DNA from: an archaeon GW2011_AR20
Lineage (GTDB): Archaea > Nanobdellota > Nanobdellia > SCGC-AAA011-G17 > GW2011-AR20
Assembly (NCBI GenBank): GCA_000830315.1
Contig: CP010426.1
Span: 442,743-506,742, forward strand
Length of the DNA stretch: 64,000 bases
Direction of reading: 5' to 3'
Shown: positions 1 to 64,000 of the stretch, one piece after another
Position numbering within the stretch: the stretch's first letter is position 1
Layout: the number at the start of each line of letters is the position of its first letter
Made by a program: the position numbers and the translations under genes
The notes under the pieces: generated by a model
What the model was told of the DNA's origin: nothing
Database searches by the model: none
Seen by the model: only the letters and a program-made list of their open reading frames with translations

Positions 1-318
1 TTTGCAGAAGATGTTGCAGATTCAATTGTTTTATTAAGTGAAAATAAAATAGAAGGGAATTTTAATTGCTGCAATGATGACATTGTAACATTAAAAGAAT
101 TAACCGAATTTATGGGAGATGTGGTTGGAATTAAACCCTTAATAGAATATAATTCAAATACCGACGGAGAAAATCACGATGAAAGTGAATTTCCTTTTGC
201 CAATGAAACATTTTATTGCGCGAATGATAAATTAAAGAAATTGGGAATAAAATTTATTCCTTTGTTTGAAGGTTTGAAAGAAGGTTATGAGAATTATTAT
301 AAGAAGATTATTTTCTAA
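1..318 (+). CDS. 3' part of NAD-dependent epimerase/dehydratase-like protein (begins before window)
   Basis: Frame is open from base 1 (FAEDVADSIVLL...NCCND...TLKELTEFM), resembling the C-terminal 'vedva' segment of extended SDRs; stop at 316-318. Confidence 0.55.
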   Translation, partial: FAEDVADSIVLLSENKIEGNFNCCNDDIVTLKELTEFMGDVVGIKPLIEYNSNTDGENHDESEFPFANETFYCANDKLKKLGIKFIPLFEGLKEGYENYYKKIIF

Positions 319-1342
319 TAATTTTTAACCAAGGATGTAATTCAGGTAATTTTTCAGTAAACTCATAACCATAAGTTGTTTCATTCCCGTTTTTCTTAAT
401 GACTTTGAACCCTCTTTTCAAATACAACGGCTTCATTCTCCAATTGCTTTCTATTTCTCTTAAAATTCCTCTTATAGTTTTAGCTCCTCTTTCTTTGGCA
501 AGATGCATCAATTCAATAAGCAAAGCACTTCCAATACCACGACCCATTGTTCTGCATGAAACAGTTAAATCCTTAATCTCCCAATCTTTTGTTTTAGTAT
601 CTAAAATGCATTCAGCAATCAAACCATAATCTCCGAATTTATCAGTTAGTTCAGAAACATAAACTTCTATCTCATTATTATCATATTGTTCTTTTAATTT
701 CTCAAGTTCATATCTATTTCCAGTTGTATTAAGCTCATTTGTCCTATTAAATAACTGAACAACTCTTTCCCAGTCTTTTTCTTCTACTTTTCTTACAACC
801 ATTTTAATATTACAATTTTTCAAGAATTCCTTATAATCTCCTTTATGGTTTTTTTCAGCCTCTTCTCTGTTTCTTTGTTCTTTTAATATTTTTACCCTTT
901 CTTTATCCTCTTCTGTTTCGTTTTCCGGTTTCATAAAATCCAAGGCTAATATATCCAAGGGATCGCCTAGCTCAATTGCTTTAATTCCCGGTAATTGAGA
1001 AAGAACCTCCGCCCTTTGGAATGGATCATCATCTACAAAGCAAACTTCATCTTCCTTAACATTGTATTTATTAATCAATTTCCTTATATTATCTGACTTC
1101 AAGCCCCAGTTAACTTCGGCAGAACCAAAATATTTTTTAATCTCGAATTTATCAAGCATTTTCTCAGCATCTTCATAATAATTCTTGGAGCAAATGGTGT
1201 TCTTTATATCTCTTTTAGTTAATTCCTTTAATGCTTCTTTTGTGCCTGGCTTTAACTCAATGCTATCCTTATCTGTATAATAAACTGTCCCGTTCCACAA
1301 TGTATTATCCAGGTCCCAAACAACTAGCTTTATCTGCGGCAT
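308..1342 (-). CDS. fkbH: FkbH-like protein (HAD-IIIC phosphatase plus C-terminal GNAT-like domain)
   Basis: KLVVWDLDNTLW, FVDDDPFQRAEV, RTNELN, DKFGDYGLI and SCRTMGRGIG match FkbH family motifs. Confidence 0.85.
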   Translation of the reverse strand: MPQIKLVVWDLDNTLWNGTVYYTDKDSIELKPGTKEALKELTKRDIKNTICSKNYYEDAEKMLDKFEIKKYFGSAEVNWGLKSDNIRKLINKYNVKEDEVCFVDDDPFQRAEVLSQLPGIKAIELGDPLDILALDFMKPENETEEDKERVKILKEQRNREEAEKNHKGDYKEFLKNCNIKMVVRKVEEKDWERVVQLFNRTNELNTTGNRYELEKLKEQYDNNEIEVYVSELTDKFGDYGLIAECILDTKTKDWEIKDLTVSCRTMGRGIGSALLIELMHLAKERGAKTIRGILREIESNWRMKPLYLKRGFKVIKKNGNETTYGYEFTEKLPELHPWLKIIRK

Positions 1343-1409
1343 TTTAACCCCTCTTACAAAAAATTTATTCTTTAAAAAGCTATTTAAATTTTCTTATTAA
1401 CAAAAGTTT

Positions 1410-2537
1410 ATGAAAATCGGTTTTTTGATAAATTATTTCTATCCGATGAAAGGGGGGGCAGAAAATAACTGCTTTTATCTAGCTAAAGAACTAGCAAAGA
1501 CTAATGAGGTTCATGTTTTTACATCATTATTAAAAGGAACAAAAAAATATGAAATTATTGATAAAGTTCATGTTCACAGATATAAAACTTTATTTAGATA
1601 CAGATATTATCTGAGTTTTACACCTGGATTGTTATCTGGGATATTAAAAACTAAATTGGATATCTTGCATGTTCACAGTTTTGGTTTTGTATGGCATGAT
1701 TTAATCTTTATGTTTAAAAAAATATTAAGCAGAACTAAAATTATCAATACTCCCCACGGTCCATTCATGGTTTTAAAATATTATAATTATTTTCAAAGAT
1801 CATTTAAAGCATTAGTAGAGAATTTTGAGAGGCTAATCTCAAATAAATTTTATGATAAATTAATCCAAGTTAATCCAGAGCAGTATAAATGGTTGATAAG
1901 ATATGGCATTAAGAAAAATAAAATATTTTTTGTTCCCAACGGCATTTTACAAGATTCTTTTAAAAAAATTGATAACAGAAATTTCATTAAAAAATACAAC
2001 CTAAAAAATAAGTTTGTTATTTCTTACCTTGGAAGAATCCAGAAATACAAGGGGTTAGAGCAAGTTATTAAGATAATGCCAAAATTGAATAAAAATGTTG
2101 CATTCTTGTGCATGGGCAAAGACGCAGGAGATTTAAACAGATTAAAAAATTTAGCAAATAAATTAAATGTTAATGATAGGATAATATTTACAGGGGAGAT
2201 TTCAGATAATGAGGTTTTGGCAGGATTAAATTCAAGTAAAATATTTATTTTACCCAGCGAATGGGAGGCTTTTGGAATCTCTATACTTCAGGCAATGGCA
2301 CAAGGCAATGCAATAATTTCAACAAATACAGAAGGCGGAAGGTTTTTAGTCAAAAAAGAAAACGGATTTTTGTATAATTATGGTGATTTAAAAGACCTAG
2401 AGAATAAAATAAAAGTTTTAATTGCTGATAAAAAAGCTTTAATTAAAATTTCCAAAATTAATAAAGAAAAAGCCAAACAATTTTTATGGAATAATATCTC
2501 TAAAGATTTAGAAAAAGTTTATTTTGGTAAAAAATAA
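1410..2537 (+). CDS. Glycosyltransferase family 4
   Basis: GGAE N-terminal motif; YLGRIQKYKG; EWEAFGISILQAMAQG. Confidence 0.9.
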   Translation: MKIGFLINYFYPMKGGAENNCFYLAKELAKTNEVHVFTSLLKGTKKYEIIDKVHVHRYKTLFRYRYYLSFTPGLLSGILKTKLDILHVHSFGFVWHDLIFMFKKILSRTKIINTPHGPFMVLKYYNYFQRSFKALVENFERLISNKFYDKLIQVNPEQYKWLIRYGIKKNKIFFVPNGILQDSFKKIDNRNFIKKYNLKNKFVISYLGRIQKYKGLEQVIKIMPKLNKNVAFLCMGKDAGDLNRLKNLANKLNVNDRIIFTGEISDNEVLAGLNSSKIFILPSEWEAFGISILQAMAQGNAIISTNTEGGRFLVKKENGFLYNYGDLKDLENKIKVLIADKKALIKISKINKEKAKQFLWNNISKDLEKVYFGKK

Positions 2538-2592
2538 GGTTTTAAAAAGATACAATTATTGACACTTTTTTAAACAACAGAAAGGCTAATCC

Positions 2593-2646
2593 GAAAAGTT
2601 TATATAGTAACTTATAGTTTCCATATAGTAACTTTATGTTACCATG
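2593..2646 (+). promoter_or_regulatory. BRE/TATA promoter with two GTAAC-N5-GTT(T/A)C operator-like inverted repeats upstream of the MNT antitoxin
   Basis: GAAAAGTTTATATAG at 2593; GTAAC-ttata-GTTTC at 2607-2621 and GTAAC-tttat-GTTAC at 2628-2642, 21 bp apart, ending just before the ATG at 2644. Confidence 0.6.
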
Positions 2647-3234
2647 ATAACTTTAACCCAAAAGGAAAGAGAAACTGTAATCATTTTATTCAAAGATTAT
2701 ACTACATATTATAATGCAAATTCTATAAGTAAGGTTCTTGGTATAAGCCATGTTGGAGCCCAGAAGATACTCAAGAGACTTCTTCAGGAAAATTTAGTGG
2801 CTAGTAAAACCATTGGTAAATCGATAATCTACAAACTAGACTTTAATGATACTTATGTGGTTCAGCTTGTTGCTTTTCTACTTGCAGATGAAGCAAATAA
2901 GTTCAAACGCTGGAAAGAGGAATTTAAAGAAATCTTTAGGGGAGATAGAATAGTCATGCTTTTTGGATCCGTAGTTAAAGATTATGCTCATGCTAAAGAC
3001 ATTGATGTTATGATAGTGATGGACTATAAGGCTATTAAAGAGGTAAATGCAATCCTAAATAAGAGAGAAAAAATGCTGCCTAAAAAACTTCACGTTATTA
3101 AACTGACTCACCAAGACTTATTTGAGAATCTTAAAAAGAAGGATAAAGCAATAACCGATATTGTGAAAAATGCAATTATCTTGTACGGGCAAGATAAATA
3201 TGTGGGAATAATGAAAAATGTCACAAGCTTCTAA
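2644..3234 (+). CDS. wHTH-nucleotidyltransferase (MNT) antitoxin
   Basis: N-terminal HTH (NSISKVLGISHVGAQKILKRL); LFGSVVKDYAHAKDIDV fits GSx10DxD. Confidence 0.8.
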   Translation: MITLTQKERETVIILFKDYTTYYNANSISKVLGISHVGAQKILKRLLQENLVASKTIGKSIIYKLDFNDTYVVQLVAFLLADEANKFKRWKEEFKEIFRGDRIVMLFGSVVKDYAHAKDIDVMIVMDYKAIKEVNAILNKREKMLPKKLHVIKLTHQDLFENLKKKDKAITDIVKNAIILYGQDKYVGIMKNVTSF

Positions 3235-3748
3235 ACATGTTGAATGGTGTTTGAATAAAGCAAAGAAAGAGATTGAAGAATGCAAAAAATTGGGTAAAAG
3301 GCCAAAGCATAAGGGTTTGTTAAAAATAAATCCGAACATTGATGAAGCCAAGGGGCATCTCGCTAAAGCAGAGCATAATCTGGATGGAATTAGCAGGTTT
3401 AAGGAGATTGGATTTTCTGATTGGTCCATGTCTGCGGGATTTTATTGCATTTATCATTGTTTTCTTGCTATTGTTGCTAAATTTGGCTACGAATCGGCAA
3501 ATCAAACATGCACAATTGCTTTAATGAGATTCCTCAAAGAGAATAACAAAATTCAGCTTGATGAAAAATTTATTGAATTATTGGAATATGAAGAAATGGA
3601 AGACATTAAAGATAACAGCGTTATTGACTTAAGAGAAAATTATACCCATGGCATAAAAATTTCAGTAAAAGATGAAGCAAAAATCAATGAATTGAAAAAG
3701 ACTTGCAAAGAACTTATTGATATTACCAAAGAGATAATTTTCAAATAA
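3218..3748 (+). CDS. HEPN-domain toxin
   Basis: Overlaps the MNT stop; KAEHNL...AGFYCIYH helix; RENYTH fits Rx4H. Confidence 0.8.
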   Translation: MSQASKHVEWCLNKAKKEIEECKKLGKRPKHKGLLKINPNIDEAKGHLAKAEHNLDGISRFKEIGFSDWSMSAGFYCIYHCFLAIVAKFGYESANQTCTIALMRFLKENNKIQLDEKFIELLEYEEMEDIKDNSVIDLRENYTHGIKISVKDEAKINELKKTCKELIDITKEIIFK

Positions 3749-3834
3749 ACACGTTCATATTCAGAGTAAAAGTATTAAGGATGCCAAGTTTGATGTTTGA
3801 ATAGTTATTTAAAACTTTATTTCTTTATTAAATT

Positions 3835-4971
3835 ATGAAAATAGCATTTATATGCCCATATTATGATCCTGCAATAGATGGACCAAAGCAGGTAATTAAA
3901 GAATTAGCCACAAGACTAATAAAAGATAACCACGAAGTTCATGTTTACACTTCTGATTCTGATAAATACAAAAGAATAAAGAAAAAAGAAGAAATCGTCG
4001 ATAAAGTTCATGTTCACAGATGTTATTCATGGTTTAAAATAGCAAATTTTGTTAATTTTTTCCCAGGTGTTTTTACAAAATTATTAAAAGAAGATTTTGA
4101 TATAATTCATACCCATGTTTTTGGCCATCCTCATGTTTTTTTCGCAAGTTTTGCTAGTAAAATAAAAGGAATAAAACTGATTCACACAACACATTGCCCA
4201 TGGACTCAAGCCAATAGGTCATTATTGGGAAGAATTTTATTAAATTTGACATATTCAACATTAAGCAAATTTGCTGTAAATTTATCCGACAAGATTATAG
4301 CAATAACACCGTGGGAACTACAATTTTTTAAAAAATATGGGGTTCATAAACCAATTATGGTTCCGAATGGGGTTGATAATATCTTCTTTGAAAAAATTAA
4401 AAACAATTCATTTAAGAAAAAATTAAAAATTAAGGGAAAATTAGTCTTGTTTTTCGGAAGATTAAACATAACCAAAGGACCTGATAAATTCATTTTAGCA
4501 GCTAAGGAAATATTAAAGAAAAGAAAAGATGTTTACTTTGTTTTGGTTGGTCCAGATGAAGGCATGAAAAATAAATTAATTAAAATGATTAATCACAAAA
4601 ATATCTTATTGTTAAACCCGATTTATGACAGAAAAAAAATTGCAGAAATGTACCAAGCTTCTAATGTCTATGTTATTCCTAGTTTCAGAGAAGGACTGCC
4701 TTTAACTTTATTTGAGGCAATGGCATCTGGTTTACCGATTATAGCCTCACCTGTGAATGGAATTCCTTATGAAATGGATGAAAAGAATGGGATCTTTGTA
4801 AACTATGGAGATATACAAGGCTTAAAAGAAGCTATTTTGAAAATCCTTCATAACCCTAAATTAGCTAGAAAATATGCTTTAAACAACAAAAAAACAGCCT
4901 TAAAATACAAGTGGGATGCAATTTATCAGAAAACCTTGAAATTATATAAAGAAATTTTAACCTCTAATTAG
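3835..4971 (+). CDS. Glycosyltransferase family 4
   Basis: FFGRLNITKG; EGLPLTLFEAMASG; shares IVDKVHVHR with the GT4 at 1410. Confidence 0.9.
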   Translation: MKIAFICPYYDPAIDGPKQVIKELATRLIKDNHEVHVYTSDSDKYKRIKKKEEIVDKVHVHRCYSWFKIANFVNFFPGVFTKLLKEDFDIIHTHVFGHPHVFFASFASKIKGIKLIHTTHCPWTQANRSLLGRILLNLTYSTLSKFAVNLSDKIIAITPWELQFFKKYGVHKPIMVPNGVDNIFFEKIKNNSFKKKLKIKGKLVLFFGRLNITKGPDKFILAAKEILKKRKDVYFVLVGPDEGMKNKLIKMINHKNILLLNPIYDRKKIAEMYQASNVYVIPSFREGLPLTLFEAMASGLPIIASPVNGIPYEMDEKNGIFVNYGDIQGLKEAILKILHNPKLARKYALNNKKTALKYKWDAIYQKTLKLYKEILTSN

Positions 4972-5054
4972 GAATAACATAGAAAGATTTTAAAAGCTTT
5001 TGCTGAAAATTTTATTTCAAAGAATATTTAAATTTTTTTATTATTTGAAATATT

Positions 5055-5417
5055 ATGGATCTTTCAATTTTAGTAAAAAACCATGAAGGTAAGTCAAAAG
5101 AAGATTTAATAGACGAAGGAAGAAAAGAATTATTAAAATTATTTGGGATAGAACCAAATTTTTGGAAAAGATTAAGAACTGGAAAAAGAAAATCAAAGTT
5201 ATTAACAAAAGATGAGATAGCAAAAATTTTACTTGATAGCTCCTTAGTGAATAGTTTAGAACAGGGGTTAAGTGAAGTTGAAAAAATGATGAATTATAAT
5301 AGTTTTGAATATCCCATAACAATAAAAACAAAAAAAGTTGGCGAAGAATTAAAATATTGGGTTAAATATATCGATAAAGCATTTTATGAATATTATGACA
5401 AGGTTATTTATGATTAG
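5055..5417 (+). CDS. Hypothetical protein
   Basis: 120-aa ORF co-oriented with neighbours, typical composition, no recognised motif. Confidence 0.6.
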   Translation: MDLSILVKNHEGKSKEDLIDEGRKELLKLFGIEPNFWKRLRTGKRKSKLLTKDEIAKILLDSSLVNSLEQGLSEVEKMMNYNSFEYPITIKTKKVGEELKYWVKYIDKAFYEYYDKVIYD

Positions 5418-5458
5418 TTAAAACCAAGCTTTTTAAGATTTTTTGTTTAGGGTTTAAT

Positions 5459-7351
5459 ATGAATATTTTGATTATAAAACTGGATGCATTAGGAGATGTA
5501 CTTAGAACCACATCTATCTTACAGGGATTAAAGGAAAATTATCCAGATTCAGAAATAACTTGGGTAACAAAAAAAAATGCAATTCCATTAATAATTAGCA
5601 ACCCCTATATCAAAAATGTTTTAGATTATAATAACTTATATGATGATTTAGTTCATAAAAAAATTGGATATTCTTTTGATTTGGTTATAAATTTGGATGA
5701 AGATTTTAATGCTTGTTTTTTAGCAAGTAAAATAAAATATAAGAAATTAGTTGGTTTTTATTTAAAAGATAAAAAAGTCCTACCAACCAAAACAGCAAGA
5801 GAGTATTATGACATGTCTGCTTTGGGAGAAAAACCAAAAAATGACGTTTTAAAAAAGAAGAATAAAAAAACATACCAGCAGCTAATTCTTGAGATAATAG
5901 GAATAAAGGCAAAGAATTATGATACTTTATTATATTTAACAAAGAAACAAAAACAATTTGCTAGGGATTTTGCAAGACGCTATAATATAAATGAAGATGA
6001 TATTGTTGTTGGAATTAACACGGGTTCGGCAGATAGATGGCCGAAATCATTAAGCATAGAAAAAACAGCTTCTTTGATCGAAAAATTGTATAAAGAATTG
6101 AAATGCAAAATAATTCTGTTTGGCGGGCAGAATGAAATAGAAAGGAATAATCAAATAATGGCTCTGGCAAAAGCACCATTAATACATTCGGGTTGCGGAA
6201 ATGATTTATTTGAATTTCCTGCTGTAATAAATTTATGTAAATTATTTATTACTTCAGATACTTTAGGATTGCATATTGCCTTAGCATTAAAGAGAAGAAC
6301 AATTGCATTATTCGGGCCAACTTCTGCAAACGAAATAGAAATGTATGGTTTAGGGAAAAAAATAATTTCTAAGTCAAAATGTTACTGCTGTTATAAGAAA
6401 GATTGTGGCGCAATGCAGTGGATAAGGGTTGATGAGATAATTAAAGAGGCCAGAAATTTAATAAAAGAAAAAATCTCTATTGTTGTTACATCATTCAAAG
6501 AACCAAACCTAGATTTGGCAATTAAATCTATATTAAACCAAAAAATAAACTACAATTATGAGATCATTGTTGTTGCACCAGATAAAGAGGCCGAACTTTT
6601 AGTCAGAGATTATTCTAAAAAATACAACATAAAATATTTTAAAGATCCTGGTAAAGGTAAATCTTACGCACTTAATTTATTGTTGGGCAAAATAAAAGGC
6701 AATCTGATAATCCTTACAGATGGTGACGTAATTGTCGGATATAATTCTATAAATGAAATTATTGATGCGTTTAAGAATCCTTTAATCGGAATTGCTACCG
6801 GAAGGGTAATTTCTTCAAATAAAAAAACCAATAAGCTTGGTTATTGGAGTCATTTATTGGCCGATGCTGGAGCACATAGAATCAGAAAAAAACTATTTTT
6901 ACAAAATAAATTCTTAGAATGTTCAGGTTATTTATTTGCTTTTAGAAATGGTATTATAAAACAATTTCCCCTGGACGTTGCAGAAGATACTATAATCCCT
7001 TACATGTTTTATATCAAGAATTATAAAATCGGTTATGCGGAAAAAGCCATTGTTTATGTAAAAAATCCAGATAACGTTAAAGACTGGATTAAGCAGAGAA
7101 AAAGAACCGCTAAAGCACACGAAACCCTAACAAAATATTACCCAAATTTCCCGAGGGTAAAGTCATTTTTGAATGAAATCAAGTTTGGAGTGTTTGCAGC
7201 ATTGGGTTACCCAATGAATGCCAGAGAGATGTACTGGACGGTTCAATTATTCTTTGTGAGGGCTTATATGTGGTTTCTAACCCTGGCAGAATCTAAATTA
7301 TTAAAAAAACAATACCAAGATGCTTGGGAAAAAATTCACTCAACCAAATAA
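5459..7351 (+). CDS. GT9 (heptosyltransferase-like) - GT2 fusion glycosyltransferase
   Basis: N-half: IIKLDALGDVLRTT, FITSDTLGLHIALAL, IALFGPTS (GT9). C-half: ISIVVTSFKE, LTDGD, VAED (GT2). Confidence 0.85.
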   Translation: MNILIIKLDALGDVLRTTSILQGLKENYPDSEITWVTKKNAIPLIISNPYIKNVLDYNNLYDDLVHKKIGYSFDLVINLDEDFNACFLASKIKYKKLVGFYLKDKKVLPTKTAREYYDMSALGEKPKNDVLKKKNKKTYQQLILEIIGIKAKNYDTLLYLTKKQKQFARDFARRYNINEDDIVVGINTGSADRWPKSLSIEKTASLIEKLYKELKCKIILFGGQNEIERNNQIMALAKAPLIHSGCGNDLFEFPAVINLCKLFITSDTLGLHIALALKRRTIALFGPTSANEIEMYGLGKKIISKSKCYCCYKKDCGAMQWIRVDEIIKEARNLIKEKISIVVTSFKEPNLDLAIKSILNQKINYNYEIIVVAPDKEAELLVRDYSKKYNIKYFKDPGKGKSYALNLLLGKIKGNLIILTDGDVIVGYNSINEIIDAFKNPLIGIATGRVISSNKKTNKLGYWSHLLADAGAHRIRKKLFLQNKFLECSGYLFAFRNGIIKQFPLDVAEDTIIPYMFYIKNYKIGYAEKAIVYVKNPDNVKDWIKQRKRTAKAHETLTKYYPNFPRVKSFLNEIKFGVFAALGYPMNAREMYWTVQLFFVRAYMWFLTLAESKLLKKQYQDAWEKIHSTK

Positions 7352-7386
7352 CAATATTTTTAAAGATTGTAAGTTATTAATCATTA

Positions 7387-8892
7387 ATGGAAGAAAATCA
7401 GGAAATTAAAAAGAATAAATCAAAAGAATTTCTTAAGAATAATTTACCAATAATATTAATTTTATGTTTAGGGTTTGCTATAAGAGTTTATTATTTTATC
7501 TTAACAAAAAATCAAGCGGAATGGTATGATTCGGGAGAATATTTGAGTATGGCTTCTCATTGGGCCTTTAATTTACCTTACGAATTTAATTCTCAAAGAC
7601 CTCCCCTATTCCCTTTAATGGAGGCATTATTCTTAAAATTAGGATTTGGCGACAATTTATTAAAATTCATTGTTGAAGTAGTTCCCTCAACATTGTTAAT
7701 TTTAATTTCATATTTAATTGTAAAAGAAATGTATAATAAAAAATTGGCTTTATTAACAAGTTTTTTTATATCTATATTTTGGCTAATTTTATTTAACACT
7801 GTAAGACTGCACGCAGATATTCCATTATTGTTCTTTTCATATTTGGCAGTTTATTATTTTTGGAAAGGTTATGTAAAAAAAGAAAGAAAATATCATTTGT
7901 ATCTGGCATTTATTTTTTTAGCATTAGCATTTTTAATAAAATTAACAGCGGGATTATTCGGAATAATATTCTTAATATTCTTAATTCTTACAGACAAGTT
8001 AAAATTCTTAAAAGACAAACACTTATGGATATCTTTTGTCTTGTTTTGCCTTATTTTATTGCCTTATTTTATATGGCAAAATAACACTTTTGGAAGCCCC
8101 ACCGCATTTTTATTTGCAAGTCATGTTACTTATGATCCTGGAGGAATTACATCTTATAAGCCAATTGGATGGTACGTTCTTAACTGGATTCCGTGGATGC
8201 TTCATACCCCCTATTTTATTTTATTTTTAATTGGATTGATAACATTGTACACTTTATTTTTAAGTTTGGATTTAATTTTAAAGAATAAAAGCAATGAAAA
8301 ATATAATGATTTGCTTATTTTTTTATGGATTTTATTAACATTGACTTATTTTATATTTTTAGAAAGAGACGCAGAAGACAGATGGTTATTACCAATTGCC
8401 CTTCCATTATTAATTTTAGTTTCCAAGGGATTATACTTTGTTTACGATTTAATTAAAAAATATCAAAAGCAAGTTGCCGTATCGGTTTTTATTATTTTAA
8501 TCTTAATTGGGGGTTATTTCCAATTAGCAAGGGCTTCAGAAACAATAAATGATAAAAAAGATTCGTATAAAGAAGTTAGAGAATCTTCATTATGGATAAA
8601 GGAAAATTCTAATCCAGACGACATTATATTTAGCAAATCTTTAACCCAAGTAACTTATTATGCACAGAGGCAGGTTTTTGGCTTTGGCGGAAATGAAACA
8701 GAATTTAAAAATGATGTTAAGAAATACAAGCCAAAATATATTGTTTTTTCAATATTCGAACCGCATGGCATTACCTTGACGTACCCGGAAAAATTTAAAG
8801 ATTCTTTAGAACCTGTAAAAGCTTACTATGCCGGAGATGATAATACAAAATATGTTTTGGTTATTTATAAGTTTAAGAATTATGACTTATAA
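7387..8892 (+). CDS. GT-C fold membrane glycosyltransferase (ArnT/PMT-like)
   Basis: Multi-TM; YDSGEY acidic loop motif; RPPLFP; DRWLLP; soluble C-terminal domain. Confidence 0.75.
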   Translation: MEENQEIKKNKSKEFLKNNLPIILILCLGFAIRVYYFILTKNQAEWYDSGEYLSMASHWAFNLPYEFNSQRPPLFPLMEALFLKLGFGDNLLKFIVEVVPSTLLILISYLIVKEMYNKKLALLTSFFISIFWLILFNTVRLHADIPLLFFSYLAVYYFWKGYVKKERKYHLYLAFIFLALAFLIKLTAGLFGIIFLIFLILTDKLKFLKDKHLWISFVLFCLILLPYFIWQNNTFGSPTAFLFASHVTYDPGGITSYKPIGWYVLNWIPWMLHTPYFILFLIGLITLYTLFLSLDLILKNKSNEKYNDLLIFLWILLTLTYFIFLERDAEDRWLLPIALPLLILVSKGLYFVYDLIKKYQKQVAVSVFIILILIGGYFQLARASETINDKKDSYKEVRESSLWIKENSNPDDIIFSKSLTQVTYYAQRQVFGFGGNETEFKNDVKKYKPKYIVFSIFEPHGITLTYPEKFKDSLEPVKAYYAGDDNTKYVLVIYKFKNYDL

Positions 8893-9829
8893 AAACACTT
8901 ACGTACATCAAAGTTATCAAAAACATAGCTAAAGGATGCAGTAACCATGCAATATCTTTTGTTTTAATTAATTTTCTTAAACTATCAAATAAATTAGGAA
9001 TTATTGTTAAATTTGATATGATAAATAAAGAAAATATCAAGAATTCATTAAATGTTCTTGGAAGCCAGGAATAATTTCTTTTGTATTTATTTTTGGTATT
9101 ATAATGTACGACCCAATACCATCTTTTTCTTAAAAATTCACTGAAAGAATTGATTGTTAAGTGATGTGTATAAGCGTTTTTTGGAATTGCTAATTTATTT
9201 ATCCCAAGTTTACATAGAGAATAAATCATTTCAACATCCTGTACAAATCCACCGATTTTATTTAATAAATTTTTTCTAACTAAAAATACATTACCCCCGG
9301 TACATAAGCAATTCTCTAAATTAATGTTATAAGCATAATATCTTCCTTCATCTTTTAATTTAATTCTATCTAAAGTCATTCTTCCTTCTAATGAACGATA
9401 AACAGCAAAAGGATCCGTTCCTATATAACTTAAGTACCTGTTTGTAATATTATCATTCTTATTAATATATATTTTACAAGCTACCCCAAAAATTTCTTTG
9501 TCATTAATTAAAGGAAAAACCAGTTCTCTTAGACAATTATTATTGATTAATTTATTATCCTGATCGATAAATGCTATAATCTCACCTTTAGCTTTTTTTG
9601 CACCTTGAGATTTACCCATCCCGGGACCTTCAGGAAATTGTTTTTTATTATGAATAATTTTAACCTTATAATTTTTTAATAAGTCTAAAGTTCCATCTCT
9701 GCTTCCACCATCAACGCAGATGATTTCAAAATTCTTATAACTTTGAGAAAAAATGCTATCTAAACATCTTTCGACTAATTTTTTTGCATTATAAGTGCAA
9801 ATTATTATGCTAACTTTTGGGTTTTTCAT
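8873..9829 (-). CDS. Glycosyltransferase family 2
   Basis: VSIIICTYN, VDGGSRDGT, FIDQD. Confidence 0.9.
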   Translation of the reverse strand: MKNPKVSIIICTYNAKKLVERCLDSIFSQSYKNFEIICVDGGSRDGTLDLLKNYKVKIIHNKKQFPEGPGMGKSQGAKKAKGEIIAFIDQDNKLINNNCLRELVFPLINDKEIFGVACKIYINKNDNITNRYLSYIGTDPFAVYRSLEGRMTLDRIKLKDEGRYYAYNINLENCLCTGGNVFLVRKNLLNKIGGFVQDVEMIYSLCKLGINKLAIPKNAYTHHLTINSFSEFLRKRWYWVVHYNTKNKYKRNYSWLPRTFNEFLIFSLFIISNLTIIPNLFDSLRKLIKTKDIAWLLHPLAMFLITLMYVSVFISHNS

Positions 9830-10716
9830 CTTTTAAACAAACTAACTAGCATTCCTAAACCATATGAAAAGTGAATCAGGAAAAATATAATTGGTAAAAA
9901 TGGAAAATAAAATATATTCTTCCTTAATGCTAAATAAAATCCTATGATTATATCAATTATTAAATGTAATTTTACTGGAAAAAAGAAATCTTTGGAGAAT
10001 AATAATAGAATTGGTAAAAAAATTATATATAAAGAAAAGACAGCCGGAATGATAAACACAAAACTGGCAAAATTTTTACCAATGGCTTCTCTTTTTAATC
10101 TTACATTTCCATATTTATAATGCTGTTTTAAAAAACTAAATAAATCATTTCTTCTTCTATGATAAATTACCAAATTAGGAGAATAGGCGATTTTTAATCC
10201 TTCTTTTTTGGCTCTTGAAAAAAACTCAGGATCTTCACCAGGCCATAGTCTTGTATCAAAACCCTTTATTTTATTAAAAACGTCTTTCTTAACAAATGCA
10301 TTTGCAGAAGTTAAACTTAATTCATCTGCATTTAAATTTAAATTTCCTTTTTTATACCGGTTGGCCATTTTATAACTGCCCCAGAAACTTTCTATGGCTG
10401 TCCCAAATAGTTTAGCAAAGAAATTATCATCTTTTGGAGTTAACTGAGGACCGCCAACAATATCTACCTTATATTTGCTAAAAAATCCTTCTGCGTTTTT
10501 TAAAATATTTTTATCAACAATAGCATCATCATCTAGAAAATAAATAATTTCACCTTTAGCTTTTTTAACGCCTTTATTCCTGTTTTCACTTGGGTTATAG
10601 CCCTTCTCAATTATTATTTCATATTTTCCTTTATCATAATTAATATTTTTTAAAGATCTAAGCACCTCGGCACTTCTATAAGGTGCCAATGCTATTACTA
10701 TTGAAAATTTCTTCAT
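9826..10716 (-). CDS. Glycosyltransferase family 2
   Basis: RNKGVKKAKGEIIYFLDDD; GFDTRLWPGED; C-terminal TM helices. Confidence 0.9.
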   Translation of the reverse strand: MKKFSIVIALAPYRSAEVLRSLKNINYDKGKYEIIIEKGYNPSENRNKGVKKAKGEIIYFLDDDAIVDKNILKNAEGFFSKYKVDIVGGPQLTPKDDNFFAKLFGTAIESFWGSYKMANRYKKGNLNLNADELSLTSANAFVKKDVFNKIKGFDTRLWPGEDPEFFSRAKKEGLKIAYSPNLVIYHRRRNDLFSFLKQHYKYGNVRLKREAIGKNFASFVFIIPAVFSLYIIFLPILLLFSKDFFFPVKLHLIIDIIIGFYLALRKNIFYFPFLPIIFFLIHFSYGLGMLVSLFKR

Positions 10717-11240
10717 TTCCTAACCTCTAATTCAGCTATTACTTCTGCACAAGGCAATATCCAACAAAAAAACCTTTCATATAATAAAGGGCTTAGGTTA
10801 ATAATCGGATTAAAAATATAGTTTAAAAAAGTAAAGTTTTGCCTAGTAAAATTTAATCTTCTTATAATAATCTTGAATTTTGATTTAGTATAAAAACATT
10901 CATCTGTAAAATAATCAAATGTAAAATAACTAAATAATCTTTTATGCGTTGGATCACGATAACTTACGCCACAGGAAAAATGAGGCACTCTAATCAGTAT
11001 CCTCCCCCCGGGTTTTGTGATTCTAATCAGTTCTTGAAAAACATCGTCTAAATTATCTAAATGTTCTAATGCATGACTTGTATAAATTAAATCAAATTCA
11101 TTTTTTTTAAAGGGATATGGAAATTTGTTTAAATCATGCGCAATATCAACATTTTTTAATTTAACATTATCTACTCCAACAACCACATTATCTTTAGATT
11201 TATATTTCTTATTCCCGCAACCTAAGTCTAATATTTTCAT
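10713..11240 (-). CDS. Class I SAM-dependent methyltransferase
   Basis: ILDLGCG motif I; SHALEHL; DPTH. Confidence 0.85.
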   Translation of the reverse strand: MKILDLGCGNKKYKSKDNVVVGVDNVKLKNVDIAHDLNKFPYPFKKNEFDLIYTSHALEHLDNLDDVFQELIRITKPGGRILIRVPHFSCGVSYRDPTHKRLFSYFTFDYFTDECFYTKSKFKIIIRRLNFTRQNFTFLNYIFNPIINLSPLLYERFFCWILPCAEVIAELEVRK

Positions 11241-11911
11241 TTTCTTGCATAAACAATATAATTTAATGTAAATATCTCATTATAAATTACCTTATCTAAG
11301 CTTTTTCCAATCATGTTTAATATTACCACTAAAGGCAAAGATAATACTTTTGGTAATTTCTCACTGATCCCCCATATGATTAACTGCATTATTGAAAGTA
11401 AAGCCCCCCCATTTGCTTCAACTTTGACATATTTAAATTTTTTAAATAAAATATCTTTTAATGCATACTTAGTAAATCTAAAATAATCGTATGGCTCGCC
11501 ATGTAAAGCAGTGGCCATGTGCGTTGTTAATAGACAAGTTCCATTTTTTTTTAATACCCTGTAAATTTCATCAATAACCCTTTGAGGGTCCTGAACATGC
11601 TCTAAGAGTTGAAAACATACTACAGAATCAACAGAGTTATTTTTTAATGGTATTTTAGAAGCATCTGCAATTATATCTGGTTTAGTATTGTGATCAAATT
11701 TATCTAATCTAATGTATTTTGTCACATCTTTAAAAAAATTTTTAAAGGGAGACTTTCCTGCACCAACATCTAGGGTAATTCCATAGACTTTATCAGAATA
11801 TTTTTTAATATGATCTCTTATCTCAGAAAAATGTAAGTAAATATCATCTGTAATTCTTGGCTTGGTATAAATTCTTAAGGGCCTTTCTATTCTTCCAGTC
11901 CATTTTTCCAT
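11237..11911 (-). CDS. Class I SAM-dependent methyltransferase
   Basis: LDVGAG; QLLEHV; HGEPYDYFRFT. Confidence 0.85.
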   Translation of the reverse strand: MEKWTGRIERPLRIYTKPRITDDIYLHFSEIRDHIKKYSDKVYGITLDVGAGKSPFKNFFKDVTKYIRLDKFDHNTKPDIIADASKIPLKNNSVDSVVCFQLLEHVQDPQRVIDEIYRVLKKNGTCLLTTHMATALHGEPYDYFRFTKYALKDILFKKFKYVKVEANGGALLSIMQLIIWGISEKLPKVLSLPLVVILNMIGKSLDKVIYNEIFTLNYIVYARK

Positions 11912-11955
11912 AAATTGATTAGAACCAATAATATTTAAATAAGCTTTGATTTAAT

Positions 11956-12492
11956 TCATTTATCATATTGTTCTTGTAGTTTTCTGAAAACTTCTGTTGT
12001 ATAAGTATCATGTGTTCTTGGATCTTCTGGATTAAATAAAGTATTTGCTAAGACGAATAGACCTCCGTCTTCTGTTGTTTTATACGTATGTAAAATAAAA
12101 GGGGGCATGTAAACTCCGGTTTTATTATTTAATATAAACTTTCTTTTATTTTTATAAACATCTTCACATTCCCATTCTATTAAACCATCTAATCCTAAAA
12201 CCATCTCTTTTCTAATTCTATGAAACTCAGTTCCTCCAATCTTGCCTTTTTTCAAATTTCTTATAGTATAACCCCTTAATCCTCTTATATCAAAATCTTC
12301 TGGAATATATTTTAATTCACTTTCATCATAATCTAGTTGATCTCTAACTTGATCCACGCCAAATTTAAATAGAACTATTAATTGAGCATCCGACTTTGTT
12401 GTCCAAGGTCCAGCAAATTTAATTTCCTTAATAGAATCAACGGTCTTAGGTTCTACTTTTGGTTTCTCCAATGCAAATAAATTTTCTATCAT
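11956..12492 (-). CDS. WxcM/FdtA-like cupin (NDP-keto-sugar isomerase/epimerase-like)
   Basis: GGTEFHRIRKEM and GVYMPPFILHTY cupin motifs; sugar-cluster context. Confidence 0.65.
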   Translation of the reverse strand: MIENLFALEKPKVEPKTVDSIKEIKFAGPWTTKSDAQLIVLFKFGVDQVRDQLDYDESELKYIPEDFDIRGLRGYTIRNLKKGKIGGTEFHRIRKEMVLGLDGLIEWECEDVYKNKRKFILNNKTGVYMPPFILHTYKTTEDGGLFVLANTLFNPEDPRTHDTYTTEVFRKLQEQYDK

Positions 12493-12544
12493 TTTATAAC
12501 CCCCAGATCTTTTGATAGAATAAAAAACCTTAAAAAACTAACCC

Positions 12545-13252
12545 TTAATCTGTAAATCTATATTTTATTAAATAATATAACGCTTTAACTCCATCTCTCC
12601 AGGTAATTTTTTTCCCCTCTTGAAATGATCTTGAGTTATAGTTTATGGGTATCTCGATAATTTTATAACCTTTTTTAATTATCTTAGCTGTAATTTCTGG
12701 CTCAAAATCAAATCTTCTAGCCCTTAATCTTAAGGAATTAACAACATCTTTAGTCATTAATTTATAGCACGTTTCCATGTCTGTGATTTTTCTGAAATAA
12801 AGCAAAGTTGTGAATAAAGATAAAATTTTGTTTCCTAAATAATGTGTTGGAATATTAAAACCTTTTATTTTTCCAAGCAATCTGGAACCATAGACAACCT
12901 CGGATTTTTTTTCTAAGATTGGCTTAATTAATCTTTTATATTCATTAGGATCATATTCTAAATCCCCGTCTTGGATTATAATTAAATTACCTGTAAAATG
13001 TTTTAACCCAGTTCTTATTGCAGCGCCCTTCCCCAGATTTTTTTCATGATTAAAAAACCTAATATTTTTATATTTTCTGGTTAACTTTCTAATTATTTCT
13101 TTAGAATTATCTTTACTGCAGTCATTTACAACAATTAATTCCTTTCTTATGTTATTTAAATTAACTTTTTGGACTCTTTCTATTATTTGCTTTATAGTTT
13201 TGCTTTCATTGTATACTGGAATTATTATACTAAGTTTCATTTTTATTTTCAT
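12545..13252 (-). CDS. GT2, polyprenol-phosphate glycosyltransferase (DPM-synthase-like)
   Basis: IIIPVYNE, NDCSKD, GKGAAIRTG, QDGDLEYDP, DMETCYK, FDFEPE. Confidence 0.9.
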   Translation of the reverse strand: MKIKMKLSIIIPVYNESKTIKQIIERVQKVNLNNIRKELIVVNDCSKDNSKEIIRKLTRKYKNIRFFNHEKNLGKGAAIRTGLKHFTGNLIIIQDGDLEYDPNEYKRLIKPILEKKSEVVYGSRLLGKIKGFNIPTHYLGNKILSLFTTLLYFRKITDMETCYKLMTKDVVNSLRLRARRFDFEPEITAKIIKKGYKIIEIPINYNSRSFQEGKKITWRDGVKALYYLIKYRFTD

Positions 13253-14990
13253 TTCTAATTAATATATAAAATGTTAATATTATTGAAAACAAAGCTATTA
13301 ATATTTCTAAATATAAGATGTAATGAGCAATTAAATCTAAAGATTTATCAAAGAAATTTTTAGTCTTGTAATCATCAAAGCTTTCTCCCATATATCTTAC
13401 AGGATAATAAAACCAAGAATGGGTGGAATCTGCTAATTGCAGTGAACTTTCTTTTAAATTTAGTTTTGTGTTGTAAACTTTAAAGTAATCCTCATCATAA
13501 GAATCTTTTATTGTTGTTAAAAACCTTGAATTATTTTTAAAGAAAGTTACAATATCCTCCATAGACTGATTGAAATCATGTTGATTATTTATGGTTCCCC
13601 AACCACAATCATCGGTCGCACATTCTATAAAATATGTATTTAATGATGCGAATTCCCCGTTTAATTTATCCTGATTTTTAATTAAATCACTTAAATAAGT
13701 TGATTCTAGATAACGTTTATCATTAAAAACTAAAACAATTCTTCCACGGTAGACCCTGCCATCAACAATAACTAAGGCATTATCATCTATATTATCTTTT
13801 TTAAATTCGATTATATTTGTTATCTCATTTTTACCTTTAAGCAGATTGTCTTTTTGAATAAAAAAAATACTTGAGATAATAATTAATATGATTATTAAAT
13901 AACTAATTTTTTTAAATTTATTTTCTATCTTTAATGCTACAAAATCTAGCAAATTCGCAGAAAATAAAGAAAGTAAAGGAACTGCAAAAACAAAATGTAC
14001 CGATAATAAAGAAGTTCCTGAAAGAAAAATAAACGGGATTAATAACGAGCTTAATAATAATAAACTAAAATCTCTGTTCTTCTTTAAACTTATCATTAAT
14101 CCAAGCAAACCCAACACTAAGATTAATGGACTGTTTCTATAAATTATACTCCAACCTTCAATTAGCCCAGGCGGATTATTTTCATAACTAAAAAATAGAT
14201 CGCTAAATCTAAATGGTTTTAATGTTGCTTCTATGCTTGAATAAGTTTCTTTGCCAACACCAAGAAACCTTGAAAATTGTAAATCAACTAAGCCTTTATC
14301 TTTATATAGTAAATAATTAAAGGTTAAAATAGGAACTAATGTAATAAATATTATTATTATAAAATAAACTAATTTTCTTAATTTTAAATTTTTATAATTA
14401 TAATATAAAATAAATAAAATGAAAATGGGAACAAATAATAAAGCAATCTGCTTCGTCATTATAGCTATCCCCAAAAATAAAGAGCTTAATACATAAAAAA
14501 TATTTTTTTGTTCTTTCAATGATTTAATTAGGAAATACATGCTTAATAAAACGAAAAACATCATAGATGTATCCATTTCAGCTAAACTCATCGTAATATG
14601 ATAAGAAGATAAAGTTAAAATTAAAGAAGCAAACAAAGCCACTCTTTTATTGAATAATTCCTTTCCAATTAAATAAACAATTATAATTGATAATGATCCA
14701 AATAAAATTGATATAAATCTTAGTCCAAATAGATTTTCTCCAAAGACTCTATAAAATAAATCGGTTAAATAAAACCAAACCGCATCTTGATCCATTATTT
14801 GTAATTTATTACTGTCTATAATTCCTAAAGAATGGGTTCCATGAACCATTTCATCCGCATTTGGAGCAATGTTTACAGCGGCAATGCTTCTTAAAATAAA
14901 CCCTAGAATAAATAAAATTATTAGATATTTTATATTATTTTTACTAAATATAAAATCTACAAATTTGTTAATAGATTGATTTTCTTCCAT
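13230..14990 (-). CDS. GT-C fold membrane glycosyltransferase (ArnT/PMT-like)
   Basis: NADEMVH acidic motif, many TMs, large C-terminal soluble domain. Confidence 0.75.
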   Translation of the reverse strand: MEENQSINKFVDFIFSKNNIKYLIILFILGFILRSIAAVNIAPNADEMVHGTHSLGIIDSNKLQIMDQDAVWFYLTDLFYRVFGENLFGLRFISILFGSLSIIIVYLIGKELFNKRVALFASLILTLSSYHITMSLAEMDTSMMFFVLLSMYFLIKSLKEQKNIFYVLSSLFLGIAIMTKQIALLFVPIFILFILYYNYKNLKLRKLVYFIIIIFITLVPILTFNYLLYKDKGLVDLQFSRFLGVGKETYSSIEATLKPFRFSDLFFSYENNPPGLIEGWSIIYRNSPLILVLGLLGLMISLKKNRDFSLLLLSSLLIPFIFLSGTSLLSVHFVFAVPLLSLFSANLLDFVALKIENKFKKISYLIIILIIISSIFFIQKDNLLKGKNEITNIIEFKKDNIDDNALVIVDGRVYRGRIVLVFNDKRYLESTYLSDLIKNQDKLNGEFASLNTYFIECATDDCGWGTINNQHDFNQSMEDIVTFFKNNSRFLTTIKDSYDEDYFKVYNTKLNLKESSLQLADSTHSWFYYPVRYMGESFDDYKTKNFFDKSLDLIAHYILYLEILIALFSIILTFYILIRNENKNET

Positions 14991-15763
14991 TATCTTAACC
15001 TATGATGAATCTTTAATGATTCTGGCAATTCGTCATAAATTTTAATTATAAACCTAAATTTAGAGTATATTAATCTTAGTCTTACTATCCCCAGAAACAT
15101 TTCAGGAATTGCTTTAACTAAATTAAAGTGAGATGCCTTAACCGCATTCCACTCTGTTGACGTTTCTATAATATTATAACCCTTTCTTTTTGCAGAATAA
15201 AGTAAATTTATATCAAATGCCCACCTTGTTAATTTAAGATATTTTAGAATATCTTTAATTAAATATTTTTTGAATAATTTAGCCCCACATTGAGTGTCTT
15301 TAAACTTCAAATTAAATAATAATCTTACTAAAATATTAAAACCTCGACTTCCAATTCTTTTTAATAAAGGTTGTTTAATATTGATCTTACTTCCTCTCAT
15401 CCATCTTGAAGCAATAATTCCGTCATAATTATTTATATTCTTAATCAAATTATAAAATGCTTTTGGAGGGGTAGCCATATCTGCATCAACAAAACCAATT
15501 AGGTTTCCCCTGGCTTTTTTAAATCCTTCAACAATTGCCCCGCCTTTACCAATTGCCTGTTTGAAGTTTAAGTATTTAATCATCTTATTTTTCTTGCTAA
15601 ATTTCTTTAGTATGCCTAATGTATTATCTTTGCACCCATTTAATACGACAATAATCTCAAAATCCCTGATCTTTTTCAAGAAAAATTTTGCATAATTATC
15701 TAAAGTTCTAGTTATTCTTTTCTCTTCATTATAAGCTGGAATTATTATACTTAGTCTTACCAT
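14990..15763 (-). CDS. Dolichyl-phosphate glycosyltransferase (Alg5/AglJ-like GT2)
   Basis: IIPAYNEEKRI, GKGGAI, FVDADMAT, DTQCGAKLF, WAFD. Confidence 0.85.
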   Translation of the reverse strand: MVRLSIIIPAYNEEKRITRTLDNYAKFFLKKIRDFEIIVVLNGCKDNTLGILKKFSKKNKMIKYLNFKQAIGKGGAIVEGFKKARGNLIGFVDADMATPPKAFYNLIKNINNYDGIIASRWMRGSKINIKQPLLKRIGSRGFNILVRLLFNLKFKDTQCGAKLFKKYLIKDILKYLKLTRWAFDINLLYSAKRKGYNIIETSTEWNAVKASHFNLVKAIPEMFLGIVRLRLIYSKFRFIIKIYDELPESLKIHHRLR

Positions 15764-17000
15764 CTTTTATTAATACCGTTTTTAAAAACATTATTAATGC
15801 TAATACCAACATCAGTATGGTTAAAATACTTACTACTTGTATTAAAGTTTCATGAAAAATATAAATTAAAATTATTTCCAATATATTAAATAGGCCCAAT
15901 ATATAAAGGAAATTTTTTTTGTTTATGGATAGGTTATAGAATGAGATTAGATAAATTAATGAGAATAGTGTCATAATTACTGCAAACCAGCCAAGCAAAT
16001 TAGAAGCTTCTAGATATAATTCGCCATATAAGAGTTTTATGATAGATCTGGAAAATAAAAAATAAATTGCAATTATGGGCAAACTAAATGCCAGTACCAT
16101 TAATCCGGATTTGTACAGGATATTTTTACTTTTTTTCTTTCTGTGATATAATTCGTTAACTTTTGGGAACATAACTTGGGTAATGGGCATGGAACCAAAA
16201 AAAACAACCTTCCCTAATAGTGATACTGCAGCATAATACCCGGCTCTTTCATCAACAAAAAAATGCTTTACCAGCAATAAGTCTAGGCTGTAGAATGCAG
16301 TTAGCATCATTAATGCGATTAGAACAGGAATTGTATATCTGTAAATTACATTACTATTAAACTTTTTTATCTTATGTTTTATTATATCCCTTAGTTGATA
16401 GACGCTGATTAAAAAGGCCGATATTAATGCAAAAACTATTGCCCCTACGGCACCATTTAGTTTAAAGCCAAAAAAAATTAAGGTTATTCCAAAGACCAAT
16501 TTTATTAAACCTTCAAAAACTAAATTTTTACTAAACTTATTAAATTTCTGTAATCCTTGCAATAACCCGCGATTAATATAAAGCAAAAATGAAAACGTAA
16601 TATACAGACTTAATATTAATAATGGAGTTAAGGAGATATGCAAATAATTGGCGATTAAACCGCTTAATGATAAAAAGATAAATGTTGAAATTATTCCAAA
16701 GATTAATAATTTTCTTGTCGAAGCTTTATGTAAATAATGAATTTCCTTGTATTTTCTTTCTGATTTAAAGATTGCTGTAAATTTAGCAATACTCGTTTGT
16801 ATCGTTGTTAAGGGTATTGTAAATAAATAAATTAATGCCAGTATGGCACCTAAAGCACCATAATCTTCTGGACCAAGTTTTCTTCCCATATAAAAATGGA
16901 ATAAAAACGTAAAAAAAGCCCCCAAAGAATTCCCCATAAATAAAACTAAGTTATCTTTTATTAAATTACTTTTTGTTATATGATAAAATAATTTAGACAT
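15729..17000 (-). CDS. Oligosaccharide flippase (Wzx/MOP family)
   Basis: About 12 TMs; LGPEDYG; DLLLVKHF...AGYYAA. Confidence 0.85.
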   Translation of the reverse strand: MSKLFYHITKSNLIKDNLVLFMGNSLGAFFTFLFHFYMGRKLGPEDYGALGAILALIYLFTIPLTTIQTSIAKFTAIFKSERKYKEIHYLHKASTRKLLIFGIISTFIFLSLSGLIANYLHISLTPLLILSLYITFSFLLYINRGLLQGLQKFNKFSKNLVFEGLIKLVFGITLIFFGFKLNGAVGAIVFALISAFLISVYQLRDIIKHKIKKFNSNVIYRYTIPVLIALMMLTAFYSLDLLLVKHFFVDERAGYYAAVSLLGKVVFFGSMPITQVMFPKVNELYHRKKKSKNILYKSGLMVLAFSLPIIAIYFLFSRSIIKLLYGELYLEASNLLGWFAVIMTLFSLIYLISFYNLSINKKNFLYILGLFNILEIILIYIFHETLIQVVSILTILMLVLALIMFLKTVLIKDGKTKYNNSSL

Positions 17001-18002
17001 TTAAATCACCCAGATTAATAAACAAAAGAAGAATTCAATTACAATCATAAACCCTGTTATTTGTTTTTCTGTATACCTTCCAGTTTTTGTAAATAAATGA
17101 GGAATGGAATAAATTTTGCTATTATAATATGAATGTATTTTCCCATTTTTATAATAACCATAGCTATTTGCCTTAAATTTGCTTCTTAATTTTAATAAAA
17201 ATTCAATAAAAAATGGAATACTAGCTATAATTGCCGCTTTTTCTATATTCCCGAGGATAGCTATAACTGCGATTACTCCGCCAAGCAAATAAGTCAATGA
17301 ATCTCCTGGAAGAATTTTAGCAGGATATTTATTATAAAGATAAAAAGCAATTAATGCAGCTAGAGTTATTAATGATACTATGACCGCTGCTTCTCTATTA
17401 TTAACAAATGCATATAATCCAAGCATCATTGTATAAACAATACCCATCCCGACTTCCATTCCGTTAAAACCGGCCAACATATTTACCATGTTCGCTGCCC
17501 CGACAACCCCGATTGGAATAAAAATTAACGGATAAATTAATCCAATATCCAGCCTCCCTATAAATGGAAATACCATTGTTGTTACACCAGCATTAACAAC
17601 CATTAGGGGAACAGCCGCGCTTAAAGTAAGAAGGGGTTTTTGCCATTGTTTTAGCCCAGAGGATTTGTCTTTAGATTTTCTTATTATGATATCATCCACA
17701 AAACCAACAAATGTAATCATTAATATAGAAATAAAACCAGCAAGGAGATAAATTAAAGTATTTGTGTATTTATAGTAAAAAGTTTGAAAAAATATATAAA
17801 ACATCAAACCAACAAAAATGCCCGATATTACGGCTAAACCGCCGGAAATGGGAATTAGAGGCGTATTCTTCTTATTCATATCCTTAACGACCAGATTAAT
17901 CCTTCTCAAATAACGAATTAACCAGTTCGTTGCTATATATGTAACTATTAAGGCAATCATAGCTGCTAAGAATGGTAAATATGTCATAAAAGAAAAAAAC
18001 AT
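17001..18002 (-). CDS. UDP-GlcNAc:dolichyl-phosphate GlcNAc-1-P transferase (MraY/AglH-like); probable start at MTYLPF
   Basis: GFVDDI, NMVNMLAGFNG, YPAKILPGDS; multi-TM. Confidence 0.85.
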   Translation of the reverse strand: MFFSFMTYLPFLAAMIALIVTYIATNWLIRYLRRINLVVKDMNKKNTPLIPISGGLAVISGIFVGLMFYIFFQTFYYKYTNTLIYLLAGFISILMITFVGFVDDIIIRKSKDKSSGLKQWQKPLLTLSAAVPLMVVNAGVTTMVFPFIGRLDIGLIYPLIFIPIGVVGAANMVNMLAGFNGMEVGMGIVYTMMLGLYAFVNNREAAVIVSLITLAALIAFYLYNKYPAKILPGDSLTYLLGGVIAVIAILGNIEKAAIIASIPFFIEFLLKLRSKFKANSYGYYKNGKIHSYYNSKIYSIPHLFTKTGRYTEKQITGFMIVIEFFFCLLIWVI

Positions 18003-18034
18003 CTATGTTGTTATAAAAAGGTTTCGAAATGAGT

Positions 18035-18640
18035 TTATTTATTAAGTTTTAAAATAATCTCTTTATTTGGATGCAAATAATTATATTTAAATTTTTTAAG
18101 TTTAATTATTTTAAGATTTAATTGTTTTATTAACAATCTCCATTCACTTTCTTTTAAATAGTTATAAATTAAATTTATTCCCAACCCCTTATTACCAATA
18201 TAATCCGCTATTCTTAAAAGAAAATGATCAAATTTGGTATTATAGTAGTGGTCTTTTATTAATATTGTCTTTTTTGTAACTCTCTTTGCTTCGGACATGA
18301 GCTCCTTAATATTATCTGTATGATGTAATACATCAAGAAACATAACAACGTCGAAGGAATTTGACTTGAAAGGTATTTTCCTTCCATTATACTTTTTGAC
18401 TTTAATATAGGCCTTTTTTGGTATTAGAACGTCAATTCCTTTAATCTTAATTTTTCTATTTTTACTTGCAATATATTTCTCTATAAAACCAGTGCCACAC
18501 CCAACACTTAATATGCTTGATGAATCAATTAAATCATCATAAATTAATTTTAATAGCTTTTTATTTCTATATTTAATCAATACTTTAGAATGAATTAATC
18601 CTAAAAGCACATCTAACTTACTTATATTCTTTTTTTCCAT
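18035..18640 (-). CDS. Class I SAM-dependent methyltransferase
   Basis: LSVGCGTG; DVLHH. Confidence 0.85.
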   Translation of the reverse strand: MEKKNISKLDVLLGLIHSKVLIKYRNKKLLKLIYDDLIDSSSILSVGCGTGFIEKYIASKNRKIKIKGIDVLIPKKAYIKVKKYNGRKIPFKSNSFDVVMFLDVLHHTDNIKELMSEAKRVTKKTILIKDHYYNTKFDHFLLRIADYIGNKGLGINLIYNYLKESEWRLLIKQLNLKIIKLKKFKYNYLHPNKEIILKLNK

Positions 18641-18729
18641 ATTATAATTCAGATTACTTATTAATTTTGAAATAAATTATATTATATAAACTTATCTTTA
18701 TAGATAGATATTTATATAAAGATTCAAAT

Positions 18730-19497
18730 GTGATTAATTTTATGGTAAACGTTCAAAGAATAAAAAATTATTATGATCAGTTTTGGTCTTATAATAAAAT
18801 AAAAGAACAAGAAGAATCAGATCTTAGAGAATATGAAGAAGAGGTAATGAATTATGTTTTAAAATATTTAAAAAAATATTTTTATGATTTAAAAAATAAA
18901 AAATTATTGGAGATTGGACCTGGAAAAGGTCATGATGTTGTCCAATTTGCAAAAAGCGGTGCTATGGTAACAGCAATAGATATATCTAAAAATAGTTTAG
19001 AGTTATCTAAGAAATGCGCTAGAAAACATAATTTATTAAAAAATATAAAATTAATTCAAATGGATGCACATGATATGAAATTTAGAAATGAGCAATTTGA
19101 TATAATATTTATAAAAACAACTTTAATGCATTTAAATTATCCTAAAGTAATCAAGGAATGTAAACGGGTTCTTAAAAAGAAAGGTCTTTTAATTTCTATA
19201 GAACCAATTGACGAGAACATATTAATAAAACTTTATCGGTTTTTTTTCTCCCAGTTCAAAGAAACCAAACCCAGATATTTAAGATATAAAGATTTGATTA
19301 TTATTTCTAAAAATTTTAGAAAATCCGATATAAAGGTATTCTATTTATTTTCATTTATTTCTTTGGTATTTAAAAATAATAAGAGAATATATGGTATAAC
19401 TTTAAAAATATTAAAAAAAATAGAGGATCTTATTTTGAAAATTTTTCCAACGATGGAAAAAAATGCTTGGTTAAGCGTTTCTATTCATATAAAATAA
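18730..19497 (+). CDS. Class I SAM-dependent methyltransferase
   Basis: LEIGPGKG; AIDIS; MDAHDM; LMHL. Confidence 0.85.
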   Translation: MINFMVNVQRIKNYYDQFWSYNKIKEQEESDLREYEEEVMNYVLKYLKKYFYDLKNKKLLEIGPGKGHDVVQFAKSGAMVTAIDISKNSLELSKKCARKHNLLKNIKLIQMDAHDMKFRNEQFDIIFIKTTLMHLNYPKVIKECKRVLKKKGLLISIEPIDENILIKLYRFFFSQFKETKPRYLRYKDLIIISKNFRKSDIKVFYLFSFISLVFKNNKRIYGITLKILKKIEDLILKIFPTMEKNAWLSVSIHIK

Positions 19498-19525
19498 TTA
19501 TGATTAACTTATTCTTTTGATTTCT

Positions 19526-20290
19526 TCATTCTTCGTACTTACCAATTCGTATAATCCCGTTTCTATGAAGAAAAAATAAAAACGCGAGTCTGGTGCAATG
19601 TAAAAAGAAGGAAAAAGTCCTTTTCATCGAGGGACTTCTTGATCCTTCTCCATAATATGTTCTAATTGGAAATTCTTTTACGATAAAACCTCTTGATATA
19701 AATAATAATAGTATATCTGTTGCTAATCCATAGCCATTGGAAGGGCAAAGATTAAAAGGTAATTTTTTCAGGGCATCGCAGTCATATGCAGTAAACCCAG
19801 AATGCCATTCGGAAAAATTAGAGCCAACTAAAATATTTTCAGTTTTTGTTAAAAAAATATTTCCAAGATATCTCCAGAACGGCATCCCACCCTTAAGTGG
19901 GTCTCCTAAAAATCTTGAACCAAATGTAGTATTGGCTTTACCTTCTTCTATAGGTTTTATTAAGTCTCCTATTCTTTCGGGTGGATACTGTCCATCAGAA
20001 TGTAATACTGCCAAAATATCCGTCTTCTTTTTTATAGCATAATCAAATCCAACCTTCATATTCCCCCCAAAATCAAGATTTTTTTTATTTTTATATATTT
20101 TTAATTTATTCATTTTTTTCTTTTTCTTGTAATCTAAAAGAACCTTGTAACTATCATCGGGGCTGTCATCATCAAAAACAACAATTTCTTTAACCTTTTT
20201 TTTAATACTTTCTGGAATCCTTTCAATAACCGAACAAATTGTTTTTTGTGCCTTATAAGAGGGTATAAAAATCATTATTTTTTTAGTCAT
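19526..20290 (-). CDS. Glycosyltransferase family 2
   Basis: DDDSPD, LHSDGQY, FGSRFL, EWHSGF. Confidence 0.9.
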   Translation of the reverse strand: MTKKIMIFIPSYKAQKTICSVIERIPESIKKKVKEIVVFDDDSPDDSYKVLLDYKKKKKMNKLKIYKNKKNLDFGGNMKVGFDYAIKKKTDILAVLHSDGQYPPERIGDLIKPIEEGKANTTFGSRFLGDPLKGGMPFWRYLGNIFLTKTENILVGSNFSEWHSGFTAYDCDALKKLPFNLCPSNGYGLATDILLLFISRGFIVKEFPIRTYYGEGSRSPSMKRTFSFFLHCTRLAFLFFLHRNGIIRIGKYEE

Positions 20291-20417
20291 ATTTAATTTC
20301 CTTACAAATCAAATTCTTTTATAATCTATTTAAAAAAAGAACACTTTATAAATTTTATCAAATGAAGCATTCTAAATTATAGTTAGATGATATAATAAAT
20401 TAAGAGTTGAATAAGCA

Positions 20418-21338
20418 ATGAAAAAAAGAACAGAGAAGAAAACTGTTTTAATAACTGGTGGATCGGGATTGTTGGGGGTTGGTCTGCTTAAAACAGCGCC
20501 CCAGAAATATGAAATTATTCCTGTATGTAATAGCAATCTTGTTTTAAATTATCTTAATTTTAAATGGCATAAATTTAATGTTACTAAACAAAACGAAGTA
20601 TTAGAAGCATTTGATTATTTTAAACCAAATTATGTTATTCATACAGCCTCAATCGGCAATGTTGATTATTGTGAACGTAATAAAGATGAAGCTTATCTAG
20701 TGAATGTCGAAGGAACAAAAAATATTTTGAATTCATGTAAAGAGCATGGGGCTAAAATAATTTTTACTTCATCAAATGCTGTGTTTAGCGGAGAACATGG
20801 TCCTTATTCAGAAGGAAGCGAAACAAACCCAGTAAATTATTACGGCAAGACAAAATTGATTGCCGAGGAATTGGTTAAGAATGCTGGTCTGGATTATGTA
20901 ATTGCTAGATTGATATTAATGTATGGCTGGAATTATCAGAATGAAAGGAAAAATTCAGTTACTTGGTTGATAGAAAAGCTGCAACTGGGCGAAAATGTAA
21001 AGATGGTTAATGATACATACACAAACCCGTTATTTAACATTCAAGCAGCCAGAGCACTTTGGCAGATGATCGATAGAGATAATTTTGGTGTATATCACAT
21101 TGCAGGCAAAGATAGGATTAATCGTTACGAATTTGCCTTAAAAACAGCCGAAGTTTTTGGTTTGGATAAAAAACTTATAGAATCAGTTCCTTCAGATTAC
21201 TTCTTAGGCATTGCCAAAAGAATGCCGGATACAACGTACATTACAACAAAAATGGAAAATGATCTTGGTATCCCCCCAATGTCATTGGACGAAGGTCTTT
21301 TTCTTATGAAGAAAAACACAGATAAATTTACAGTTTAA
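20418..21338 (+). CDS. rmlD: dTDP-4-dehydrorhamnose reductase-like SDR
   Basis: ITGGSGLLG; HTAS...VDYCE; YYGKTK (YxxxK). Confidence 0.8.
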   Translation: MKKRTEKKTVLITGGSGLLGVGLLKTAPQKYEIIPVCNSNLVLNYLNFKWHKFNVTKQNEVLEAFDYFKPNYVIHTASIGNVDYCERNKDEAYLVNVEGTKNILNSCKEHGAKIIFTSSNAVFSGEHGPYSEGSETNPVNYYGKTKLIAEELVKNAGLDYVIARLILMYGWNYQNERKNSVTWLIEKLQLGENVKMVNDTYTNPLFNIQAARALWQMIDRDNFGVYHIAGKDRINRYEFALKTAEVFGLDKKLIESVPSDYFLGIAKRMPDTTYITTKMENDLGIPPMSLDEGLFLMKKNTDKFTV

Positions 21339-21463
21339 TTTTTATTTTAAGATTATTGCTTACATCAGCCAAGAAAGTTAGAAATGTTTGATTTAACGGC
21401 ATAGCATAATAAATTTATGTCTTTATAAAAGGTTATTTAAATCTTACTAGAATATATCAAATT

Positions 21464-23074
21464 ATGGCAATTAGTGAAAGAAAATATGATCTTGTTTTTT
21501 TATTATTTTTATTATTTTTGCTAATATTATTTAAATATCCTTCTTTGAATTTACCTTATTATTGGGATGGTTTAAATTACATTGCTCCGACTATCGATAA
21601 AATTTATCATGGTGAAATTAATTGGGATTTATTAGACTCCAATAGAGGACACCCATTATTCTTGCCATTTTTTATAGCATTTTTGTTTAAAATATTTGGA
21701 TCTTCTCAATTAATAGCAAATTCCGCGATATTATTCTTTTCCCTTTTAGTTTTATATTTCACATATTTAATTGGAAAAGAATTATTTAGCAGGTCTGTAG
21801 GAATTATCGCATCATTATTATTAATGTTTACACCAATATTCTTTTCTTATTCTGCAATGCTTTTTTTAGATGTGCCTTTGACTGCTTTGATGATGATGTC
21901 AATATATTTTTCTATAAAATCAAAACCGATTCAATATGTTATATTTAGCTCTTTGGCTATACTTGCAAAAGAATTAGGCGTACTTGTTGTTTTTGGAGTA
22001 TTATCATCTAAATTAATTAAAAGAGATAAAAATTTAATTATTTATTGTTCCCCTTTGTTAATCTTTTTTTTATCTTTACTTATGAATAAATTGTTATATA
22101 ACCAACTTTTCTACCCATTAAACGCTTCTGTAATACATATAATTCCGGCAAGAAATTTACTTAACCTTTTAATTATATTAAAAACTATGTTTTTCGATCA
22201 GTATCGGTGGTTATTAACCTCGATCTTCTTAATTTCATTTATAGATATTAAAAAAATAAAAGTTATCAAAAATTTAAGGAAACTTATATTTTATTCTGCA
22301 ATTTTCTTAATTGCGCTCATATCCTTATATAATATAGATTTTTTTACAAAATTCTTTTTAAATTATTACCCAAACATAAACATATATTTTGACACTATTA
22401 AATTATTTAGCCCACTGTTCTCATTCTTGTTTATAGTAATTATTTTGATTTATAAGAAAGTTATTAAGTTTATAACCGATCTTAAGTACTCTGAACTTGC
22501 AATCACTTTATTAATGATTATATCGCTTTTAACTTTTATAATCCCTGTTGCTGCACGTTATTTGTTGCCATCGCTCCCGATAATATTCTTACTTTATTCA
22601 TTTTCTATCAATAAATTATTCAAGAACCACAAGTATCTGGTATTAGTTATTGTTATAGTAATATTCTCGTTGAACTATTTTGGTAACAGGTCTACAGAGG
22701 GGTTCACATTAGAAAGCAACATGGAACACATTGATTTAATAAAAACCCATCAATTAGCTTCATCATATATAGAAAATAATTTTCCAGATTCAGTTGTATT
22801 GGCCGCATTCCCGCAATCTTTTGAATTAAAATATCCATATGCAGGATATGTAAAGAAACCATTAAGTGTGGCTACAATTAACCCGCTTCCAAATCTGGCC
22901 GATAGAGATAAAAATTTCTCAATTAACCCAGGTGATATTGATATTTATTATTATTCACCACAGGAACACTCATCAAAACAGATTTTAGATGTTAAAGAAC
23001 AATTAAACCTAACATTAATAAAAAGATTTGAAATAAACAATAAATCAACAGAGATTTACTTGGTTAATAAATAG
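21464..23074 (+). CDS. GT-C fold membrane glycosyltransferase (ArnT/PMT-like)
   Basis: YYWDG motif, GHPL, multi-TM, RYLLP. Confidence 0.7.
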   Translation: MAISERKYDLVFLLFLLFLLILFKYPSLNLPYYWDGLNYIAPTIDKIYHGEINWDLLDSNRGHPLFLPFFIAFLFKIFGSSQLIANSAILFFSLLVLYFTYLIGKELFSRSVGIIASLLLMFTPIFFSYSAMLFLDVPLTALMMMSIYFSIKSKPIQYVIFSSLAILAKELGVLVVFGVLSSKLIKRDKNLIIYCSPLLIFFLSLLMNKLLYNQLFYPLNASVIHIIPARNLLNLLIILKTMFFDQYRWLLTSIFLISFIDIKKIKVIKNLRKLIFYSAIFLIALISLYNIDFFTKFFLNYYPNINIYFDTIKLFSPLFSFLFIVIILIYKKVIKFITDLKYSELAITLLMIISLLTFIIPVAARYLLPSLPIIFLLYSFSINKLFKNHKYLVLVIVIVIFSLNYFGNRSTEGFTLESNMEHIDLIKTHQLASSYIENNFPDSVVLAAFPQSFELKYPYAGYVKKPLSVATINPLPNLADRDKNFSINPGDIDIYYYSPQEHSSKQILDVKEQLNLTLIKRFEINNKSTEIYLVNK

Positions 23075-23104
23075 ATTTAAAAATATTTTTATTATGTTTG
23101 TTTT

Positions 23105-24283
23105 ATGGAAAAATTAGCAATAAATGGAGGGCTTCCTATCAGGGAAAGTAAAATTCCAATATCAAGACCTGATTTCGGTGAAGAGGAAATTAAAGCCGCA
23201 TCTGAAGTAATAAAATCGGGTCTAGTCGAGGGTAATGGTCCAAAAACAGAGGAATTTGAAAATAATTTAGCTCATTATCTTGGTGCAAAACACGCAATCT
23301 TTGTGAATTCCTGTACATCTGCTTTGCACTTGGCACTTGTAACAACTAATTCTAAAAACGGCGAACTTATCTCACCGACATACACCTTTAATTCTTCAGC
23401 CATTGTTGGAACATTTATGAGTTTAAAATTAATTTTAGCTGATTGTGAAAATGATACGGGGAATATTTCAATTGATTCTATTAAAAATAATTTAAATGAT
23501 AAGACCAAGGTAATAGTACCGGTACATTTTGCAGGTCAGCCGTGTGATATGGATGAAATAAATGAAATTGGAAAAAATAGAGGAAATTTAGTGGTGGAGG
23601 ATGCAGCGCATGCTATTGGCTCTTCTTACAAAGGAAAAAAAGCAGGTAATCTGGCAGATATAGGTTGTTTAAGTTTTCATGGAACTAAGAATTTGATATG
23701 TGGAGAAGGCGGTGCTTTAATAACAAATGAGGATAAGATTGCTGAAAAAGCAAGAATCTTCGAGGAAAAAGGGACTACAAAATATTTTTTTAAGAAAGAA
23801 GGATATAAATTAGGGAGAACACAAAGTGTCGTTTCTGATGGATTGAGTTATGTTCAATCAGATATTTTAGCCGCAATTGCATTAGAACAATTGAAAAAAA
23901 TTGATATTATGAATGCAAAGCGTGATCGAATCGCTCAATTTTATAATAATGAGCTTAAAGAATTATTAAATATTAAGATACCTTATCTGAAAAAAGACAG
24001 GACAACAAATTGGCATCTTTATATGATTAGAGTTCCTGCTAGAGACAGGGATTTTATTATTAAAGCATTAAATGCAGAGGGGATTTCTTCAAATATTCAT
24101 TATCTGCCGTTGCATTTGCACGAATATTATAAACAATTAGGTTATAAAGAAGGACAATTTCCAAACGCAGAAAATTATTTCAATTGTGCCGTAAGACTTC
24201 CGATGTATTCTAGCTTAAGATTAGAGGATGCAAAAGATGTTGCAGAAGCATTTAAAAAAGTTATAAATTCTTTGGGATATTAA
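23105..24283 (+). CDS. DegT/DnrJ/EryC1/StrS PLP sugar aminotransferase
   Basis: NSCTSAL, VPVHFAG, EDAAHA, SFHGTKN (PLP lysine), GEGG. Confidence 0.9.
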   Translation: MEKLAINGGLPIRESKIPISRPDFGEEEIKAASEVIKSGLVEGNGPKTEEFENNLAHYLGAKHAIFVNSCTSALHLALVTTNSKNGELISPTYTFNSSAIVGTFMSLKLILADCENDTGNISIDSIKNNLNDKTKVIVPVHFAGQPCDMDEINEIGKNRGNLVVEDAAHAIGSSYKGKKAGNLADIGCLSFHGTKNLICGEGGALITNEDKIAEKARIFEEKGTTKYFFKKEGYKLGRTQSVVSDGLSYVQSDILAAIALEQLKKIDIMNAKRDRIAQFYNNELKELLNIKIPYLKKDRTTNWHLYMIRVPARDRDFIIKALNAEGISSNIHYLPLHLHEYYKQLGYKEGQFPNAENYFNCAVRLPMYSSLRLEDAKDVAEAFKKVINSLGY

Positions 24284-24284
24284 A

Positions 24285-25010
24285 ATGGAGCTTAGCGTAG
24301 TATTAACCTGTTTAAATCAGGAAAAAGTTTTACAGTGGAGTGTAGAAACCATACGGGACATTTTAAATAAAAATAAAGTAGAATATGAAATAATCATCGT
24401 TGATGACGGAAGTACAGACTCAACTTATATTGTAATGAATGAATTAAAAAAGAAATATAAAAATATTAGATTATTAAAACACAATTATAACCTTGGGAGG
24501 GGAAAAGCCGTAAGCAATGGTTTTAAAATTGCTGGAGGAAAATTTGTAGGATTTCTCGATACCGATTTAGAATTACACCCCAGATATATTCCGATGTTTT
24601 TGAAAGAACTAAAAAAAGGATATGATGTTGTGGTTTATCATAGGAAATATAAGCATAACATGCAGGGTCTAATTCGTGCTATTACCAGTTATTCTTATAA
24701 TTTTCTTGTAAGATTGATTTTGAACGTAAATTTGAAAGATACAGAGTCGGGTTTTAAATTTTTTGATAGGGAAAAGGTATTGCCTTTATTAGATTCGATA
24801 AGAGAGGAAAGATGGTTTTGGGATACTGAAATAATGATTAGATCTTATCTTAAAGGATTAAAAATAAAGGAAATACCATTGATATACATTCCAAATAAAG
24901 AAGGAGGTTCTACTGTAAGGATATTTAGCGATAGTCTAGACTTCTTTAAAAAATTGATTAAATTTAGAAAAATCGTTGTTAAATTAAGAAATAACTCTAA
25001 CCAATCTTAG
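24285..25010 (+). CDS. Glycosyltransferase family 2
   Basis: VDDGSTD, GRGKAV, LDTDLE, DTESGFK, WFWDTE. Confidence 0.9.
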   Translation: MELSVVLTCLNQEKVLQWSVETIRDILNKNKVEYEIIIVDDGSTDSTYIVMNELKKKYKNIRLLKHNYNLGRGKAVSNGFKIAGGKFVGFLDTDLELHPRYIPMFLKELKKGYDVVVYHRKYKHNMQGLIRAITSYSYNFLVRLILNVNLKDTESGFKFFDREKVLPLLDSIREERWFWDTEIMIRSYLKGLKIKEIPLIYIPNKEGGSTVRIFSDSLDFFKKLIKFRKIVVKLRNNSNQS

Positions 25011-25965
25011 TCCATTCTTCTGATTTAAAATTCTTATACCAGTCAATAAACTCGCTTAATCCTTGATCTATTGTATATTCCGGGCTGAAATTATAAATTT
25101 CTTTAGCTTTACTATAATCACAATGTAGCCTGTTTACTTCGCCTGGCCTCGGGGAGACAAATACGGGCTTCAAATCTTTCCCCACAATCTTTATTATTTT
25201 ATTGGCTAAATCTAATATGGACACTTCAACACCTGTTCCAAAATTTACAATTCTATCATGATCTTTATTATCGCTTTTCATTACTAGATCATATGCTCTA
25301 ACGATATCCTTAATGTATGTATAATCTCTGGTTTGACTGCCATCACCGTAAATAATTGGCGGTTGATTGTTTAGAACTCTTTTTGTAAATATTGAAATTG
25401 CCCCGCCATAGCCAGAATCTTTTTGTCTTGGCCCAAAGAAATTAAAGCATCTTATAATATCTACCCCGAGATTATATGTTTTGTTATAAGCCAATGCCAT
25501 TCTATCAGCCGCTATCTTGCTAGCACCATAAGGATGCGGGGCTTCTAATGGGTGATTTTCATCCATCGGGTTATATTTAGCAGGACCATAAATTTCGCTG
25601 GTTGATGCTATGATTATTTTTTTTGGATCATGGGTTCTTGCCGATTCCAGCACATTTAAAGTACCGGTAACATTTGTGTCATATGTGTCTTTGGGGTTTA
25701 TAATTGATTTATCAACATGAATTTGGGCTGCTAGATGGAAGACAACATCAACATTAGGCATTAATTTATCGAGCAGGTCTTTATCTCTTATATCCCCGTT
25801 AACAAGTCTAAAATTTCTTTTTCCCAATAAACTTCTTATATTAAATAAATCCGCATTACTAAAATTATCTAAACAAATAACTTTATTTTCTTCTGACTCA
25901 TTAACATATTTTTCACAAATATGGCTTCCTAAGAAACCAGCACCTCCCGTCACTAAAATTTTCAT
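24997..25965 (-). CDS. NAD-dependent NDP-sugar dehydratase/epimerase (RmlB-like)
   Basis: TGGAGFLG; HLAAQIHVDKS; STSEIYG; YGASK. Confidence 0.85.
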   Translation of the reverse strand: MKILVTGGAGFLGSHICEKYVNESEENKVICLDNFSNADLFNIRSLLGKRNFRLVNGDIRDKDLLDKLMPNVDVVFHLAAQIHVDKSIINPKDTYDTNVTGTLNVLESARTHDPKKIIIASTSEIYGPAKYNPMDENHPLEAPHPYGASKIAADRMALAYNKTYNLGVDIIRCFNFFGPRQKDSGYGGAISIFTKRVLNNQPPIIYGDGSQTRDYTYIKDIVRAYDLVMKSDNKDHDRIVNFGTGVEVSILDLANKIIKIVGKDLKPVFVSPRPGEVNRLHCDYSKAKEIYNFSPEYTIDQGLSEFIDWYKNFKSEEWTKIG

Positions 25966-26000
25966 AAAGTAAGGCTATTGGGAAAGATATTTAAAGCTTA

Positions 26001-27473
26001 TTAATTATAGTAAAATTTATATAAACATACATTATTTATCTTATTTATCTTCTTTATATGCTTACATGTTTCCAGAAAATTACAATCTTTATTGTAAGAA
26101 ATGAGGTAATCGTCTTTTAGTTTTTTAGCATTTTCATATAATAAGTTACAGTCTTTATCATAAACGCTATTTGTAAAATTTGTTATTAAACTACGATAAT
26201 CCTGATCTTGTATTTTTTCCCAGCCAGAAGGCGTTGAAATGTTAAAATAAATTGGCGCATAAGAATAATAAGCCTTTCCATAAGATGTGCTTGAATAACT
26301 ACTTGTCATTAAAAAATTTGTTTTAATATCCTTCATAATTTCTAAAGTATCTTTTTCTAATTGCGTATGTTCAACAAAAAAGGGCGTATAAACCATATTA
26401 ATTAATACACTAAATATTGATAATAAAATAATTATTACCAACACATTATCATTTAATTTAAAATTCTTAAAAAATAAAAATAATGTAAAGAATAATATAA
26501 AACTCATATAAACATCTGGATAAATGTAGTTCAATATTGGTATAAATGCCGTTAACCTAAATAAGAATAATAATGAAATGAACAAAACAGGAGAATAGAA
26601 TATAATTTCTCTTTTATCATATTTAGATCTTTTAATATATAAATAAAATATAAACAAGAAAACTAAAGGAATGATAAAGGTAAATATGGTCTCAAGTAAG
26701 TATTCTTTATCAAAACTTAATATATTAATCCCAATGGGTTTATCTACACCAACCGTATTAAAAAATGTAGATATATAAGGAATTAACCAAAATGAAGCTA
26801 AAATCAATGATAATGCCGCTAATAAGATTATATATAATTTTTCTTTATTCCCTTTAACTAAAAATAATGCCGTCCACATTAAGGAACCCAATATAGCAAA
26901 TGTCTGATGGGATATTAGCAATAAAGAATAAATCGGAACAATTAAAGTAAAATTGAAATCCATTTTTTTATCTTTGTAGTATAATATTATGAATGTTATT
27001 AATATGAATAAGAAAAAAGCAAAAAATTCAGGGATTCTGCCAAGCCTGATATAATTCCCTATAGATGCCGCGTTGGCAAATAATAATAAATAAAATAAAA
27101 TTCTTTTCTCTTTATCGATTTTAAAAACATAACCAAATTTGTAAATAACTATAAATGATAGTATAAATATAATAATCATAGATATAAAAGAGGCGACCAT
27201 ATAATTCTTAGAGATTAAGTAAATAGGGTAGGTAAAGAAATACCACCCCGGCTGTGTTATTATAAAACTCGTAAAACCATTATACCAATAAGTACAAAAG
27301 TTATGAAAACCACATTTATCTAAAAAATTTAATAAAGCTATGTAAGCAGACCAGTCATTAACAGTATCCAGCGGAAACATATTTAATATCTTAGACTGAT
27401 TTATTAATCTAGAGATTAAATTCCCGAATAGTAAAAACACAGGAATATAAAAAAGTTTATTAGAAATTTTCAT
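26001..27473 (-). CDS. Multi-TM membrane protein, probable GT-C fold
   Basis: NDWSAY acidic motif, WYNG, many TMs, C-terminal soluble domain; lies directly after aglB. Confidence 0.6.
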   Translation of the reverse strand: MKISNKLFYIPVFLLFGNLISRLINQSKILNMFPLDTVNDWSAYIALLNFLDKCGFHNFCTYWYNGFTSFIITQPGWYFFTYPIYLISKNYMVASFISMIIIFILSFIVIYKFGYVFKIDKEKRILFYLLLFANAASIGNYIRLGRIPEFFAFFLFILITFIILYYKDKKMDFNFTLIVPIYSLLLISHQTFAILGSLMWTALFLVKGNKEKLYIILLAALSLILASFWLIPYISTFFNTVGVDKPIGINILSFDKEYLLETIFTFIIPLVFLFIFYLYIKRSKYDKREIIFYSPVLFISLLFLFRLTAFIPILNYIYPDVYMSFILFFTLFLFFKNFKLNDNVLVIIILLSIFSVLINMVYTPFFVEHTQLEKDTLEIMKDIKTNFLMTSSYSSTSYGKAYYSYAPIYFNISTPSGWEKIQDQDYRSLITNFTNSVYDKDCNLLYENAKKLKDDYLISYNKDCNFLETCKHIKKINKINNVCLYKFYYN

Positions 27474-27474
27474 T

Positions 27475-30246
27475 TCAAAACCCTTCTTTCACTTTTGTTA
27501 CCCTTTCATCTGGTAGTTCTCTTTTGTAGAAGTATCCTGGAACCTTTAAATCTTCAGGATAACTAACCTCCCAAATTTTATAAGGTCCAATTAACCTTCC
27601 ATTATAGATGGATAGGGGTACTTGAGGTTCATCTGTGTAAACCAACTTAAAATTATCTGTTTTTTTATCAAATAAATATAATTGTGCAAACAAGCTTTCT
27701 TTTACCCTTGGCGATAAGTATAATCCAGCACCAATATTATTAACTTGGTTATTATTTATTGTTGGAATGATTCTAAGACATCCATTTAAACTGCCTACAA
27801 ATTCGTATTTTTCATTATTCATATAAAGACAGGTTAAAGGCAACTCTATTTGTTCTCCATTATAAACAAGAATTGCTTTAGGCTGGTTTATTCCAACAAT
27901 CTGCTCGTTATTTAGAATTAATGGAACCAATATTGCTCCAATACCCGCGGCTTGTCTTGGATATACCTTATTATTATAAATTAGATCTTCATCTAAAGGA
28001 AATCCTCCTGAATAAACAAGTATGGTTTCATTTCTCGTTTCTCTGGTTTGTTTTTGGTCTAATCCAAATGTTGTAATCCATGAATAACGGTCATAATTTA
28101 CATCTGAGCCAATTGAAGAATAAGCAGGATATTTTCCAATTTCATCAGACACAGCCAAGAAATGGGTCACATTCCTTGATTTCAGATATTCTAATGCTTC
28201 TTTTTCATTTTGCCCTGTTAATACATGCCTGCCTGTAAAATAATTAACATCATAACCCCCCGCATTCCCACCATCACTTATCGTTGCTCTATTATTATAT
28301 TGGACTAAATAGCCATAATCCCACCAATGTGAAAATATAGAATTTTCAGGGGTATCCTCTCTAATCCATTTTCCAGCATGCTGCCATTGCTGATTATAAG
28401 TTGGACCGACTCCAGAAGCCTGCCCTAAACTTGAACTAACAAAACCAGATAAGATTAATAATGTTAATATTCCAACGACAACATAACCAGAATATCTATA
28501 AAAATTTATTTTAAAAATATTTTTAATATAATCAACCACTTTGAAAACCAGGTAAGATGCCAATACTGCGGTTATAGGTGAAAAGATGAATAATAATCTA
28601 ACCGCACTTCTTCCTGCTATAATCATTATGATAAACCAGACAAACACAAATGTATATAATTTATCAAACTTTAATATTTCATCGAATAATTCCCTGTCTT
28701 TATAAAATGAATATAAGTATGATATTATAATAAATAGTATAAATGTTAATAATGAACCAATGTAAAGTATAATTGATAATTGACTAATTCCGTTCAAATT
28801 TGAATTTGAAGAATATCTGCTAAAGGTGATTCCAAATAAGAAAAATACATAAATCAAAACAAACCACCAGATATATTTATTCTTTAAGCTTTTAATCATG
28901 TCATGAAACAGCAATACAGAGCCAATTAAAAACATCCAAAAATAAGTTTTACCAAAATCAGAAATCCAGTCAGTTAGATAAGGCTGACTATTTTCCGCAA
29001 CTGTTTTAACCCATCTACTACCTGCAAATGCTTTTAATAATGTGTTGAATATAATTGATATTCTATCATAAATAAATGATAAATCATAAATTATTATTAT
29101 GGCAATAAAAATTATTAATAAAGAAATAATTAAACTAAATATTTTCTCAGGAAATTTATTTTCTAACTTACCTTTTATTTTTAACAAATTTAAATCAAAT
29201 ATTAAATAATCTATTACCCATATAAATAATACTAGCATGGCTATGGAGGTGCTAGTTGATAAGATAAAAGTATCAAGCCCAAACCTGTCTGGGAATAATA
29301 ACCTTAAAAATAAGATTGAGGAAAATAGCCAGGATAAATACGAATAAAATTCAATCTTTTTTATTTTATTTAGTAACAGCTCAATTAAAGTAAATATGCC
29401 TATGATAATAAATATAAAACCACCCCCGCCCCATATTAATGTTGTTAATCCTGTTGATAGTCCGGCTAAACTTCCAGAAATAATCCTGTTTTTTATTTTT
29501 TCGCTCTGCCAAGCCGAAACATAAAAATAAAATGCAGCATAGAAAAATACAGTTGCCAGGGCTTCTTTATCACTTATACCGGTCAATGTTCTGAATAAAT
29601 AACTAGGAATAACTGCTAAGAATGCGGTAGAGAGCAAGGAGATATTATCATTAAACAATTTTTTAACAAGTAAAAAGAAGAATATCATGCTTATTGCAAA
29701 TGCTATTGGCGGATAGATTACATCAACTAATTCTAAGGTAAAACTTGAACTAAAAATATTTAAAAATTTGTATAAATAAACTATAAAATTTGCTAAGAAA
29801 CTAAATTCTTCCGTTCCGCTAAAACCATACGGATAATATCTTAAAGGATCAATGCCCATTATGCTGCCATGCTCTAAAATGTATTTAGCATATCTCATAA
29901 AAGCCATAGCATCCGGGTCTGCGGGGATGTACATGTTTGTTGTAATATCTATTAAGAAAGGCAAGTTCTGCAACCTTAATATAAAACTAAAACTTATTAT
30001 GCTGATTAAAATTGCTAATGTCTTTTGCCTGAATAAAAACAATATAACTCCAAGGATTGGGGTTATGATAAAAACAAAATTTTTTCCTATTCTGAAAGAA
30101 TCCCCAAATTTTAAGTAAGCCAATAAAACAAGCAATAAATAAATCCCAATGTAAATTAAAGTTTTATTGTCAAGCTTTAATCTATCATTCAAGAATTTCT
30201 TAACATTCTCTTTTCTTTGCTCTACAACATCATCCCCCATAAACAT
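27475..30246 (-). CDS. aglB: Oligosaccharyltransferase AglB (STT3 family)
   Basis: WWDYG motif, DK-type DEIGK, DPD in the first loop, SDKE. Confidence 0.95.
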   Translation of the reverse strand: MFMGDDVVEQRKENVKKFLNDRLKLDNKTLIYIGIYLLLVLLAYLKFGDSFRIGKNFVFIITPILGVILFLFRQKTLAILISIISFSFILRLQNLPFLIDITTNMYIPADPDAMAFMRYAKYILEHGSIMGIDPLRYYPYGFSGTEEFSFLANFIVYLYKFLNIFSSSFTLELVDVIYPPIAFAISMIFFFLLVKKLFNDNISLLSTAFLAVIPSYLFRTLTGISDKEALATVFFYAAFYFYVSAWQSEKIKNRIISGSLAGLSTGLTTLIWGGGGFIFIIIGIFTLIELLLNKIKKIEFYSYLSWLFSSILFLRLLFPDRFGLDTFILSTSTSIAMLVLFIWVIDYLIFDLNLLKIKGKLENKFPEKIFSLIISLLIIFIAIIIIYDLSFIYDRISIIFNTLLKAFAGSRWVKTVAENSQPYLTDWISDFGKTYFWMFLIGSVLLFHDMIKSLKNKYIWWFVLIYVFFLFGITFSRYSSNSNLNGISQLSIILYIGSLLTFILFIIISYLYSFYKDRELFDEILKFDKLYTFVFVWFIIMIIAGRSAVRLLFIFSPITAVLASYLVFKVVDYIKNIFKINFYRYSGYVVVGILTLLILSGFVSSSLGQASGVGPTYNQQWQHAGKWIREDTPENSIFSHWWDYGYLVQYNNRATISDGGNAGGYDVNYFTGRHVLTGQNEKEALEYLKSRNVTHFLAVSDEIGKYPAYSSIGSDVNYDRYSWITTFGLDQKQTRETRNETILVYSGGFPLDEDLIYNNKVYPRQAAGIGAILVPLILNNEQIVGINQPKAILVYNGEQIELPLTCLYMNNEKYEFVGSLNGCLRIIPTINNNQVNNIGAGLYLSPRVKESLFAQLYLFDKKTDNFKLVYTDEPQVPLSIYNGRLIGPYKIWEVSYPEDLKVPGYFYKRELPDERVTKVKEGF

Positions 30247-30274
30247 TAAAACTTTGAGTCATTTATATATATTA

Positions 30275-31162
30275 CTATTTAGAATAATAAATCTTTGGCT
30301 GGTTTAATATTTTTAATAAATATTCTCCATAGCCGGATTTAAGCAAAGGTTTGGCTAACTCTCTTAATTGTTTTTTATTAATGTAGCTTAAATTAAAGGC
30401 TATTTCTTCTATGCATCCAATTTTCAAACCCTGTCTTTTTTCGATTATTCTTACATATTCTGTTGCTTCAGACATTGATTCATGGGTTCCTGTATCGAGC
30501 CATGCAAATCCTCTTCCAAGTAATTTAACTTCTAATTCCCCGAGTTTTCTATATTCTTCATTAACATCTGTAATCTCTAATTCATTCCTTTTAGAAGGCT
30601 TTAAGTTCTTTGCAATGTTAATAACCCTGTTATCATAAAAGTACAACCCAATGACGGCATAATTTGATTTTGAATTTTTTGGTTTCTCTTTTATTGAAAT
30701 TACCTTATTATTTTCATCAAATTCAACCACGCCATATCTTTTGGGATCGTTGACATAATAGCCAAAGATGGTTGCGCCATCCTCTTTTTTTGCAGTTTCC
30801 TCTAAAACTTCTGTGAGACCGTGCCCATAAAATATATTATCCCCTAAAACCAGACAGCAACTATCTTTCCCAATAAATTTTTCTCCAATGATAAATGCAT
30901 CTGCTAATCCTTTTGGTTTTTCCTGAACTTCATAAGAAAAATTTAATCCAAGCCTCTTTCCATCCATAAATAAATTCATAAATCTATCCCGATCCCTTTT
31001 TGCTGAAATAATTAGGATGTCTCTTATCCCAGCAAGCATTAATGTTGATAAAGGATAATAAATTAAAGGTTTATCTCCTACTGGAAGCAATTGTTTACAT
31101 GTTGATATTGTGGCCGGGTATAATCTTGTTCCAGAACCTCCTGCTAAAATTATGCCCTTCAC
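30275..31162 (-). CDS. rmlA: Glucose-1-phosphate thymidylyltransferase
   Basis: [43 protein letters not shown]. Confidence 0.95.
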
Positions 31163-31584
31163 TTTATTAATTCCTCAAGTTTTTCCTTTGTATATCCAAT
31201 TTGTTCCCCATTTTTTAGATGCGAAGGTTCATATGGGGGATCTGGAAAATTTATGAGCTGAACTTCTTCATTACAAATATTTTCTAATCCGGTTGCTATA
31301 TTCGTTGGAATGTGGAGCCTTTCTAGATTGGCTGAATCTAGAATCATCTCCCTCTTTTCCTTATTATTTAAATCATATAAAGTAACTTTTATCTTTCCTT
31401 TAATACAGATATAATTAGCATTTCGAATTTTATGTAAGTGATAGCCTTTAAAACAGCCGGGATAAATTGATATTAGATAAGATAATGTTTTTTCCCCATC
31501 TTTCAACAATTCAATTAAATAACCATTTTCTCTTTTATGTTTGTCATATGTTTTTATTTTTTTTGCTTCTTCTAAATTAATCAT
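31159..31584 (-). CDS. Cupin, dTDP-sugar epimerase/isomerase-like (RmlC/WxcM)
   Basis: KGYHLH; [10 protein letters not shown]; translationally coupled to rmlA. Confidence 0.7.
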
Positions 31585-31614
31585 ATTTTAGAAATTATAA
31601 AAAAACTTAAATAC

Positions 31615-39281: not shown

Positions 39282-42200
39282 TTACTTGTTTAAATTCCTT
39301 AGCCTCCTTTTTTTATAATAATTATACATCGAGTATGTTAAAATGAAGAACACCAAAGTTTCCAATCCTAATATCAATAAATCGCTTAATTCTGCTTCAG
39401 TGGGCAATCTTGGCTGTTTTCCTTCTAATGACAATAAATTCTTACAGCTCTGGATGGCTGAATCAACAATTTTTACTGCTTCATCGTATTCTCTGTTGTC
39501 TAATGCTATTTGAGCCTGGTCAAGCAATTCTTTTAATTCCAAACATTCCGGGTTTCCATTAAAGAATTCTTCTGCAAACGTTATTTGCTCTTCTGCTTTT
39601 GTTTTTCCTCCTGTTAATACGTTTAATAAGAATTTAACTTGGTCTTGCACAACAGGAGTAGTTACCTTTGCAGTTACCAATACTTCTGCATTCTCCCCTG
39701 TGAAGTTTCTGCTTACTATTCTTAAGTTTGTTGCATCTTCCTGCCCTGGGATTAATGCACTGATAAAATTATTGTCTAAGCTTAATTCTAATCCTTCATT
39801 TAATGTTGAAGCAACCAAAAATATTCCAAATAATGAAGTTTTTCCCGTGTTCTTTATTTTAATTGGCGTTATTATCGTATCTTCTTCATAAATTGTCAGA
39901 TTTCCTGGCTGTATGATATCAATAGCAATTAATCTGCTTAATCCTCCTCCGGATCCTCCTCCAGCCCCTCCAGAAGTTGCAACTGTTGTCGTTGTTGTTG
40001 AAGTATCTTCTGATAACATAAATACAGAGAAATTGCTGAATCTTGCTATAATTAAGTTATTTGTTGTGTCTAGGCTTTTATTTTGTCTTACCCAGCTGCA
40101 ACTTGATGTAGAATCACATTTGTATATATTTAAATTTTCTTCAAATGTTACGCTTCCAATAATATTGGTGTAGTTATAGGTTAAATTTACACTGTTATAT
40201 GTTGAATTGCCACAATCCAGAGTAAATTGATCAACCGACCTCACATTGCTTGGAGGATCAACTGTATCCTCAATATCTTCAAATGAACATAAGGTAATCG
40301 GATTTTCATAAATTGTTCCATTAATTAATTCTGCTTCAATTTTACTCGTGCTGACTTTAATATCATAATTCCCAGGAATTATTGTTACATTTTCAGAGTT
40401 ATTTAGTTTGTTTAATGTATGTCTCGAATAAATATCCTTTAATGTTATATTATTTAATCCTGCTCCGGATGCTATCAATGAAATCCCTCGGCTTGTGTTA
40501 ACATAAAAGCTGTTGTTTTTATAGGCTATATAAGCAGAATCTGGATAATTTGTATCTGTTATGCTTACTGCAATGATATGCTCTCCCAGATCTCCTGGTG
40601 TAAATGTATAATTATGTTCATAATTGAAATCTTCATCATCAGCGTTATCTTCATTATTTACTGTGCTGGTTAAAGTTGAAGTTGTTCCATTTGGCTGGAA
40701 TATCTGCACAGTTATTGTATTTAATAAAACGCTTAGGTCACTTCTTACAGTTATATTTGCCGAAACATTCGGATAAGTATATGTGTTTATACTATAAGCA
40801 TCTGTTATGCCGGGTCTTGTTACAGCAGGTGTTTCTGGTATCGTAATTCTAAATCTTGAAGTCGCATTTATGCTTAAAGTTTCATTATAACCTGTAGCAA
40901 CAACTGTTAAAAATCCGGGATTAACATTTGGAATTGTAAAGTTATAAGTGTAATTTGTCAAAGGATCTGAATTATTGGTCATTAGAAACGGTCCGTAACT
41001 TGTCCCAGCTGCTGTAAATGTTATGTTAACCCTTTGAGTCCAGTTTGTATTGGCTATTTCCTCGACTTTAAATTCATAAGTATTTAAAATTCTTACAATT
41101 GAATTATAATTTGGACTTGTTATATTAATAACAGCATAGACAATATCAACTTGGAACAAACTGCTATAGCTACTATAGTTTGTTCCATCGTATGCCCTTA
41201 CCCTCCAATAATGTCTTCCAACAGAAGGCATCTCGTTTACTGTTAAGGTGTAATTAGATTGTGTAATATTAATATTCTTAATGAAGTAAGTATTGTTAAA
41301 TACTGTATTATTACTTAGCTGGAACTCATAATTTAATGTTGAGTTTTCCAAATCGGTTGAATCTTGCCAGCCAAACGAAGTTGAATTATCATACAGTTGC
41401 CATGTATCATTTCTCGGATTTCCCAGTGTTGGGATGCTTGGAAGAACATTATCCAGTATTATTGTTCTTGTCTCGGTGACATTCTCATTATTTGAGAAAT
41501 CTACTATTGTAACATTATATGTATATCTTATATTATTTATATTAGGAAGATTAGTAAAATTAATCGCTCTTATAATGTTTGTTGATGGGGAAACGGTTTC
41601 ATTTACTAAAGAAGTCTGGTTAAATAATCTAAATGTTATATTTGCAACATTGGTTTCTGTAAATGTAATATTTATGAATGTCCAGTTTTGCCTTAATTGT
41701 GTGTTGTTTGCCTCTGTTGAATTGCCAAATTCAATTAATGGAACAGCCGCATCTATTGAAATTAATCTCGTTTCTGTGCTATTAACATTATTTGCCAAAT
41801 CCCTTATAGTAACATTATAAGTATAATTGCCATCGGCTAAATTAGTGAAATTAATGTCCAATGTTCTGCTTCCAAATACAGTAATATTTGTAAAGCTTGA
41901 ATTTGAAATCACATAAGTTATATTCGCTAGATTTGTTTCTGTTAAGGTAATATTTATGAATGCCCAGTTTTTATTGAAGTAGGAATTGTTTACTAGCGTT
42001 AATGTATTATCATATATTGGAACAGGCAACACTGTATCTATTACAATTGTTCTTGTCTCAGTTGAATTAACATTATTTGCCAAATCCCTTATAGTAACAT
42101 TATAAGTATAATTGCCATCGGCTAAATTAGTGAAATTAATGTCCAATGTTCTGCTTCCAAATACAGTAATATTTGTAAAGCTTGAATTTGAAATCACATA

Positions 42201-45200
42201 AGTTATATTCGCTAGATTTGTTTCTGTTAAGGTAATATTTATGAATGCCCAGTTTCTTTGGACATAAGTGTTGTTTGCCTCAGTTCTAGAATCATAAATT
42301 GGAACTGGAATTGCATTGTCTAAAACAACCACCCTTGTGCTTGTTTCATTGTAATTATTTGCCAAATCCCTTATAGTTAAGTTATAGCTGTAATTAGTGT
42401 TTGGCAGGGTTAAATTAATCTGGTAAGCTGTTGTGTTATATATTGTCTGATTTACTACTCCTGTTAAGTTGGCTAATGTAAATGTGAAGTTAGCAAAGTT
42501 TGTATCACTATAAGTCCAGTTTACAAACAAAGTATTGCTGTTGTAGTAAGTGTTATTCGCAAGTGTTTGTTCAGAATAGCTTAAGCTAGGATTTATCGTA
42601 TCCAAGATTATTGTTCTGGTTTCAGTTGTATTCATCTGTAATGCATAATCTGTTAATGTTATATTGTAAGTGTATCTTTCATTCGGATTGATTAAGTAAA
42701 TTGTATAATTACTTACATTTATTTGATATGCTGTTGATGTGTAAACTGTTGTGTTAACATTGCCTGTTGTGTTAAATAGCCTGAATGTTAAGTTAGCAAA
42801 ATTAGCCTCTGTATAAGTCCAGTTTACGAAGATGAAGTTCTGGTTTTTATAGCTGTTATTGACCTCTGTCTGGCCAGAATAGCTTAAGCTCGGTCTTACT
42901 GTATCTAAGTTAACTGTAAAGTTTGCAGCTGCTCTTGCAGAATTTCCAGCAGAATCATTGCATTGAACATTCCAGGTATAACTGGAATCGGCCAGTATTA
43001 ACGTGAATGTATTAATCGCTCCTCCCGCCGGCGTTTGCGTATTATTCTTTTCGAATGTTGTTGAAGTAAAATTTCCGTACAAATCACATGCCTGCAAATT
43101 GCTGTTGAATGGGGTGTCTGTTGGAATATACTGGAAGTTTACAGTGCTTGCTGTGAGCCACTGGTTATTGCCTGGAGAGTTTAAGGTTACTGCCGGTTTT
43201 GTATTGTCTGTTGTGTAGGTGAATGTTGTTGAATTTCTGTTGTTTGCCTTGTCTGTGACTGTAATTTTCCAGAAATACCTTGTATTATCATTTAATGGGG
43301 TTGTCATCAAATGCGTTGAGTTGGTTAAATTATTATATTTTATAAAAGTAAATTGCACACTTGTGAAATCAGCATCATTGTCTATTTCTAAAGTGTAATT
43401 GTCAAAGTTCAATTCTGTGACATTATTCCATGTGAATAAAGGTGTCCTGTTTGTGCTTATTGTATTGTTGCCAGGAGACAATAATGTTATGTTGTTTGGC
43501 AATGTATTATCTAAAGTAATAATTCTTGTTTCACTGTAATTAATGTTATTTGCTAAATCTGCTACCGAAACATTGTAATAATAAACTTCATTCTGGTTTA
43601 ATGGGCTTAGATTAATCCATCTTGCATTATTGTTCAAGCTTGTGAATAAAGTTGCATTTACACTAGTGCTGTTGACTAAGTAAAATGTAATATTGGCAAA
43701 GTTGGCTTCTGTTACAGTAACATTTATGAAAATGTAGCTGTTGTTTGTGTATGTGTTGTTTGCTTCAGTCGGCGATGTAAAATCAATTGTTGAGTTTATC
43801 GTGTCTATCGTGAAGTTCCTTATTTCGGTGTAAGATGAATTTCCTTGTAAATCTGTAGCAAGTGTTCTCCAATAATAAATTCCGTCTGTTAATGCTGATG
43901 AAAGGTTATGCGAATTCGTACCATTGCTTATTTTCCTTATTGTTCCATTATAATAATTAATGCTTGTGAAATCAAATGCATTGTCTATTTCTAGAACAAA
44001 ATAAATTGTGTCATTATCTGGATCATCTGAGTTGTTTATGAAAAATTCAGGTGTATCATCCTTAAAGTAAGTATTATTTGGCGGATAGCTCAATACTGGA
44101 ATTGTTGGAATTGTATTTCCTATTAATAATTCTGTAGAGTTTCTTTGTACATCTTCATCTCTTGTGTCACTTACCCAAACACTTGCTTTATAAGTATTCC
44201 CTTTAGTTGTTTCCTCACTAACTAATTTATTCAACGCAGAAGTATTATAGCTGTTATATAATTCATATATCTGGTTTGCACTTAAAGAGCGATTGTAAAT
44301 TCTTACGCCTGTTATGCTTCCTTTATAATCTCTAACTAATCCAGCAATTCCAATATAAAGATTATCATTTGGAGATATTGTTCCAGTAAATGCTGTTGGG
44401 TTTGTATTTGTTAAAACACCATTTGCATAAGCCCTTATCTGTGCATTTACATTATCATAAGTTACTATAATATGATTCCATGAATTATTATTTAAATTTC
44501 CTGCATTACTAACCTCTTCGTTTATTGCATTGCTATCTTGAATTCTATAATAAATAACTGGGGAACTTGAAATATTATTGATTCTTAATTCATATCTATC
44601 ACTTATTCCAGAGCCAACATCTGATAAAATATTTACACCAGAAGAAGACATTTGTGGCTGGTCATTTATATTATTCCATATCCAAGATTCCATGGTAAAT
44701 CCTGTTTTTCCAAAATCATCATTTATATCTTTTGTTATATTAATCATATCATTTACGCCGTCAAACTTAAAGCTTGGCTGGTAATATAGCTTGTATTTCT
44801 CGTAATGGTCTTGAATTTCAGATGAAGTTAGGGCTTTATTGTATATTCTTACGTTATCTATTGAGCCATTCCAGAATGTTCCAGTTCCATCAATACTACC
44901 TAAAATAAACTCTTTTGTATTACTTACAGAACCACTAAAATTACTTACATTTAATGGATTACTTGAGCTACTATCTATTATTCCATTAGTATAAATTGTT
45001 ATATTATTATCTCTTTTTACGGTAATAGCTATATGATTCCATAAATCATTATTAAAATTAGTTTTTCCAGCAGTTACTAAAAGTCTAGTTGAACCGTTAC
45101 TTAAAGCAAATATATTTTGAGCGTCTCCAAGTAAAGCATAACCAACATCTGTTGCACTAGAAGCACCCTTGTAAACTATTCTTCCATTTGTAATTGCAGA

Positions 45201-48200
45201 TACTGGATGTTTAATCCATAATTCTATTGAAAAATCACTAGCTCCAAAATCTAAACTACTTTTATCAATCAAATTAATAAAATCATTAGTTCCATCAAAA
45301 CTATAACAATTTCCAGTAATACAATCTGTTCTATTTAATGTTGCACCGCTTAAAACACCATTATTTTTAAAATCAGAACTGTCAATAGCAGTAGAAGAAT
45401 TATCCTCATCAAATGGCATTAATAAAACTAAAGAGTTATTATCCTCATTCAAATATCTCTGCCATAATGCACCAGAAATAGTTCCATTGTTGTTATAGCC
45501 GGAATAATCTTTTACATCTGTTGTATTTGTTACGAAAGGCATGTTTAAAACTAATAAACTTTGATTGTTTTCATACCAGTTTGTAATATTAAATAAATCT
45601 TCCCCCAAATCCGTATCTTGTAAATTATAACTTAATGTTAAATTCTCCAAAGTTAAATTTGTTCCATTACTCGAGCTTAATTGGATATTGTAGCTAAATG
45701 GCACCGTATTTATAATAAAGCTAATTATATTTGAATAACCGCTCCATAAGCTTCCATCTGTTGAATTTATTCTTGCATAATATGTTCCGTTTGTTAAGGC
45801 GTTTGTTGTATTAAATGTTGATGTTGTTATTCCTTGATATATTGTATCAGCAAAACTAGCATCTCTTGCAACCTGAGCATAATAAGTTAATGTCCCTGCA
45901 TCTATGTCTGAAGAAGAGACCCATGAAATATTTACCTCATTGCTCGAATTCTTAAATTTAGTATTATTGCCTGGAAGGTATAATGTGAAGTTATTCGGGG
46001 CACTTGCTGTTATTAGTATTTCACTAGTATTTACTTGAGAACTATCTGCGTAAGTATCAGAAGCATATAATGAAGCTTTGTAAGTCCTTCCGGCAGTTGT
46101 TTCCTCACTTACTAACTTATTTAACGCAGAAGTATTATAAGAATTATACAATTCAAATATCTGGTTTGCACTTAAAGAACGATTCCATAATCTAACTGAT
46201 AATATACTTCCATTAAAGTAAACCTCATTATCGTAAATTCCAATTCTAATTGAATTAGTTTTATTTGAAATAGGAATAGGGTATAAGTTATCACTTGCAT
46301 TTATCCCATTGACAAATAAATCCCCCGAATTATTAATTAAATGAACCCAAGTTGAATTAGTTATATTTCTTACCCATAATTCTTGGCTTAATCCCAAACT
46401 TCTTGATGAAGTTGTAATATTAATTAAGTTATTTACTCCGTCGAACTTAAAGCTTGGCTGGTAATATAATTTGTATTTCTCGTAATGGTCTTGAATTTCA
46501 GATGAAGTTAGGGCTTTATTGTATATTCTTACGTTATCTATAATTCCCTGATATGCCTGAGCATCAGCACTTGCCCCAATCCTTAATGGAATGTCTGCAT
46601 TAAAGACTGCGCCATTTGAAAATGCCTGCTGTTTATCTAAATTGCCGTTGATATATAATGCAACGCTTGTTCCATTAAAAAACCATGTAACATAATACCA
46701 TTGATTTGCTGTTAAGGAAGCGCTGGAGGTTAAAGTATTGCTGTTTGTTGTTCCATCCTTGCTTAATATCATTGCAAGAATATTATTTTGATGATATATC
46801 CTGTATTGCTTTTTGCTTACAGAAGAACTCCATTTGCTTATAATATCCCTTACAGTTGCATCTGATTTATCATACTTCATCCAATACTCTATTGTAAAGC
46901 TGTTATTTAAGGATATATCCAGATTATCATTTGAGTCATTTATGTTTATATAATCCCCAGAACCATCAAAACTATAGCAGGTTCCAGTTATACATGAGGT
47001 ATTTAATTTAGCATTAATCAATACCCCATCATTCCTATAATCACTTGCATCAATAGCTGTTGTTGAATTATCCTCATCAAAAGGCAATAATAAAACTAAA
47101 GAGTTATTATCCTCATTCAAATATCTCTGCCATAATGCACCAGAAATAGTTCCATTGTTGTTATAGCCGGAATAATCTTTTACATCTGTTGTATTTGTTA
47201 CGAAAGGCATGTTTAAAACTAAAATACTTTGATTGTTCTCATACCAGTTTGTTATGTTTGCTACAATATCATTATCATAATCGGTATTATTAATAAATAG
47301 AGTTAAATTAACGTTTGTATTGTTTGTTGAAATATCTGTTGTGTTAATCAAGTTGAATGTTATATTTGGAATATAATTTAATATTAATAATTCAGATGTA
47401 TTTACTAAGCTGGAATTACTTAAGCTGTCTGTCAGCCATACCTGCGCTTTCCAAGTTTCTCCTTTTGTAGTATTGGCATTATTTATTATAAATTGAGCAA
47501 ATGTATTGGCTGTAGCAGGAATGTCTGCCAATAAGAACTGGGTGGCATTATTTTTGAATACCTCTATTGAATAATTTAAAGTTATGCCTGTGTTATCTGG
47601 AGTAAAATAGACATTTAAATCTTGTTCTGTTGTATTTTGCGCATTTGTTGAATTTATAACTGGATTATTTGTAAATGTTAAATAATTATCTAAAATTAAA
47701 ACCTCACTCGTATTATCAGAAACTCCTAAATCACTAGAATTAGCTACATAAACCTGTGCTTTATAAGTCCTTCCGGCAGTTGTTTCCTCGCTAACTAATG
47801 TATTTATCCCAGAAGTATTATAACTATTGTATAATTCATATATCTGGTTTGCACTTAAAGAACGATTGTAAATTCTTACGCCTTGAATTGAGCCATTAAA
47901 ATATCTATTCTGGCCATCAAAGAATCCGATGGTATCTTTTGTAGCGGTTGATAAAATGCTATGATTATACTGGTCTCTGCTGAAACTTGCTGTAAATGTT
48001 TTGTCTAATTTCCCATTAATATAAATCTTGATTAAATCATTTGCAAATTCCATTTCCCCGACAATATGTGTCCAGTTATTTAATGAGATGTTCGATAATG
48101 AACTAGTCTGCTGTATTGCATCACTTGCGATGCTTCTTCCGCCAACACTAACCGTTCCTGCACCGAGAATGGTTATCCCAAATCCACCACCAGAATTTCC

Positions 48201-51200
48201 TATTGTTCCAGCTAAAACGACTTGGGCACCTGTTGGAGATGGAAAACTTTTTTGATTTACCCAAGCTTCCATGGTTATTGCTGAAGAAGAATTTATTGCA
48301 GTTCCTAATTGTCCCCTTGTAAAATTAATCCCTTGTTTTCCGTCAAACTTAAAGCTTGGCTGGTAATATAGCTTGTATTTCTCGTAATGGTCTTGAATTT
48401 CAGATGAAGTTAATGCTTTATTGTATATTCTAAAATTATCCATAGTCCCGTTAAAAATATCTTTATCACCTGCTGTTCCACCTAACGAACCTATGAATGA
48501 ACGGGTTGTAGGTGTGGTATTCATTAATCCAGAAATCTTTAACGCACCATTTACATATATGGTTAGATTGCTATTAACAGCACTTCCAGTTTTTGTAAGA
48601 GAAACAAGATACCATTGATTATTTTGTATAATATCCCCTGTTGTTGAGACAGTCGGGAAGGGAGTGGTTAAATTTTGGATAACAATATCATTTCCAAATA
48701 CTTCCAACCACCAAGAAGGCGTTGCAAAAACATGCCCCGAATAAATTGTGTTTCTATAATTAACGGCTGTTTCTTGTGCAGATAAGGGATAAATCCAAGT
48801 TTCTACTGTAAATTCATTTGCCCCGCCAAGATTTAGATTATTAGTTGTTATATTGCTATTTACTCCATTAAATGTATAACACGTTCCAGTTACACAATTA
48901 TTTGTGTTTAGTGCAACACCACTTAAAACACCATCATTCCTATAATCACTTGCATCAATAGCTGTTGTTGAATTATCCTCATCAAAAGGCAATAATAAAA
49001 CTAAAGAGTTATTATCCTCATTCAAATATCTCTGCCATAATGCACCAGAAATAGTTCCATTGTTGTTATAGCCGGAATAATCTTTTACATCTGTTGTATT
49101 TGTTACGAAAGGCATGTTTAAAACTAATAAACTTTGATTGTTTTCATACCATGTTGTTATGTTATAAAGCCCTGTTGCATCTGTGCTTACTATGCTTAAA
49201 GAAATATTTACGTTTGTGTTATTAGTTCTTACATCTGTTGAATTTAAAGTTGGGGTGTTAAAAGAGGGGTTTGCAAAGCCAAAGAATTCCCCGCTTGTAA
49301 CATTTGCTTGATTGGCATCATAATCAAAAGGAACATGGGTTATATTATTTATTAAGGCATTATACAAATTCAATCTTTCATAATCCCTTATCCCATCATT
49401 GAATATTACATCTGAAGTAGATCTAAACAAATGAGTTAAATTACCCGGATTATAGCTTTGGTTTTCTAGTATTAATAAGGCAGCCCCGGAAACTAATGGT
49501 GCACTGAGTGAACTACCACTTAAAGCAGTTGAATTACCACTTAAATCTACTGTATTAATGTCTTGTCCAGGAGCAAGCAAATCGTTTAAGTAAACATTAC
49601 TAAATGAAGAAACATTATCCTGTTTATTGCTAGAAGCCACCCTTAATACATTAGAAGCACAAGCAGGAACCCTTATTTCTGTATTAGAACCATCATTTCC
49701 TGTAGCAGCAATTATATGGATTCCTTGCTCAACAGCATAATTTGACTTATTCGCAACTATATTGCTGTCACAGTAACCGTTACTCAACCTGCTTCCAATG
49801 CTAAATGAAATAACATCAACATTATTATTAATGCAATATTGTAATCCAGCCAGGATATCTGATTCATAACCCACACCATTAGAATTAATAACCTTAACAG
49901 CATAGACATTGCTGTTTGGGGCAACATTCAATAATATGTTTCCAACAGAAGTTCCATGCCCATGATCATCCAGAGGATCATCATCCTGATTAACAAAGTC
50001 ATAGCCATGAATTGTTTGATTCAAAATCAGTCCAAATAAGTTATAATTTATTCCTGTATCTAAAATACACACCGATTTACCATTCCCACTATAGCCTAAT
50101 TGTTGTACTACATTTACTTTTGTTATATTTATTGCATCTTGAACAAATAAATTTACTTCATTATCCAATATTATTTGATTTACAGACGATAAATTAATCA
50201 TCTTATTGAGCATATTAACATCAACATTTAACGCAACAATATCATCAACTTCCTGCTCAACTGTAATAATTTCAGATTTATTGATTAATTCCGCCAACTT
50301 ATTCGCCCCGTCTGTTAGTTGTACTACACTTAAAACTCTTTTACTCGTATCTGTTTCGCTGAATTCTTCCTCTAATCTCGCGTAATCATTTAAATCAAAG
50401 CTGTTATTTTCAAATTCTTTTTTTATATCGCTTGCTAACTCGCCCCTTTTAACAAATCTTAATTCATCAATTGTAATGTTCTGCTCCAGTTCATTAATCA
50501 AATCAGCTGTTGTTACCAGATTAAAGGTCTTTTTTACAATTACCCTTGCGCTTCCTTTGCTATTAATTTCATCTAGAACTTCTTGTTCCACCTTGCTTAA
50601 ATCACTTATGTTACTTACCACAGGTTCAGGCAATGGTTCTGGTACTGTGGTATTTGTTTCATTAATTATCTCTGGCAGGGTTAAATTAGTCTCATTAACT
50701 TGTTCTTGCACTGGTTCTTGAGGCCTTTCTATAACAGGCTGCTCTAAGCTAATTGTAATGTCTTTGCTTGTGATAGCTATTAAAGTAGAATTGTCAATTA
50801 AGCTTACAACAAATGAGTAGGTGCCAGGATCTAAGGAGAAATTTAGGCTAATTATATCTACATTTAAACTACTTACATAATAACTTTCGTTCATTAGAGG
50901 CAGATCAAACCCTGTTATTGGCTTGATTTGTTCTTCTGCCCCGACATTTACAAATATCTGGGCATCTTTGCTTACTAAACTATTAACATCTAATGTTATT
51001 GTTGAATCAGAATAAATAACCAACCCCGTAATTCCAAAACTTCCGAAATAATAAAACAACCCCAGCCCAATAAATACAATTAATATAAGCGATAAAACCT
51101 TGCTTAAATTACTTATACCTATGGGCCTTAGATTTGCACTATCTTGGGGTTGAGCATGAGCATAAACTGAACTAGAATGAGGAACAGGAGCATCTCTTAA

Positions 51201-51341
51201 CAATCTTCTTGGTATTCTTTCATTAAATCTTAAATTTTTATCTGAATTAAGTTTATTTAGTATATTATTTTTTACCCTACTTTTACCCTTTGTTTTATTT
51301 TTATTCCTTATGTAATCCTTTCTTTTTGTCCTTTTATGCAA
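39282..51341 (-). CDS. Giant (4019 aa) cell-surface protein: N-terminal TM, S8 subtilase, three nested LamG pairs, Ig/FN3-like repeats, C-terminal TM
   Basis: ILDTGI / DHGHGT / GSSLSAP triad; repeated LamG motifs (PFDE...RIYNKAL); very N/T-rich; terminal hydrophobic helix followed by KKRR. Confidence 0.9.
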   Translation of the reverse strand: MHKRTKRKDYIRNKNKTKGKSRVKNNILNKLNSDKNLRFNERIPRRLLRDAPVPHSSSVYAHAQPQDSANLRPIGISNLSKVLSLILIVFIGLGLFYYFGSFGITGLVIYSDSTITLDVNSLVSKDAQIFVNVGAEEQIKPITGFDLPLMNESYYVSSLNVDIISLNFSLDPGTYSFVVSLIDNSTLIAITSKDITISLEQPVIERPQEPVQEQVNETNLTLPEIINETNTTVPEPLPEPVVSNISDLSKVEQEVLDEINSKGSARVIVKKTFNLVTTADLINELEQNITIDELRFVKRGELASDIKKEFENNSFDLNDYARLEEEFSETDTSKRVLSVVQLTDGANKLAELINKSEIITVEQEVDDIVALNVDVNMLNKMINLSSVNQIILDNEVNLFVQDAINITKVNVVQQLGYSGNGKSVCILDTGINYNLFGLILNQTIHGYDFVNQDDDPLDDHGHGTSVGNILLNVAPNSNVYAVKVINSNGVGYESDILAGLQYCINNNVDVISFSIGSRLSNGYCDSNIVANKSNYAVEQGIHIIAATGNDGSNTEIRVPACASNVLRVASSNKQDNVSSFSNVYLNDLLAPGQDINTVDLSGNSTALSGSSLSAPLVSGAALLILENQSYNPGNLTHLFRSTSDVIFNDGIRDYERLNLYNALINNITHVPFDYDANQANVTSGEFFGFANPSFNTPTLNSTDVRTNNTNVNISLSIVSTDATGLYNITTWYENNQSLLVLNMPFVTNTTDVKDYSGYNNNGTISGALWQRYLNEDNNSLVLLLPFDEDNSTTAIDASDYRNDGVLSGVALNTNNCVTGTCYTFNGVNSNITTNNLNLGGANEFTVETWIYPLSAQETAVNYRNTIYSGHVFATPSWWLEVFGNDIVIQNLTTPFPTVSTTGDIIQNNQWYLVSLTKTGSAVNSNLTIYVNGALKISGLMNTTPTTRSFIGSLGGTAGDKDIFNGTMDNFRIYNKALTSSEIQDHYEKYKLYYQPSFKFDGKQGINFTRGQLGTAINSSSAITMEAWVNQKSFPSPTGAQVVLAGTIGNSGGGFGITILGAGTVSVGGRSIASDAIQQTSSLSNISLNNWTHIVGEMEFANDLIKIYINGKLDKTFTASFSRDQYNHSILSTATKDTIGFFDGQNRYFNGSIQGVRIYNRSLSANQIYELYNSYNTSGINTLVSEETTAGRTYKAQVYVANSSDLGVSDNTSEVLILDNYLTFTNNPVINSTNAQNTTEQDLNVYFTPDNTGITLNYSIEVFKNNATQFLLADIPATANTFAQFIINNANTTKGETWKAQVWLTDSLSNSSLVNTSELLILNYIPNITFNLINTTDISTNNTNVNLTLFINNTDYDNDIVANITNWYENNQSILVLNMPFVTNTTDVKDYSGYNNNGTISGALWQRYLNEDNNSLVLLLPFDEDNSTTAIDASDYRNDGVLINAKLNTSCITGTCYSFDGSGDYININDSNDNLDISLNNSFTIEYWMKYDKSDATVRDIISKWSSSVSKKQYRIYHQNNILAMILSKDGTTNSNTLTSSASLTANQWYYVTWFFNGTSVALYINGNLDKQQAFSNGAVFNADIPLRIGASADAQAYQGIIDNVRIYNKALTSSEIQDHYEKYKLYYQPSFKFDGVNNLINITTSSRSLGLSQELWVRNITNSTWVHLINNSGDLFVNGINASDNLYPIPISNKTNSIRIGIYDNEVYFNGSILSVRLWNRSLSANQIFELYNSYNTSALNKLVSEETTAGRTYKASLYASDTYADSSQVNTSEILITASAPNNFTLYLPGNNTKFKNSSNEVNISWVSSSDIDAGTLTYYAQVARDASFADTIYQGITTSTFNTTNALTNGTYYARINSTDGSLWSGYSNIISFIINTVPFSYNIQLSSSNGTNLTLENLTLSYNLQDTDLGEDLFNITNWYENNQSLLVLNMPFVTNTTDVKDYSGYNNNGTISGALWQRYLNEDNNSLVLLMPFDEDNSSTAIDSSDFKNNGVLSGATLNRTDCITGNCYSFDGTNDFINLIDKSSLDFGASDFSIELWIKHPVSAITNGRIVYKGASSATDVGYALLGDAQNIFALSNGSTRLLVTAGKTNFNNDLWNHIAITVKRDNNITIYTNGIIDSSSSNPLNVSNFSGSVSNTKEFILGSIDGTGTFWNGSIDNVRIYNKALTSSEIQDHYEKYKLYYQPSFKFDGVNDMINITKDINDDFGKTGFTMESWIWNNINDQPQMSSSGVNILSDVGSGISDRYELRINNISSSPVIYYRIQDSNAINEEVSNAGNLNNNSWNHIIVTYDNVNAQIRAYANGVLTNTNPTAFTGTISPNDNLYIGIAGLVRDYKGSITGVRIYNRSLSANQIYELYNSYNTSALNKLVSEETTKGNTYKASVWVSDTRDEDVQRNSTELLIGNTIPTIPVLSYPPNNTYFKDDTPEFFINNSDDPDNDTIYFVLEIDNAFDFTSINYYNGTIRKISNGTNSHNLSSALTDGIYYWRTLATDLQGNSSYTEIRNFTIDTINSTIDFTSPTEANNTYTNNSYIFINVTVTEANFANITFYLVNSTSVNATLFTSLNNNARWINLSPLNQNEVYYYNVSVADLANNINYSETRIITLDNTLPNNITLLSPGNNTISTNRTPLFTWNNVTELNFDNYTLEIDNDADFTSVQFTFIKYNNLTNSTHLMTTPLNDNTRYFWKITVTDKANNRNSTTFTYTTDNTKPAVTLNSPGNNQWLTASTVNFQYIPTDTPFNSNLQACDLYGNFTSTTFEKNNTQTPAGGAINTFTLILADSSYTWNVQCNDSAGNSARAAANFTVNLDTVRPSLSYSGQTEVNNSYKNQNFIFVNWTYTEANFANLTFRLFNTTGNVNTTVYTSTAYQINVSNYTIYLINPNERYTYNITLTDYALQMNTTETRTIILDTINPSLSYSEQTLANNTYYNSNTLFVNWTYSDTNFANFTFTLANLTGVVNQTIYNTTAYQINLTLPNTNYSYNLTIRDLANNYNETSTRVVVLDNAIPVPIYDSRTEANNTYVQRNWAFINITLTETNLANITYVISNSSFTNITVFGSRTLDINFTNLADGNYTYNVTIRDLANNVNSTETRTIVIDTVLPVPIYDNTLTLVNNSYFNKNWAFINITLTETNLANITYVISNSSFTNITVFGSRTLDINFTNLADGNYTYNVTIRDLANNVNSTETRLISIDAAVPLIEFGNSTEANNTQLRQNWTFINITFTETNVANITFRLFNQTSLVNETVSPSTNIIRAINFTNLPNINNIRYTYNVTIVDFSNNENVTETRTIILDNVLPSIPTLGNPRNDTWQLYDNSTSFGWQDSTDLENSTLNYEFQLSNNTVFNNTYFIKNINITQSNYTLTVNEMPSVGRHYWRVRAYDGTNYSSYSSLFQVDIVYAVINITSPNYNSIVRILNTYEFKVEEIANTNWTQRVNITFTAAGTSYGPFLMTNNSDPLTNYTYNFTIPNVNPGFLTVVATGYNETLSINATSRFRITIPETPAVTRPGITDAYSINTYTYPNVSANITVRSDLSVLLNTITVQIFQPNGTTSTLTSTVNNEDNADDEDFNYEHNYTFTPGDLGEHIIAVSITDTNYPDSAYIAYKNNSFYVNTSRGISLIASGAGLNNITLKDIYSRHTLNKLNNSENVTIIPGNYDIKVSTSKIEAELINGTIYENPITLCSFEDIEDTVDPPSNVRSVDQFTLDCGNSTYNSVNLTYNYTNIIGSVTFEENLNIYKCDSTSSCSWVRQNKSLDTTNNLIIARFSNFSVFMLSEDTSTTTTTVATSGGAGGGSGGGLSRLIAIDIIQPGNLTIYEEDTIITPIKIKNTGKTSLFGIFLVASTLNEGLELSLDNNFISALIPGQEDATNLRIVSRNFTGENAEVLVTAKVTTPVVQDQVKFLLNVLTGGKTKAEEQITFAEEFFNGNPECLELKELLDQAQIALDNREYDEAVKIVDSAIQSCKNLLSLEGKQPRLPTEAELSDLLILGLETLVFFILTYSMYNYYKKRRLRNLNK
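41781..42255 (-). repeat. Two identical 190-bp blocks (41781-41970 and 42066-42255) in tandem Ig-like domains
   Basis: Base-by-base comparison shows identity; offset 285 nt = 95 aa. Confidence 0.9.
44182..49150 (-). repeat. Three LamG super-modules with near-identical DNA junction blocks
   Basis: Block X about 45398-45577, 47026-47245, 48931-49150; block Y about 44758-44861, 46438-46541, 48340-48430; block Z about 44182-44311, 46072-46185, 47761-47882. Confidence 0.85.
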
Positions 51342-51613
51342 AATAACACCCCTTTAATTTAATGAAGTAAGAACTACATTTACCCCCCACAGTTCCTCTT
51401 TTTTCTAAATGCATTTATATCACTTTACAAATATAGATTTAGTTATCAAATTAAAATAATACATTCTCAACCTCTTTTTTAATAGTGCAAACCTTTTTAA
51501 TGAATATTGGTGGTGCAAACTCATATATAAATTTTGTTATAAACTCTATTAGTAAGAAAAATGATTTTTCATTACCCGAAAGATTTTAAAATTGTTTTAT
51601 CCAACCTTTTTAT

Positions 51614-51949
51614 ATGAGAATTTATCCAAGAGTCGAAATTCAAGATGAAAGGGCAATTCCCGTGGTTTATTTGCCAGATGAGAATTATCCTGAAAGAGTT
51701 TCCAGTTTTTATCAGAACAAAGGGAGGGAGGAAATTGAAGAGTATGTCAAATTTTTGGAAGCTTATTATGAGAAAGATTTTAGGCTATTTTGGGATGATC
51801 ATTTTGGACTAAAAAATATTGGATTAGGGATAAATTTTGGATTTGATTTAGAAGAATCTTCATTATGTTATATAGGCCATAACATACGTAGTCTTGATGA
51901 AGCAATTCCTTTATTTCTTGTTGCTGTAAAATACGCATCGTTACTTTGA
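51614..51949 (+). CDS. Hypothetical protein
   Basis: 111-aa ORF, plausible composition, no motif recognised. Confidence 0.55.
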   Translation: MRIYPRVEIQDERAIPVVYLPDENYPERVSSFYQNKGREEIEEYVKFLEAYYEKDFRLFWDDHFGLKNIGLGINFGFDLEESSLCYIGHNIRSLDEAIPLFLVAVKYASLL

Positions 51950-51958
51950 TTAGTATAC

Positions 51959-52363
51959 CTAATTTAAATTTATTTTATTTTCTTTACTTAACTCAATCAG
52001 GTCATTATAAACACTATTCAACCTTTCAAAAACCTTTGCCTTGTCAGATGCATCAACCTCTATTTTAGTATAAACCTCAAACATCTTATTATAAGTAAAA
52101 ATAGCATTGCTTAAATCCTTACCATTAATCAGCGTATTGATCTCGTTTAACAGGTTGTCAAATTCCAATAAGTGGTTAATAACATCGCTTTCCTTTTTAA
52201 ACTCTCTTTTAGCAATTTTTGGCTCTGCTTGTTTTATGGTTGGTTTTCTAATATCTTCAACAGCTTTTCCAACATAGATTGATTTAACTTTATCGCCAAT
52301 TCTCTGGCTCTTGTAATAATAAGAATAAACCCTGCCCCCTTTTCTGACTTTTCTTACATACAT
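51959..52363 (-). CDS. Hypothetical protein with basic Tyr-rich N-terminal motif
   Basis: MYVRKVRKGGRVYSYYYKSQRIGDKVKSIYVGK, similar to the N-terminus of 37858-38286. Confidence 0.65.
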   Translation of the reverse strand: MYVRKVRKGGRVYSYYYKSQRIGDKVKSIYVGKAVEDIRKPTIKQAEPKIAKREFKKESDVINHLLEFDNLLNEINTLINGKDLSNAIFTYNKMFEVYTKIEVDASDKAKVFERLNSVYNDLIELSKENKINLN

Positions 52364-52418
52364 TTTCCTAATAAATGTAGTGTAAAGTGTTGCTTAAATA
52401 CCTTTTGGTTACACTACT

Positions 52419-53138
52419 TTAAATCTTATAGAAATTTAAGGCTTCTTCCTCGATAAAATGCAGCTTTCCGGAAATGACTAAACACTGCGGGAATCTGTTA
52501 AATTTTAGATTTTTTAGTTCTTTTATGTTTCCATATTTAATCTCTTGCTTATTTGTTGACAATGCACTACACACAACACAGCTTAAGTTAAGGTTATTTC
52601 TTAATAAATATTCTAATGCCTGGTTAATTGTTAAAAATTTCTTGTTCTTTGGGTCTAAATCAAGTAATATTAATGTATGCAACCCAAGTTTTAGATTATT
52701 TTTTATTACTTCTATTGGCGCAATGACTTTCTCATTATTGAAAGGAATGCTGGTTGTCTTGCCAAAATTATATAATGATAAGCCGGTTTCTCCAACAGCG
52801 GTTAGTATTGAACTAGAATGTATGACCTTAATCTTAATGCCTTCTTTTTTGGAATCAATTAGGCAGTTAATATGGGTTGTGGCAGATAAAGGATCCCCAT
52901 AAATCAATAACCCAATATCCTTTTTTTTAGCTTCTTTTAAGATAATGCTGGCTTTGTTTTCAATCAACTCACGCCCAGCTATAATAACCTTCTTTTTTAT
53001 TATTTTTTCAAGCTCTTTTTTAGTAAAACCGAAACTTGTATAGTTTTCTAGGTAAAGCTTTTTGCATTTTTTTATTGCATCAAGGGCATTTAAGCTGATG
53101 TCTCTGCTGTTTAAACCCAATCCTATTAGATATAGCAT
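52419..53138 (-). CDS. dph5: Diphthine synthase
   Basis: MLYLIGLGL, LENYTS, GDPLSATTH, GLSLYNFGKTTSIPF, GLHTLILLD. Confidence 0.92.
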   Translation of the reverse strand: MLYLIGLGLNSRDISLNALDAIKKCKKLYLENYTSFGFTKKELEKIIKKKVIIAGRELIENKASIILKEAKKKDIGLLIYGDPLSATTHINCLIDSKKEGIKIKVIHSSSILTAVGETGLSLYNFGKTTSIPFNNEKVIAPIEVIKNNLKLGLHTLILLDLDPKNKKFLTINQALEYLLRNNLNLSCVVCSALSTNKQEIKYGNIKELKNLKFNRFPQCLVISGKLHFIEEEALNFYKI

Positions 53139-53168
53139 AAATTTTATTGGAAAACAACAAATAAAAGC

Positions 53169-53318
53169 TTATTGTTTTTTTAATTCTTGCTTTCTTTTTT
53201 TAAGCTCTTCTATTGTTGGTAACCTTCCGGTTTTTTCAAATTTAACTAAAGCTTCAAACATTTCTGGATTTTCTTTGATAATCTCTTTAGCCCTTTTTAG
53301 TATTTTACTATCCTTCAT
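53169..53318 (-). CDS. Small hypothetical protein (49 aa), absent from the ORF track
   Basis: MKDSKILKRAKEIIKENPEMFEALVKFEKTGRLPTIEELKKRKQELKKQ*; fills the gap between co-oriented genes. Confidence 0.55.
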   Translation of the reverse strand: MKDSKILKRAKEIIKENPEMFEALVKFEKTGRLPTIEELKKRKQELKKQ

Positions 53319-53368
53319 TTTCAGCTTAACTTTATACCTCTTGGTGTGTATAATGCGTATAAACCTTT

Positions 53369-54067
53369 CTATTTACTAATTATAAAGAATATTTCCTCTT
53401 CAGAATCAACTATCTTATAATCATATCCCAATTCTCTTAAAACCCTTCTAAACCAGGATCTTCCAGATTTTCTGATTTTAACCTTCTTTCCAAGGGCTAC
53501 TTTAGAAAAACTAACTATTATCACCTTAGACTTAACCTTGTTTAGTAAATTCTTACTAATGCCTTTTTTAACAGCCTCAAGACTTTCAAGGAGTTTTAAA
53601 ATTAAGCATAAGTCTGCTTTCGGAAGATTATCAAGATTATTATCTGCTAAATTAAAAACAAAGGCCTTGCCATTTATTCTGTTTTTCTTAAAAAATTCGT
53701 TTATTTTATTAATCTCCTGCTTGTTAATATCATAGCAATAATATTTTAACTTATAACCTGTAGCGTATCTTAATGACTCTAATCCACAGCCCAAATCAAT
53801 TATGGATTTTGGCTTAAATTCATCAAAAATATCTTTATAAAACCCTAAACTTCTCTCTTCTTTTACTTTTCTGAAAACCCCGTAGACCTCTCTTAATTGT
53901 TTTCTTAGGGATTTAAACATTAATCTATAACTTTTACTTTTTTCATTGCCTAAATCAACTTTATTTCTAGTTAAATAGTCATTTATCCTTATTTCTATGA
54001 ACTTTTCATCTATGTCCTTTAATTCTCTCTTACTTTTTAATTTATTTATTAAACTGGTTAATTCCAA
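53369..54067 (-). CDS. SAM methyltransferase resembling the ArmA/Rmt/FmrO 16S rRNA m7G family
   Basis: KSLRKQLREVYG; IIDLGCGL; YCYDIN; DLCLILKLLESLE; IIVSFS. Confidence 0.6.
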   Translation of the reverse strand: MELTSLINKLKSKRELKDIDEKFIEIRINDYLTRNKVDLGNEKSKSYRLMFKSLRKQLREVYGVFRKVKEERSLGFYKDIFDEFKPKSIIDLGCGLESLRYATGYKLKYYCYDINKQEINKINEFFKKNRINGKAFVFNLADNNLDNLPKADLCLILKLLESLEAVKKGISKNLLNKVKSKVIIVSFSKVALGKKVKIRKSGRSWFRRVLRELGYDYKIVDSEEEIFFIISK

Positions 54068-54521
54068 TTGCCAAACCCCCTATTGAAAAACCGATTATAA
54101 AGCCACCATAATTCAAATTAGTTAATAAAAAAGTGAAAGGTAGTGCAAATAAAATTAAACTTATTAATAAGAATTTCCTATTTATTTTCTTTAAAGCACT
54201 TTGCGTTAATCCTAAGATAAAAATTAATATGCTAAATAAAATCTCATCATTAATATGCATTGAACTAGCCAGCATTAATGAACTTCCATAATAAAGGTAG
54301 TTGTTTTTAATGAAATAATTTGTTATTAATCCAATAAGTAAGCCCACAAAAAACATTAAACTGAAATTTGCCGATAAGATTAGCCTAATTATAATTCCGG
54401 ATATTGTAATAAACGAGATAATTTTTATAAAATTCTTAATGTCTTTTAGCTCATTCCTGAATTTTTTTGCCAAGATAATTCCGATTATCAATCCCAAAAA
54501 TCCGATTATTTGGAAAACCAT
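54042..54521 (-). CDS. Hypothetical membrane protein
   Basis: Several hydrophobic segments. Confidence 0.6.
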   Translation of the reverse strand: MVFQIIGFLGLIIGIILAKKFRNELKDIKNFIKIISFITISGIIIRLILSANFSLMFFVGLLIGLITNYFIKNNYLYYGSSLMLASSMHINDEILFSILIFILGLTQSALKKINRKFLLISLILFALPFTFLLTNLNYGGFIIGFSIGGLAIGINQFNK

Positions 54522-54626
54522 GATAAGAATTAGTATTGGAGTTATAAAAACCTAACTAATGTATATATTATAGTGTAACCATTTTAAAATAGCAACCTTT
54601 ATAAATAAGTTAATCATTCCAGAATT

Positions 54627-54887
54627 ATGGGTGATGTAAGATATTTTGAAGAAAAGGGGAAACTGTATAAGATAGATAATGATGGTGAGAAATACAGGAT
54701 TTCTTTTAGTGAGGAATTGCAATTAAAGAATCTGAAAGCTGCCAAAGAAAATAAAAAATGGCTTAAGATGAACTTTTACGGGAAAATGGTCCTTGCCGGC
54801 TTGATGCTAGTTTTAGTTGTTGCGCTTATATTCTTGTTATACAGGCTAGACCAGATTAACTTCTTTACTGGAATATTATACCGATAA
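54627..54887 (+). CDS. Hypothetical protein with C-terminal TM
   Basis: 86-aa ORF with one hydrophobic helix. Confidence 0.55.
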   Translation: MGDVRYFEEKGKLYKIDNDGEKYRISFSEELQLKNLKAAKENKKWLKMNFYGKMVLAGLMLVLVVALIFLLYRLDQINFFTGILYR

Positions 54888-55009
54888 GTAGCTCAAGAAA
54901 AAAGAGAAGGTGCTAAGAATTGGAGTCTAATACAAGCTTGGGTTTAGCTGATTTTTTGCTTAATTTTTATATAAGCAAGATTAATAAACCTCTGATTAAA
55001 ATCTAGTTT

Positions 55010-56833
55010 ATGCAGGTTCTATTTCCTTATGATAATATCAGAGAAACTCAAGATAATCTAATTAATGATGTTATTGAGTGTGTTAAAGATAAAAAACACC
55101 TGATTGCACATGTTCCAACAGGCATAGGAAAAACAGCCGGAGTTTTAGCTCCTTTGCTAAAATACTCCAAGGACAATGATTTAACAATATTCTTTCTGAC
55201 ACCAAAACACACCCAGCATACAATTGTTGTTGAAACTTTGAAATTAATCAAGGAAAAATATAAAATAAATTTGAATGTGGCTGATTTTATCGGAAAGAAA
55301 GGAATGTGCCTGCAGAATAATGTTCAAAATATGGAATCTTCAGAGTTTTATAATTTTTGCAATCACCTTGTTGAGAATAAAACCTGCGAATATTATGAAA
55401 AGTTCCACGATTCATCGGATAAAAACTACTTTATTAGTTCTATAAAGAAAAGATCCCCCATGCATGTTCAGGATTTAATTGAAATTTCCAGAATTGAAAA
55501 AATGTGCCCTTATGAGGCTACAGCTGAACTGGCAAAAAATTCAAACATTGTTATCGCAGATTATTTGCATATCCTGCATCCTCAAATAAGAGAAACATTT
55601 CTTAAAAAAATCAACAAGAGTCTTGATAAATGCATCCTAATTTTTGATGAAGCCCATAATTTGGATAGAAGAGCAAGAGAATTATTAAGCATCTCTTTAT
55701 CAGATTATTTGCTAGATTTAGCAATAAAAGAAGCAGATCGGTTTAATATTCCATTAGTTGAAGATTTAGCTGGTTTAAAGAATATTTTGCTCAGTTTTAA
55801 TTTTAAAGATGAAATGTTGATTAAAAAAGAAGATTTAACCAAAGAAATTAAAGATATCGCAGAATTAATCAAAAATTTGGATTATTCTTCAGAGATTGTT
55901 TTGGAAGAACAGAAAAGAAGCTTTCTTAACCACGTCTCTAATTTTTTAAAATCTTGGCTTGGCAAAGATGAAGGATTTGTTAGGATATTAAAAAAAGAAA
56001 TTAAAAATAATAAAAAAATCACAGAAATTAGTTATAACTGCCTCGATCCAAGTTTTATTACAGAACCATTAATTAGTAATTCTAATTTAATCATCTGCAT
56101 GTCTGGAACGTTGACCCCAACCAAGATGTATAAGGATTTGCTCGGGTTTGACAATGTTAAACTGGTTGAATATGAAAGCACTTTTCCAAAACAGAATGAG
56201 CTTAATTTAATTGTTCCAAACACTACAACTAAATTTACACTAAGAAATGATTTTATGTTTCAGAGAATCGCAAAAGAATGTTCCGATATAGTTAATGAAG
56301 TTCCGGGAAACTCAATAATCTTTTTCCCAAGCTATGATTTATTGAATAGAATTTACAGCAATTTTAAAAATTTATGCACTAAAAGAATATTTATAGAGGA
56401 TTCCAGCCATAATAAATCTGAGAAAGAGGATTTAATCAGGGGGTTTAAGGAAAATTATGAAAAAGGCTCTGTTTTAATGGCAGTAAGTTCAGCTAGTTTT
56501 GGCGAAGGGATTGATTTGCTTGGCGATTTATTGAAATGTGTTATAATTGTTGGAATACCTTTGTCAAAACTTGATTTAGAGACAAATGAATTAATAAACC
56601 ACTATGATAAAAAATATGGAAAAGGAAGAGATTATGCTTATATTTATCCTGCAATAATCAAAACATTGCAGAATGCAGGAAGATGCATAAGGAGCGAAAC
56701 AGACAAAGGTATTGTAGTTTTTTTAGATGAGCGTTATTCCTGGCCAAACTACAGAAATTGTTTTCCAAAAGACAAGCATTTTATAACTACTAGATTGCCT
56801 TTGGATAAAATTAGAGAGTTTTTTAAAAATTAA
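55010..56833 (+). CDS. XPD/Rad3/DinG-family Fe-S DNA helicase
   Basis: PTGIGKT; Fe-S cysteines (GMC, NFC, TCEYY, MCPY); DEAH; SGTL; EGID; QNAGRCIRSETDKG. Confidence 0.92.
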   Translation: MQVLFPYDNIRETQDNLINDVIECVKDKKHLIAHVPTGIGKTAGVLAPLLKYSKDNDLTIFFLTPKHTQHTIVVETLKLIKEKYKINLNVADFIGKKGMCLQNNVQNMESSEFYNFCNHLVENKTCEYYEKFHDSSDKNYFISSIKKRSPMHVQDLIEISRIEKMCPYEATAELAKNSNIVIADYLHILHPQIRETFLKKINKSLDKCILIFDEAHNLDRRARELLSISLSDYLLDLAIKEADRFNIPLVEDLAGLKNILLSFNFKDEMLIKKEDLTKEIKDIAELIKNLDYSSEIVLEEQKRSFLNHVSNFLKSWLGKDEGFVRILKKEIKNNKKITEISYNCLDPSFITEPLISNSNLIICMSGTLTPTKMYKDLLGFDNVKLVEYESTFPKQNELNLIVPNTTTKFTLRNDFMFQRIAKECSDIVNEVPGNSIIFFPSYDLLNRIYSNFKNLCTKRIFIEDSSHNKSEKEDLIRGFKENYEKGSVLMAVSSASFGEGIDLLGDLLKCVIIVGIPLSKLDLETNELINHYDKKYGKGRDYAYIYPAIIKTLQNAGRCIRSETDKGIVVFLDERYSWPNYRNCFPKDKHFITTRLPLDKIREFFKN

Positions 56834-56834
56834 G

Positions 56835-56989
56835 CGCCGAGGGTGGGATTTGAACCCACAAGTCCTTGCGGACACTGGATCTTTGTGTGGTACTACAGGT
56901 CTCTGAAGTACGACTGTACTTAGCAATCTTACGCCATAATTTCAACTCAGGAATCATGTCAGCGCAGTACCAGATTGTGCCACCTCGGC
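56835..56989 (-). tRNA. tRNA-Ser(GCU) with two introns: 29/30 (56929-56959, 31 nt) and 37/38 (56881-56920, 40 nt)
   Basis: Exons 56960-56989, 56921-56928 and 56835-56880 give an 84-nt cloverleaf GCCGAGG..CTGGA TT-GCT-AA TCCAG, long variable arm, GTGGG-TTCAAAT-CCCAC, CCTCGGC-G73; both introns form BHB-like folds. Confidence 0.92.
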
Positions 56990-57628
56990 ATGATGCATAC
57001 TGCCGGTTTTTTGAAAAATTTTATACTTATTTAAATGTTTCGAGTTTTTTGGTCTGATTTCTTTAATCCATTTATGTAGCATGAATTTTCCCGCAACACA
57101 TAATTTTGCACTATTATTGCAATTCCAAATATAATTACGAAAATTGAGCTCATTTAGTAGGATAGATAGATCTTTAATTAATTTTTTGGAAGCTAAATCA
57201 AATTCAATTTTTGGATAATAGTTATTTTTGGTATGATTTTTATCAAATCTAAGGCACCCATCGGTATCGAATAATCCTCTTAAAAACGCTAATTTAATTG
57301 AATGAGATGACTTTTTCACATATTCAGGTATTTTTACGGTATAAGTTTTTGTCCCCGGTCTAAATCCATAATGAAGGAAGAATGTTGTATCCTCTTTTTT
57401 AGAAATTTGAACCCCATAACATCCGTTCTTTCCCCCGCTTCTAAATTTTGCATGAAATTTTTTGTGAAATATGGTTTGAAGTAATTGGATGACGTTGTGG
57501 TCGTAATATTCCTTTTCATTTAATGCGCCTCTTAATTCCCAAACTAAGCTTCGATTAGTTTTGTATAATGTTCCATCTCCTATATGCATGCCAATCAATT
57601 CAGCAATTTTTGAATTTATTTTTAACAT
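56954..57628 (-). CDS. Free-standing two-motif LAGLIDADG homing endonuclease; last 12 codons run through tRNA-Ser exon 1 into intron 1
   Basis: IAELIGMHIGDG and AFLRGLFDTDG; C-terminus HAEVAQSGTALT* is the tRNA 5' exon read as codons. Confidence 0.88.
   Translation of the reverse strand: MLKINSKIAELIGMHIGDGTLYKTNRSLVWELRGALNEKEYYDHNVIQLLQTIFHKKFHAKFRSGGKNGCYGVQISKKEDTTFFLHYGFRPGTKTYTVKIPEYVKKSSHSIKLAFLRGLFDTDGCLRFDKNHTKNNYYPKIEFDLASKKLIKDLSILLNELNFRNYIWNCNNSAKLCVAGKFMLHKWIKEIRPKNSKHLNKYKIFQKTGSMHHAEVAQSGTALT
57029..57041 (-). promoter_or_regulatory. BRE/TATA-like element inside the LAGLIDADG CDS, upstream of the functional tRNA-Ser
   Basis: GAAACATTTAAAT, identical to 57831-57843 upstream of the orphan 5' fragment. 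Confidence 0.55.
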
Positions 57629-57771
57629 TTTAAACTACCCTTACTTAATTGGTTGGAACTAGATAAATGATTTTATTTATATAACTCGCGGTTGTATGTC
57701 TGGCGGGAAATTTTAATTTACTAGTTAAAAATATTCTTTAAAATGATTCAAAATGAGATTCAAAAACGATC

Positions 57772-57805
57772 AATCCAGCGCAGTACCAGGTTGTGCCACC
57801 TCGGC
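57772..57805 (-). pseudogene. Orphan 5' fragment of tRNA-Ser (positions 1-34) lacking the 29/30 intron
   Basis: GCCGAGGTGGCACAACCTGGTACTGCGCTG|GATTG matches spliced exon 1 + exon 2 with one mismatch, then diverges. Confidence 0.9.
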
Positions 57806-57830
57806 ATAGAAATTATTGTAATTATAATTA

Positions 57831-57843
57831 ATTTAAATGTTTC
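57831..57843 (-). promoter_or_regulatory. BRE/TATA promoter upstream of the orphan tRNA-Ser fragment
   Basis: GAAACATTTAAAT ending 25 nt before G1. Confidence 0.6.
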
Positions 57844-57858
57844 TATAAACCCGATTTA

Positions 57859-57872
57859 GAAAGGTTTAAAAG
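57859..57872 (+). promoter_or_regulatory. BRE/TATA promoter of the initiator tRNA
   Basis: GAAAGG-TTTAAAAG ending 23 nt before A1 at 57896. Confidence 0.65.
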
Positions 57873-57895
57873 TGTTCAATTTGTTCTAATTTCAT

Positions 57896-58080
57896 AGCGG
57901 AGTAGGACAGAAGTAATTAAATTACTGTCGAATCTGGAGTGTCCGTCGAAATAGAAATCCTATTGCGTAAGGCTCATAAGACTGTTTGAGACACCCGAAA
58001 ATATAAGATTTAATCTATATTCGGGACGGTCAGTGGTTCAAAGCGATATCTAAAATTTCGAGGAAGTCCACTCTCCGCTA
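57896..58080 (+). tRNA. Initiator tRNA-Met(CAU) with five introns: 57911-57932 (15/16), 57949-57970 (29/30), 57979-57992 (37/38), 58000-58027 (44/45), 58043-58066 (59/60; alternative register 58042-58065, 58/59)
   Basis: Six exons give AGCGGAG TA GGAC AGTCTGGAGT GTCC G TCGGG CTCATAA CCCGA AGGTC AGTGG TTCAAAT CCACT CTCCGCT A (75 nt), all four stems paired; A1-U72, G11-C24 and three G-C pairs at 29-31/39-41 are initiator hallmarks. Confidence 0.92.
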
Positions 58081-58681
58081 CATTCTCATTTAAAAAGGAA
58101 TTTATTCTACTTATATTTTTTTGATTATTTGAACCAATTATTTTATCCCACTTCTTAAGCTCTCTTTTACCATTTATTTGAACCCTAATTTTACCTTTCC
58201 CTATCTGGTAGGCTCCGAATTTAAAACCATATTTATTTAAAATACTTAAAAATTGATTTTGCATTGGTGAAGGCATAACCTTCATTTCTATTCTAGGATA
58301 TCTTACGCCATTATTGTTCACAATTGATAAACAACCGTCTGTATCAAAATAACCTCTAATAACCTCCTTATCATAGCGCAATGCGGAAGATGGTATTATT
58401 GCACGATTCCACTTAGGTGATTTCATAAGACCAATTTTATTTATTAAAATATTTATTATCTTTTGATTAAATATAAATAAATCAATCGCATTCTCGTTCT
58501 TTCTCTTTTTTATTATTGGTTTGACCTTAAATAATTTTATTACCAAATTTTTAATATAATTTAAATATGCTAAATCATCAATGAAATTAAGAGTAATTTT
58601 TATTCTATTATATTTTCTAGATATATGCCCATTACCCAATAAAACTCCTATAAATTCTGCTAAATCTCTATTAATCTCCAC
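58010..58681 (-). CDS. Free-standing two-motif LAGLIDADG protein (first motif GNG), antisense-overlapping the tRNA-iMet 3' half
   Basis: LAEFIGVLLGNG and EVIRGYFDTDG; GTG start; stop at 58010-58012 lies in intron 4. Confidence 0.85.
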   Translation of the reverse strand: MEINRDLAEFIGVLLGNGHISRKYNRIKITLNFIDDLAYLNYIKNLVIKLFKVKPIIKKRKNENAIDLFIFNQKIINILINKIGLMKSPKWNRAIIPSSALRYDKEVIRGYFDTDGCLSIVNNNGVRYPRIEMKVMPSPMQNQFLSILNKYGFKFGAYQIGKGKIRVQINGKRELKKWDKIIGSNNQKNISRINSFLNENVAESGLPRNFRYRFEPLTVPNID

Positions 58682-58769
58682 ACAAGAATTAATACGTTCT
58701 TATTTATAAATAAAACCGGTGCGGTTGTCACTTGGGTAATTGGGAAATAATATATATTTTGTAGAATAA

Positions 58770-59771
58770 CTAATTTAAAGAAAGTATAGAAATAACATTT
58801 TTTAATAATTTATCTGGAGGCAACCCGCTTGCTTGATGATGGTACCATTTTCCCTTCCCAATCTCTTCTAAGTATATTCCTTCATAATAGTTATTGGTTA
58901 TATCTTTAGCTATTGAATATGCCCCGTTTCTGATTGCAGTTATTCCGTTTCTAGAATCTCCTCCTGAACCAGATGCACTTGTCCAGCCGATTGTTAAAGG
59001 GTGATTCATTATATTGTCCGGATATATTGTAGGAATATTATTAGAAGTACCAATAGAGCTTATTATTGGATATAAAACATTAGCATTATCATTACCTTGC
59101 GTAAATACAGAATAACCATTATCATAAAGATCTTTGTATAAGGCTGTTTTACTACAACCCCAAAAAGATTTGAGACATGCTACAATATCTGGATCATAAT
59201 TATCTACTTGCGCTTTTGTTGTAACACCAGTATCTAAAATAACTTCATAACCAAGGGTAGTTAATTTATTCCGCCATGAATTGTAGCCAGATTGCTCTTC
59301 TATAACCAATATTTTAGATTTCCTGAGGTTTTCAACCTTACCAGAAGATTCTCCAGTTATTGTATGTGAAAGGCCACCCGATTTTCCCGTGTAATCTAAA
59401 GTGAATCTAGCTGTAAATTTATCCCCCTTATCTAATGTTATAATACATCCAAAATAATCTTCCATCTTATCAAGATTTATACTAAAAGGATTACAATTTT
59501 GGCTATTTACTTCCATATTTGTGACTATTGCAGATGCTATGCCTCCTGTTTTTGCAATTTTTATTATTATACTATTCTCATCTGCTACTGCATCTTTACA
59601 AACAAAAGGCAAGTCAACTTGGCATGTATTTGGCGTACTTGGATTAAAAACGCCAAAAGCAAACAACACAGCAAGAACAATTAAAACAATTAAAATAGCC
59701 CAGCCATAAGTCATCAGAAATTCCATTGCTGTCTGGGATTTCTTACCTATAAATTTATTATATAATTTCAT
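58770..59771 (-). CDS. Class III signal peptide (type IV pilin-like) protein with a C-terminal extra domain
   Basis: KKSQTAMEFLMTYGWAILIVLIVLAVLF. Confidence 0.75.
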   Translation of the reverse strand: MKLYNKFIGKKSQTAMEFLMTYGWAILIVLIVLAVLFAFGVFNPSTPNTCQVDLPFVCKDAVADENSIIIKIAKTGGIASAIVTNMEVNSQNCNPFSINLDKMEDYFGCIITLDKGDKFTARFTLDYTGKSGGLSHTITGESSGKVENLRKSKILVIEEQSGYNSWRNKLTTLGYEVILDTGVTTKAQVDNYDPDIVACLKSFWGCSKTALYKDLYDNGYSVFTQGNDNANVLYPIISSIGTSNNIPTIYPDNIMNHPLTIGWTSASGSGGDSRNGITAIRNGAYSIAKDITNNYYEGIYLEEIGKGKWYHHQASGLPPDKLLKNVISILSLN

Positions 59772-59822
59772 TTCTCATCTCTTTATTATAAATTAGAAAT
59801 AAATAATCTTATTTAAACTTTT

Positions 59823-60326
59823 TTATAATAAGAATTTCTTGTAGCTTCTGTCCAAATCAACAAATTCATCAGCTGTTTCTTTTAATTTGATGCTTGCACT
59901 TCTTCCAAAAGCGATTACTTCAACCCTACAGCCCATTGCCCTTTGCAAATGCTCGATTAATTCTTTATAATCGCCGTCGCCAGAAACCAAAATTATTGTA
60001 TCAAGCTTGGGTGCTAGTTCAATGCAGTCCATTGCTATGCCAATATCCCAGTCTCCCTTTTTCATCCCGCCGTAAAATATCTGTAATTCCTTGGCCTTGA
60101 TTTCAAATCCTATATTCTCAAGGGCATCAAAAAAACTTTTTTCCTTTAATTCCTGGGCCTCAACAACATAGGCTATGGCCCTTATCAAATTCCTGCCCTT
60201 AACAGCTTCCTGTAAAATAGATTTAAAATTAACCTTTGCCTTATACAAATTCTTGGCAGAGTAATACATATTCTGCACATCGACAAAAACACCTACCCTT
60301 TGTTGCTTATTTACCCTTATAGCCAT
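59823..60326 (-). CDS. NYN domain (LabA/DUF88) protein
   Basis: VFVDVQNMY; KKGDWDIGIAMD; LVSGDGDY. Confidence 0.9.
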   Translation of the reverse strand: MAIRVNKQQRVGVFVDVQNMYYSAKNLYKAKVNFKSILQEAVKGRNLIRAIAYVVEAQELKEKSFFDALENIGFEIKAKELQIFYGGMKKGDWDIGIAMDCIELAPKLDTIILVSGDGDYKELIEHLQRAMGCRVEVIAFGRSASIKLKETADEFVDLDRSYKKFLL

Positions 60327-60380
60327 TAAAATTAAGAAAGTTAAAGAGTTTAAATAGCTTTCTAAATAATTTTTATAATG

Positions 60381-60418
60381 GAAAAGTTTATAAACTGAAA
60401 TTACGTAATATTACGTAG
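60381..60418 (+). promoter_or_regulatory. BRE/TATA promoter with tandem TTACGTAA-type palindromes
   Basis: GAAAAGTTTATA at 60381-60392; TTACGTAA at 60401-60408 and TTACGTAG at 60411-60418, just before the ATG. Confidence 0.5.
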
Positions 60419-60419
60419 T

Positions 60420-61211
60420 ATGGAAATAGTAGCGAAAGTAAGCCGGGGAAGCAAAATGGATCAAATTTATTTGCCAAAAAATAGGTTTGGTTTCGCTCCA
60501 GGAAATAATGTTTTGGTTAGAGAGTTAACTCATGAAAAACAGGAAAAATTATTCTTTTATAATATAAAAAAAATTGAAAAAATTAAAATAATGATTATAA
60601 ATGAAATTTTTAATCTTTTAAATAAATATAATTTTGATAATATAATAATTACTGGATCGTTTTTAGAAGAGGGATTTAATTTTAATGATGTAGATATGGT
60701 TTTAATTAAAGATAAAGAGCTTAGATTAAACGATGTTAAAGATGAGCTTAAAGAAAATTTAGGAATTAATTTTCATCTTATTTTAATAGACAATAAATCA
60801 TTATTGAAAGGCATATCAACAGACCCATTATTTCAGACAATGTTAAGCAAACATATAAGTAAAAAAAGATTTATTTACAATGTCAAACCAGAAATTAGAT
60901 ATAGATTATTGGATATGCATTTATTAAAAAGTAATTTGTTAATGGAACATTTTGATGTTCTAAAATTAAATGAAAAATTGGATTTATTAAGAAATTTAAT
61001 TTCTATAAACTTATTTATAATAAAAAAACAGATTATTTCCAAAGAAGAGGTTTACGATAAGATAAAAGAATTATTCGGCGATAATATAATAGAAGACTTG
61101 AAAAATAATCTAGTTGATAAAAAAAAGTTTATTAAAAAATATAAACAAATATATAATAAAACTTTTAATAAGATTTTAGAAGGTGTACGAAATGAGTCAA
61201 AACAGAAATAA
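60420..61211 (+). CDS. AbrB-like N-terminus plus nucleotidyltransferase (MNT-like) domain protein
   Basis: AKVSRGSKMDQIYLPK...PGNNVLV; ITGSFLEEGFNFNDVD. Confidence 0.65.
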   Translation: MEIVAKVSRGSKMDQIYLPKNRFGFAPGNNVLVRELTHEKQEKLFFYNIKKIEKIKIMIINEIFNLLNKYNFDNIIITGSFLEEGFNFNDVDMVLIKDKELRLNDVKDELKENLGINFHLILIDNKSLLKGISTDPLFQTMLSKHISKKRFIYNVKPEIRYRLLDMHLLKSNLLMEHFDVLKLNEKLDLLRNLISINLFIIKKQIISKEEVYDKIKELFGDNIIEDLKNNLVDKKKFIKKYKQIYNKTFNKILEGVRNESKQK

Positions 61212-61533
61212 ATTAATAGAATTATTTATTGGAAATTCTTCTAATGTGGTTATTCATAAAGTACTTGGAAAAGCAACAGACAATTTAGATACCCATTCTA
61301 GATATGAAAAAGAAGTGCAAAATAGTCTAAAAAAAGCTTTAAAATATAGAAATATCATAAACCCAATTAATGAAAAATTAAACGAAAAGGATGTTAATTA
61401 TATTAAAAATAAAATTATTAGAAATGTAAAATCAGAACTAACTTCTAGAATAATTAAAGGTTATAAAAATGTTAATTTAACTTTAATCGAAACTTTTGTA
61501 GAGGAATTTTTGAAACAAAGTAAAATTATTTAA
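61183..61533 (+). CDS. Hypothetical helical protein, possible toxin partner
   Basis: Overlaps the upstream MNT-like gene; no canonical Rx4-6H. Confidence 0.5.
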   Translation: MYEMSQNRNKLIELFIGNSSNVVIHKVLGKATDNLDTHSRYEKEVQNSLKKALKYRNIINPINEKLNEKDVNYIKNKIIRNVKSELTSRIIKGYKNVNLTLIETFVEEFLKQSKII

Positions 61534-63250
61534 TATTAAAGAATTTCTTAATATCCCTTAACCTGTATGTATTAATGACATCCTTTTTTGTCGCCCAGCC
61601 GCGTCTTGCTTGAGACACGCCGTATTTAATAAATCTAAAATGGTCTGTGTGATGCGAATCAGTATTAACAACAATCTTTACATCATTATCTACCGCATTT
61701 TTAATGTAAATGTCTTTTAAATCCAATCTCTCTGGAAACGAGTCAACTTCCAGGGCGATATTGTTTTCCCTGCAAGTTTTGAATATTGTATTGAAATCAA
61801 ATTGTATCTCTGGCCTTGTATTAATTAACCTTGTAGTCGGATGCCCAAATATATTTACCAATCCTGTTTCAAAGGCCCTAACCAAGCATTTTGTCATCTC
61901 TTCCTTGCTTTGCTTAAAGCCGGAATGCACAGAGCCAATTACAATGTCTAATTTTTTTAACACACCTTCATCCAAATCCAGTTCCCCGTTGCTTTTAATA
62001 TCAACCTCCATTCCTGTAAATATTTTTATATCATTGAACTTACTTTGCAGTTTTTTGATTTCATTAATCTGCTTTAATATTCTTGATTCATTCAAACCGT
62101 TTGCAATTGCCCTTGCTTTGCTGTGGTCTGTTATTGCGATGTATTTGTATTTTAATCTCCTGGCTTCATTAATCATGTCAATTAAAGAACTATTTCCGTC
62201 GCTATAAGTTGTATGCAGGTGCAGATCTCCTTTAATATCCCTGTAATCAACCAGCTTCGGGAGTTTATTTTGTTTTGCAAGTTCAATCTCGCCATTATTT
62301 TGCCTTAATTCCGGCTCAATATAACTTAACCCGAGTTTATTATATAATTCCTGCTCACTTTTCAGGGGAATCATCTTATTGTTTTTCTTGTAAAACAACC
62401 CATATTCGCTTAACTTCAATCCTTTTTTTATTGCTATGCTCCTTAAAGCAATATTGTGCTCTTTATTCCCTGTAAAATATTGCAACGCCGCAGCATAATT
62501 TTTATCCTCAAGAACTCGAATGTCAGATTGTATGCCTTGTTTTAAAATAACCATTGTCTTGGTTTCTCCCTTTGCCAAAACCCTTGAAACATCCGGCAGT
62601 TTGGTAAAGGCATCCATAATTTTTTTCCTGCTGCTTGAAGTTACCAGAAAATCTATGTCCCCTATTGTCTCCTGCATCCTTCGTAATGAACCGCCAATGT
62701 TAATTTTGTTTACTTCTTTTAATTTTTTTAATTCAGTTAAAATATTCTCTGCGATTGGCAAGGCATTTCCAAGTAAAAATCTTCCCTTGCCTTTTTTCTT
62801 TAATTCAATTGCTTTCTGGATATTTTCCTCGCTTTTTAAGCCAAATCCTTCTAAGTGGGAGATTTTGTGTTTTTTAATTGCTCTCTCCAAATCTTTTAGA
62901 CCCTTTACATTTAGTTTTTTATATAGAACCTTGATTCTGCTCGGACCCAGCCCCATGACATTCATTAATTCAAATAAGCCTTTTGGCAAGCTGGATTTTA
63001 ATCTTTCATAACCTTTAATTTTTTTAGTTTCAATGTATTCAACTATTTTTTTGGCTAGCGCTTCTCCTACTCCCGGAATTTCCATTAGTCCTTTTGTTCC
63101 ATCATTTTTGTAAATTTCAACCAAATCTTTTTCAAGTGATTCAATTGCCTGAGCGGCTTTTCTATATGCCCTCGGTTTCCACTCTACATCTTTTAGTTCT
63201 AGAACATCTGCTATTTCATAAAATATCCTTGCAACCTCATCATTAATCAT
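61526..63250 (-). CDS. polX: DNA polymerase X / PHP 3'-5' exonuclease
   Basis: YRKAA, PGVG HhH, GSLRR, GDIDFL, YFTGNKEHN, DLHLHT, TDHS, HPTTR, NTDSH. Confidence 0.93.
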   Translation of the reverse strand: MINDEVARIFYEIADVLELKDVEWKPRAYRKAAQAIESLEKDLVEIYKNDGTKGLMEIPGVGEALAKKIVEYIETKKIKGYERLKSSLPKGLFELMNVMGLGPSRIKVLYKKLNVKGLKDLERAIKKHKISHLEGFGLKSEENIQKAIELKKKGKGRFLLGNALPIAENILTELKKLKEVNKINIGGSLRRMQETIGDIDFLVTSSSRKKIMDAFTKLPDVSRVLAKGETKTMVILKQGIQSDIRVLEDKNYAAALQYFTGNKEHNIALRSIAIKKGLKLSEYGLFYKKNNKMIPLKSEQELYNKLGLSYIEPELRQNNGEIELAKQNKLPKLVDYRDIKGDLHLHTTYSDGNSSLIDMINEARRLKYKYIAITDHSKARAIANGLNESRILKQINEIKKLQSKFNDIKIFTGMEVDIKSNGELDLDEGVLKKLDIVIGSVHSGFKQSKEEMTKCLVRAFETGLVNIFGHPTTRLINTRPEIQFDFNTIFKTCRENNIALEVDSFPERLDLKDIYIKNAVDNDVKIVVNTDSHHTDHFRFIKYGVSQARRGWATKKDVINTYRLRDIKKFFNIK

Positions 63251-63323
63251 GATAATGCTAATGAAAACTGATTAAAATAACTTTCTAATAAAGTTTATAA
63301 AAGCTTTAATATGCTGGACTAGA

Positions 63324-63977
63324 ATGGTTAATGTTTTGGGTATAGATGAAGCAGGCAAGGGTCCGGTTCTCGGCTCTTTATTTATATGCGGTGTTTTAAT
63401 CGAAGAAAAAGATACATCTAAACTAAAAAAGATAGGTGTTAAGGATAGTAAGTTATTAACACATAAAAAGCGCATCGAACTGGCAAAAGAGATTAAGAAA
63501 ATAGCTAAGAAATATAAGATTGTTCAGATTAAGCCAGAAGAAATCGATAAAGCAGTAAGTCATGATCATGGTATGAATTTAAACTGGCTAGAAGCCCATA
63601 AAACAGCTTTGATAATAAATGAATTAAATCCAGATAAAGCAATTATTGACTGCCCAAGCCCGAATACAAGAAAATACCAGGAGTATTTATTAAATTTGCT
63701 TAATAATAAGAACGTTGAGCTGGTTGTTGAGCATAAGGCAGAAAAATATTATCCTGTCGGAGCAGCTTCAATTCTTGCAAAATGCGCTCGCGAGGAAGAG
63801 ATGGATGATATAAAGAAAAAATATGGAAATACTGGTCCTGGATACTCTTCAAATGCCATAACACAGAAATTTGTCAAAGAAAATTTTGACAGACATCCTG
63901 AGATTTTCAGAAAATCCTGGAGCACATGGAAGAACCATGCTCAGGCTAAAAACCAAAAAAAATTAGACGAGTTTTAA
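63324..63977 (+). CDS. rnhB: Ribonuclease HII
   Basis: GIDEAGKGPVLG, GVKDSK, HKAE, VGAASILAK, GPGY. Confidence 0.93.
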   Translation: MVNVLGIDEAGKGPVLGSLFICGVLIEEKDTSKLKKIGVKDSKLLTHKKRIELAKEIKKIAKKYKIVQIKPEEIDKAVSHDHGMNLNWLEAHKTALIINELNPDKAIIDCPSPNTRKYQEYLLNLLNNKNVELVVEHKAEKYYPVGAASILAKCAREEEMDDIKKKYGNTGPGYSSNAITQKFVKENFDRHPEIFRKSWSTWKNHAQAKNQKKLDEF

Positions 63978-64000
63978 AAGCGAAAGATTTATATAGCTAT

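Follow-up and report, generated by a model that had tools for sequence, protein, structure and literature searches.

Which RNA reads the serine codons AGU and AGC in the archaeon GW2011_AR20? These two codons make up 39% of its serine codons, or 24.6 per 1000 codons, in a genome that is a single contig of 829,411 bp, about 96% complete, from a Woesearchaeota-type DPANN lineage. The stretch analysed here, hereafter the window, is 64,000 nt of contig CP010426.1 (positions 442,743 to 506,742, with coordinates below counted from its first letter), and it holds a locus that standard finders fail to resolve. Default ARAGORN calls no tRNA anywhere in the window, and with introns allowed it miscalls the locus as a tRNA-Trp(CCA) with a 77-nt intron or a tRNA-Phe(AAA) with an 887-nt intron. 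The Rfam tRNA model detects the T arm only, and its score of 14.5 bits falls short of the 29-bit threshold. The original prediction, made from the sequence alone, had warned that automated tools might miss or miscall the gene, which ARAGORN in its default and intron modes and Rfam indeed do.

From the sequence, its relatives and the genome inventory, we conclude that the locus is very probably a functional tRNA-Ser(GCU) gene, the only one in this genome, built of three contiguous exons and two introns that would be spliced by EndA and RtcB.

Gene layout and predicted product

The gene runs on the minus strand from 56989 to 56835, spanning 155 contiguous nucleotides including its two introns. 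Exon 1 (56960–56989, 30 nt, GCCGAGGTGGCACAATCTGGTACTGCGCTG) supplies the 5′ strand of the acceptor stem, the D arm, position 26 and anticodon-stem positions 27–29. Intron 1 (56929–56959, 31 nt) interrupts the gene at site 29/30 and is followed by the micro-exon GATTGCTA (56921–56928), whose 8 nt correspond to tRNA positions 30–37 and comprise two anticodon-stem bases, U32, U33, the anticodon GCU and A37. Intron 2 (56881–56920, 40 nt) occupies the canonical 37/38 site; because an A is repeated there, its junction could equally be drawn at 38/39, with the product unchanged. Exon 3 (56835–56880, 46 nt) contributes A38, the 3′ strand of the anticodon stem, a long variable arm, the T arm and the 3′ strand of the acceptor stem, and ends with the discriminator G73. 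No CCA is encoded at this end, so CCA would be added to the 84-nt product after transcription.

Joined together, the 30, 8 and 46 nt give an 84-nt sequence that ARAGORN calls over its full length as tRNA-Ser(gct), with the predicted RNA junctions CUG^GAUUGCUA^AUCCAG (here and below a caret marks a cut or junction). That the anticodon GCU lies on an 8-nt exon between introns at 29/30 and 37/38 had been proposed beforehand, and the call on the spliced 84-mer bears this out. The cloverleaf is the MFE fold of the spliced sequence (−37.4 kcal/mol, z = −3.7), matched by none of 200 shuffles. It has a 7-bp acceptor stem, an anticodon stem CUGGA/UCCAG in which all five pairs are Watson–Crick, an anticodon loop UUGCUAA with U33 and A37, and a long variable arm of 15–16 nt (class II). 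These features of the predicted product match those expected for an archaeal serine tRNA. Base composition also sets the exons apart, at 58% G+C against 29.5% for the window.

Infernal, ARAGORN, a BLAST search with the mature tRNA and our own scan together locate roughly 40 tRNA genes in the genome, of which this alone has a GCU anticodon; genes with introns in the T arm or acceptor stem are undercounted, because the inventory depends on those two elements being contiguous. The machinery for splicing is encoded as well. EndA is represented by one ORF of 190 aa with N and C domains (PF01974, 97 bits; PF02778, 59 bits) whose best PDB match is 3IEY_A, the alpha (catalytic) subunit of N. equitans, and phmmer against all ORFs of the genome finds no beta paralog, leaving one alpha-type subunit only. 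RtcB is present too (PF01139, 486 bits).

The precursor would probably be transcribed from a TATA box within the 3′ end of the LAGLIDADG ORF that lies upstream, or else co-transcribed with that ORF. The putative archaeal TATA box TTTAAATA (57028–57035, minus strand) is 38 nt upstream of tRNA position 1. It falls inside the LAGLIDADG frame, where it is covered by the codons K-H-L-N-K-Y, residues that are invariant in alignment A1.

Two BHB introns and their probable order of removal

The 155-nt precursor was scanned for BHB motifs, taken as a 4-bp helix flanked by 3-nt bulges and cut after the second base of the bulge. Intron 1 is the top-scoring motif among all candidates. It is of type HBh′, with H 4/4, bulges UG^A and AA^G, and a 7-bp h′ (CAUGAUU/AAUUAUG). 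Its central helix pairs GCGC on the exon strand (56962–56965, tRNA positions 24–27) with GCGU on the intron strand (56931–56934) through four pairs, one of them G-U, and the whole fold is the one set out in the original prediction. The exon strand of this helix is also the 3′ strand of the D stem, so that the two compete. The BHB1 central helix is missing from the unconstrained MFE structure of the precursor, which counts against our explanation; when enforced, the BHB1 fold is only 3 kcal/mol above the MFE.

Intron 2 has a relaxed motif of type hBH, with H 3/4 and an h′ of 2 bp. The central helix UUGC/ACAA contains one mismatch, as had been described, and that mismatch is C.A. Once intron 1 is removed, the outer helix h reaches 8 bp, the most that the scorer credits. 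A 9-bp hairpin within intron 2 had been proposed as well; this holds only approximately, the hairpin obtained on folding being imperfect and interrupted. Once intron 1 is spliced out, the BHB2 fold lies 7.5 kcal/mol above the MFE of the RNA. This again counts against our explanation, as do the mismatch in the central helix and the absence of a beta paralog among the ORFs searched for EndA; cleavage of relaxed motifs is mostly ascribed in the literature to (alpha-beta)2, epsilon2 or loop-bearing alpha4 forms of the enzyme.

In a blind recursive search, up to three BHB-compatible segments were removed and the product was scored by an explicit cloverleaf function, which replaced an earlier solver that used ARAGORN as judge and was too permissive (791 solutions). 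The search ranks the exact pair of intron 1 and intron 2 first, and the exon and intron boundaries originally drawn are therefore correct as predicted features. A group I intron core, of about 200 nt or more, is excluded by inserts of 31 and 40 nt that find no Rfam match at E ≤ 10, and, where split and tri-split tRNAs come from separate loci, all exons here lie within 155 contiguous nucleotides.

The outer helix of BHB2 is the anticodon stem, which intron 1 interrupts, and for this reason intron 1 is most likely removed before intron 2. For Thermoproteales introns that lie close together, the same ordering logic is set out in PMC8450103. As the genes present suggest, the alpha-type EndA would cut within the 3-nt bulges of both BHB motifs and RtcB would ligate the exons. 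Intron 1 would leave first, its full central helix, both bulges and 7-bp inner stem being available already in the primary transcript; intron 2, with a weaker central helix and an outer helix expected only after that removal, would follow.

A helix between exon 1 and intron 2

The precursor contains a further pairing, here called helix X. Its 5′ strand UGGUACUGCG (56963–56972, minus strand) comprises nt 18–27 of exon 1, namely the GG of the D loop and the 3′ strand of the D stem, and its 3′ strand UGUAGUACCA (56888–56897, minus strand) comprises nt 24–33 of intron 2 and stops 7 nt short of the 3′ splice site. Helix X has 9–10 bp and is present in the MFE structure of the precursor. Of the 13 distinct genes whose intron 2 is long, 10 have an equivalent helix of 7–9 bp, mostly at the same place, and its strands covary among genes (UGGUAUUG/CAAUACCA, CGGUAUUG/CAAUACCG and GGCCAUU/AAUGGCC). 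MAFFT left the intron strands in different registers; the statistics come from shuffles of each gene combined by Fisher's method, and the resulting p of 5e-9 is optimistic because the genes are related.

Helix X adjoins the central helix of BHB1 on its exon strand and that of BHB2 on its intron strand. It may therefore keep the precursor in a three-way junction that presents both motifs. By engaging the 3′ side of the D loop and D stem of exon 1 with the 3′ part of intron 2, the pairing would probably hold the precursor in a form that is competent for splicing and is not a cloverleaf.

Recurrence of the layout among relatives

Loci in relatives were reached through homologs of the upstream LAGLIDADG ORF, in MAGs of Woesearchaeota, Nanoarchaeota and Pacearchaeota; individual loci are denoted by L numbers where they need to be told apart. 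Seventeen distinct tRNA-Ser(GCU) genes, that of GW2011_AR20 included, have introns at both 29/30 and 37/38. The micro-exon is GATTGCTA in 16 of them and GACTGCTA in one, while the introns vary in length, from 19 to 36 nt for intron 1 and from 11 to 45 nt for intron 2. Compensatory changes in the anticodon stem bridge the introns, at 27:43 (C-G/G-C), 28:42 (U-A/A-U/G-C) and 29:41 (G-C/A-U).

The splicing motifs are kept along with the stem. In each of the 17 genes the BHB1 central helix has its four pairs, and the one double change, GCGG/CCGU, is at pair 4 of L070. Most relatives also have a BHB2 central helix with all four pairs, and the C.A mismatch of GW2011_AR20 is shared by three others. 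In L023, L026 and L058 exon 1 is identical or nearly so, and intron 1 is about 80% identical to that of L026. Further relatives have intron 1 alone or intron 2 alone, are intronless, or have an additional T-loop intron, and L067 has three introns.

Nor is the layout confined to this tRNA. In the same genome, at least four other tRNA genes, those for Ser(GGA), Ser(CGA), Leu(UAG) and Ile(GAU), also have an anticodon exon of 7–8 nt between two introns, and the two-intron version of Ser(GGA) is kept in three relatives. Since it recurs in 17 genes and in other tRNAs of the genome, we regard the architecture as real, under selection and ordinary for the lineage.

The overlapping LAGLIDADG gene

The original prediction had treated the gene in isolation from its lineage and from the LAGLIDADG gene, and had not given its strand. 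The LAGLIDADG ORF, HE1 (56954–57628, minus strand; 224 aa, Pfam LAGLIDADG_3), overlaps the tRNA gene: its last 12 codons run across exon 1 and its stop lies within intron 1. This overlap is conserved, because many homologs end in A-x-V-A-Q-P/S-G-T-A-L, which is translated exon 1. The catalytic motifs GDG (D18) and FDTDG (D121, D123) are intact in HE1 and invariant in alignment A1, and profile matches include 2DCH (a putative homing endonuclease), I-HjeMI and I-AniI.

HE1 has a patchy distribution. Among 40 relatives of its genus, family and order, none has an ortholog above 40% identity. HE1 is 75% identical to a protein from a host with an EndA of only 56% identity. In a tree of 71 family members, the third paralog within the genome, translated from imprecise coordinates, falls on a very long branch and is disregarded here. 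HE1 falls in a clade of 25 rows (SH-aLRT 99), and in 22 of 22 resolvable cases tRNA-Ser(GCU) lies directly downstream. Members of the sister clade lie upstream of tRNA-Arg(UCG), and another group lies upstream of tRNA-Gln(UUG). Mapped on the tree, the identity of the adjoining tRNA requires 19 changes against 40 in shuffles, none of 200 shuffles being as low. Our literature search for a pairing of LAGLIDADG and tRNA genes found no paper describing one.

Upstream of HE1 lies a partial copy of tRNA-Ser(GCU), nt 1–35 (57771–57805, minus strand), which crosses 29/30 without a break and stops at G34. All 35 of its nucleotides are identical to spliced exon 1 plus the start of exon 2 of the L026 allele. 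Shorter 5′ fragments are found at the same place in L060, L064 and L077, where the ends fall at nt 21, 22 and 28.

At the syntenic locus, among the same neighbouring genes, other genomes of the genus have an intronless Ser(GCU) and no nuclease gene. The tRNA-Ser(GCU) of GW2011_AR20 is identical at 80 of 84 positions to the L058 allele, from a host whose EndA is 56% identical, and at only 67–68 of 84 to alleles of its own genus, where EndA is 79–86% identical; Ser(GGA), in contrast, is identical at 80 of 84 positions within the genus. The allele tracks the nuclease and not the host. On these comparisons the module of LAGLIDADG ORF and tRNA-Ser(GCU) appears to have been imported, replacing a resident intronless allele.

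Discussion

Could the locus be something other than the gene we describe? A decaying pseudogene or a chance look-alike, with the AGY codons read by another RNA, would account for its invisibility to ARAGORN and Rfam and for the imperfect BHB of intron 2. Such a reading is highly improbable: BLAST, Infernal and our own scan offer no other Ser(GCU) candidate for codons as abundant as AGY (39% of serine codons), the product is a perfect cloverleaf whose exons stand at 58% G+C in a window of 29.5%, and the architecture is kept, with compensatory changes, in 16 other genes. One might instead take the upstream fragment (57805–57771) as the true 5′ exon, cut at GCGC-UG^G and spliced to the 3′ site of intron 1; some 850 nt would be removed, the nuclease ORF and the downstream copy of exon 1 among them. 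The fragment has its own promoter-like AT-rich box, its GCGC could, as read from the sequence, pair with the GCGU at 56931–56934, and the tRNA derived from it would be the same but for one D-loop base, at position 16 in linear numbering, where it has C and the downstream copy U. By inspection, however, neither an inner nor an outer helix adjoins its central helix; the fragments in other genomes, ending at nt 21–28, are unusable as exon 1; and L023, L026 and L058 have a complete downstream gene with no fragment upstream, so the downstream exon 1 is sufficient. With its flanking helices lacking, and given these three genomes, we reject the fragment as an alternative exon 1, and the long-range splicing it would entail is very unlikely.

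A further proposal concerns why the gene looks as it does, and it is compatible with a functional, twice-spliced tRNA-Ser(GCU) gene. The introns may have been kept or fixed because they split the DNA target of HE1, which would be the uninterrupted anticodon arm, while RNA splicing restores the tRNA; the module would then be self-immune and homing. Several observations point this way. The HE1 clade consistently adjoins Ser(GCU) as related clades adjoin Arg(UCG) and Gln(UUG), and anticodon-arm introns occur in 30 of 36 HE1-linked Ser(GCU) genes against 1 of 12 unlinked genes from relatives (Fisher p = 6e-6), although this comparison is not phylogenetically independent. Intronless, nuclease-free Ser(GCU) genes at the syntenic locus, the greater likeness of the tRNA allele to that of a distant host (80/84) than to those of its genus (67–68/84), and the intronless 5′ fragment that ends at G34 upstream of HE1, with its counterparts in L060, L064 and L077, also speak for such a module, as do two intact catalytic motifs in a family related to the archaeal intron-encoded enzyme PDB 2DCH. 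On the other side, six of the Ser(GCU) genes linked to HE1 are intronless; the same micro-exon layout occurs in this genome in Ser(GGA), Ser(CGA) and Leu(UAG), none of which has a nuclease gene next to it; the fragments elsewhere, with ends at 21, 22 and 28, do not mark a single cleavage site; and the target site of HE1 is itself a postulate. We therefore hold the idea tentatively, as possible but on balance doubtful. It remains tempting to speculate, with the same reserve, that the micro-exon layout is the immune form of a mobile LAGLIDADG and tRNA-Ser(GCU) module that spreads between Woesearchaeota by cutting intronless alleles and co-converting them to one in which the introns at 29/30 and 37/38 divide the target into three.

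The two-intron tRNA-Ser(GCU) gene is itself of a known archaeal type, as tRNA genes with several, sequentially spliced introns have already been described in Thermoproteales and in DPANN. For Thermoproteales, both relaxed BHB motifs and splicing that has to be sequential are established, and the largest number of introns quoted is three (PMC4033280, PMC8450103, PMC4090602). Those of Pyrobaculum, Thermofilum and Caldivirga (Sugahara et al. 2007/2008, reviewed in PMC4033280 and PMC8450103) resemble the present gene in having several BHB introns per tRNA gene, one at 37/38 and a non-canonical one in the anticodon stem, in introns so close that removal of the first precedes formation of the second motif, and in defeating standard finders. 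The differences lie in the host, here a 0.83-Mb, 29.5% G+C DPANN archaeon of Woesearchaeota type and not a hyperthermophilic crenarchaeon; in the enzyme, for which a single alpha-type EndA subunit is found in place of (alpha-beta)2; and in the gene, which is fused to a LAGLIDADG ORF and has a conserved helix between exon 1 and intron 2.

Several DPANN lineages offer a closer parallel. There, Kaneta et al. 2018 (PMC5829648) report an alpha4-type EndA with an extra (L3) loop alongside many disrupted tRNA genes, and they state that tRNA prediction for such genomes is incomplete and has to be curated by hand. GW2011_AR20 shares with these hosts its DPANN affiliation, one EndA gene nearest the Nanoarchaeum catalytic subunit, and many non-canonical or multiple introns; in subunit count and disrupted tRNAs, the two respects compared, its lone EndA fits the DPANN alpha4 pattern of PMC5829648. 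A single Woesearchaeota genome was included in that survey, which mentions neither this gene nor the 8-nt anticodon exon nor the linkage to a nuclease. Split and tri-split tRNAs (Nanoarchaeum equitans; Caldivirga maquilingensis) are alike in that the tRNA body is pieced together by EndA and ligase and that the piece with the anticodon can be very short. Here, by contrast, the pieces are contiguous on one strand and presumably in one precursor, with no separate loci or complementary leaders.

For the nuclease, phage T4 SegB, in a tRNA gene cluster, provides an example of a free-standing homing endonuclease next to its target gene. Our locus resembles such free-standing nucleases and the archaeal rRNA-intron LAGLIDADG enzymes (I-Tsp061I, PDB 2DCH; I-DmoI) in having a LAGLIDADG enzyme with both acidic motifs and a patchy distribution, in its linkage to a highly conserved RNA gene and in signs of co-conversion of the adjoining gene. 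Unlike the rRNA-intron enzymes, HE1 is encoded upstream of a tRNA gene that it overlaps, and not inside a BHB intron, and its cleavage activity is putative.

Without the gene described here, annotation would leave the genome with no means of reading AGU and AGC, 39% of its serine codons, and omissions of this kind feed a recurring and probably false impression of DPANN genomes that lack essential tRNAs. The gene also provides a well-replicated example of an 8-nt anticodon exon, with 17 distinct genes, and a conserved exon–intron helix whose role in ordered splicing by a single-subunit endonuclease is testable. If the immune-module proposal were true, the related clades would target tRNA-Arg(UCG), tRNA-Gln(UUG) and others, and this genome would have caught the event, with an imported allele at the ancestral locus and, displaced from it, an intronless 5′ fragment whose end lies in the anticodon. 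Pressure from endonucleases would in that case count among the drivers of tRNA gene fragmentation in DPANN archaea. The contrast within one genus at one locus, intronless and nuclease-free in some genomes and with two introns and a nuclease in GW2011_AR20, makes the cause of archaeal tRNA fragmentation directly testable.

Results

The LAGLIDADG open reading frame HE1 (window 56954-57628, minus strand) runs into the tRNA-Ser(GCU) gene, and its last 12 codons correspond to exon 1 of the tRNA together with the start of intron 1. The peptide tail A-x-V-A-Q-P/S-G-T-A-L is common to many HE1 homologs (alignment A1), and invariant K-H-L-N-K-Y codons of HE1 spell a putative TATA box, TTTAAATA, which lies 38 nt 5' of the tRNA. 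Exon 1 also contributes one strand of a conserved, covarying helix, in which its D-loop and the 3' side of its D-stem (56963-56972) pair with the 3' part of intron 2 (56888-56897). This helix adjoins the central helices of both bulge-helix-bulge motifs.

By sequence, a second copy of nucleotides 1-35 of tRNA-Ser(GCU) lies upstream of HE1 (57771-57805, minus strand), preceded by an AT-rich promoter-like box of its own. The copy is uninterrupted at the 29/30 site and ends at anticodon base G34, beyond which it diverges. Only one D-loop base sets it apart from exon 1 of the complete gene downstream, and it is identical (35/35) to the 5' portion, once spliced, of the allele at L026, an HE1-family locus in another genome. 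Such 5' tRNA-Ser fragments, 21-28 nt long and with a putative promoter, also lie upstream of the LAGLIDADG ORF at L060 (1829-1856), L064 (1844-1865) and L077 (1913-1933), and that of L060 matches the allele of the present genome (G000) and L026, not L060's own downstream gene. Some Ser(GCU) alleles located 3' of the nuclease ORF carry an extra intron in the T loop (L066, L067 and L079), the L067 gene having three introns in all (29/30, 37/38 and T loop). Degenerate partial tRNA copies sit beside the Ser(GCU) gene in L081 and L084.

Between the 5' fragment and a second LAGLIDADG ORF (58010-58681, minus strand) is a heavily interrupted tRNA gene on the plus strand (about 57890-58085). An equivalent antisense tRNA is found upstream of the nuclease gene of L023. 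Elsewhere in the genome (contig C1), a third LAGLIDADG paralog, about 32-35% identical to HE1 (295053-295750, plus strand), has a tRNA gene with multiple introns on either side: an Asn(GUU)-like one (294802-294933) and Ile(GAU) (295788-295908, plus strand). Ile(GAU) carries its anticodon on a 7-8-nt exon flanked by two short introns, as do Ser(GGA) (689515-689625, plus strand), Ser(CGA) (12565-12675, minus strand) and Leu(UAG) (163542-163667, minus strand); for Ser(GGA), this layout is retained in relatives G001, G002 and G019.

Most tRNA genes of this genome contain introns, many of them non-canonical, alongside a single gene for the splicing endonuclease EndA (C1 140580-141188, minus strand; 190 aa, alpha type). 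No EndA beta subunit was detectable by phmmer among all ORFs of the genome.

When the loci L058-L137 (from GTDB MAGs), L023 and L026 were compared, LAGLIDADG clades were paired with particular tRNA genes downstream, namely Ser(GCU), Arg(UCG), Gln(UUG) and scattered others. A same-strand tRNA follows the LAGLIDADG ORF by ~0-150 nt in about two thirds of 80 loci.

Follow-up and report, generated by a model that had tools for sequence, protein, structure and literature searches.

How non-canonical archaeal tRNA introns and fragmented or split tRNA genes originate is a long-standing question, and the published proposals invoke either intron transposition or integrase-bearing elements. The sole tRNA-Ser(GCU) gene of the ultrasmall DPANN archaeon GW2011_AR20 (the present genome, G000 below) is the site that holds a LAGLIDADG gene, HEG1, and the question that can be addressed here is whether a bulge-helix-bulge (BHB) intron is under selection by a homing endonuclease and travels with it. 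The locus is a compact, laboratory-tractable case (one 224-aa enzyme and one 84-nt target) for which natural alleles exist: empty-site alleles lacking the intron in the same genus, and the intron without the endonuclease elsewhere in the order. All coordinates below are positions in the window, the whole stretch of 64,000 nucleotides that was analysed.

Layout of the tRNA-Ser(GCU) locus

Neither ARAGORN (default settings) nor Rfam (gathering and E-value thresholds) made a single tRNA call in the whole window, so that our tRNA parse rests on our own T-arm/acceptor-stem scanner followed by parsing by hand. When introns were allowed, ARAGORN called a tRNA-Trp with a single 77-nt intron, which is a mis-call of tRNA-Ser(GCU), and the Tyr identity assigned to the same gene by an automated anticodon caller was also wrong; that caller proved unreliable for multi-intron genes and was dropped, and tRNA identities throughout are taken from hand parses or from intron-free genes. 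With both introns removed, the spliced tRNA-Ser(GCU) of 84 nt folds as a class II cloverleaf. The order given for the minus strand in a first-pass annotation of this DNA, running from a promoter through a tRNA-Ser 5′ fragment, a spacer, and a LAGLIDADG gene to a complete intron-bearing tRNA, is the order that we find:

57826–57840, minus strand: ancestral tRNA-Ser promoter, BRE/TATA-like ACATTTAAAT with a TTTAAAT box (direct sequence reading)
57771–57805, minus strand: tRNA-Ser 5′ fragment, 35 nt, positions 1 to about 35, then a T5 run (alignment to the spliced tRNA)
57694–57707, minus strand: motif CCCGCCAGACATAC, about 10 nt upstream of the HEG1 TATA box (upstream regions of 10 clade members compared)
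57669–57684, minus strand: HEG1's own TATA-like promoter TTATATAAAT (same distance to the start codon in clade members)
56954–57628, minus strand: HEG1, free-standing two-motif LAGLIDADG gene, 224 aa (Pfam, fold search)
57018–57041, minus strand: BRE/TATA-like GAAACATTTAAATAAGTATAAAAT within the HEG1 3′ coding region (sequence reading)
56835–56989, minus strand: complete tRNA-Ser(GCU), both introns included (own scanner and hand parse)
56960–56989, minus strand: tRNA-Ser(GCU) exon 1, 30 nt, positions 1–29, which doubles as coding sequence for the HEG1 C-terminal tail
56929–56959, minus strand: intron 1, 31 nt, at 29/30, relaxed BHB, holding the HEG1 stop codon (RNAfold of the sub-region)
56921–56928, minus strand: exon 2, the 8-nt micro-exon GATTGCTA with the anticodon GCT
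56881–56920, minus strand: intron 2, 40 nt, at the canonical 37/38 position
56835–56880, minus strand: exon 3, 46 nt, comprising the anticodon-stem 3′ strand, long variable arm, T arm, acceptor 3′ strand, and discriminator G

The TTTAAAT box lies about 30 nt upstream of the 35-nt fragment, and a spacer of 142 nt separates the fragment from the HEG1 ORF. In all, the old promoter is separated from the native 3′ part of tRNA-Ser(GCU) by some 930 bp, which contain the orphan fragment, the spacer with its promoter, HEG1, the new exon 1, the 29/30 intron, the anticodon micro-exon, the 37/38 intron, and the anticodon-stem 3′ strand. The insert is thus flanked by a 35-nt direct repeat of part of the tRNA, 787 nt upstream of the tRNA start, and the tRNA itself is reconstituted. 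The LAGLIDADG gene is the only family-matched ORF of at least 60 aa between fragment and tRNA, and no integrase or recombinase was found in or beside the insert. Judging by this arrangement, the ACATTTAAAT promoter is now that of the orphan 5′ fragment only, and the present promoter of tRNA-Ser is likely to be GAAACATTTAAATAAGTATAAAAT, which lies 29 to 52 nt upstream of tRNA position 1; a 13-nt identity, GAAACATTTAAAT, is common to the GAAACATTTAAATAAGTATAAAAT region and the ancestral promoter.

HEG1 matches the Pfam family PF14528 (LAGLIDADG_3) with E=1.1e-12 and 48.4 bits (cutoff 22.5), and carries two motifs, IGMHIGDG (D18) and LFDTDGC (D121/D123), each ending in a catalytic acidic residue. 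Among 10 aligned sequences D121, D123, and G124 are invariant and D18 is kept in 9, the exception being an Asn in this genome's second LAGLIDADG gene; LAGLIDADG motifs are also present in the translations of the HEG1 clade. The AlphaFold model of HEG1 (pLDDT 88.7, pTM 0.87) is matched best among PDB structures by I-Tsp061I in a Foldseek search (E=1.1e-10, TM 0.69/0.75), then by PI-PfuI and I-DmoI, and the matches also include bI3 maturase and WhiA; a search of the PDB by sequence only gave weak matches with E of about 0.02. The motifs, the profile match, and the pseudo-symmetric double alpha-beta-beta-alpha-beta-beta-alpha fold of the model fit a monomeric two-motif LAGLIDADG homing endonuclease, for which DNA cleavage is predicted.

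The HEG1 frame does run through exon 1 and stop inside intron 1, as the first-pass annotation had it: the last 11 sense codons consist of exon 1 and the first intron codon, and are followed by TGA at 56956–56954. Since an ORF that runs into exon 1 and stops in the intron is not conserved across the clade, we regard this read-through as incidental. HEG1 starts 639 nt upstream of exon 1, and only its last sense codon and stop lie within intron 1; an intron-encoded ORF of the I-DmoI type is ruled out because HEG1 is not inside the BHB intron. Nor can the orphan fragment take the place of exon 1 and so turn HEG1 into an intron-encoded gene, as cofolding yields an unbroken 7-bp helix in which both bulge and inner helix are lacking. 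Intron 1 itself folds (RNAfold) into a central helix GCGC/GCGU with a 5′ bulge UGA, a 7-bp inner helix, and a weak outer helix, and so shows, in relaxed form, the 4-bp central helix and two 3-nt bulges with splice sites by which BHB introns are recognised.

Empty sites and the tRNA-Ser 5′ fragment

Empty-site alleles, which the first-pass annotation had named as a thing to look for, exist in five relatives (G002, G003, G004, G005, and G008; four belong to the same genus and the fifth to a neighbouring one). All five have the orthologous divergent initiator-tRNA/tRNA-Ser locus, with a promoter region 73–83% identical; the promoter of their intact tRNA-Ser(GCU) is the ortholog of ACATTTAAAT, and the start of their intact tRNA coincides with the start of the fragment in G000. 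A HEG1 homologue at this locus was found in 0 of the 5, and the 29/30 intron in 0 of their 5 tRNA-Ser(GCU) genes. The proposal that HEG1 is an insertion into tRNA-Ser(GCU) is therefore borne out, and in the light of these five loci HEG1, the duplicated exon 1, and the intron all appear on the branch leading to G000. Presence and absence of HEG1 are polymorphic at one conserved site, which is the mark of a mobile gene.

The tRNA gene is also a mosaic by comparison with same-genus tRNA-Ser(GCU): its first 43 positions are foreign to the genus (12/43 differ), and its last 41, from position 44 onward, are of the genus type (4/41 differ). Aligned to the spliced tRNA-Ser(GCU), the fragment agrees at 34 of its 35 positions, with a local alignment score of 65 compared to a maximum of 22 in 200 shuffles, and the match continues through the 29/30 junction, which is uninterrupted in the fragment as had been claimed. 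The evidence that the fragment is intron-less consists of only 5 nt (GATTG) past position 30, for which we estimate a chance probability of about 1e-3; the call is strengthened by intron-less relics at two related loci, L023 and L128, which also end at about position 35. L023, from an independent assembly, has an identical layout with nearly equal spacing (787–788 nt). At most clade loci, a recognisable 5′ fragment is absent. Over positions 1–28 the fragment has the same sequence as this genome's unlinked tRNA-Ser(GGA), and as that of G002. The fragment is of a non-genus type, like the new exon 1, and it may thus have come with the cassette and not be a scar that formed on this branch; this point, and the absence of a fragment at most clade loci, count against the homing model proposed below.

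The motif CCCGCCAGACATAC keeps its position over the clade and resembles tRNA positions 22 to 31 or thereabouts; in L128 its slot is occupied by a recognisable relic of tRNA positions 11–35. To judge from this resemblance, CCCGCCAGACATAC may be an older, decayed tRNA fragment, or an operator.

Endonuclease, intron, and alternative readings

Close homologues of HEG1 (43–56% identity) occur in 8 of 240 genomes of the order, in several families, and together with L021, L022, L023, and L130 they make up the 12 clade copies now known. Every one of the 12 lies directly upstream of a tRNA-Ser(GCU), and 11 of these 12 tRNAs have at least one intron in the anticodon arm (positions 29–38); apart from G000, an ORF-less intron falls in the 29–32 zone at 9 of 11 clade loci. 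Introns in this 5′ stem zone show three placements (29/30, 30/31, and 31/32) and unrelated intron sequences, and the 29/30 introns of L021, L022, L023, and L133 share both the position and the ACA...GGCGTAA ends of intron 1. The ORFs of L130 and L133 are intact on translation; L131 alone is frameshifted, and one further copy is disrupted by an insertion sequence. Docking on tRNAs extends to the wider LAGLIDADG family, which has 0 to 8 copies per genome: a same-strand tRNA lies within −80 to +300 nt of the stop codon for 47 of 91 ORFs (23 of them overlapping), and a convergent tRNA for 8 of the 91, while the corresponding baseline for long open frames of this genome is 12/711, an enrichment of about 30-fold over ordinary genes. 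Such family-wide docking on tRNA 5′ ends matters for annotation, as standard tRNA finders miss genes of this kind.

We propose, with a probability of roughly 55%, that HEG1 is a mobile free-standing LAGLIDADG cassette which is specialised on tRNA-Ser(GCU) and homes by break repair with a co-travelling immunity intron, a reading built from sequence comparison. Specifically, i) HEG1 would cut both strands of an uninterrupted tRNA-Ser(GCU) near the anticodon, a placement suggested by the relics in three lineages (G000, L023, and L128) that end at about position 35; ii) a cassette-bearing donor would repair the break, with the conserved tRNA 3′ half as right homology arm, and the 5′ fragment would be either the left homology arm or a leftover of end-joining; iii) with the BHB introns taken out by the host splicing endonuclease, the rebuilt gene would still give a normal tRNA; iv) the contiguous target would be gone from the DNA, so that neither the fragment nor the intron-split gene would be cut; and v) the intron would move with the endonuclease gene as an immunity allele, in the style of collaborative homing, and may outlast loss of the endonuclease.

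The earlier suggestion, in which the enzyme would cut intron-less tRNA-Ser DNA around positions 29–37 and the intron would give immunity and spread with HEG1, is supported only in part. In its favor, HEG1 and the 29/30 intron are paired in G000, the only sampled genome of the genus to have either, and nearly all clade-linked tRNAs bear an intron, as noted above. Against it, i) the 29/30 intron is present in about 15 of 29 tRNA-Ser(GCU) genes of relatives that lack HEG1, including G027 which has the same synteny, and neither endonuclease relics nor 5′ fragments were found upstream of 23 such HEG1-less genes; ii) L130 has an intact clade endonuclease gene beside a wholly intron-less tRNA-Ser, whose anticodon stem is divergent (ACGGG/CCCGU); and iii) tRNAs abutted by the wider family are not enriched for introns, with a share of about 70% compared to about 65% for this genome's tRNAs overall, and at least 14 of the 47 are intron-less. 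Because about half of the HEG-less genes have the 29/30 intron and show no scars, the co-occurrence is weak; by a hand estimate that is not phylogeny-corrected, p lies roughly between 0.01 and 0.1.

These same observations (the intron common without the endonuclease gene, the intact endonuclease beside an intron-less tRNA in L130, and the unenriched abutted tRNAs) favor a rival reading that we think somewhat unlikely, namely that homing is indeed specific to tRNA-Ser but has its target outside positions 29–37, for example where the upstream flank meets the 5′ end of the tRNA, or in the D-arm; the intron would then be a donor-lineage bystander hitch-hiking in the co-conversion tract, and immunity would come from the insertion or from base differences. 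Many ORFs of the wider family end within the first 10–28 nt of intron-less tRNAs, which likewise suggests that docking usually takes place at the 5′ boundary. However, a site lying wholly between the promoter and position 35 would survive in the orphan fragment, and one lying wholly in positions 1–29 would survive in both copies; the relics of three lineages end near position 35, not at the 5′ boundary; and the three intron placements of clade-linked tRNAs all fall within 29–32.

We consider it improbable that HEG1 is instead a domesticated DNA- or RNA-binding protein which serves the adjacent tRNA gene, for example as a transcription regulator or processing helper, and which has ceased to be a selfish nuclease or never was one. 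The LAGLIDADG fold has been re-used for other roles in maturases and WhiA, and bI3 maturase and WhiA are among the fold matches to HEG1; the pairing of gene and tRNA is conserved across families, the clade ORFs are mostly intact, and a conserved tRNA-like motif lies beside HEG1's own TATA box. A domesticated gene would be harder to reconcile with so patchy a distribution (8/240 genomes), with its absence from each of the four congeneric genomes sampled, whose tRNA-Ser is functional, with one frameshifted copy and one disrupted by an insertion sequence, with copy numbers that vary from 0 to 8 per genome, or with conservation of both catalytic Asp residues.

Insertion of some other mobile element, for instance through a site-specific recombinase acting in trans with the tRNA 5′ part as attachment site, as proposed for Caldiarchaeum tRNA-Thr, would reduce the LAGLIDADG gene to cargo. 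The missing integrase or recombinase gene makes this very improbable in our view, as does recurrence of the minimal unit in 12 genomes which have the LAGLIDADG gene alone in common, even though the direct repeat of the tRNA 5′ part and the reconstituted tRNA with an extra intron are as described for that archaeon (PMC3293823). Finally, this is a metagenome-type assembly with 45 N, but it is extremely unlikely that the 35-nt fragment is a mis-join or random match, given a match score far above shuffles, a location exactly at the ancestral tRNA start behind an orthologous promoter, and the same layout and spacing in the independent assembly L023.

Under the homing reading that we prefer, the locus suggests one route to odd tRNA introns and fragments, and is not proof of it. 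More tentatively still, the disruption of tRNA genes in ultrasmall archaea could be driven quite generally, at the level of DNA, by tRNA-specific LAGLIDADG cassettes. Each clade would home into one tRNA species and would bring conserved tRNA halves along to act as homology arms; the 5′ fragment would then be no scar but a functional left arm, or else an operator; the essential target would be healed with a replacement 5′ part, and non-canonical BHB introns would be seeded as immunity alleles that outlive the endonuclease. If true, such a process would explain the abundance in these lineages of odd tRNA introns and of orphan tRNA fragments (split-tRNA precursors).

Comparison with known systems

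In the literature that we searched, LAGLIDADG genes that adjoin tRNA genes have not been described for DPANN archaea. Several known systems share parts of the arrangement. I-DmoI, I-Tsp061I, and I-PorI, from BHB introns of archaeal rRNA genes, resemble HEG1 in fold, size, monomeric two-motif architecture, archaeal host, and association with a BHB intron of a stable-RNA gene; their ORFs, however, lie inside the intron that is mobilised, whereas HEG1 is free-standing and upstream of the gene, and the HEG1 locus differs further in its 31-nt ORF-less mini-intron, in the tRNA nature of the interrupted gene, and in a duplicated exon 1 that restores that gene. Phage T4 SegB is a free-standing homing endonuclease in a tRNA gene cluster and exemplifies intron-less homing. 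Like HEG1, its gene is embedded among tRNA genes, but SegB belongs to the GIY-YIG family and to a phage genome, and neither a duplicated part of a tRNA nor introns are involved.

The closest precedents are phage collaborative homing and the tRNA-Thr locus of Caldiarchaeum. Collaborative homing is exemplified by F-CphI and the ORF-less psbA intron of cyanophage S-PM2, and by T4 mobE and I-TevIII (PMC6083498, PMC2790892). As at the HEG1 locus, a free-standing endonuclease gene adjoins a gene with an ORF-less intron in the presumed target, and the two could spread jointly. The phage cases concern self-splicing group I introns in protein-coding genes, with phage crosses and demonstrated cleavage; at the HEG1 locus the intron is of the protein-spliced BHB type, the interrupted gene is that of a cellular tRNA, a 5′ fragment has been left behind, and cleavage by the endonuclease is only predicted.

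In Caldiarchaeum subterraneum tRNA-Thr(GGU), the gain of an intron via a mobile element is the authors' interpretation (Sugahara et al. 2012, PMC3293823), and the order of parts is that of the HEG1 locus: an upstream 5′ tRNA fragment, a mobile insert, and a downstream complete tRNA with an extra non-canonical intron. Integrase-type tRNA insertions in general, whether of the Caldiarchaeum or the pNOB8 kind, share the repeat and the reconstituted tRNA with our locus, but not the lack of an integrase gene. The Caldiarchaeum insert is 1.8 kb long and encodes a putative DNA recombinase, for which an attP/attB integration model was proposed (PMC3293823), whereas the HEG1 insert is about 0.8 kb long and encodes the LAGLIDADG endonuclease only, which would imply break-and-repair homing.

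The tRNA-Ser(GCU) locus

HEG1, a free-standing LAGLIDADG gene, lies directly upstream of tRNA-Ser(GCU), and the minus-strand order that the first-pass annotation had read here (promoter, 5′ tRNA fragment, spacer, endonuclease gene, complete tRNA) is seen in the sequence; the open reading frame (ORF) runs through tRNA exon 1, which supplies its final codons, and stops at a TGA in intron 1.

Features of the locus, all on the minus strand
57840-57826, promoter box TTTAAAT, read from the sequence
57805-57771, orphan 5′ fragment GCCGAGGTGGCACAACCTGGTACTGCGCTGGATTG, after the promoter box
142 nt, spacer from fragment to ORF
57694-57707, slot of a short upstream motif, with equivalents in L021, L022, L023 and L128-L132
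57628-56954, HEG1 ORF, 224 aa, overlapping the tRNA gene that starts at 56989
56989-56960, tRNA-Ser(GCU) exon 1 (parse)
56959-56929, intron 1, 31 nt (parse)
56928-56921, exon 2, GATTGCTA (parse)
56920-56881, intron 2, 40 nt (parse)
56880-56835, exon 3 (parse)

Removal of both introns leaves an 84-nt class II tRNA with anticodon GCU and a cloverleaf fold; intron 1 has the predicted fold of a relaxed bulge-helix-bulge (BHB), with GCGC/GCGU as central helix, UGA as bulge, and an inner helix of 7 bp. The orphan fragment matches the spliced tRNA at 34/35 positions (local alignment score 65; the best of 200 shuffles scored 22) whereas its match to the unspliced gene ends at position 30, so that the fragment crosses the 29/30 junction without an intron, as had been claimed, although the junction reading covers 5 nt only. 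Nucleotides 1-28 of the fragment recur unchanged in tRNA-Ser(GGA), both in this genome and in the same-genus genome G002, and a T5 run follows directly 3′. tRNA-Ser(GGA) (genome C1:689515-689625) has introns at ~30/31 and 37/38, and the serine isoacceptors here may have swapped 5′ halves by gene conversion.

The HEG1 ORF matches Pfam LAGLIDADG_3 (E=1.1e-12), its nearest public relatives are labeled Nanoarchaeota, Woesearchaeota, or Nanoarchaeia, and alignment with nine relatives finds both motifs present and acidic residues D18, D121, and D123 conserved. AlphaFold models the protein with good confidence (pLDDT 88.7), leaving the C-terminal 13 residues, which are translated tRNA exon, disordered; a fold search returned as best PDB matches I-Tsp061I, PI-PfuI, and I-DmoI, archaeal LAGLIDADG enzymes encoded in introns or inteins. 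At 57018-57041 (minus strand), the stretch encoding a C-terminal motif conserved in the family (..SKHLNKY..) reads GAAACATTTAAAT, which matches the ancestral tRNA-Ser promoter over 13 nt and makes a good BRE/TATA-like sequence, placed 29-52 nt ahead of the tRNA; because it lies inside HEG1, loss of HEG1 could leave the genome's sole tRNA-Ser(GCU) without its promoter.

Standard tRNA finders fail on this genome, a single 829-kb contig of 31.7% G+C: neither ARAGORN (default settings) nor Rfam finds a tRNA in the 64-kb window, and identities of the intron-rich genes are hand parses. About 2/3 of the ~36 tRNA genes found by a custom genome scan have introns, many at non-canonical positions.

Empty sites and the HEG1 clade

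There is good support for the insertion as such, for the cassette (the HEG1 unit within the tRNA gene) being mobile and specific for tRNA-Ser(GCU), and for HEG1, the duplicated exon 1, and the 29/30 intron having appeared together on the branch that leads to this genome. Specifically, i) the divergent initiator-tRNA/tRNA-Ser(GCU) pair recurs in four same-genus genomes (G002-G005) and in G008 of a neighboring genus, with 73-83% identity across the intergenic promoter region; ii) in all five the intact tRNA-Ser(GCU) begins exactly at the position of the fragment's start; and iii) HEG1 and the 29/30 intron are absent from this locus in all five, the tRNA being intron-less and 84 nt long in G003 and G005, with only a canonical 12-nt intron in G002 and only a T-loop intron in G004 and G008. 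The empty-site alleles that the first-pass annotation had proposed to seek thus exist. Compared with the genus type, the tRNA differs at 12/43 positions in its 5′ part and at 4/41 from the variable arm on, a pattern suggestive of a conversion tract that ends near position 43. The fragment shares this non-genus type, is 34/35 identical to the intron-less gene of the relative G049, and may therefore have arrived with the cassette. Between the initiator tRNA and tRNA-Ser(GCU), G008 carries ~1 kb of extra DNA with opposite-strand ORFs (L120, G008:C12, oriented 1640-2660), so this intergenic spot receives other insertions as well.

Within the order, only 8/240 genomes, from several families, have a homologue of at least 43% identity, and three further public assemblies carry one; all 12 copies of this clade lie directly upstream of tRNA-Ser(GCU). 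Intron states were tabulated for 11 other clade-linked tRNAs, 10 loci being named below.

Intron states of clade-linked tRNAs
29/30 intron: L021, L022, L023, L128, L133
30/31 intron: L132, L134
31/32 intron: L129
37/38 intron only, none in the 29-32 zone, endonuclease gene frameshifted: L131
No intron, endonuclease gene intact, anticodon stem divergent: L130

An intron-less relic of the tRNA 5′ part that ends near position 35 precedes the endonuclease gene in L023 (score 40); L128 has a marginal one (score 23). The ORF stop varies in position relative to the tRNA among clade loci, which makes the overlap with exon 1 incidental. Throughout the clade the TATA box of the endonuclease gene is preceded, at ~10-15 nt, by a short motif (GCCAGACAT or CACTGGACAT) resembling tRNA-Ser positions 22-31. 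The motif keeps its position though protein identity is only ~50%; judged by sequence, it may be a target-like operator or an older, decayed fragment.

Extra partial tRNA-Ser copies suggest that the locus has been hit repeatedly: two 16-nt 5′ fragments between endonuclease gene and tRNA (L022:3648-3806), a 13-nt 5′ fragment behind a promoter (L023:2788-2800), and, 54 nt beyond the tRNA, a second copy of its 3′ end (TCCGGGCCGTGGCG; L023:3779-3846). In L021 (3640-4560), a transposase of the insertion-sequence type, bounded by terminal inverted repeats, has inserted between the endonuclease gene 3′ end and tRNA-Ser(GCU), truncating the endonuclease C-terminus.

LAGLIDADG genes beside other tRNAs

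Related LAGLIDADG ORFs occur in 50/61 relatives, often in several copies per genome. A same-strand tRNA starts -80 to +300 nt from the stop in 47 of the 91 ORFs examined (23 overlap it), a lower bound since the tRNA scanner misses tRNAs with T-loop introns, and another 8/91 have a convergent tRNA; the baseline is 12/711 long open frames in this genome. The ORFs abut tRNAs of many kinds (His, Arg, Ile, Leu, Gly, Gln, Cys, initiator Met). At least 14 of the abutted tRNAs are intron-less; ~70% have introns, no higher than the ~65% of this genome's tRNAs overall. Literature searches found no account of LAGLIDADG genes abutting tRNAs in these archaea.

This genome has three LAGLIDADG genes, each of which touches a tRNA gene. 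Divergent from the fragment, initiator tRNA-Met (57896-58080, plus strand) has about five introns (D-loop, 29/30, 37/38, variable loop, T-loop) and a 71-nt antisense overlap with the second gene (58010-58681, minus strand), whose first motif is LLGNG (Asp to Asn); homologues of ~50% identity converge on the initiator tRNA in G012 and G016, as do less closely related LAGLIDADG genes in G002, G027, G036, and G057. The third (~295053-295750; genome C1:294802-295908, outside the window) lies between multi-intron tRNA-Asn(GUU) and multi-intron tRNA-Ile(GAU). A LAGLIDADG gene also directly precedes tRNA-Ile(GAU) in L007, L010, L075, and L078. In the last three of these loci another tRNA lies immediately upstream; hand parsing gives Asn(GUU) for L010 alone.

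The 29/30 intron and its proposed part in homing

Pattern search located tRNA-Ser(GCU) in 25/61 relatives, 16 with and 9 without a 29/30-zone intron. The expected co-occurrence of endonuclease gene and intron has the predicted direction but is weak, because with genus-type genes added ~15/29 genes lacking HEG1 carry the intron (raw counts, kinship ignored), including G027, which has the same synteny, both introns, and no HEG1. The intron has a far wider distribution than the endonuclease gene, and no endonuclease relics or fragments were found within 1.4 kb upstream of these HEG1-less genes.

Any target missing from every copy in the genome must span positions ~29-36 or the 37/38 junction, and relics end at ~position 35; we infer that cleavage would fall at ~29-36 or at 37/38. 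That the intron is both an immunity allele and a hitch-hiker spreading with the cassette is plausible but unproven, and its wide occurrence without HEG1, the lack of relics, and G027 count against these roles. Phage collaborative homing (PMC6083498, PMC2790892) offers a match for these proposed roles. In architecture, the nearest published case is the Caldiarchaeum tRNA-Thr locus, for which a recombinase-bearing element, not an endonuclease, was invoked (PMC3293823).

Follow-up and report, generated by a model that had tools for sequence, protein, structure and literature searches.

Can a tRNA gene that is broken by five introns within 185 nucleotides (nt) still supply a cell with its only initiator tRNA? 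This question is raised by a locus in the genome (829 kb, single contig) of a tiny groundwater archaeon of the Woesearchaeota/Nanoarchaeota, DPANN. At positions 57896-58080 on the forward strand of the window, by which we mean the whole 64,000-nt stretch of DNA that was analyzed, introns of 22, 22, 14, 28 and 24 nt interrupt an initiator tRNA-Met gene, leaving 75 nt. In tRNA numbering they are inserted at 15/16, 29/30, 37/38, 44/45 and 59/60. Judging from its sequence, the locus is very probably functional and the sole initiator tRNA-Met gene of the host, with five introns of the bulge-helix-bulge (BHB) type that are spliced by EndA and RtcB. A five-intron initiator tRNA-Met in a DPANN archaeon was the core of the first-pass annotation, and this reading survived every test that we ran. 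The coordinates and lengths given there for exons and introns were all exact.

Reading from the 5′ end, exon 1 (57896-57910, 15 nt) covers tRNA positions 1-15 with the acceptor 5′ strand, U8 A9, the D-stem 5′ strand and A14 G15. Intron 1 (57911-57932, 22 nt) enters the D-loop at 15/16. Its central helix, written like those below in DNA letters, is GGAC/GTCG (3/4 paired), its bulges are AG-A and AA-U with the hyphen at the splice site, and its inner hairpin is AGUAAU/AUUACU. Exon 2 (57933-57948, 16 nt) carries positions 16-29, comprising the remaining D-loop, the D-stem 3′ strand, G26 and the start of the anticodon stem, which intron 2 (57949-57970, 22 nt) splits at 29/30 with the helix CCGT/GCGT (3/4), bulges CG-A and AA-G and an inner hairpin AAUAG/CUAUU. 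Exon 3 (57971-57978, 8 nt, GGCUCAUA) provides positions 30-37 including the CAU anticodon. It ends at the canonical 37/38 site, where intron 3 (57979-57992, 14 nt) forms the helix CTCA/TGAG (4/4) with the anticodon stem as outer helix and, on the inner side, a loop without a helix. Exon 4 (57993-57999, 7 nt, ACCCGAA) spans positions 38-44 and is followed at 44/45 in the variable region by intron 4 (58000-58027, 28 nt), with the helix CCCG/CGGG (4/4), an imperfect inner hairpin and a local fold of -9.4 kcal/mol. Exon 5 (58028-58042, 15 nt) contains positions 45-59, that is the variable region, the T-stem 5′ strand and most of the T-loop, into which intron 5 (58043-58066, 24 nt) is inserted at 59/60 with the helix TTCA/AGGA (3/4), an inner helix CGA/UCG and the 5-bp T-stem as outer helix. 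Exon 6 (58067-58080, 14 nt) completes the gene with positions 60-73, namely U60, the T-stem 3′ strand, the acceptor 3′ strand and the discriminator A73; as read from the sequence, the 3′ end of the gene has no CCA. The placement of intron 5 in the T-arm mirrors that of the 37/38 intron in the anticodon arm.

Elongator tRNA-Met has G1:C72 as its terminal pair. The spliced 75-mer is recognized by ARAGORN as tRNA-Met(cat), and its minimum-energy fold is a cloverleaf of -30.1 kcal/mol with stems of 7/4/5/5 bp in which every position is paired. The anticodon loop CUCAUAA has 7 nt and holds the CAU anticodon with U33 before it. The initiator pair A1:U72 is present and invariant in 52/52 distinct orthologues, as are, across all orthologues, the three G:C pairs G29-31:C39-41 (GGG/CCC) of the anticodon stem. 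Together with A73, these features bear out the earlier description of a perfect cloverleaf with all initiator hallmarks. As a proxy for the RF00005 score of the product, intronless orthologues that differ from it at 3 positions reach 63-65.5 bits, against a cut-off of 29.

Whole-genome tRNA scans and an intron-aware genome-wide alignment of the single-contig genome yielded no second initiator gene: the locus scores 115 in this alignment and the next best only 48. The sole other CAT-anticodon tRNA of the genome has G1:C72. A second 'tRNA-Met' called by ARAGORN (C1:689515-689625) is a class II tRNA with a long variable arm (GCCC-GCAA-GGGC) and G73, and was rejected. The five-intron gene itself was missed by ARAGORN, by the Rfam gathering scan, by a whole-genome RF00005 scan and by a permissive scan at E<=10, so that its predicted invisibility to standard annotation proved real.

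The introns do not resemble ribozymes. Group I and group II self-splicing introns measure hundreds of nucleotides and have a core that is recognizable by covariance model; here the introns are just 14-28 nt long, and we found no credible Rfam match, even at E<=10. Instead, all five junctions show BHB geometry. With splice boundaries fixed by exon alignment alone, each splice site lies in a 3-nt bulge, and both sites are exactly two nucleotides 3′ of the helix strands in all five introns. The central helices named by the first-pass annotation are all present, with 17/20 positions paired (3, 3, 4, 4 and 3 of 4). No register but the true one pairs 17/20, as shifted registers give just 5-11/20; by chance, five helices that each have at least 3/4 pairs would be expected with a probability of ~1.3e-4.

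In its strict form, hBHBh', the motif is flanked by two further helices, one outer and one inner. The motifs of this gene depart from that form, as the inner helix is 6 bp, 5 bp, ~0 bp, imperfect and 3 bp for introns 1-5, and a convincing outer helix exists only at introns 3 (anticodon stem) and 5 (T-stem), being absent or weak at introns 1, 2 and 4. We accordingly class them as relaxed motifs. A hairpin of its own had been ascribed to each intron, which is correct for introns 1, 2, 4 and 5 but not for intron 3, where there is only a loop. Three of the five central helices (GGAC/GTCG, CCGT/GCGT and TTCA/AGGA) contain one mismatch, and each of these mismatched versions is unique among homologous introns, whose helices are mostly perfect.

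Orthologues lend independent weight to each junction. We parsed 83 unique orthologues within the order of the host using clade-adapted references, a strict intron penalty and a cloverleaf check. They contain 0-7 introns each, 243 in total, at about 13 sites. All 243 introns have at least 3/4 helix pairs and all genes splice to stems of 7/4/5/5 bp. For each of the five introns, alleles without it join the exons precisely at the predicted junction. Cloverleaf pairing holds in 100% of cells, with compensatory double changes at 13/21 pairs; we counted 135 such double-change cells, whereas shuffling left 32 +/- 4 and sliding the partner no more than 17. Exon and intron strands of the central helices also covary with each other at 15/16, 44/45, 53/54 and 20a/21. 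At 15/16, for example, relatives carry GGAC/GTCC, GAAC/GTTC or GGAT/ATCC, and at 44/45 CCCG/CGGG or CCCA/TGGG. The 29/30 site is occupied in 26 orthologues (22/26 with CCGT/GCGG), the 37/38 site in 51/83, and the 59/60 site in 19 with a helix that is mostly TTCA/TGAA.

How such a gene would be processed can be outlined from the same data. A purine-rich BRE (GAAAGG) and a TATA box (TTTAAAA, -31 to -25 from tRNA position 1) lie at 57859-57872 (+), and a gAAAGGTTTAAAAG-type element occurs at the same distance in most orthologues and in the genus-level metagenome alleles. We infer that this element is the promoter of the gene, from which a precursor of ~190 nt would be transcribed. A run of seven T at 58116-58122 (+), 36 nt past the gene end, is a possible terminator by its sequence. 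In the precursor, the last six nucleotides of the upstream exon make up one strand of the predicted 4-bp helix plus two bulge nucleotides. The opposite strand would be the four nucleotides that lie two bases before the 3′ end of the intron, and in 4/5 introns the inner helix would be the intron's own hairpin. Since each motif is contained in one exon-intron unit, all five can form locally, and they probably do so co-transcriptionally and in any order. Because the splice-site helices tie up strands of the D-stem and the anticodon stem, these two stems could form only after intron removal. By analogy with archaeal tRNA splicing, the single alpha-type EndA would then cut both 3-nt bulges of each motif, RtcB would join the exons, and CCA would be added post-transcriptionally. 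Splicing as well as its order and efficiency are what we infer here.

The five motifs do not appear when the whole precursor is folded at equilibrium: the minimum-energy fold has -56.2 kcal/mol, whereas the conformer in which all five are formed has only -24 to -27.5 kcal/mol. The latter is disfavored at equilibrium and the motifs would therefore have to form kinetically or with stabilization by the enzyme. We read this modeling result as pointing to a kinetic or enzyme-assisted pathway and not as evidence against splicing.

Genes for both processing enzymes are present. RtcB is encoded at C1:107587-108961(-) in three frame pieces. EndA (C1:140580-141188(-), 190 aa, PF02778 and PF01974) is alpha-type, and its best solved relatives are the Nanoarchaeum equitans alpha subunit and the Methanocaldococcus jannaschii alpha4 enzyme. 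A phmmer search that covered every ORF with 70 aa or more detected no beta subunit or paralogue, the next best hit having E = 0.36. The first-pass annotation had expected an epsilon2 or (alpha-beta)2 enzyme for relaxed motifs, and this expectation failed. Kaneta et al. 2018 (PMC5829648) describe a single alpha-type EndA for several DPANN lineages. In the classical view, the alpha-type (alpha4) enzyme is strict.

This strictness is one ground for a different reading of the locus, in which EndA and RtcB remove the introns only in part, with at least one segment being retained, cut by another nuclease or left as a nick in a tRNA that is held together by pairing. Introns 1, 2 and 4 without an outer helix would fit, as would the equilibrium fold that disfavors the all-motif conformer. 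However, all five junctions share one register of a 4-bp helix and 3-nt bulges, the same sites form perfect helices that covary with the exon in relatives, and any retained segment would wreck a stem or loop of an essential tRNA. Moreover, Kaneta et al. 2018 tie DPANN alpha4-type EndAs to heavily disrupted tRNA genes (PMC5829648). We therefore regard incomplete removal as improbable.

Complete splicing of a working gene also has to be weighed against decay. If the locus were a non-functional pseudogene, initiation would depend on an unassembled tRNA gene or on the elongator-type tRNA-Met. The three central-helix mismatches, which occur in no orthologue, the congeners with just 1-2 introns and a genome completeness estimate of 95.7% leave some room for this. 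Against it, decay would be expected to hit the exons first, whereas 21/21 stem pairs are preserved together with every conserved initiator position; the promoter is conserved, no other locus rises above noise in the single-contig genome, and a genome of a different genus (L200) has introns at the identical five positions and an intact product. Loss of function thus appears slightly less probable still than incomplete removal. That the five-intron parse is an artefact of free segment-boundary choice is effectively refuted already, for although five boundaries give many degrees of freedom and background loci reach 26-50 with many spurious 'introns', the locus scores 115 against a null maximum of 50 (ten Markov-simulated genomes, maximum intron-aware scores 42-50), the same parse is recovered when the BHB term is omitted from the alignment, every junction is confirmed by orthologues, and G+C is 56% in exons versus 30% in introns (genome 31.7%).

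The interrupted initiator gene can be placed among its relatives. Congeners have 1-2 introns; five were found in no member of the genus but the host. A metagenome scan for intron polymorphism between strains gave no near-identical strain but just four alleles at the genus level, each of which has one or two introns; the pattern GGACAGN{3,30}GGAGTGTCCGT, run over 596 Gb, was too loose, and the matches listed were mostly chance hits from GC-rich bacteria. Intron 1 is 86% identical to the same-site intron of congeners, and intron 3 is 93% identical to 37/38 introns of other families. For introns 2, 4 and 5 no donor is recognizable, as their best identities (0.59-0.73) are in the range of non-homologous introns, and they may have been retained from an ancestor or acquired by transfer.

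Three introns per tRNA gene, the maximum quoted in the first-pass annotation, is indeed the highest number in peer-reviewed papers (PMC8450103, PMC4390854), but an October 2026 preprint on Asgard archaea reports up to five intervening sequences per gene, and the relatives of the host reach seven. The gene is an extreme case of a known kind, and five is not a record in its own clade. The limit of three given in reviews and in the tRNAscan-SE 2.0 paper is exceeded, with internal exons down to 6 nt among the orthologues, and an essential initiator tRNA tolerates such fragmentation. A motif built locally from six exon nucleotides and the intron predicts that splicing can proceed in any order and that no internal exon is shorter than 6 nt. 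Accordingly, 0/169 internal exons in the orthologues fall below 6 nt, and the shortest has exactly this length.

Split and tri-split tRNAs of N. equitans and Caldivirga maquilingensis are encoded at separate loci and their pieces are joined in trans. The gene described here resembles them in the use of intron sites as break points and in BHB-like motifs as predicted substrates of EndA, but a single promoter precedes its six exons, which are all collinear within a span of 185 nt. In Thermoproteales, three-intron genes include Pyrobaculum calidifontis tRNA-Glu(UUC) and P. islandicum tRNA-Pro(UGG) (PMC4390854, PMC8450103). Common to both are short protein-spliced introns at canonical and non-canonical sites that form BHB or relaxed BHB motifs with the adjacent exon, and probably also cleavage by EndA and ligation by RtcB. 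The differences are the number of introns (five versus at most three), a DPANN instead of a crenarchaeal host, the initiator gene, internal exons of 7-8 nt, and one alpha-type EndA in place of an (alpha-beta)2 enzyme with a Crenarchaea-specific loop. The red alga Cyanidioschyzon merolae likewise has multiple BHB-type introns in the D-arm, at 37/38 and in the T-loop, and its processing intermediates show that splicing order follows motif stability (PMC3728597). Its genes are eukaryotic and nuclear with up to three introns that are experimentally confirmed, whereas the five of the archaeal gene are predicted from sequence.

Also close to our case are the DPANN archaea studied by Kaneta et al. 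2018 (PMC5829648), who noted incomplete tRNA sets and foresaw disrupted genes that had escaped identification. The same gap will arise when DPANN genomes are annotated by standard tools, since the initiator will be listed as missing. Both share a single catalytic alpha subunit with no beta paralogue and many non-canonical tRNA introns. Broad EndA specificity was tied there to an inserted 'L3' loop (PMC5829648); aligned to the N. equitans alpha subunit (3IEY_A), the host enzyme differs in lacking the six extra residues beside the catalytic His. For the question of how relaxed motifs are treated by a single-subunit alpha-type EndA, the precursor is a natural multi-site substrate.

The Asgard genes, with an average of ~2.2 intervening sequences per gene genome-wide, are similar in having many BHB-compatible introns per gene that are often missed by annotation, especially in the D-arm. 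They belong to a different superphylum, and no arrival route was found for their introns. Here five introns are concentrated in one essential gene (seven in relatives), and LAGLIDADG genes recur beside it, giving a concrete lead on the arrival and spread of tRNA introns that the preprint left open. A LAGLIDADG homing-endonuclease-like ORF (58010-58681, -, 223 aa; PF14528, E 1.5e-6) is convergent on the tRNA gene, with its last ~24 codons running antisense through exon 6, intron 5 and exon 5 into intron 4. Such an ORF is found at 17/44 orthologous loci, in 14 of which it converges on the 3′ end of the gene, and at 0/5 intronless loci.

Tentatively, and with rather low probability, the interrupted initiator gene and the abutting LAGLIDADG gene could together be a mobile unit. 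Alleles of this highly conserved gene with few introns, or with a different set of them, would be cut by a free-standing endonuclease, and repair from the endonuclease-bearing allele would co-convert the tRNA gene with its introns, which are too short to encode an endonuclease but might split its recognition sequence and so protect the carrier. If true, this would provide a route by which archaeal tRNA introns arrive and spread, and could explain up to seven introns in one essential tRNA. The prevalence of the ORF and its absence from intronless loci fit this idea, as do contacts with tRNA genes (3/5 LAGLIDADG ORFs of the host genome touch intron-bearing ones), an endonuclease tree that departs from genome taxonomy, and a host that alone in its genus has five introns. 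Two observations speak against it: introns 2, 4 and 5 have no recognizable donor, and no intron position is present in all LAGLIDADG-bearing loci, so that a single target common to all carrier alleles was rejected. A second LAGLIDADG-like ORF (56954-57628, -, 224 aa; PF14528, E 1.1e-12) lies 268 nt upstream of the initiator gene and overlaps the neighboring tRNA-Ser(GCU) gene.

The initiator tRNA-Met gene at 57896-58080 (+) divides into six exons of 15, 16, 8, 7, 15 and 14 nt interrupted by five segments of 22, 22, 14, 28 and 24 nt, exactly the layout proposed in the first-pass annotation. Joining the exons gives AGCGGAG-UA-GGAC-AGUCUGGAGU-GUCC-G-UCGGG-CUCAUAA-CCCGA-AGGUC-AGUGG-UUCAAAU-CCACU-CUCCGCU-A. 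The claimed 75-nt initiator product is borne out in silico, as ARAGORN identifies the joined 75-mer as tRNA-Met(cat), it folds into the cloverleaf at minimum energy (-30.1 kcal/mol) and it shows A1:U72, G29-31:C39-41 and A73, all typical of archaeal initiators. By the usual tRNA numbering, the introns interrupt the D-loop at 15/16, the anticodon stem at 29/30, the variable region at 44/45 and the T-loop at 59/60, and one occupies the canonical site 37/38. G+C content is 56% in the exons, 30% in the introns and 31.7% in the genome. A BRE/TATA element, gAAAGGTTTAAAAG, occupies -37 to -24 and is found at equal spacing in most orthologues.

Standard annotation overlooks this gene, as had been expected. 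It was missed by ARAGORN on the raw DNA with the intron search on or off, by an Rfam gathering scan of the window, by a scan of the whole genome with the Rfam tRNA model RF00005 and by a permissive locus scan at E<=10. The five-intron parse exceeds chance. With a custom aligner that places the 75-nt product on DNA, permits long insertions at a fixed cost and contains no splice-motif term, we obtained a score of 115 at this locus, equal to a full 150 less the five intron penalties. The runner-up on both strands of the 829,411-bp genome scored 48, and ten genome copies simulated with a third-order Markov model peaked at 42-50.

The gene is probably the sole initiator tRNA of this genome, which consists of one contig and is estimated to be 95.7% complete. 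An intron-aware scan of both strands detected no further locus resembling the highly conserved initiator of the clade. The sole other CAT-anticodon tRNA, at contig positions 135863-135936 (+), has G1:C72 and lacks the GGG/CCC run. This elongator-type tRNA has G37 rather than A37, the usual base in tRNAs reading ANN codons. A second 'tRNA-Met' called by ARAGORN at contig positions 689515-689625 (+) was rejected on reading the sequence, as it is a class II tRNA with a long variable arm (GCCC-GCAA-GGGC) and G73; it holds one or more introns.

With the junctions set by exon alignment alone, four exon bases ending 2 nt before each 5' splice site oppose four intron bases ending 2 nt before the 3' splice site. 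The resulting central helices are GGAC/GUCG in intron 1, CCGU/GCGU in intron 2 and UUCA/AGGA in intron 5, each 3/4 paired, and CUCA/UGAG in intron 3 and CCCG/CGGG in intron 4, both 4/4 paired. All five exon-intron pairings described earlier are therefore present, and the layout matches a predicted bulge-helix-bulge (BHB), a 4-bp helix between two 3-nt bulges that would each be cut after the second base. Pairing totals 17/20 at the true register and 5-11/20 once the 3' partner is shifted 1-6 nt to either side. For random position pairs of this genome the probability of at least 3/4 paired is 0.166, or ~1.3e-4 for all five. The hairpin previously assigned to every intron exists in introns 1, 2 and 5, where inner helices of 6, 5 and 3 bp directly adjoin the bulge, but is imperfect in intron 4 and missing from intron 3, which is loop only. 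Because a convincing outer helix forms only at introns 3 (anticodon stem) and 5 (T-stem), most of the BHB motifs count as relaxed. None of the three imperfect central helices recurs in the homologous introns, most of which pair perfectly; splicing may be less efficient here, or the mismatches may be assembly errors.

Orthologous genes were collected by precursor BLAST against 60 relatives, by an anticodon-exon-anchored pattern search of 240 same-order genomes (97 matches versus ~12 in a reversed control) and from the few archaeal matches listed in a whole-collection scan, titled Candidatus Woesearchaeota, Nanoarchaeota or Nanoarchaeia. Re-parsing with clade-adapted references and a required perfect cloverleaf yielded 83 unique genes, of which 9 are intronless and 13, 11, 18, 18, 6, 4 and 4 contain one, two, three, four, five, six and seven introns, respectively. 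The 243 introns occupy about 13 sites (4/5, 7/8, 15/16, 20a/21, 28/29, 29/30, 37/38, 43/44, 44/45, 53/54, 59/60, 64/65 and a few singletons). Seven introns occur at loci L177 (genome and contig G118:C8), L178 (G119:C11), L181 (G122:C4) and L185 (G123:C22) from other families of the order, and six at L184, L189, L207 and L228; all of these give a perfect cloverleaf on splicing. The parse of L177 (243 nt; introns at 4/5, 15/16, 20a/21, 29/30, 37/38, 44/45 and 64/65) was confirmed by hand, and the counts for L181 and L185 follow correction of aligner over-splitting. Genome bin G116 holds two initiator copies, on contigs C16 (L176, five introns) and C56 (L184, six, with an additional one at 64/65), which could be a genuine duplication or the result of two strains being binned together.

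The central helix is at least 3/4 paired in 243/243 introns and 4/4 in 178. This test is biased, since pairing of this kind raises the alignment score, but no such bonus was used to find the junctions of the window's gene. Where an intron is lacking, the flanking exons are fused exactly at the predicted junction, as in L010, L003 and L006 for intron 1 and in same-genus relatives for introns 2-5. The exon and intron strands covary at 15/16 (GGAC/GTCC, GAAC/GTTC, GGAT/ATCC), 20a/21 (CAGG/CCTG, TAGG/CCTA), 44/45 (CCCG/CGGG, CCCA/TGGG) and 53/54 (CAGT/GCTG, CGGT/GCCG, CGTT/GACG). Cloverleaf pairing is complete (100%) across the 52 distinct spliced sequences, with compensatory double changes at 13 of its 21 pairs and 135 compensatory cells versus 32 +/- 4 in shuffles and <=17 with partners slid. 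Scored against RF00005 (cut-off 29), four intronless orthologues reach 63-65.5 bits. L152, which belongs to these four, has three differences from the window's product, and two of the three make up a compensatory pair.

The exon half of a motif takes up four helix and two bulge bases, so an internal exon would need at least 6 nt for all motifs to arise within the primary transcript. Among 169 internal exons in the 83 genes the minimum is indeed 6 nt (18 exons, such as UUCAAA between the 53/54 and 59/60 introns of L012) and 103 measure 6-9 nt, with no such floor built into the aligner. Exons below this length occur only in first position, at 4 nt, where the remainder of the helix comes from the 5' leader. 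The window's 8-nt exon GGCUCAUA and 7-nt exon ACCCGAA extend two and one nt beyond the six motif nucleotides. Since the motifs are local, all five could form independently and in any order; as D-stem and anticodon-stem strands are engaged in the splice helices, the tRNA body could not fold before splicing ends. The equilibrium fold of the whole precursor reaches -56.2 kcal/mol (z = -3.8) and the all-five-motif conformer -24 to -27.5 kcal/mol; motif formation is presumably co-transcriptional or enzyme-assisted. In the minimum-energy fold, UCGAAAU at the exon 2/intron 2 junction (57945-57955) pairs with AUUUCGA of intron 5 (58054-58062), alongside further long-range contacts; this pairing could be chance or a folding intermediate.

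An epsilon2 or (alpha-beta)2 splicing endonuclease (EndA) had been anticipated. Instead, the genome encodes a single alpha-type EndA of 190 aa (contig positions 140580-141188, (-)) with N-terminal and catalytic domains, the sole match to PF01974. No paralogue was found among all genome ORFs of at least 70 aa (next best match E = 0.36); the beta subunit of Nanoarchaeum equitans matches the EndA query at 3e-16, and a beta subunit of that kind would thus have come up. Among solved structures, the closest relatives are the alpha subunit of N. equitans (3IEY_A, 2e-37) and alpha4 of M. jannaschii (1A79, 4e-33). Unlike the N. equitans subunit, this EndA lacks six inserted residues adjoining the catalytic His. 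It agrees with the alpha4-type EndAs described by Kaneta et al. 2018 (PMC5829648) for DPANN lineages with many disrupted tRNA genes, in which further unidentified disrupted tRNA genes were predicted. The Pfam match of the ligase gene rtcB (contig positions 107587-108961, (-)) is split into three pieces that lie in different frames and are separated by stops.

The excess over three introns per gene claimed in the first-pass annotation stands against the peer-reviewed maximum (Kanai 2015, PMC4390854; likewise the tRNAscan-SE 2.0 paper, PMC8450103), but a bioRxiv preprint on Asgard archaea (15 October 2026) reports 'up to five in a single gene', and the relatives examined here reach seven. The same preprint states the route of intron arrival as open. 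The 'four introns' of C. merolae were set aside as a one-gene count, since the phrase denotes four T-loop introns over all genes. Our literature search found no paper on multi-intron initiator tRNA genes in Woesearchaeota and no published count of seven or more. As the predicted splicing mechanism is a known one and the novelty lies in degree, lineage, EndA type and identity of the gene, we class this gene as an extreme case of a known type.

Within its genus the gene is an outlier, as four same-genus relatives and four genus-level metagenome alleles carry only the 15/16 intron with or without that at 53/54. Their promoter and intron 1 (86% identity) are close to those of the window. Intron 3 is 93% identical to 37/38 introns in other families, introns 2, 4 and 5 resemble other introns at background level, and L200, from a different genus of the same family, has introns at the identical five positions. 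The intron set may reflect ancestral retention with losses in the relatives, or acquisition from another allele.

A LAGLIDADG ORF (58010-58681, (-)) is convergent with the gene and overlaps its last 71 nt in antisense. Another lies upstream (56954-57628, (-)) and overlaps an intron-bearing tRNA-Ser(GCU) gene of ~155 nt (56835-56989, (-)), which the RF00005 scan likewise missed. Three of the five LAGLIDADG-like ORFs in the genome touch intron-bearing tRNA genes; only 3.4% of the genome is equally near a tRNA gene. Such ORFs occur at 17 of the 44 orthologous loci with enough flank (among them L003, L006, L008, L015, L075, L084, L155, L160, L165, L169, L170, L175 and L181), in 14 convergent on or overlapping the tRNA 3' end, and at 0/5 of the intronless loci in this set. 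The endonuclease tree is discordant with genome taxonomy at moderate support; the window's copy clusters with endonucleases from other families and the copy of same-genus genome G002 falls in the other subclade. These sequence patterns suggest that the endonuclease gene and the interrupted tRNA allele may travel as a unit. A simple single-target model does not hold, as the carrier loci have no intron site common to all of them.

At L176, L177, L178, L181, L184 and L189, which have the 4/5 intron, the usual TATA box at -30 is absent. The 5' and 3' flanks of 4/5-intron genes are complementary (CAGAGGA ... TCCTCTG), a feature not seen at the window's gene, and L200 has a 12-bp leader-trailer complement, AAGAATCTCAAA ... 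TTTGAGATTCTT; both look like a processing stem around the tRNA.
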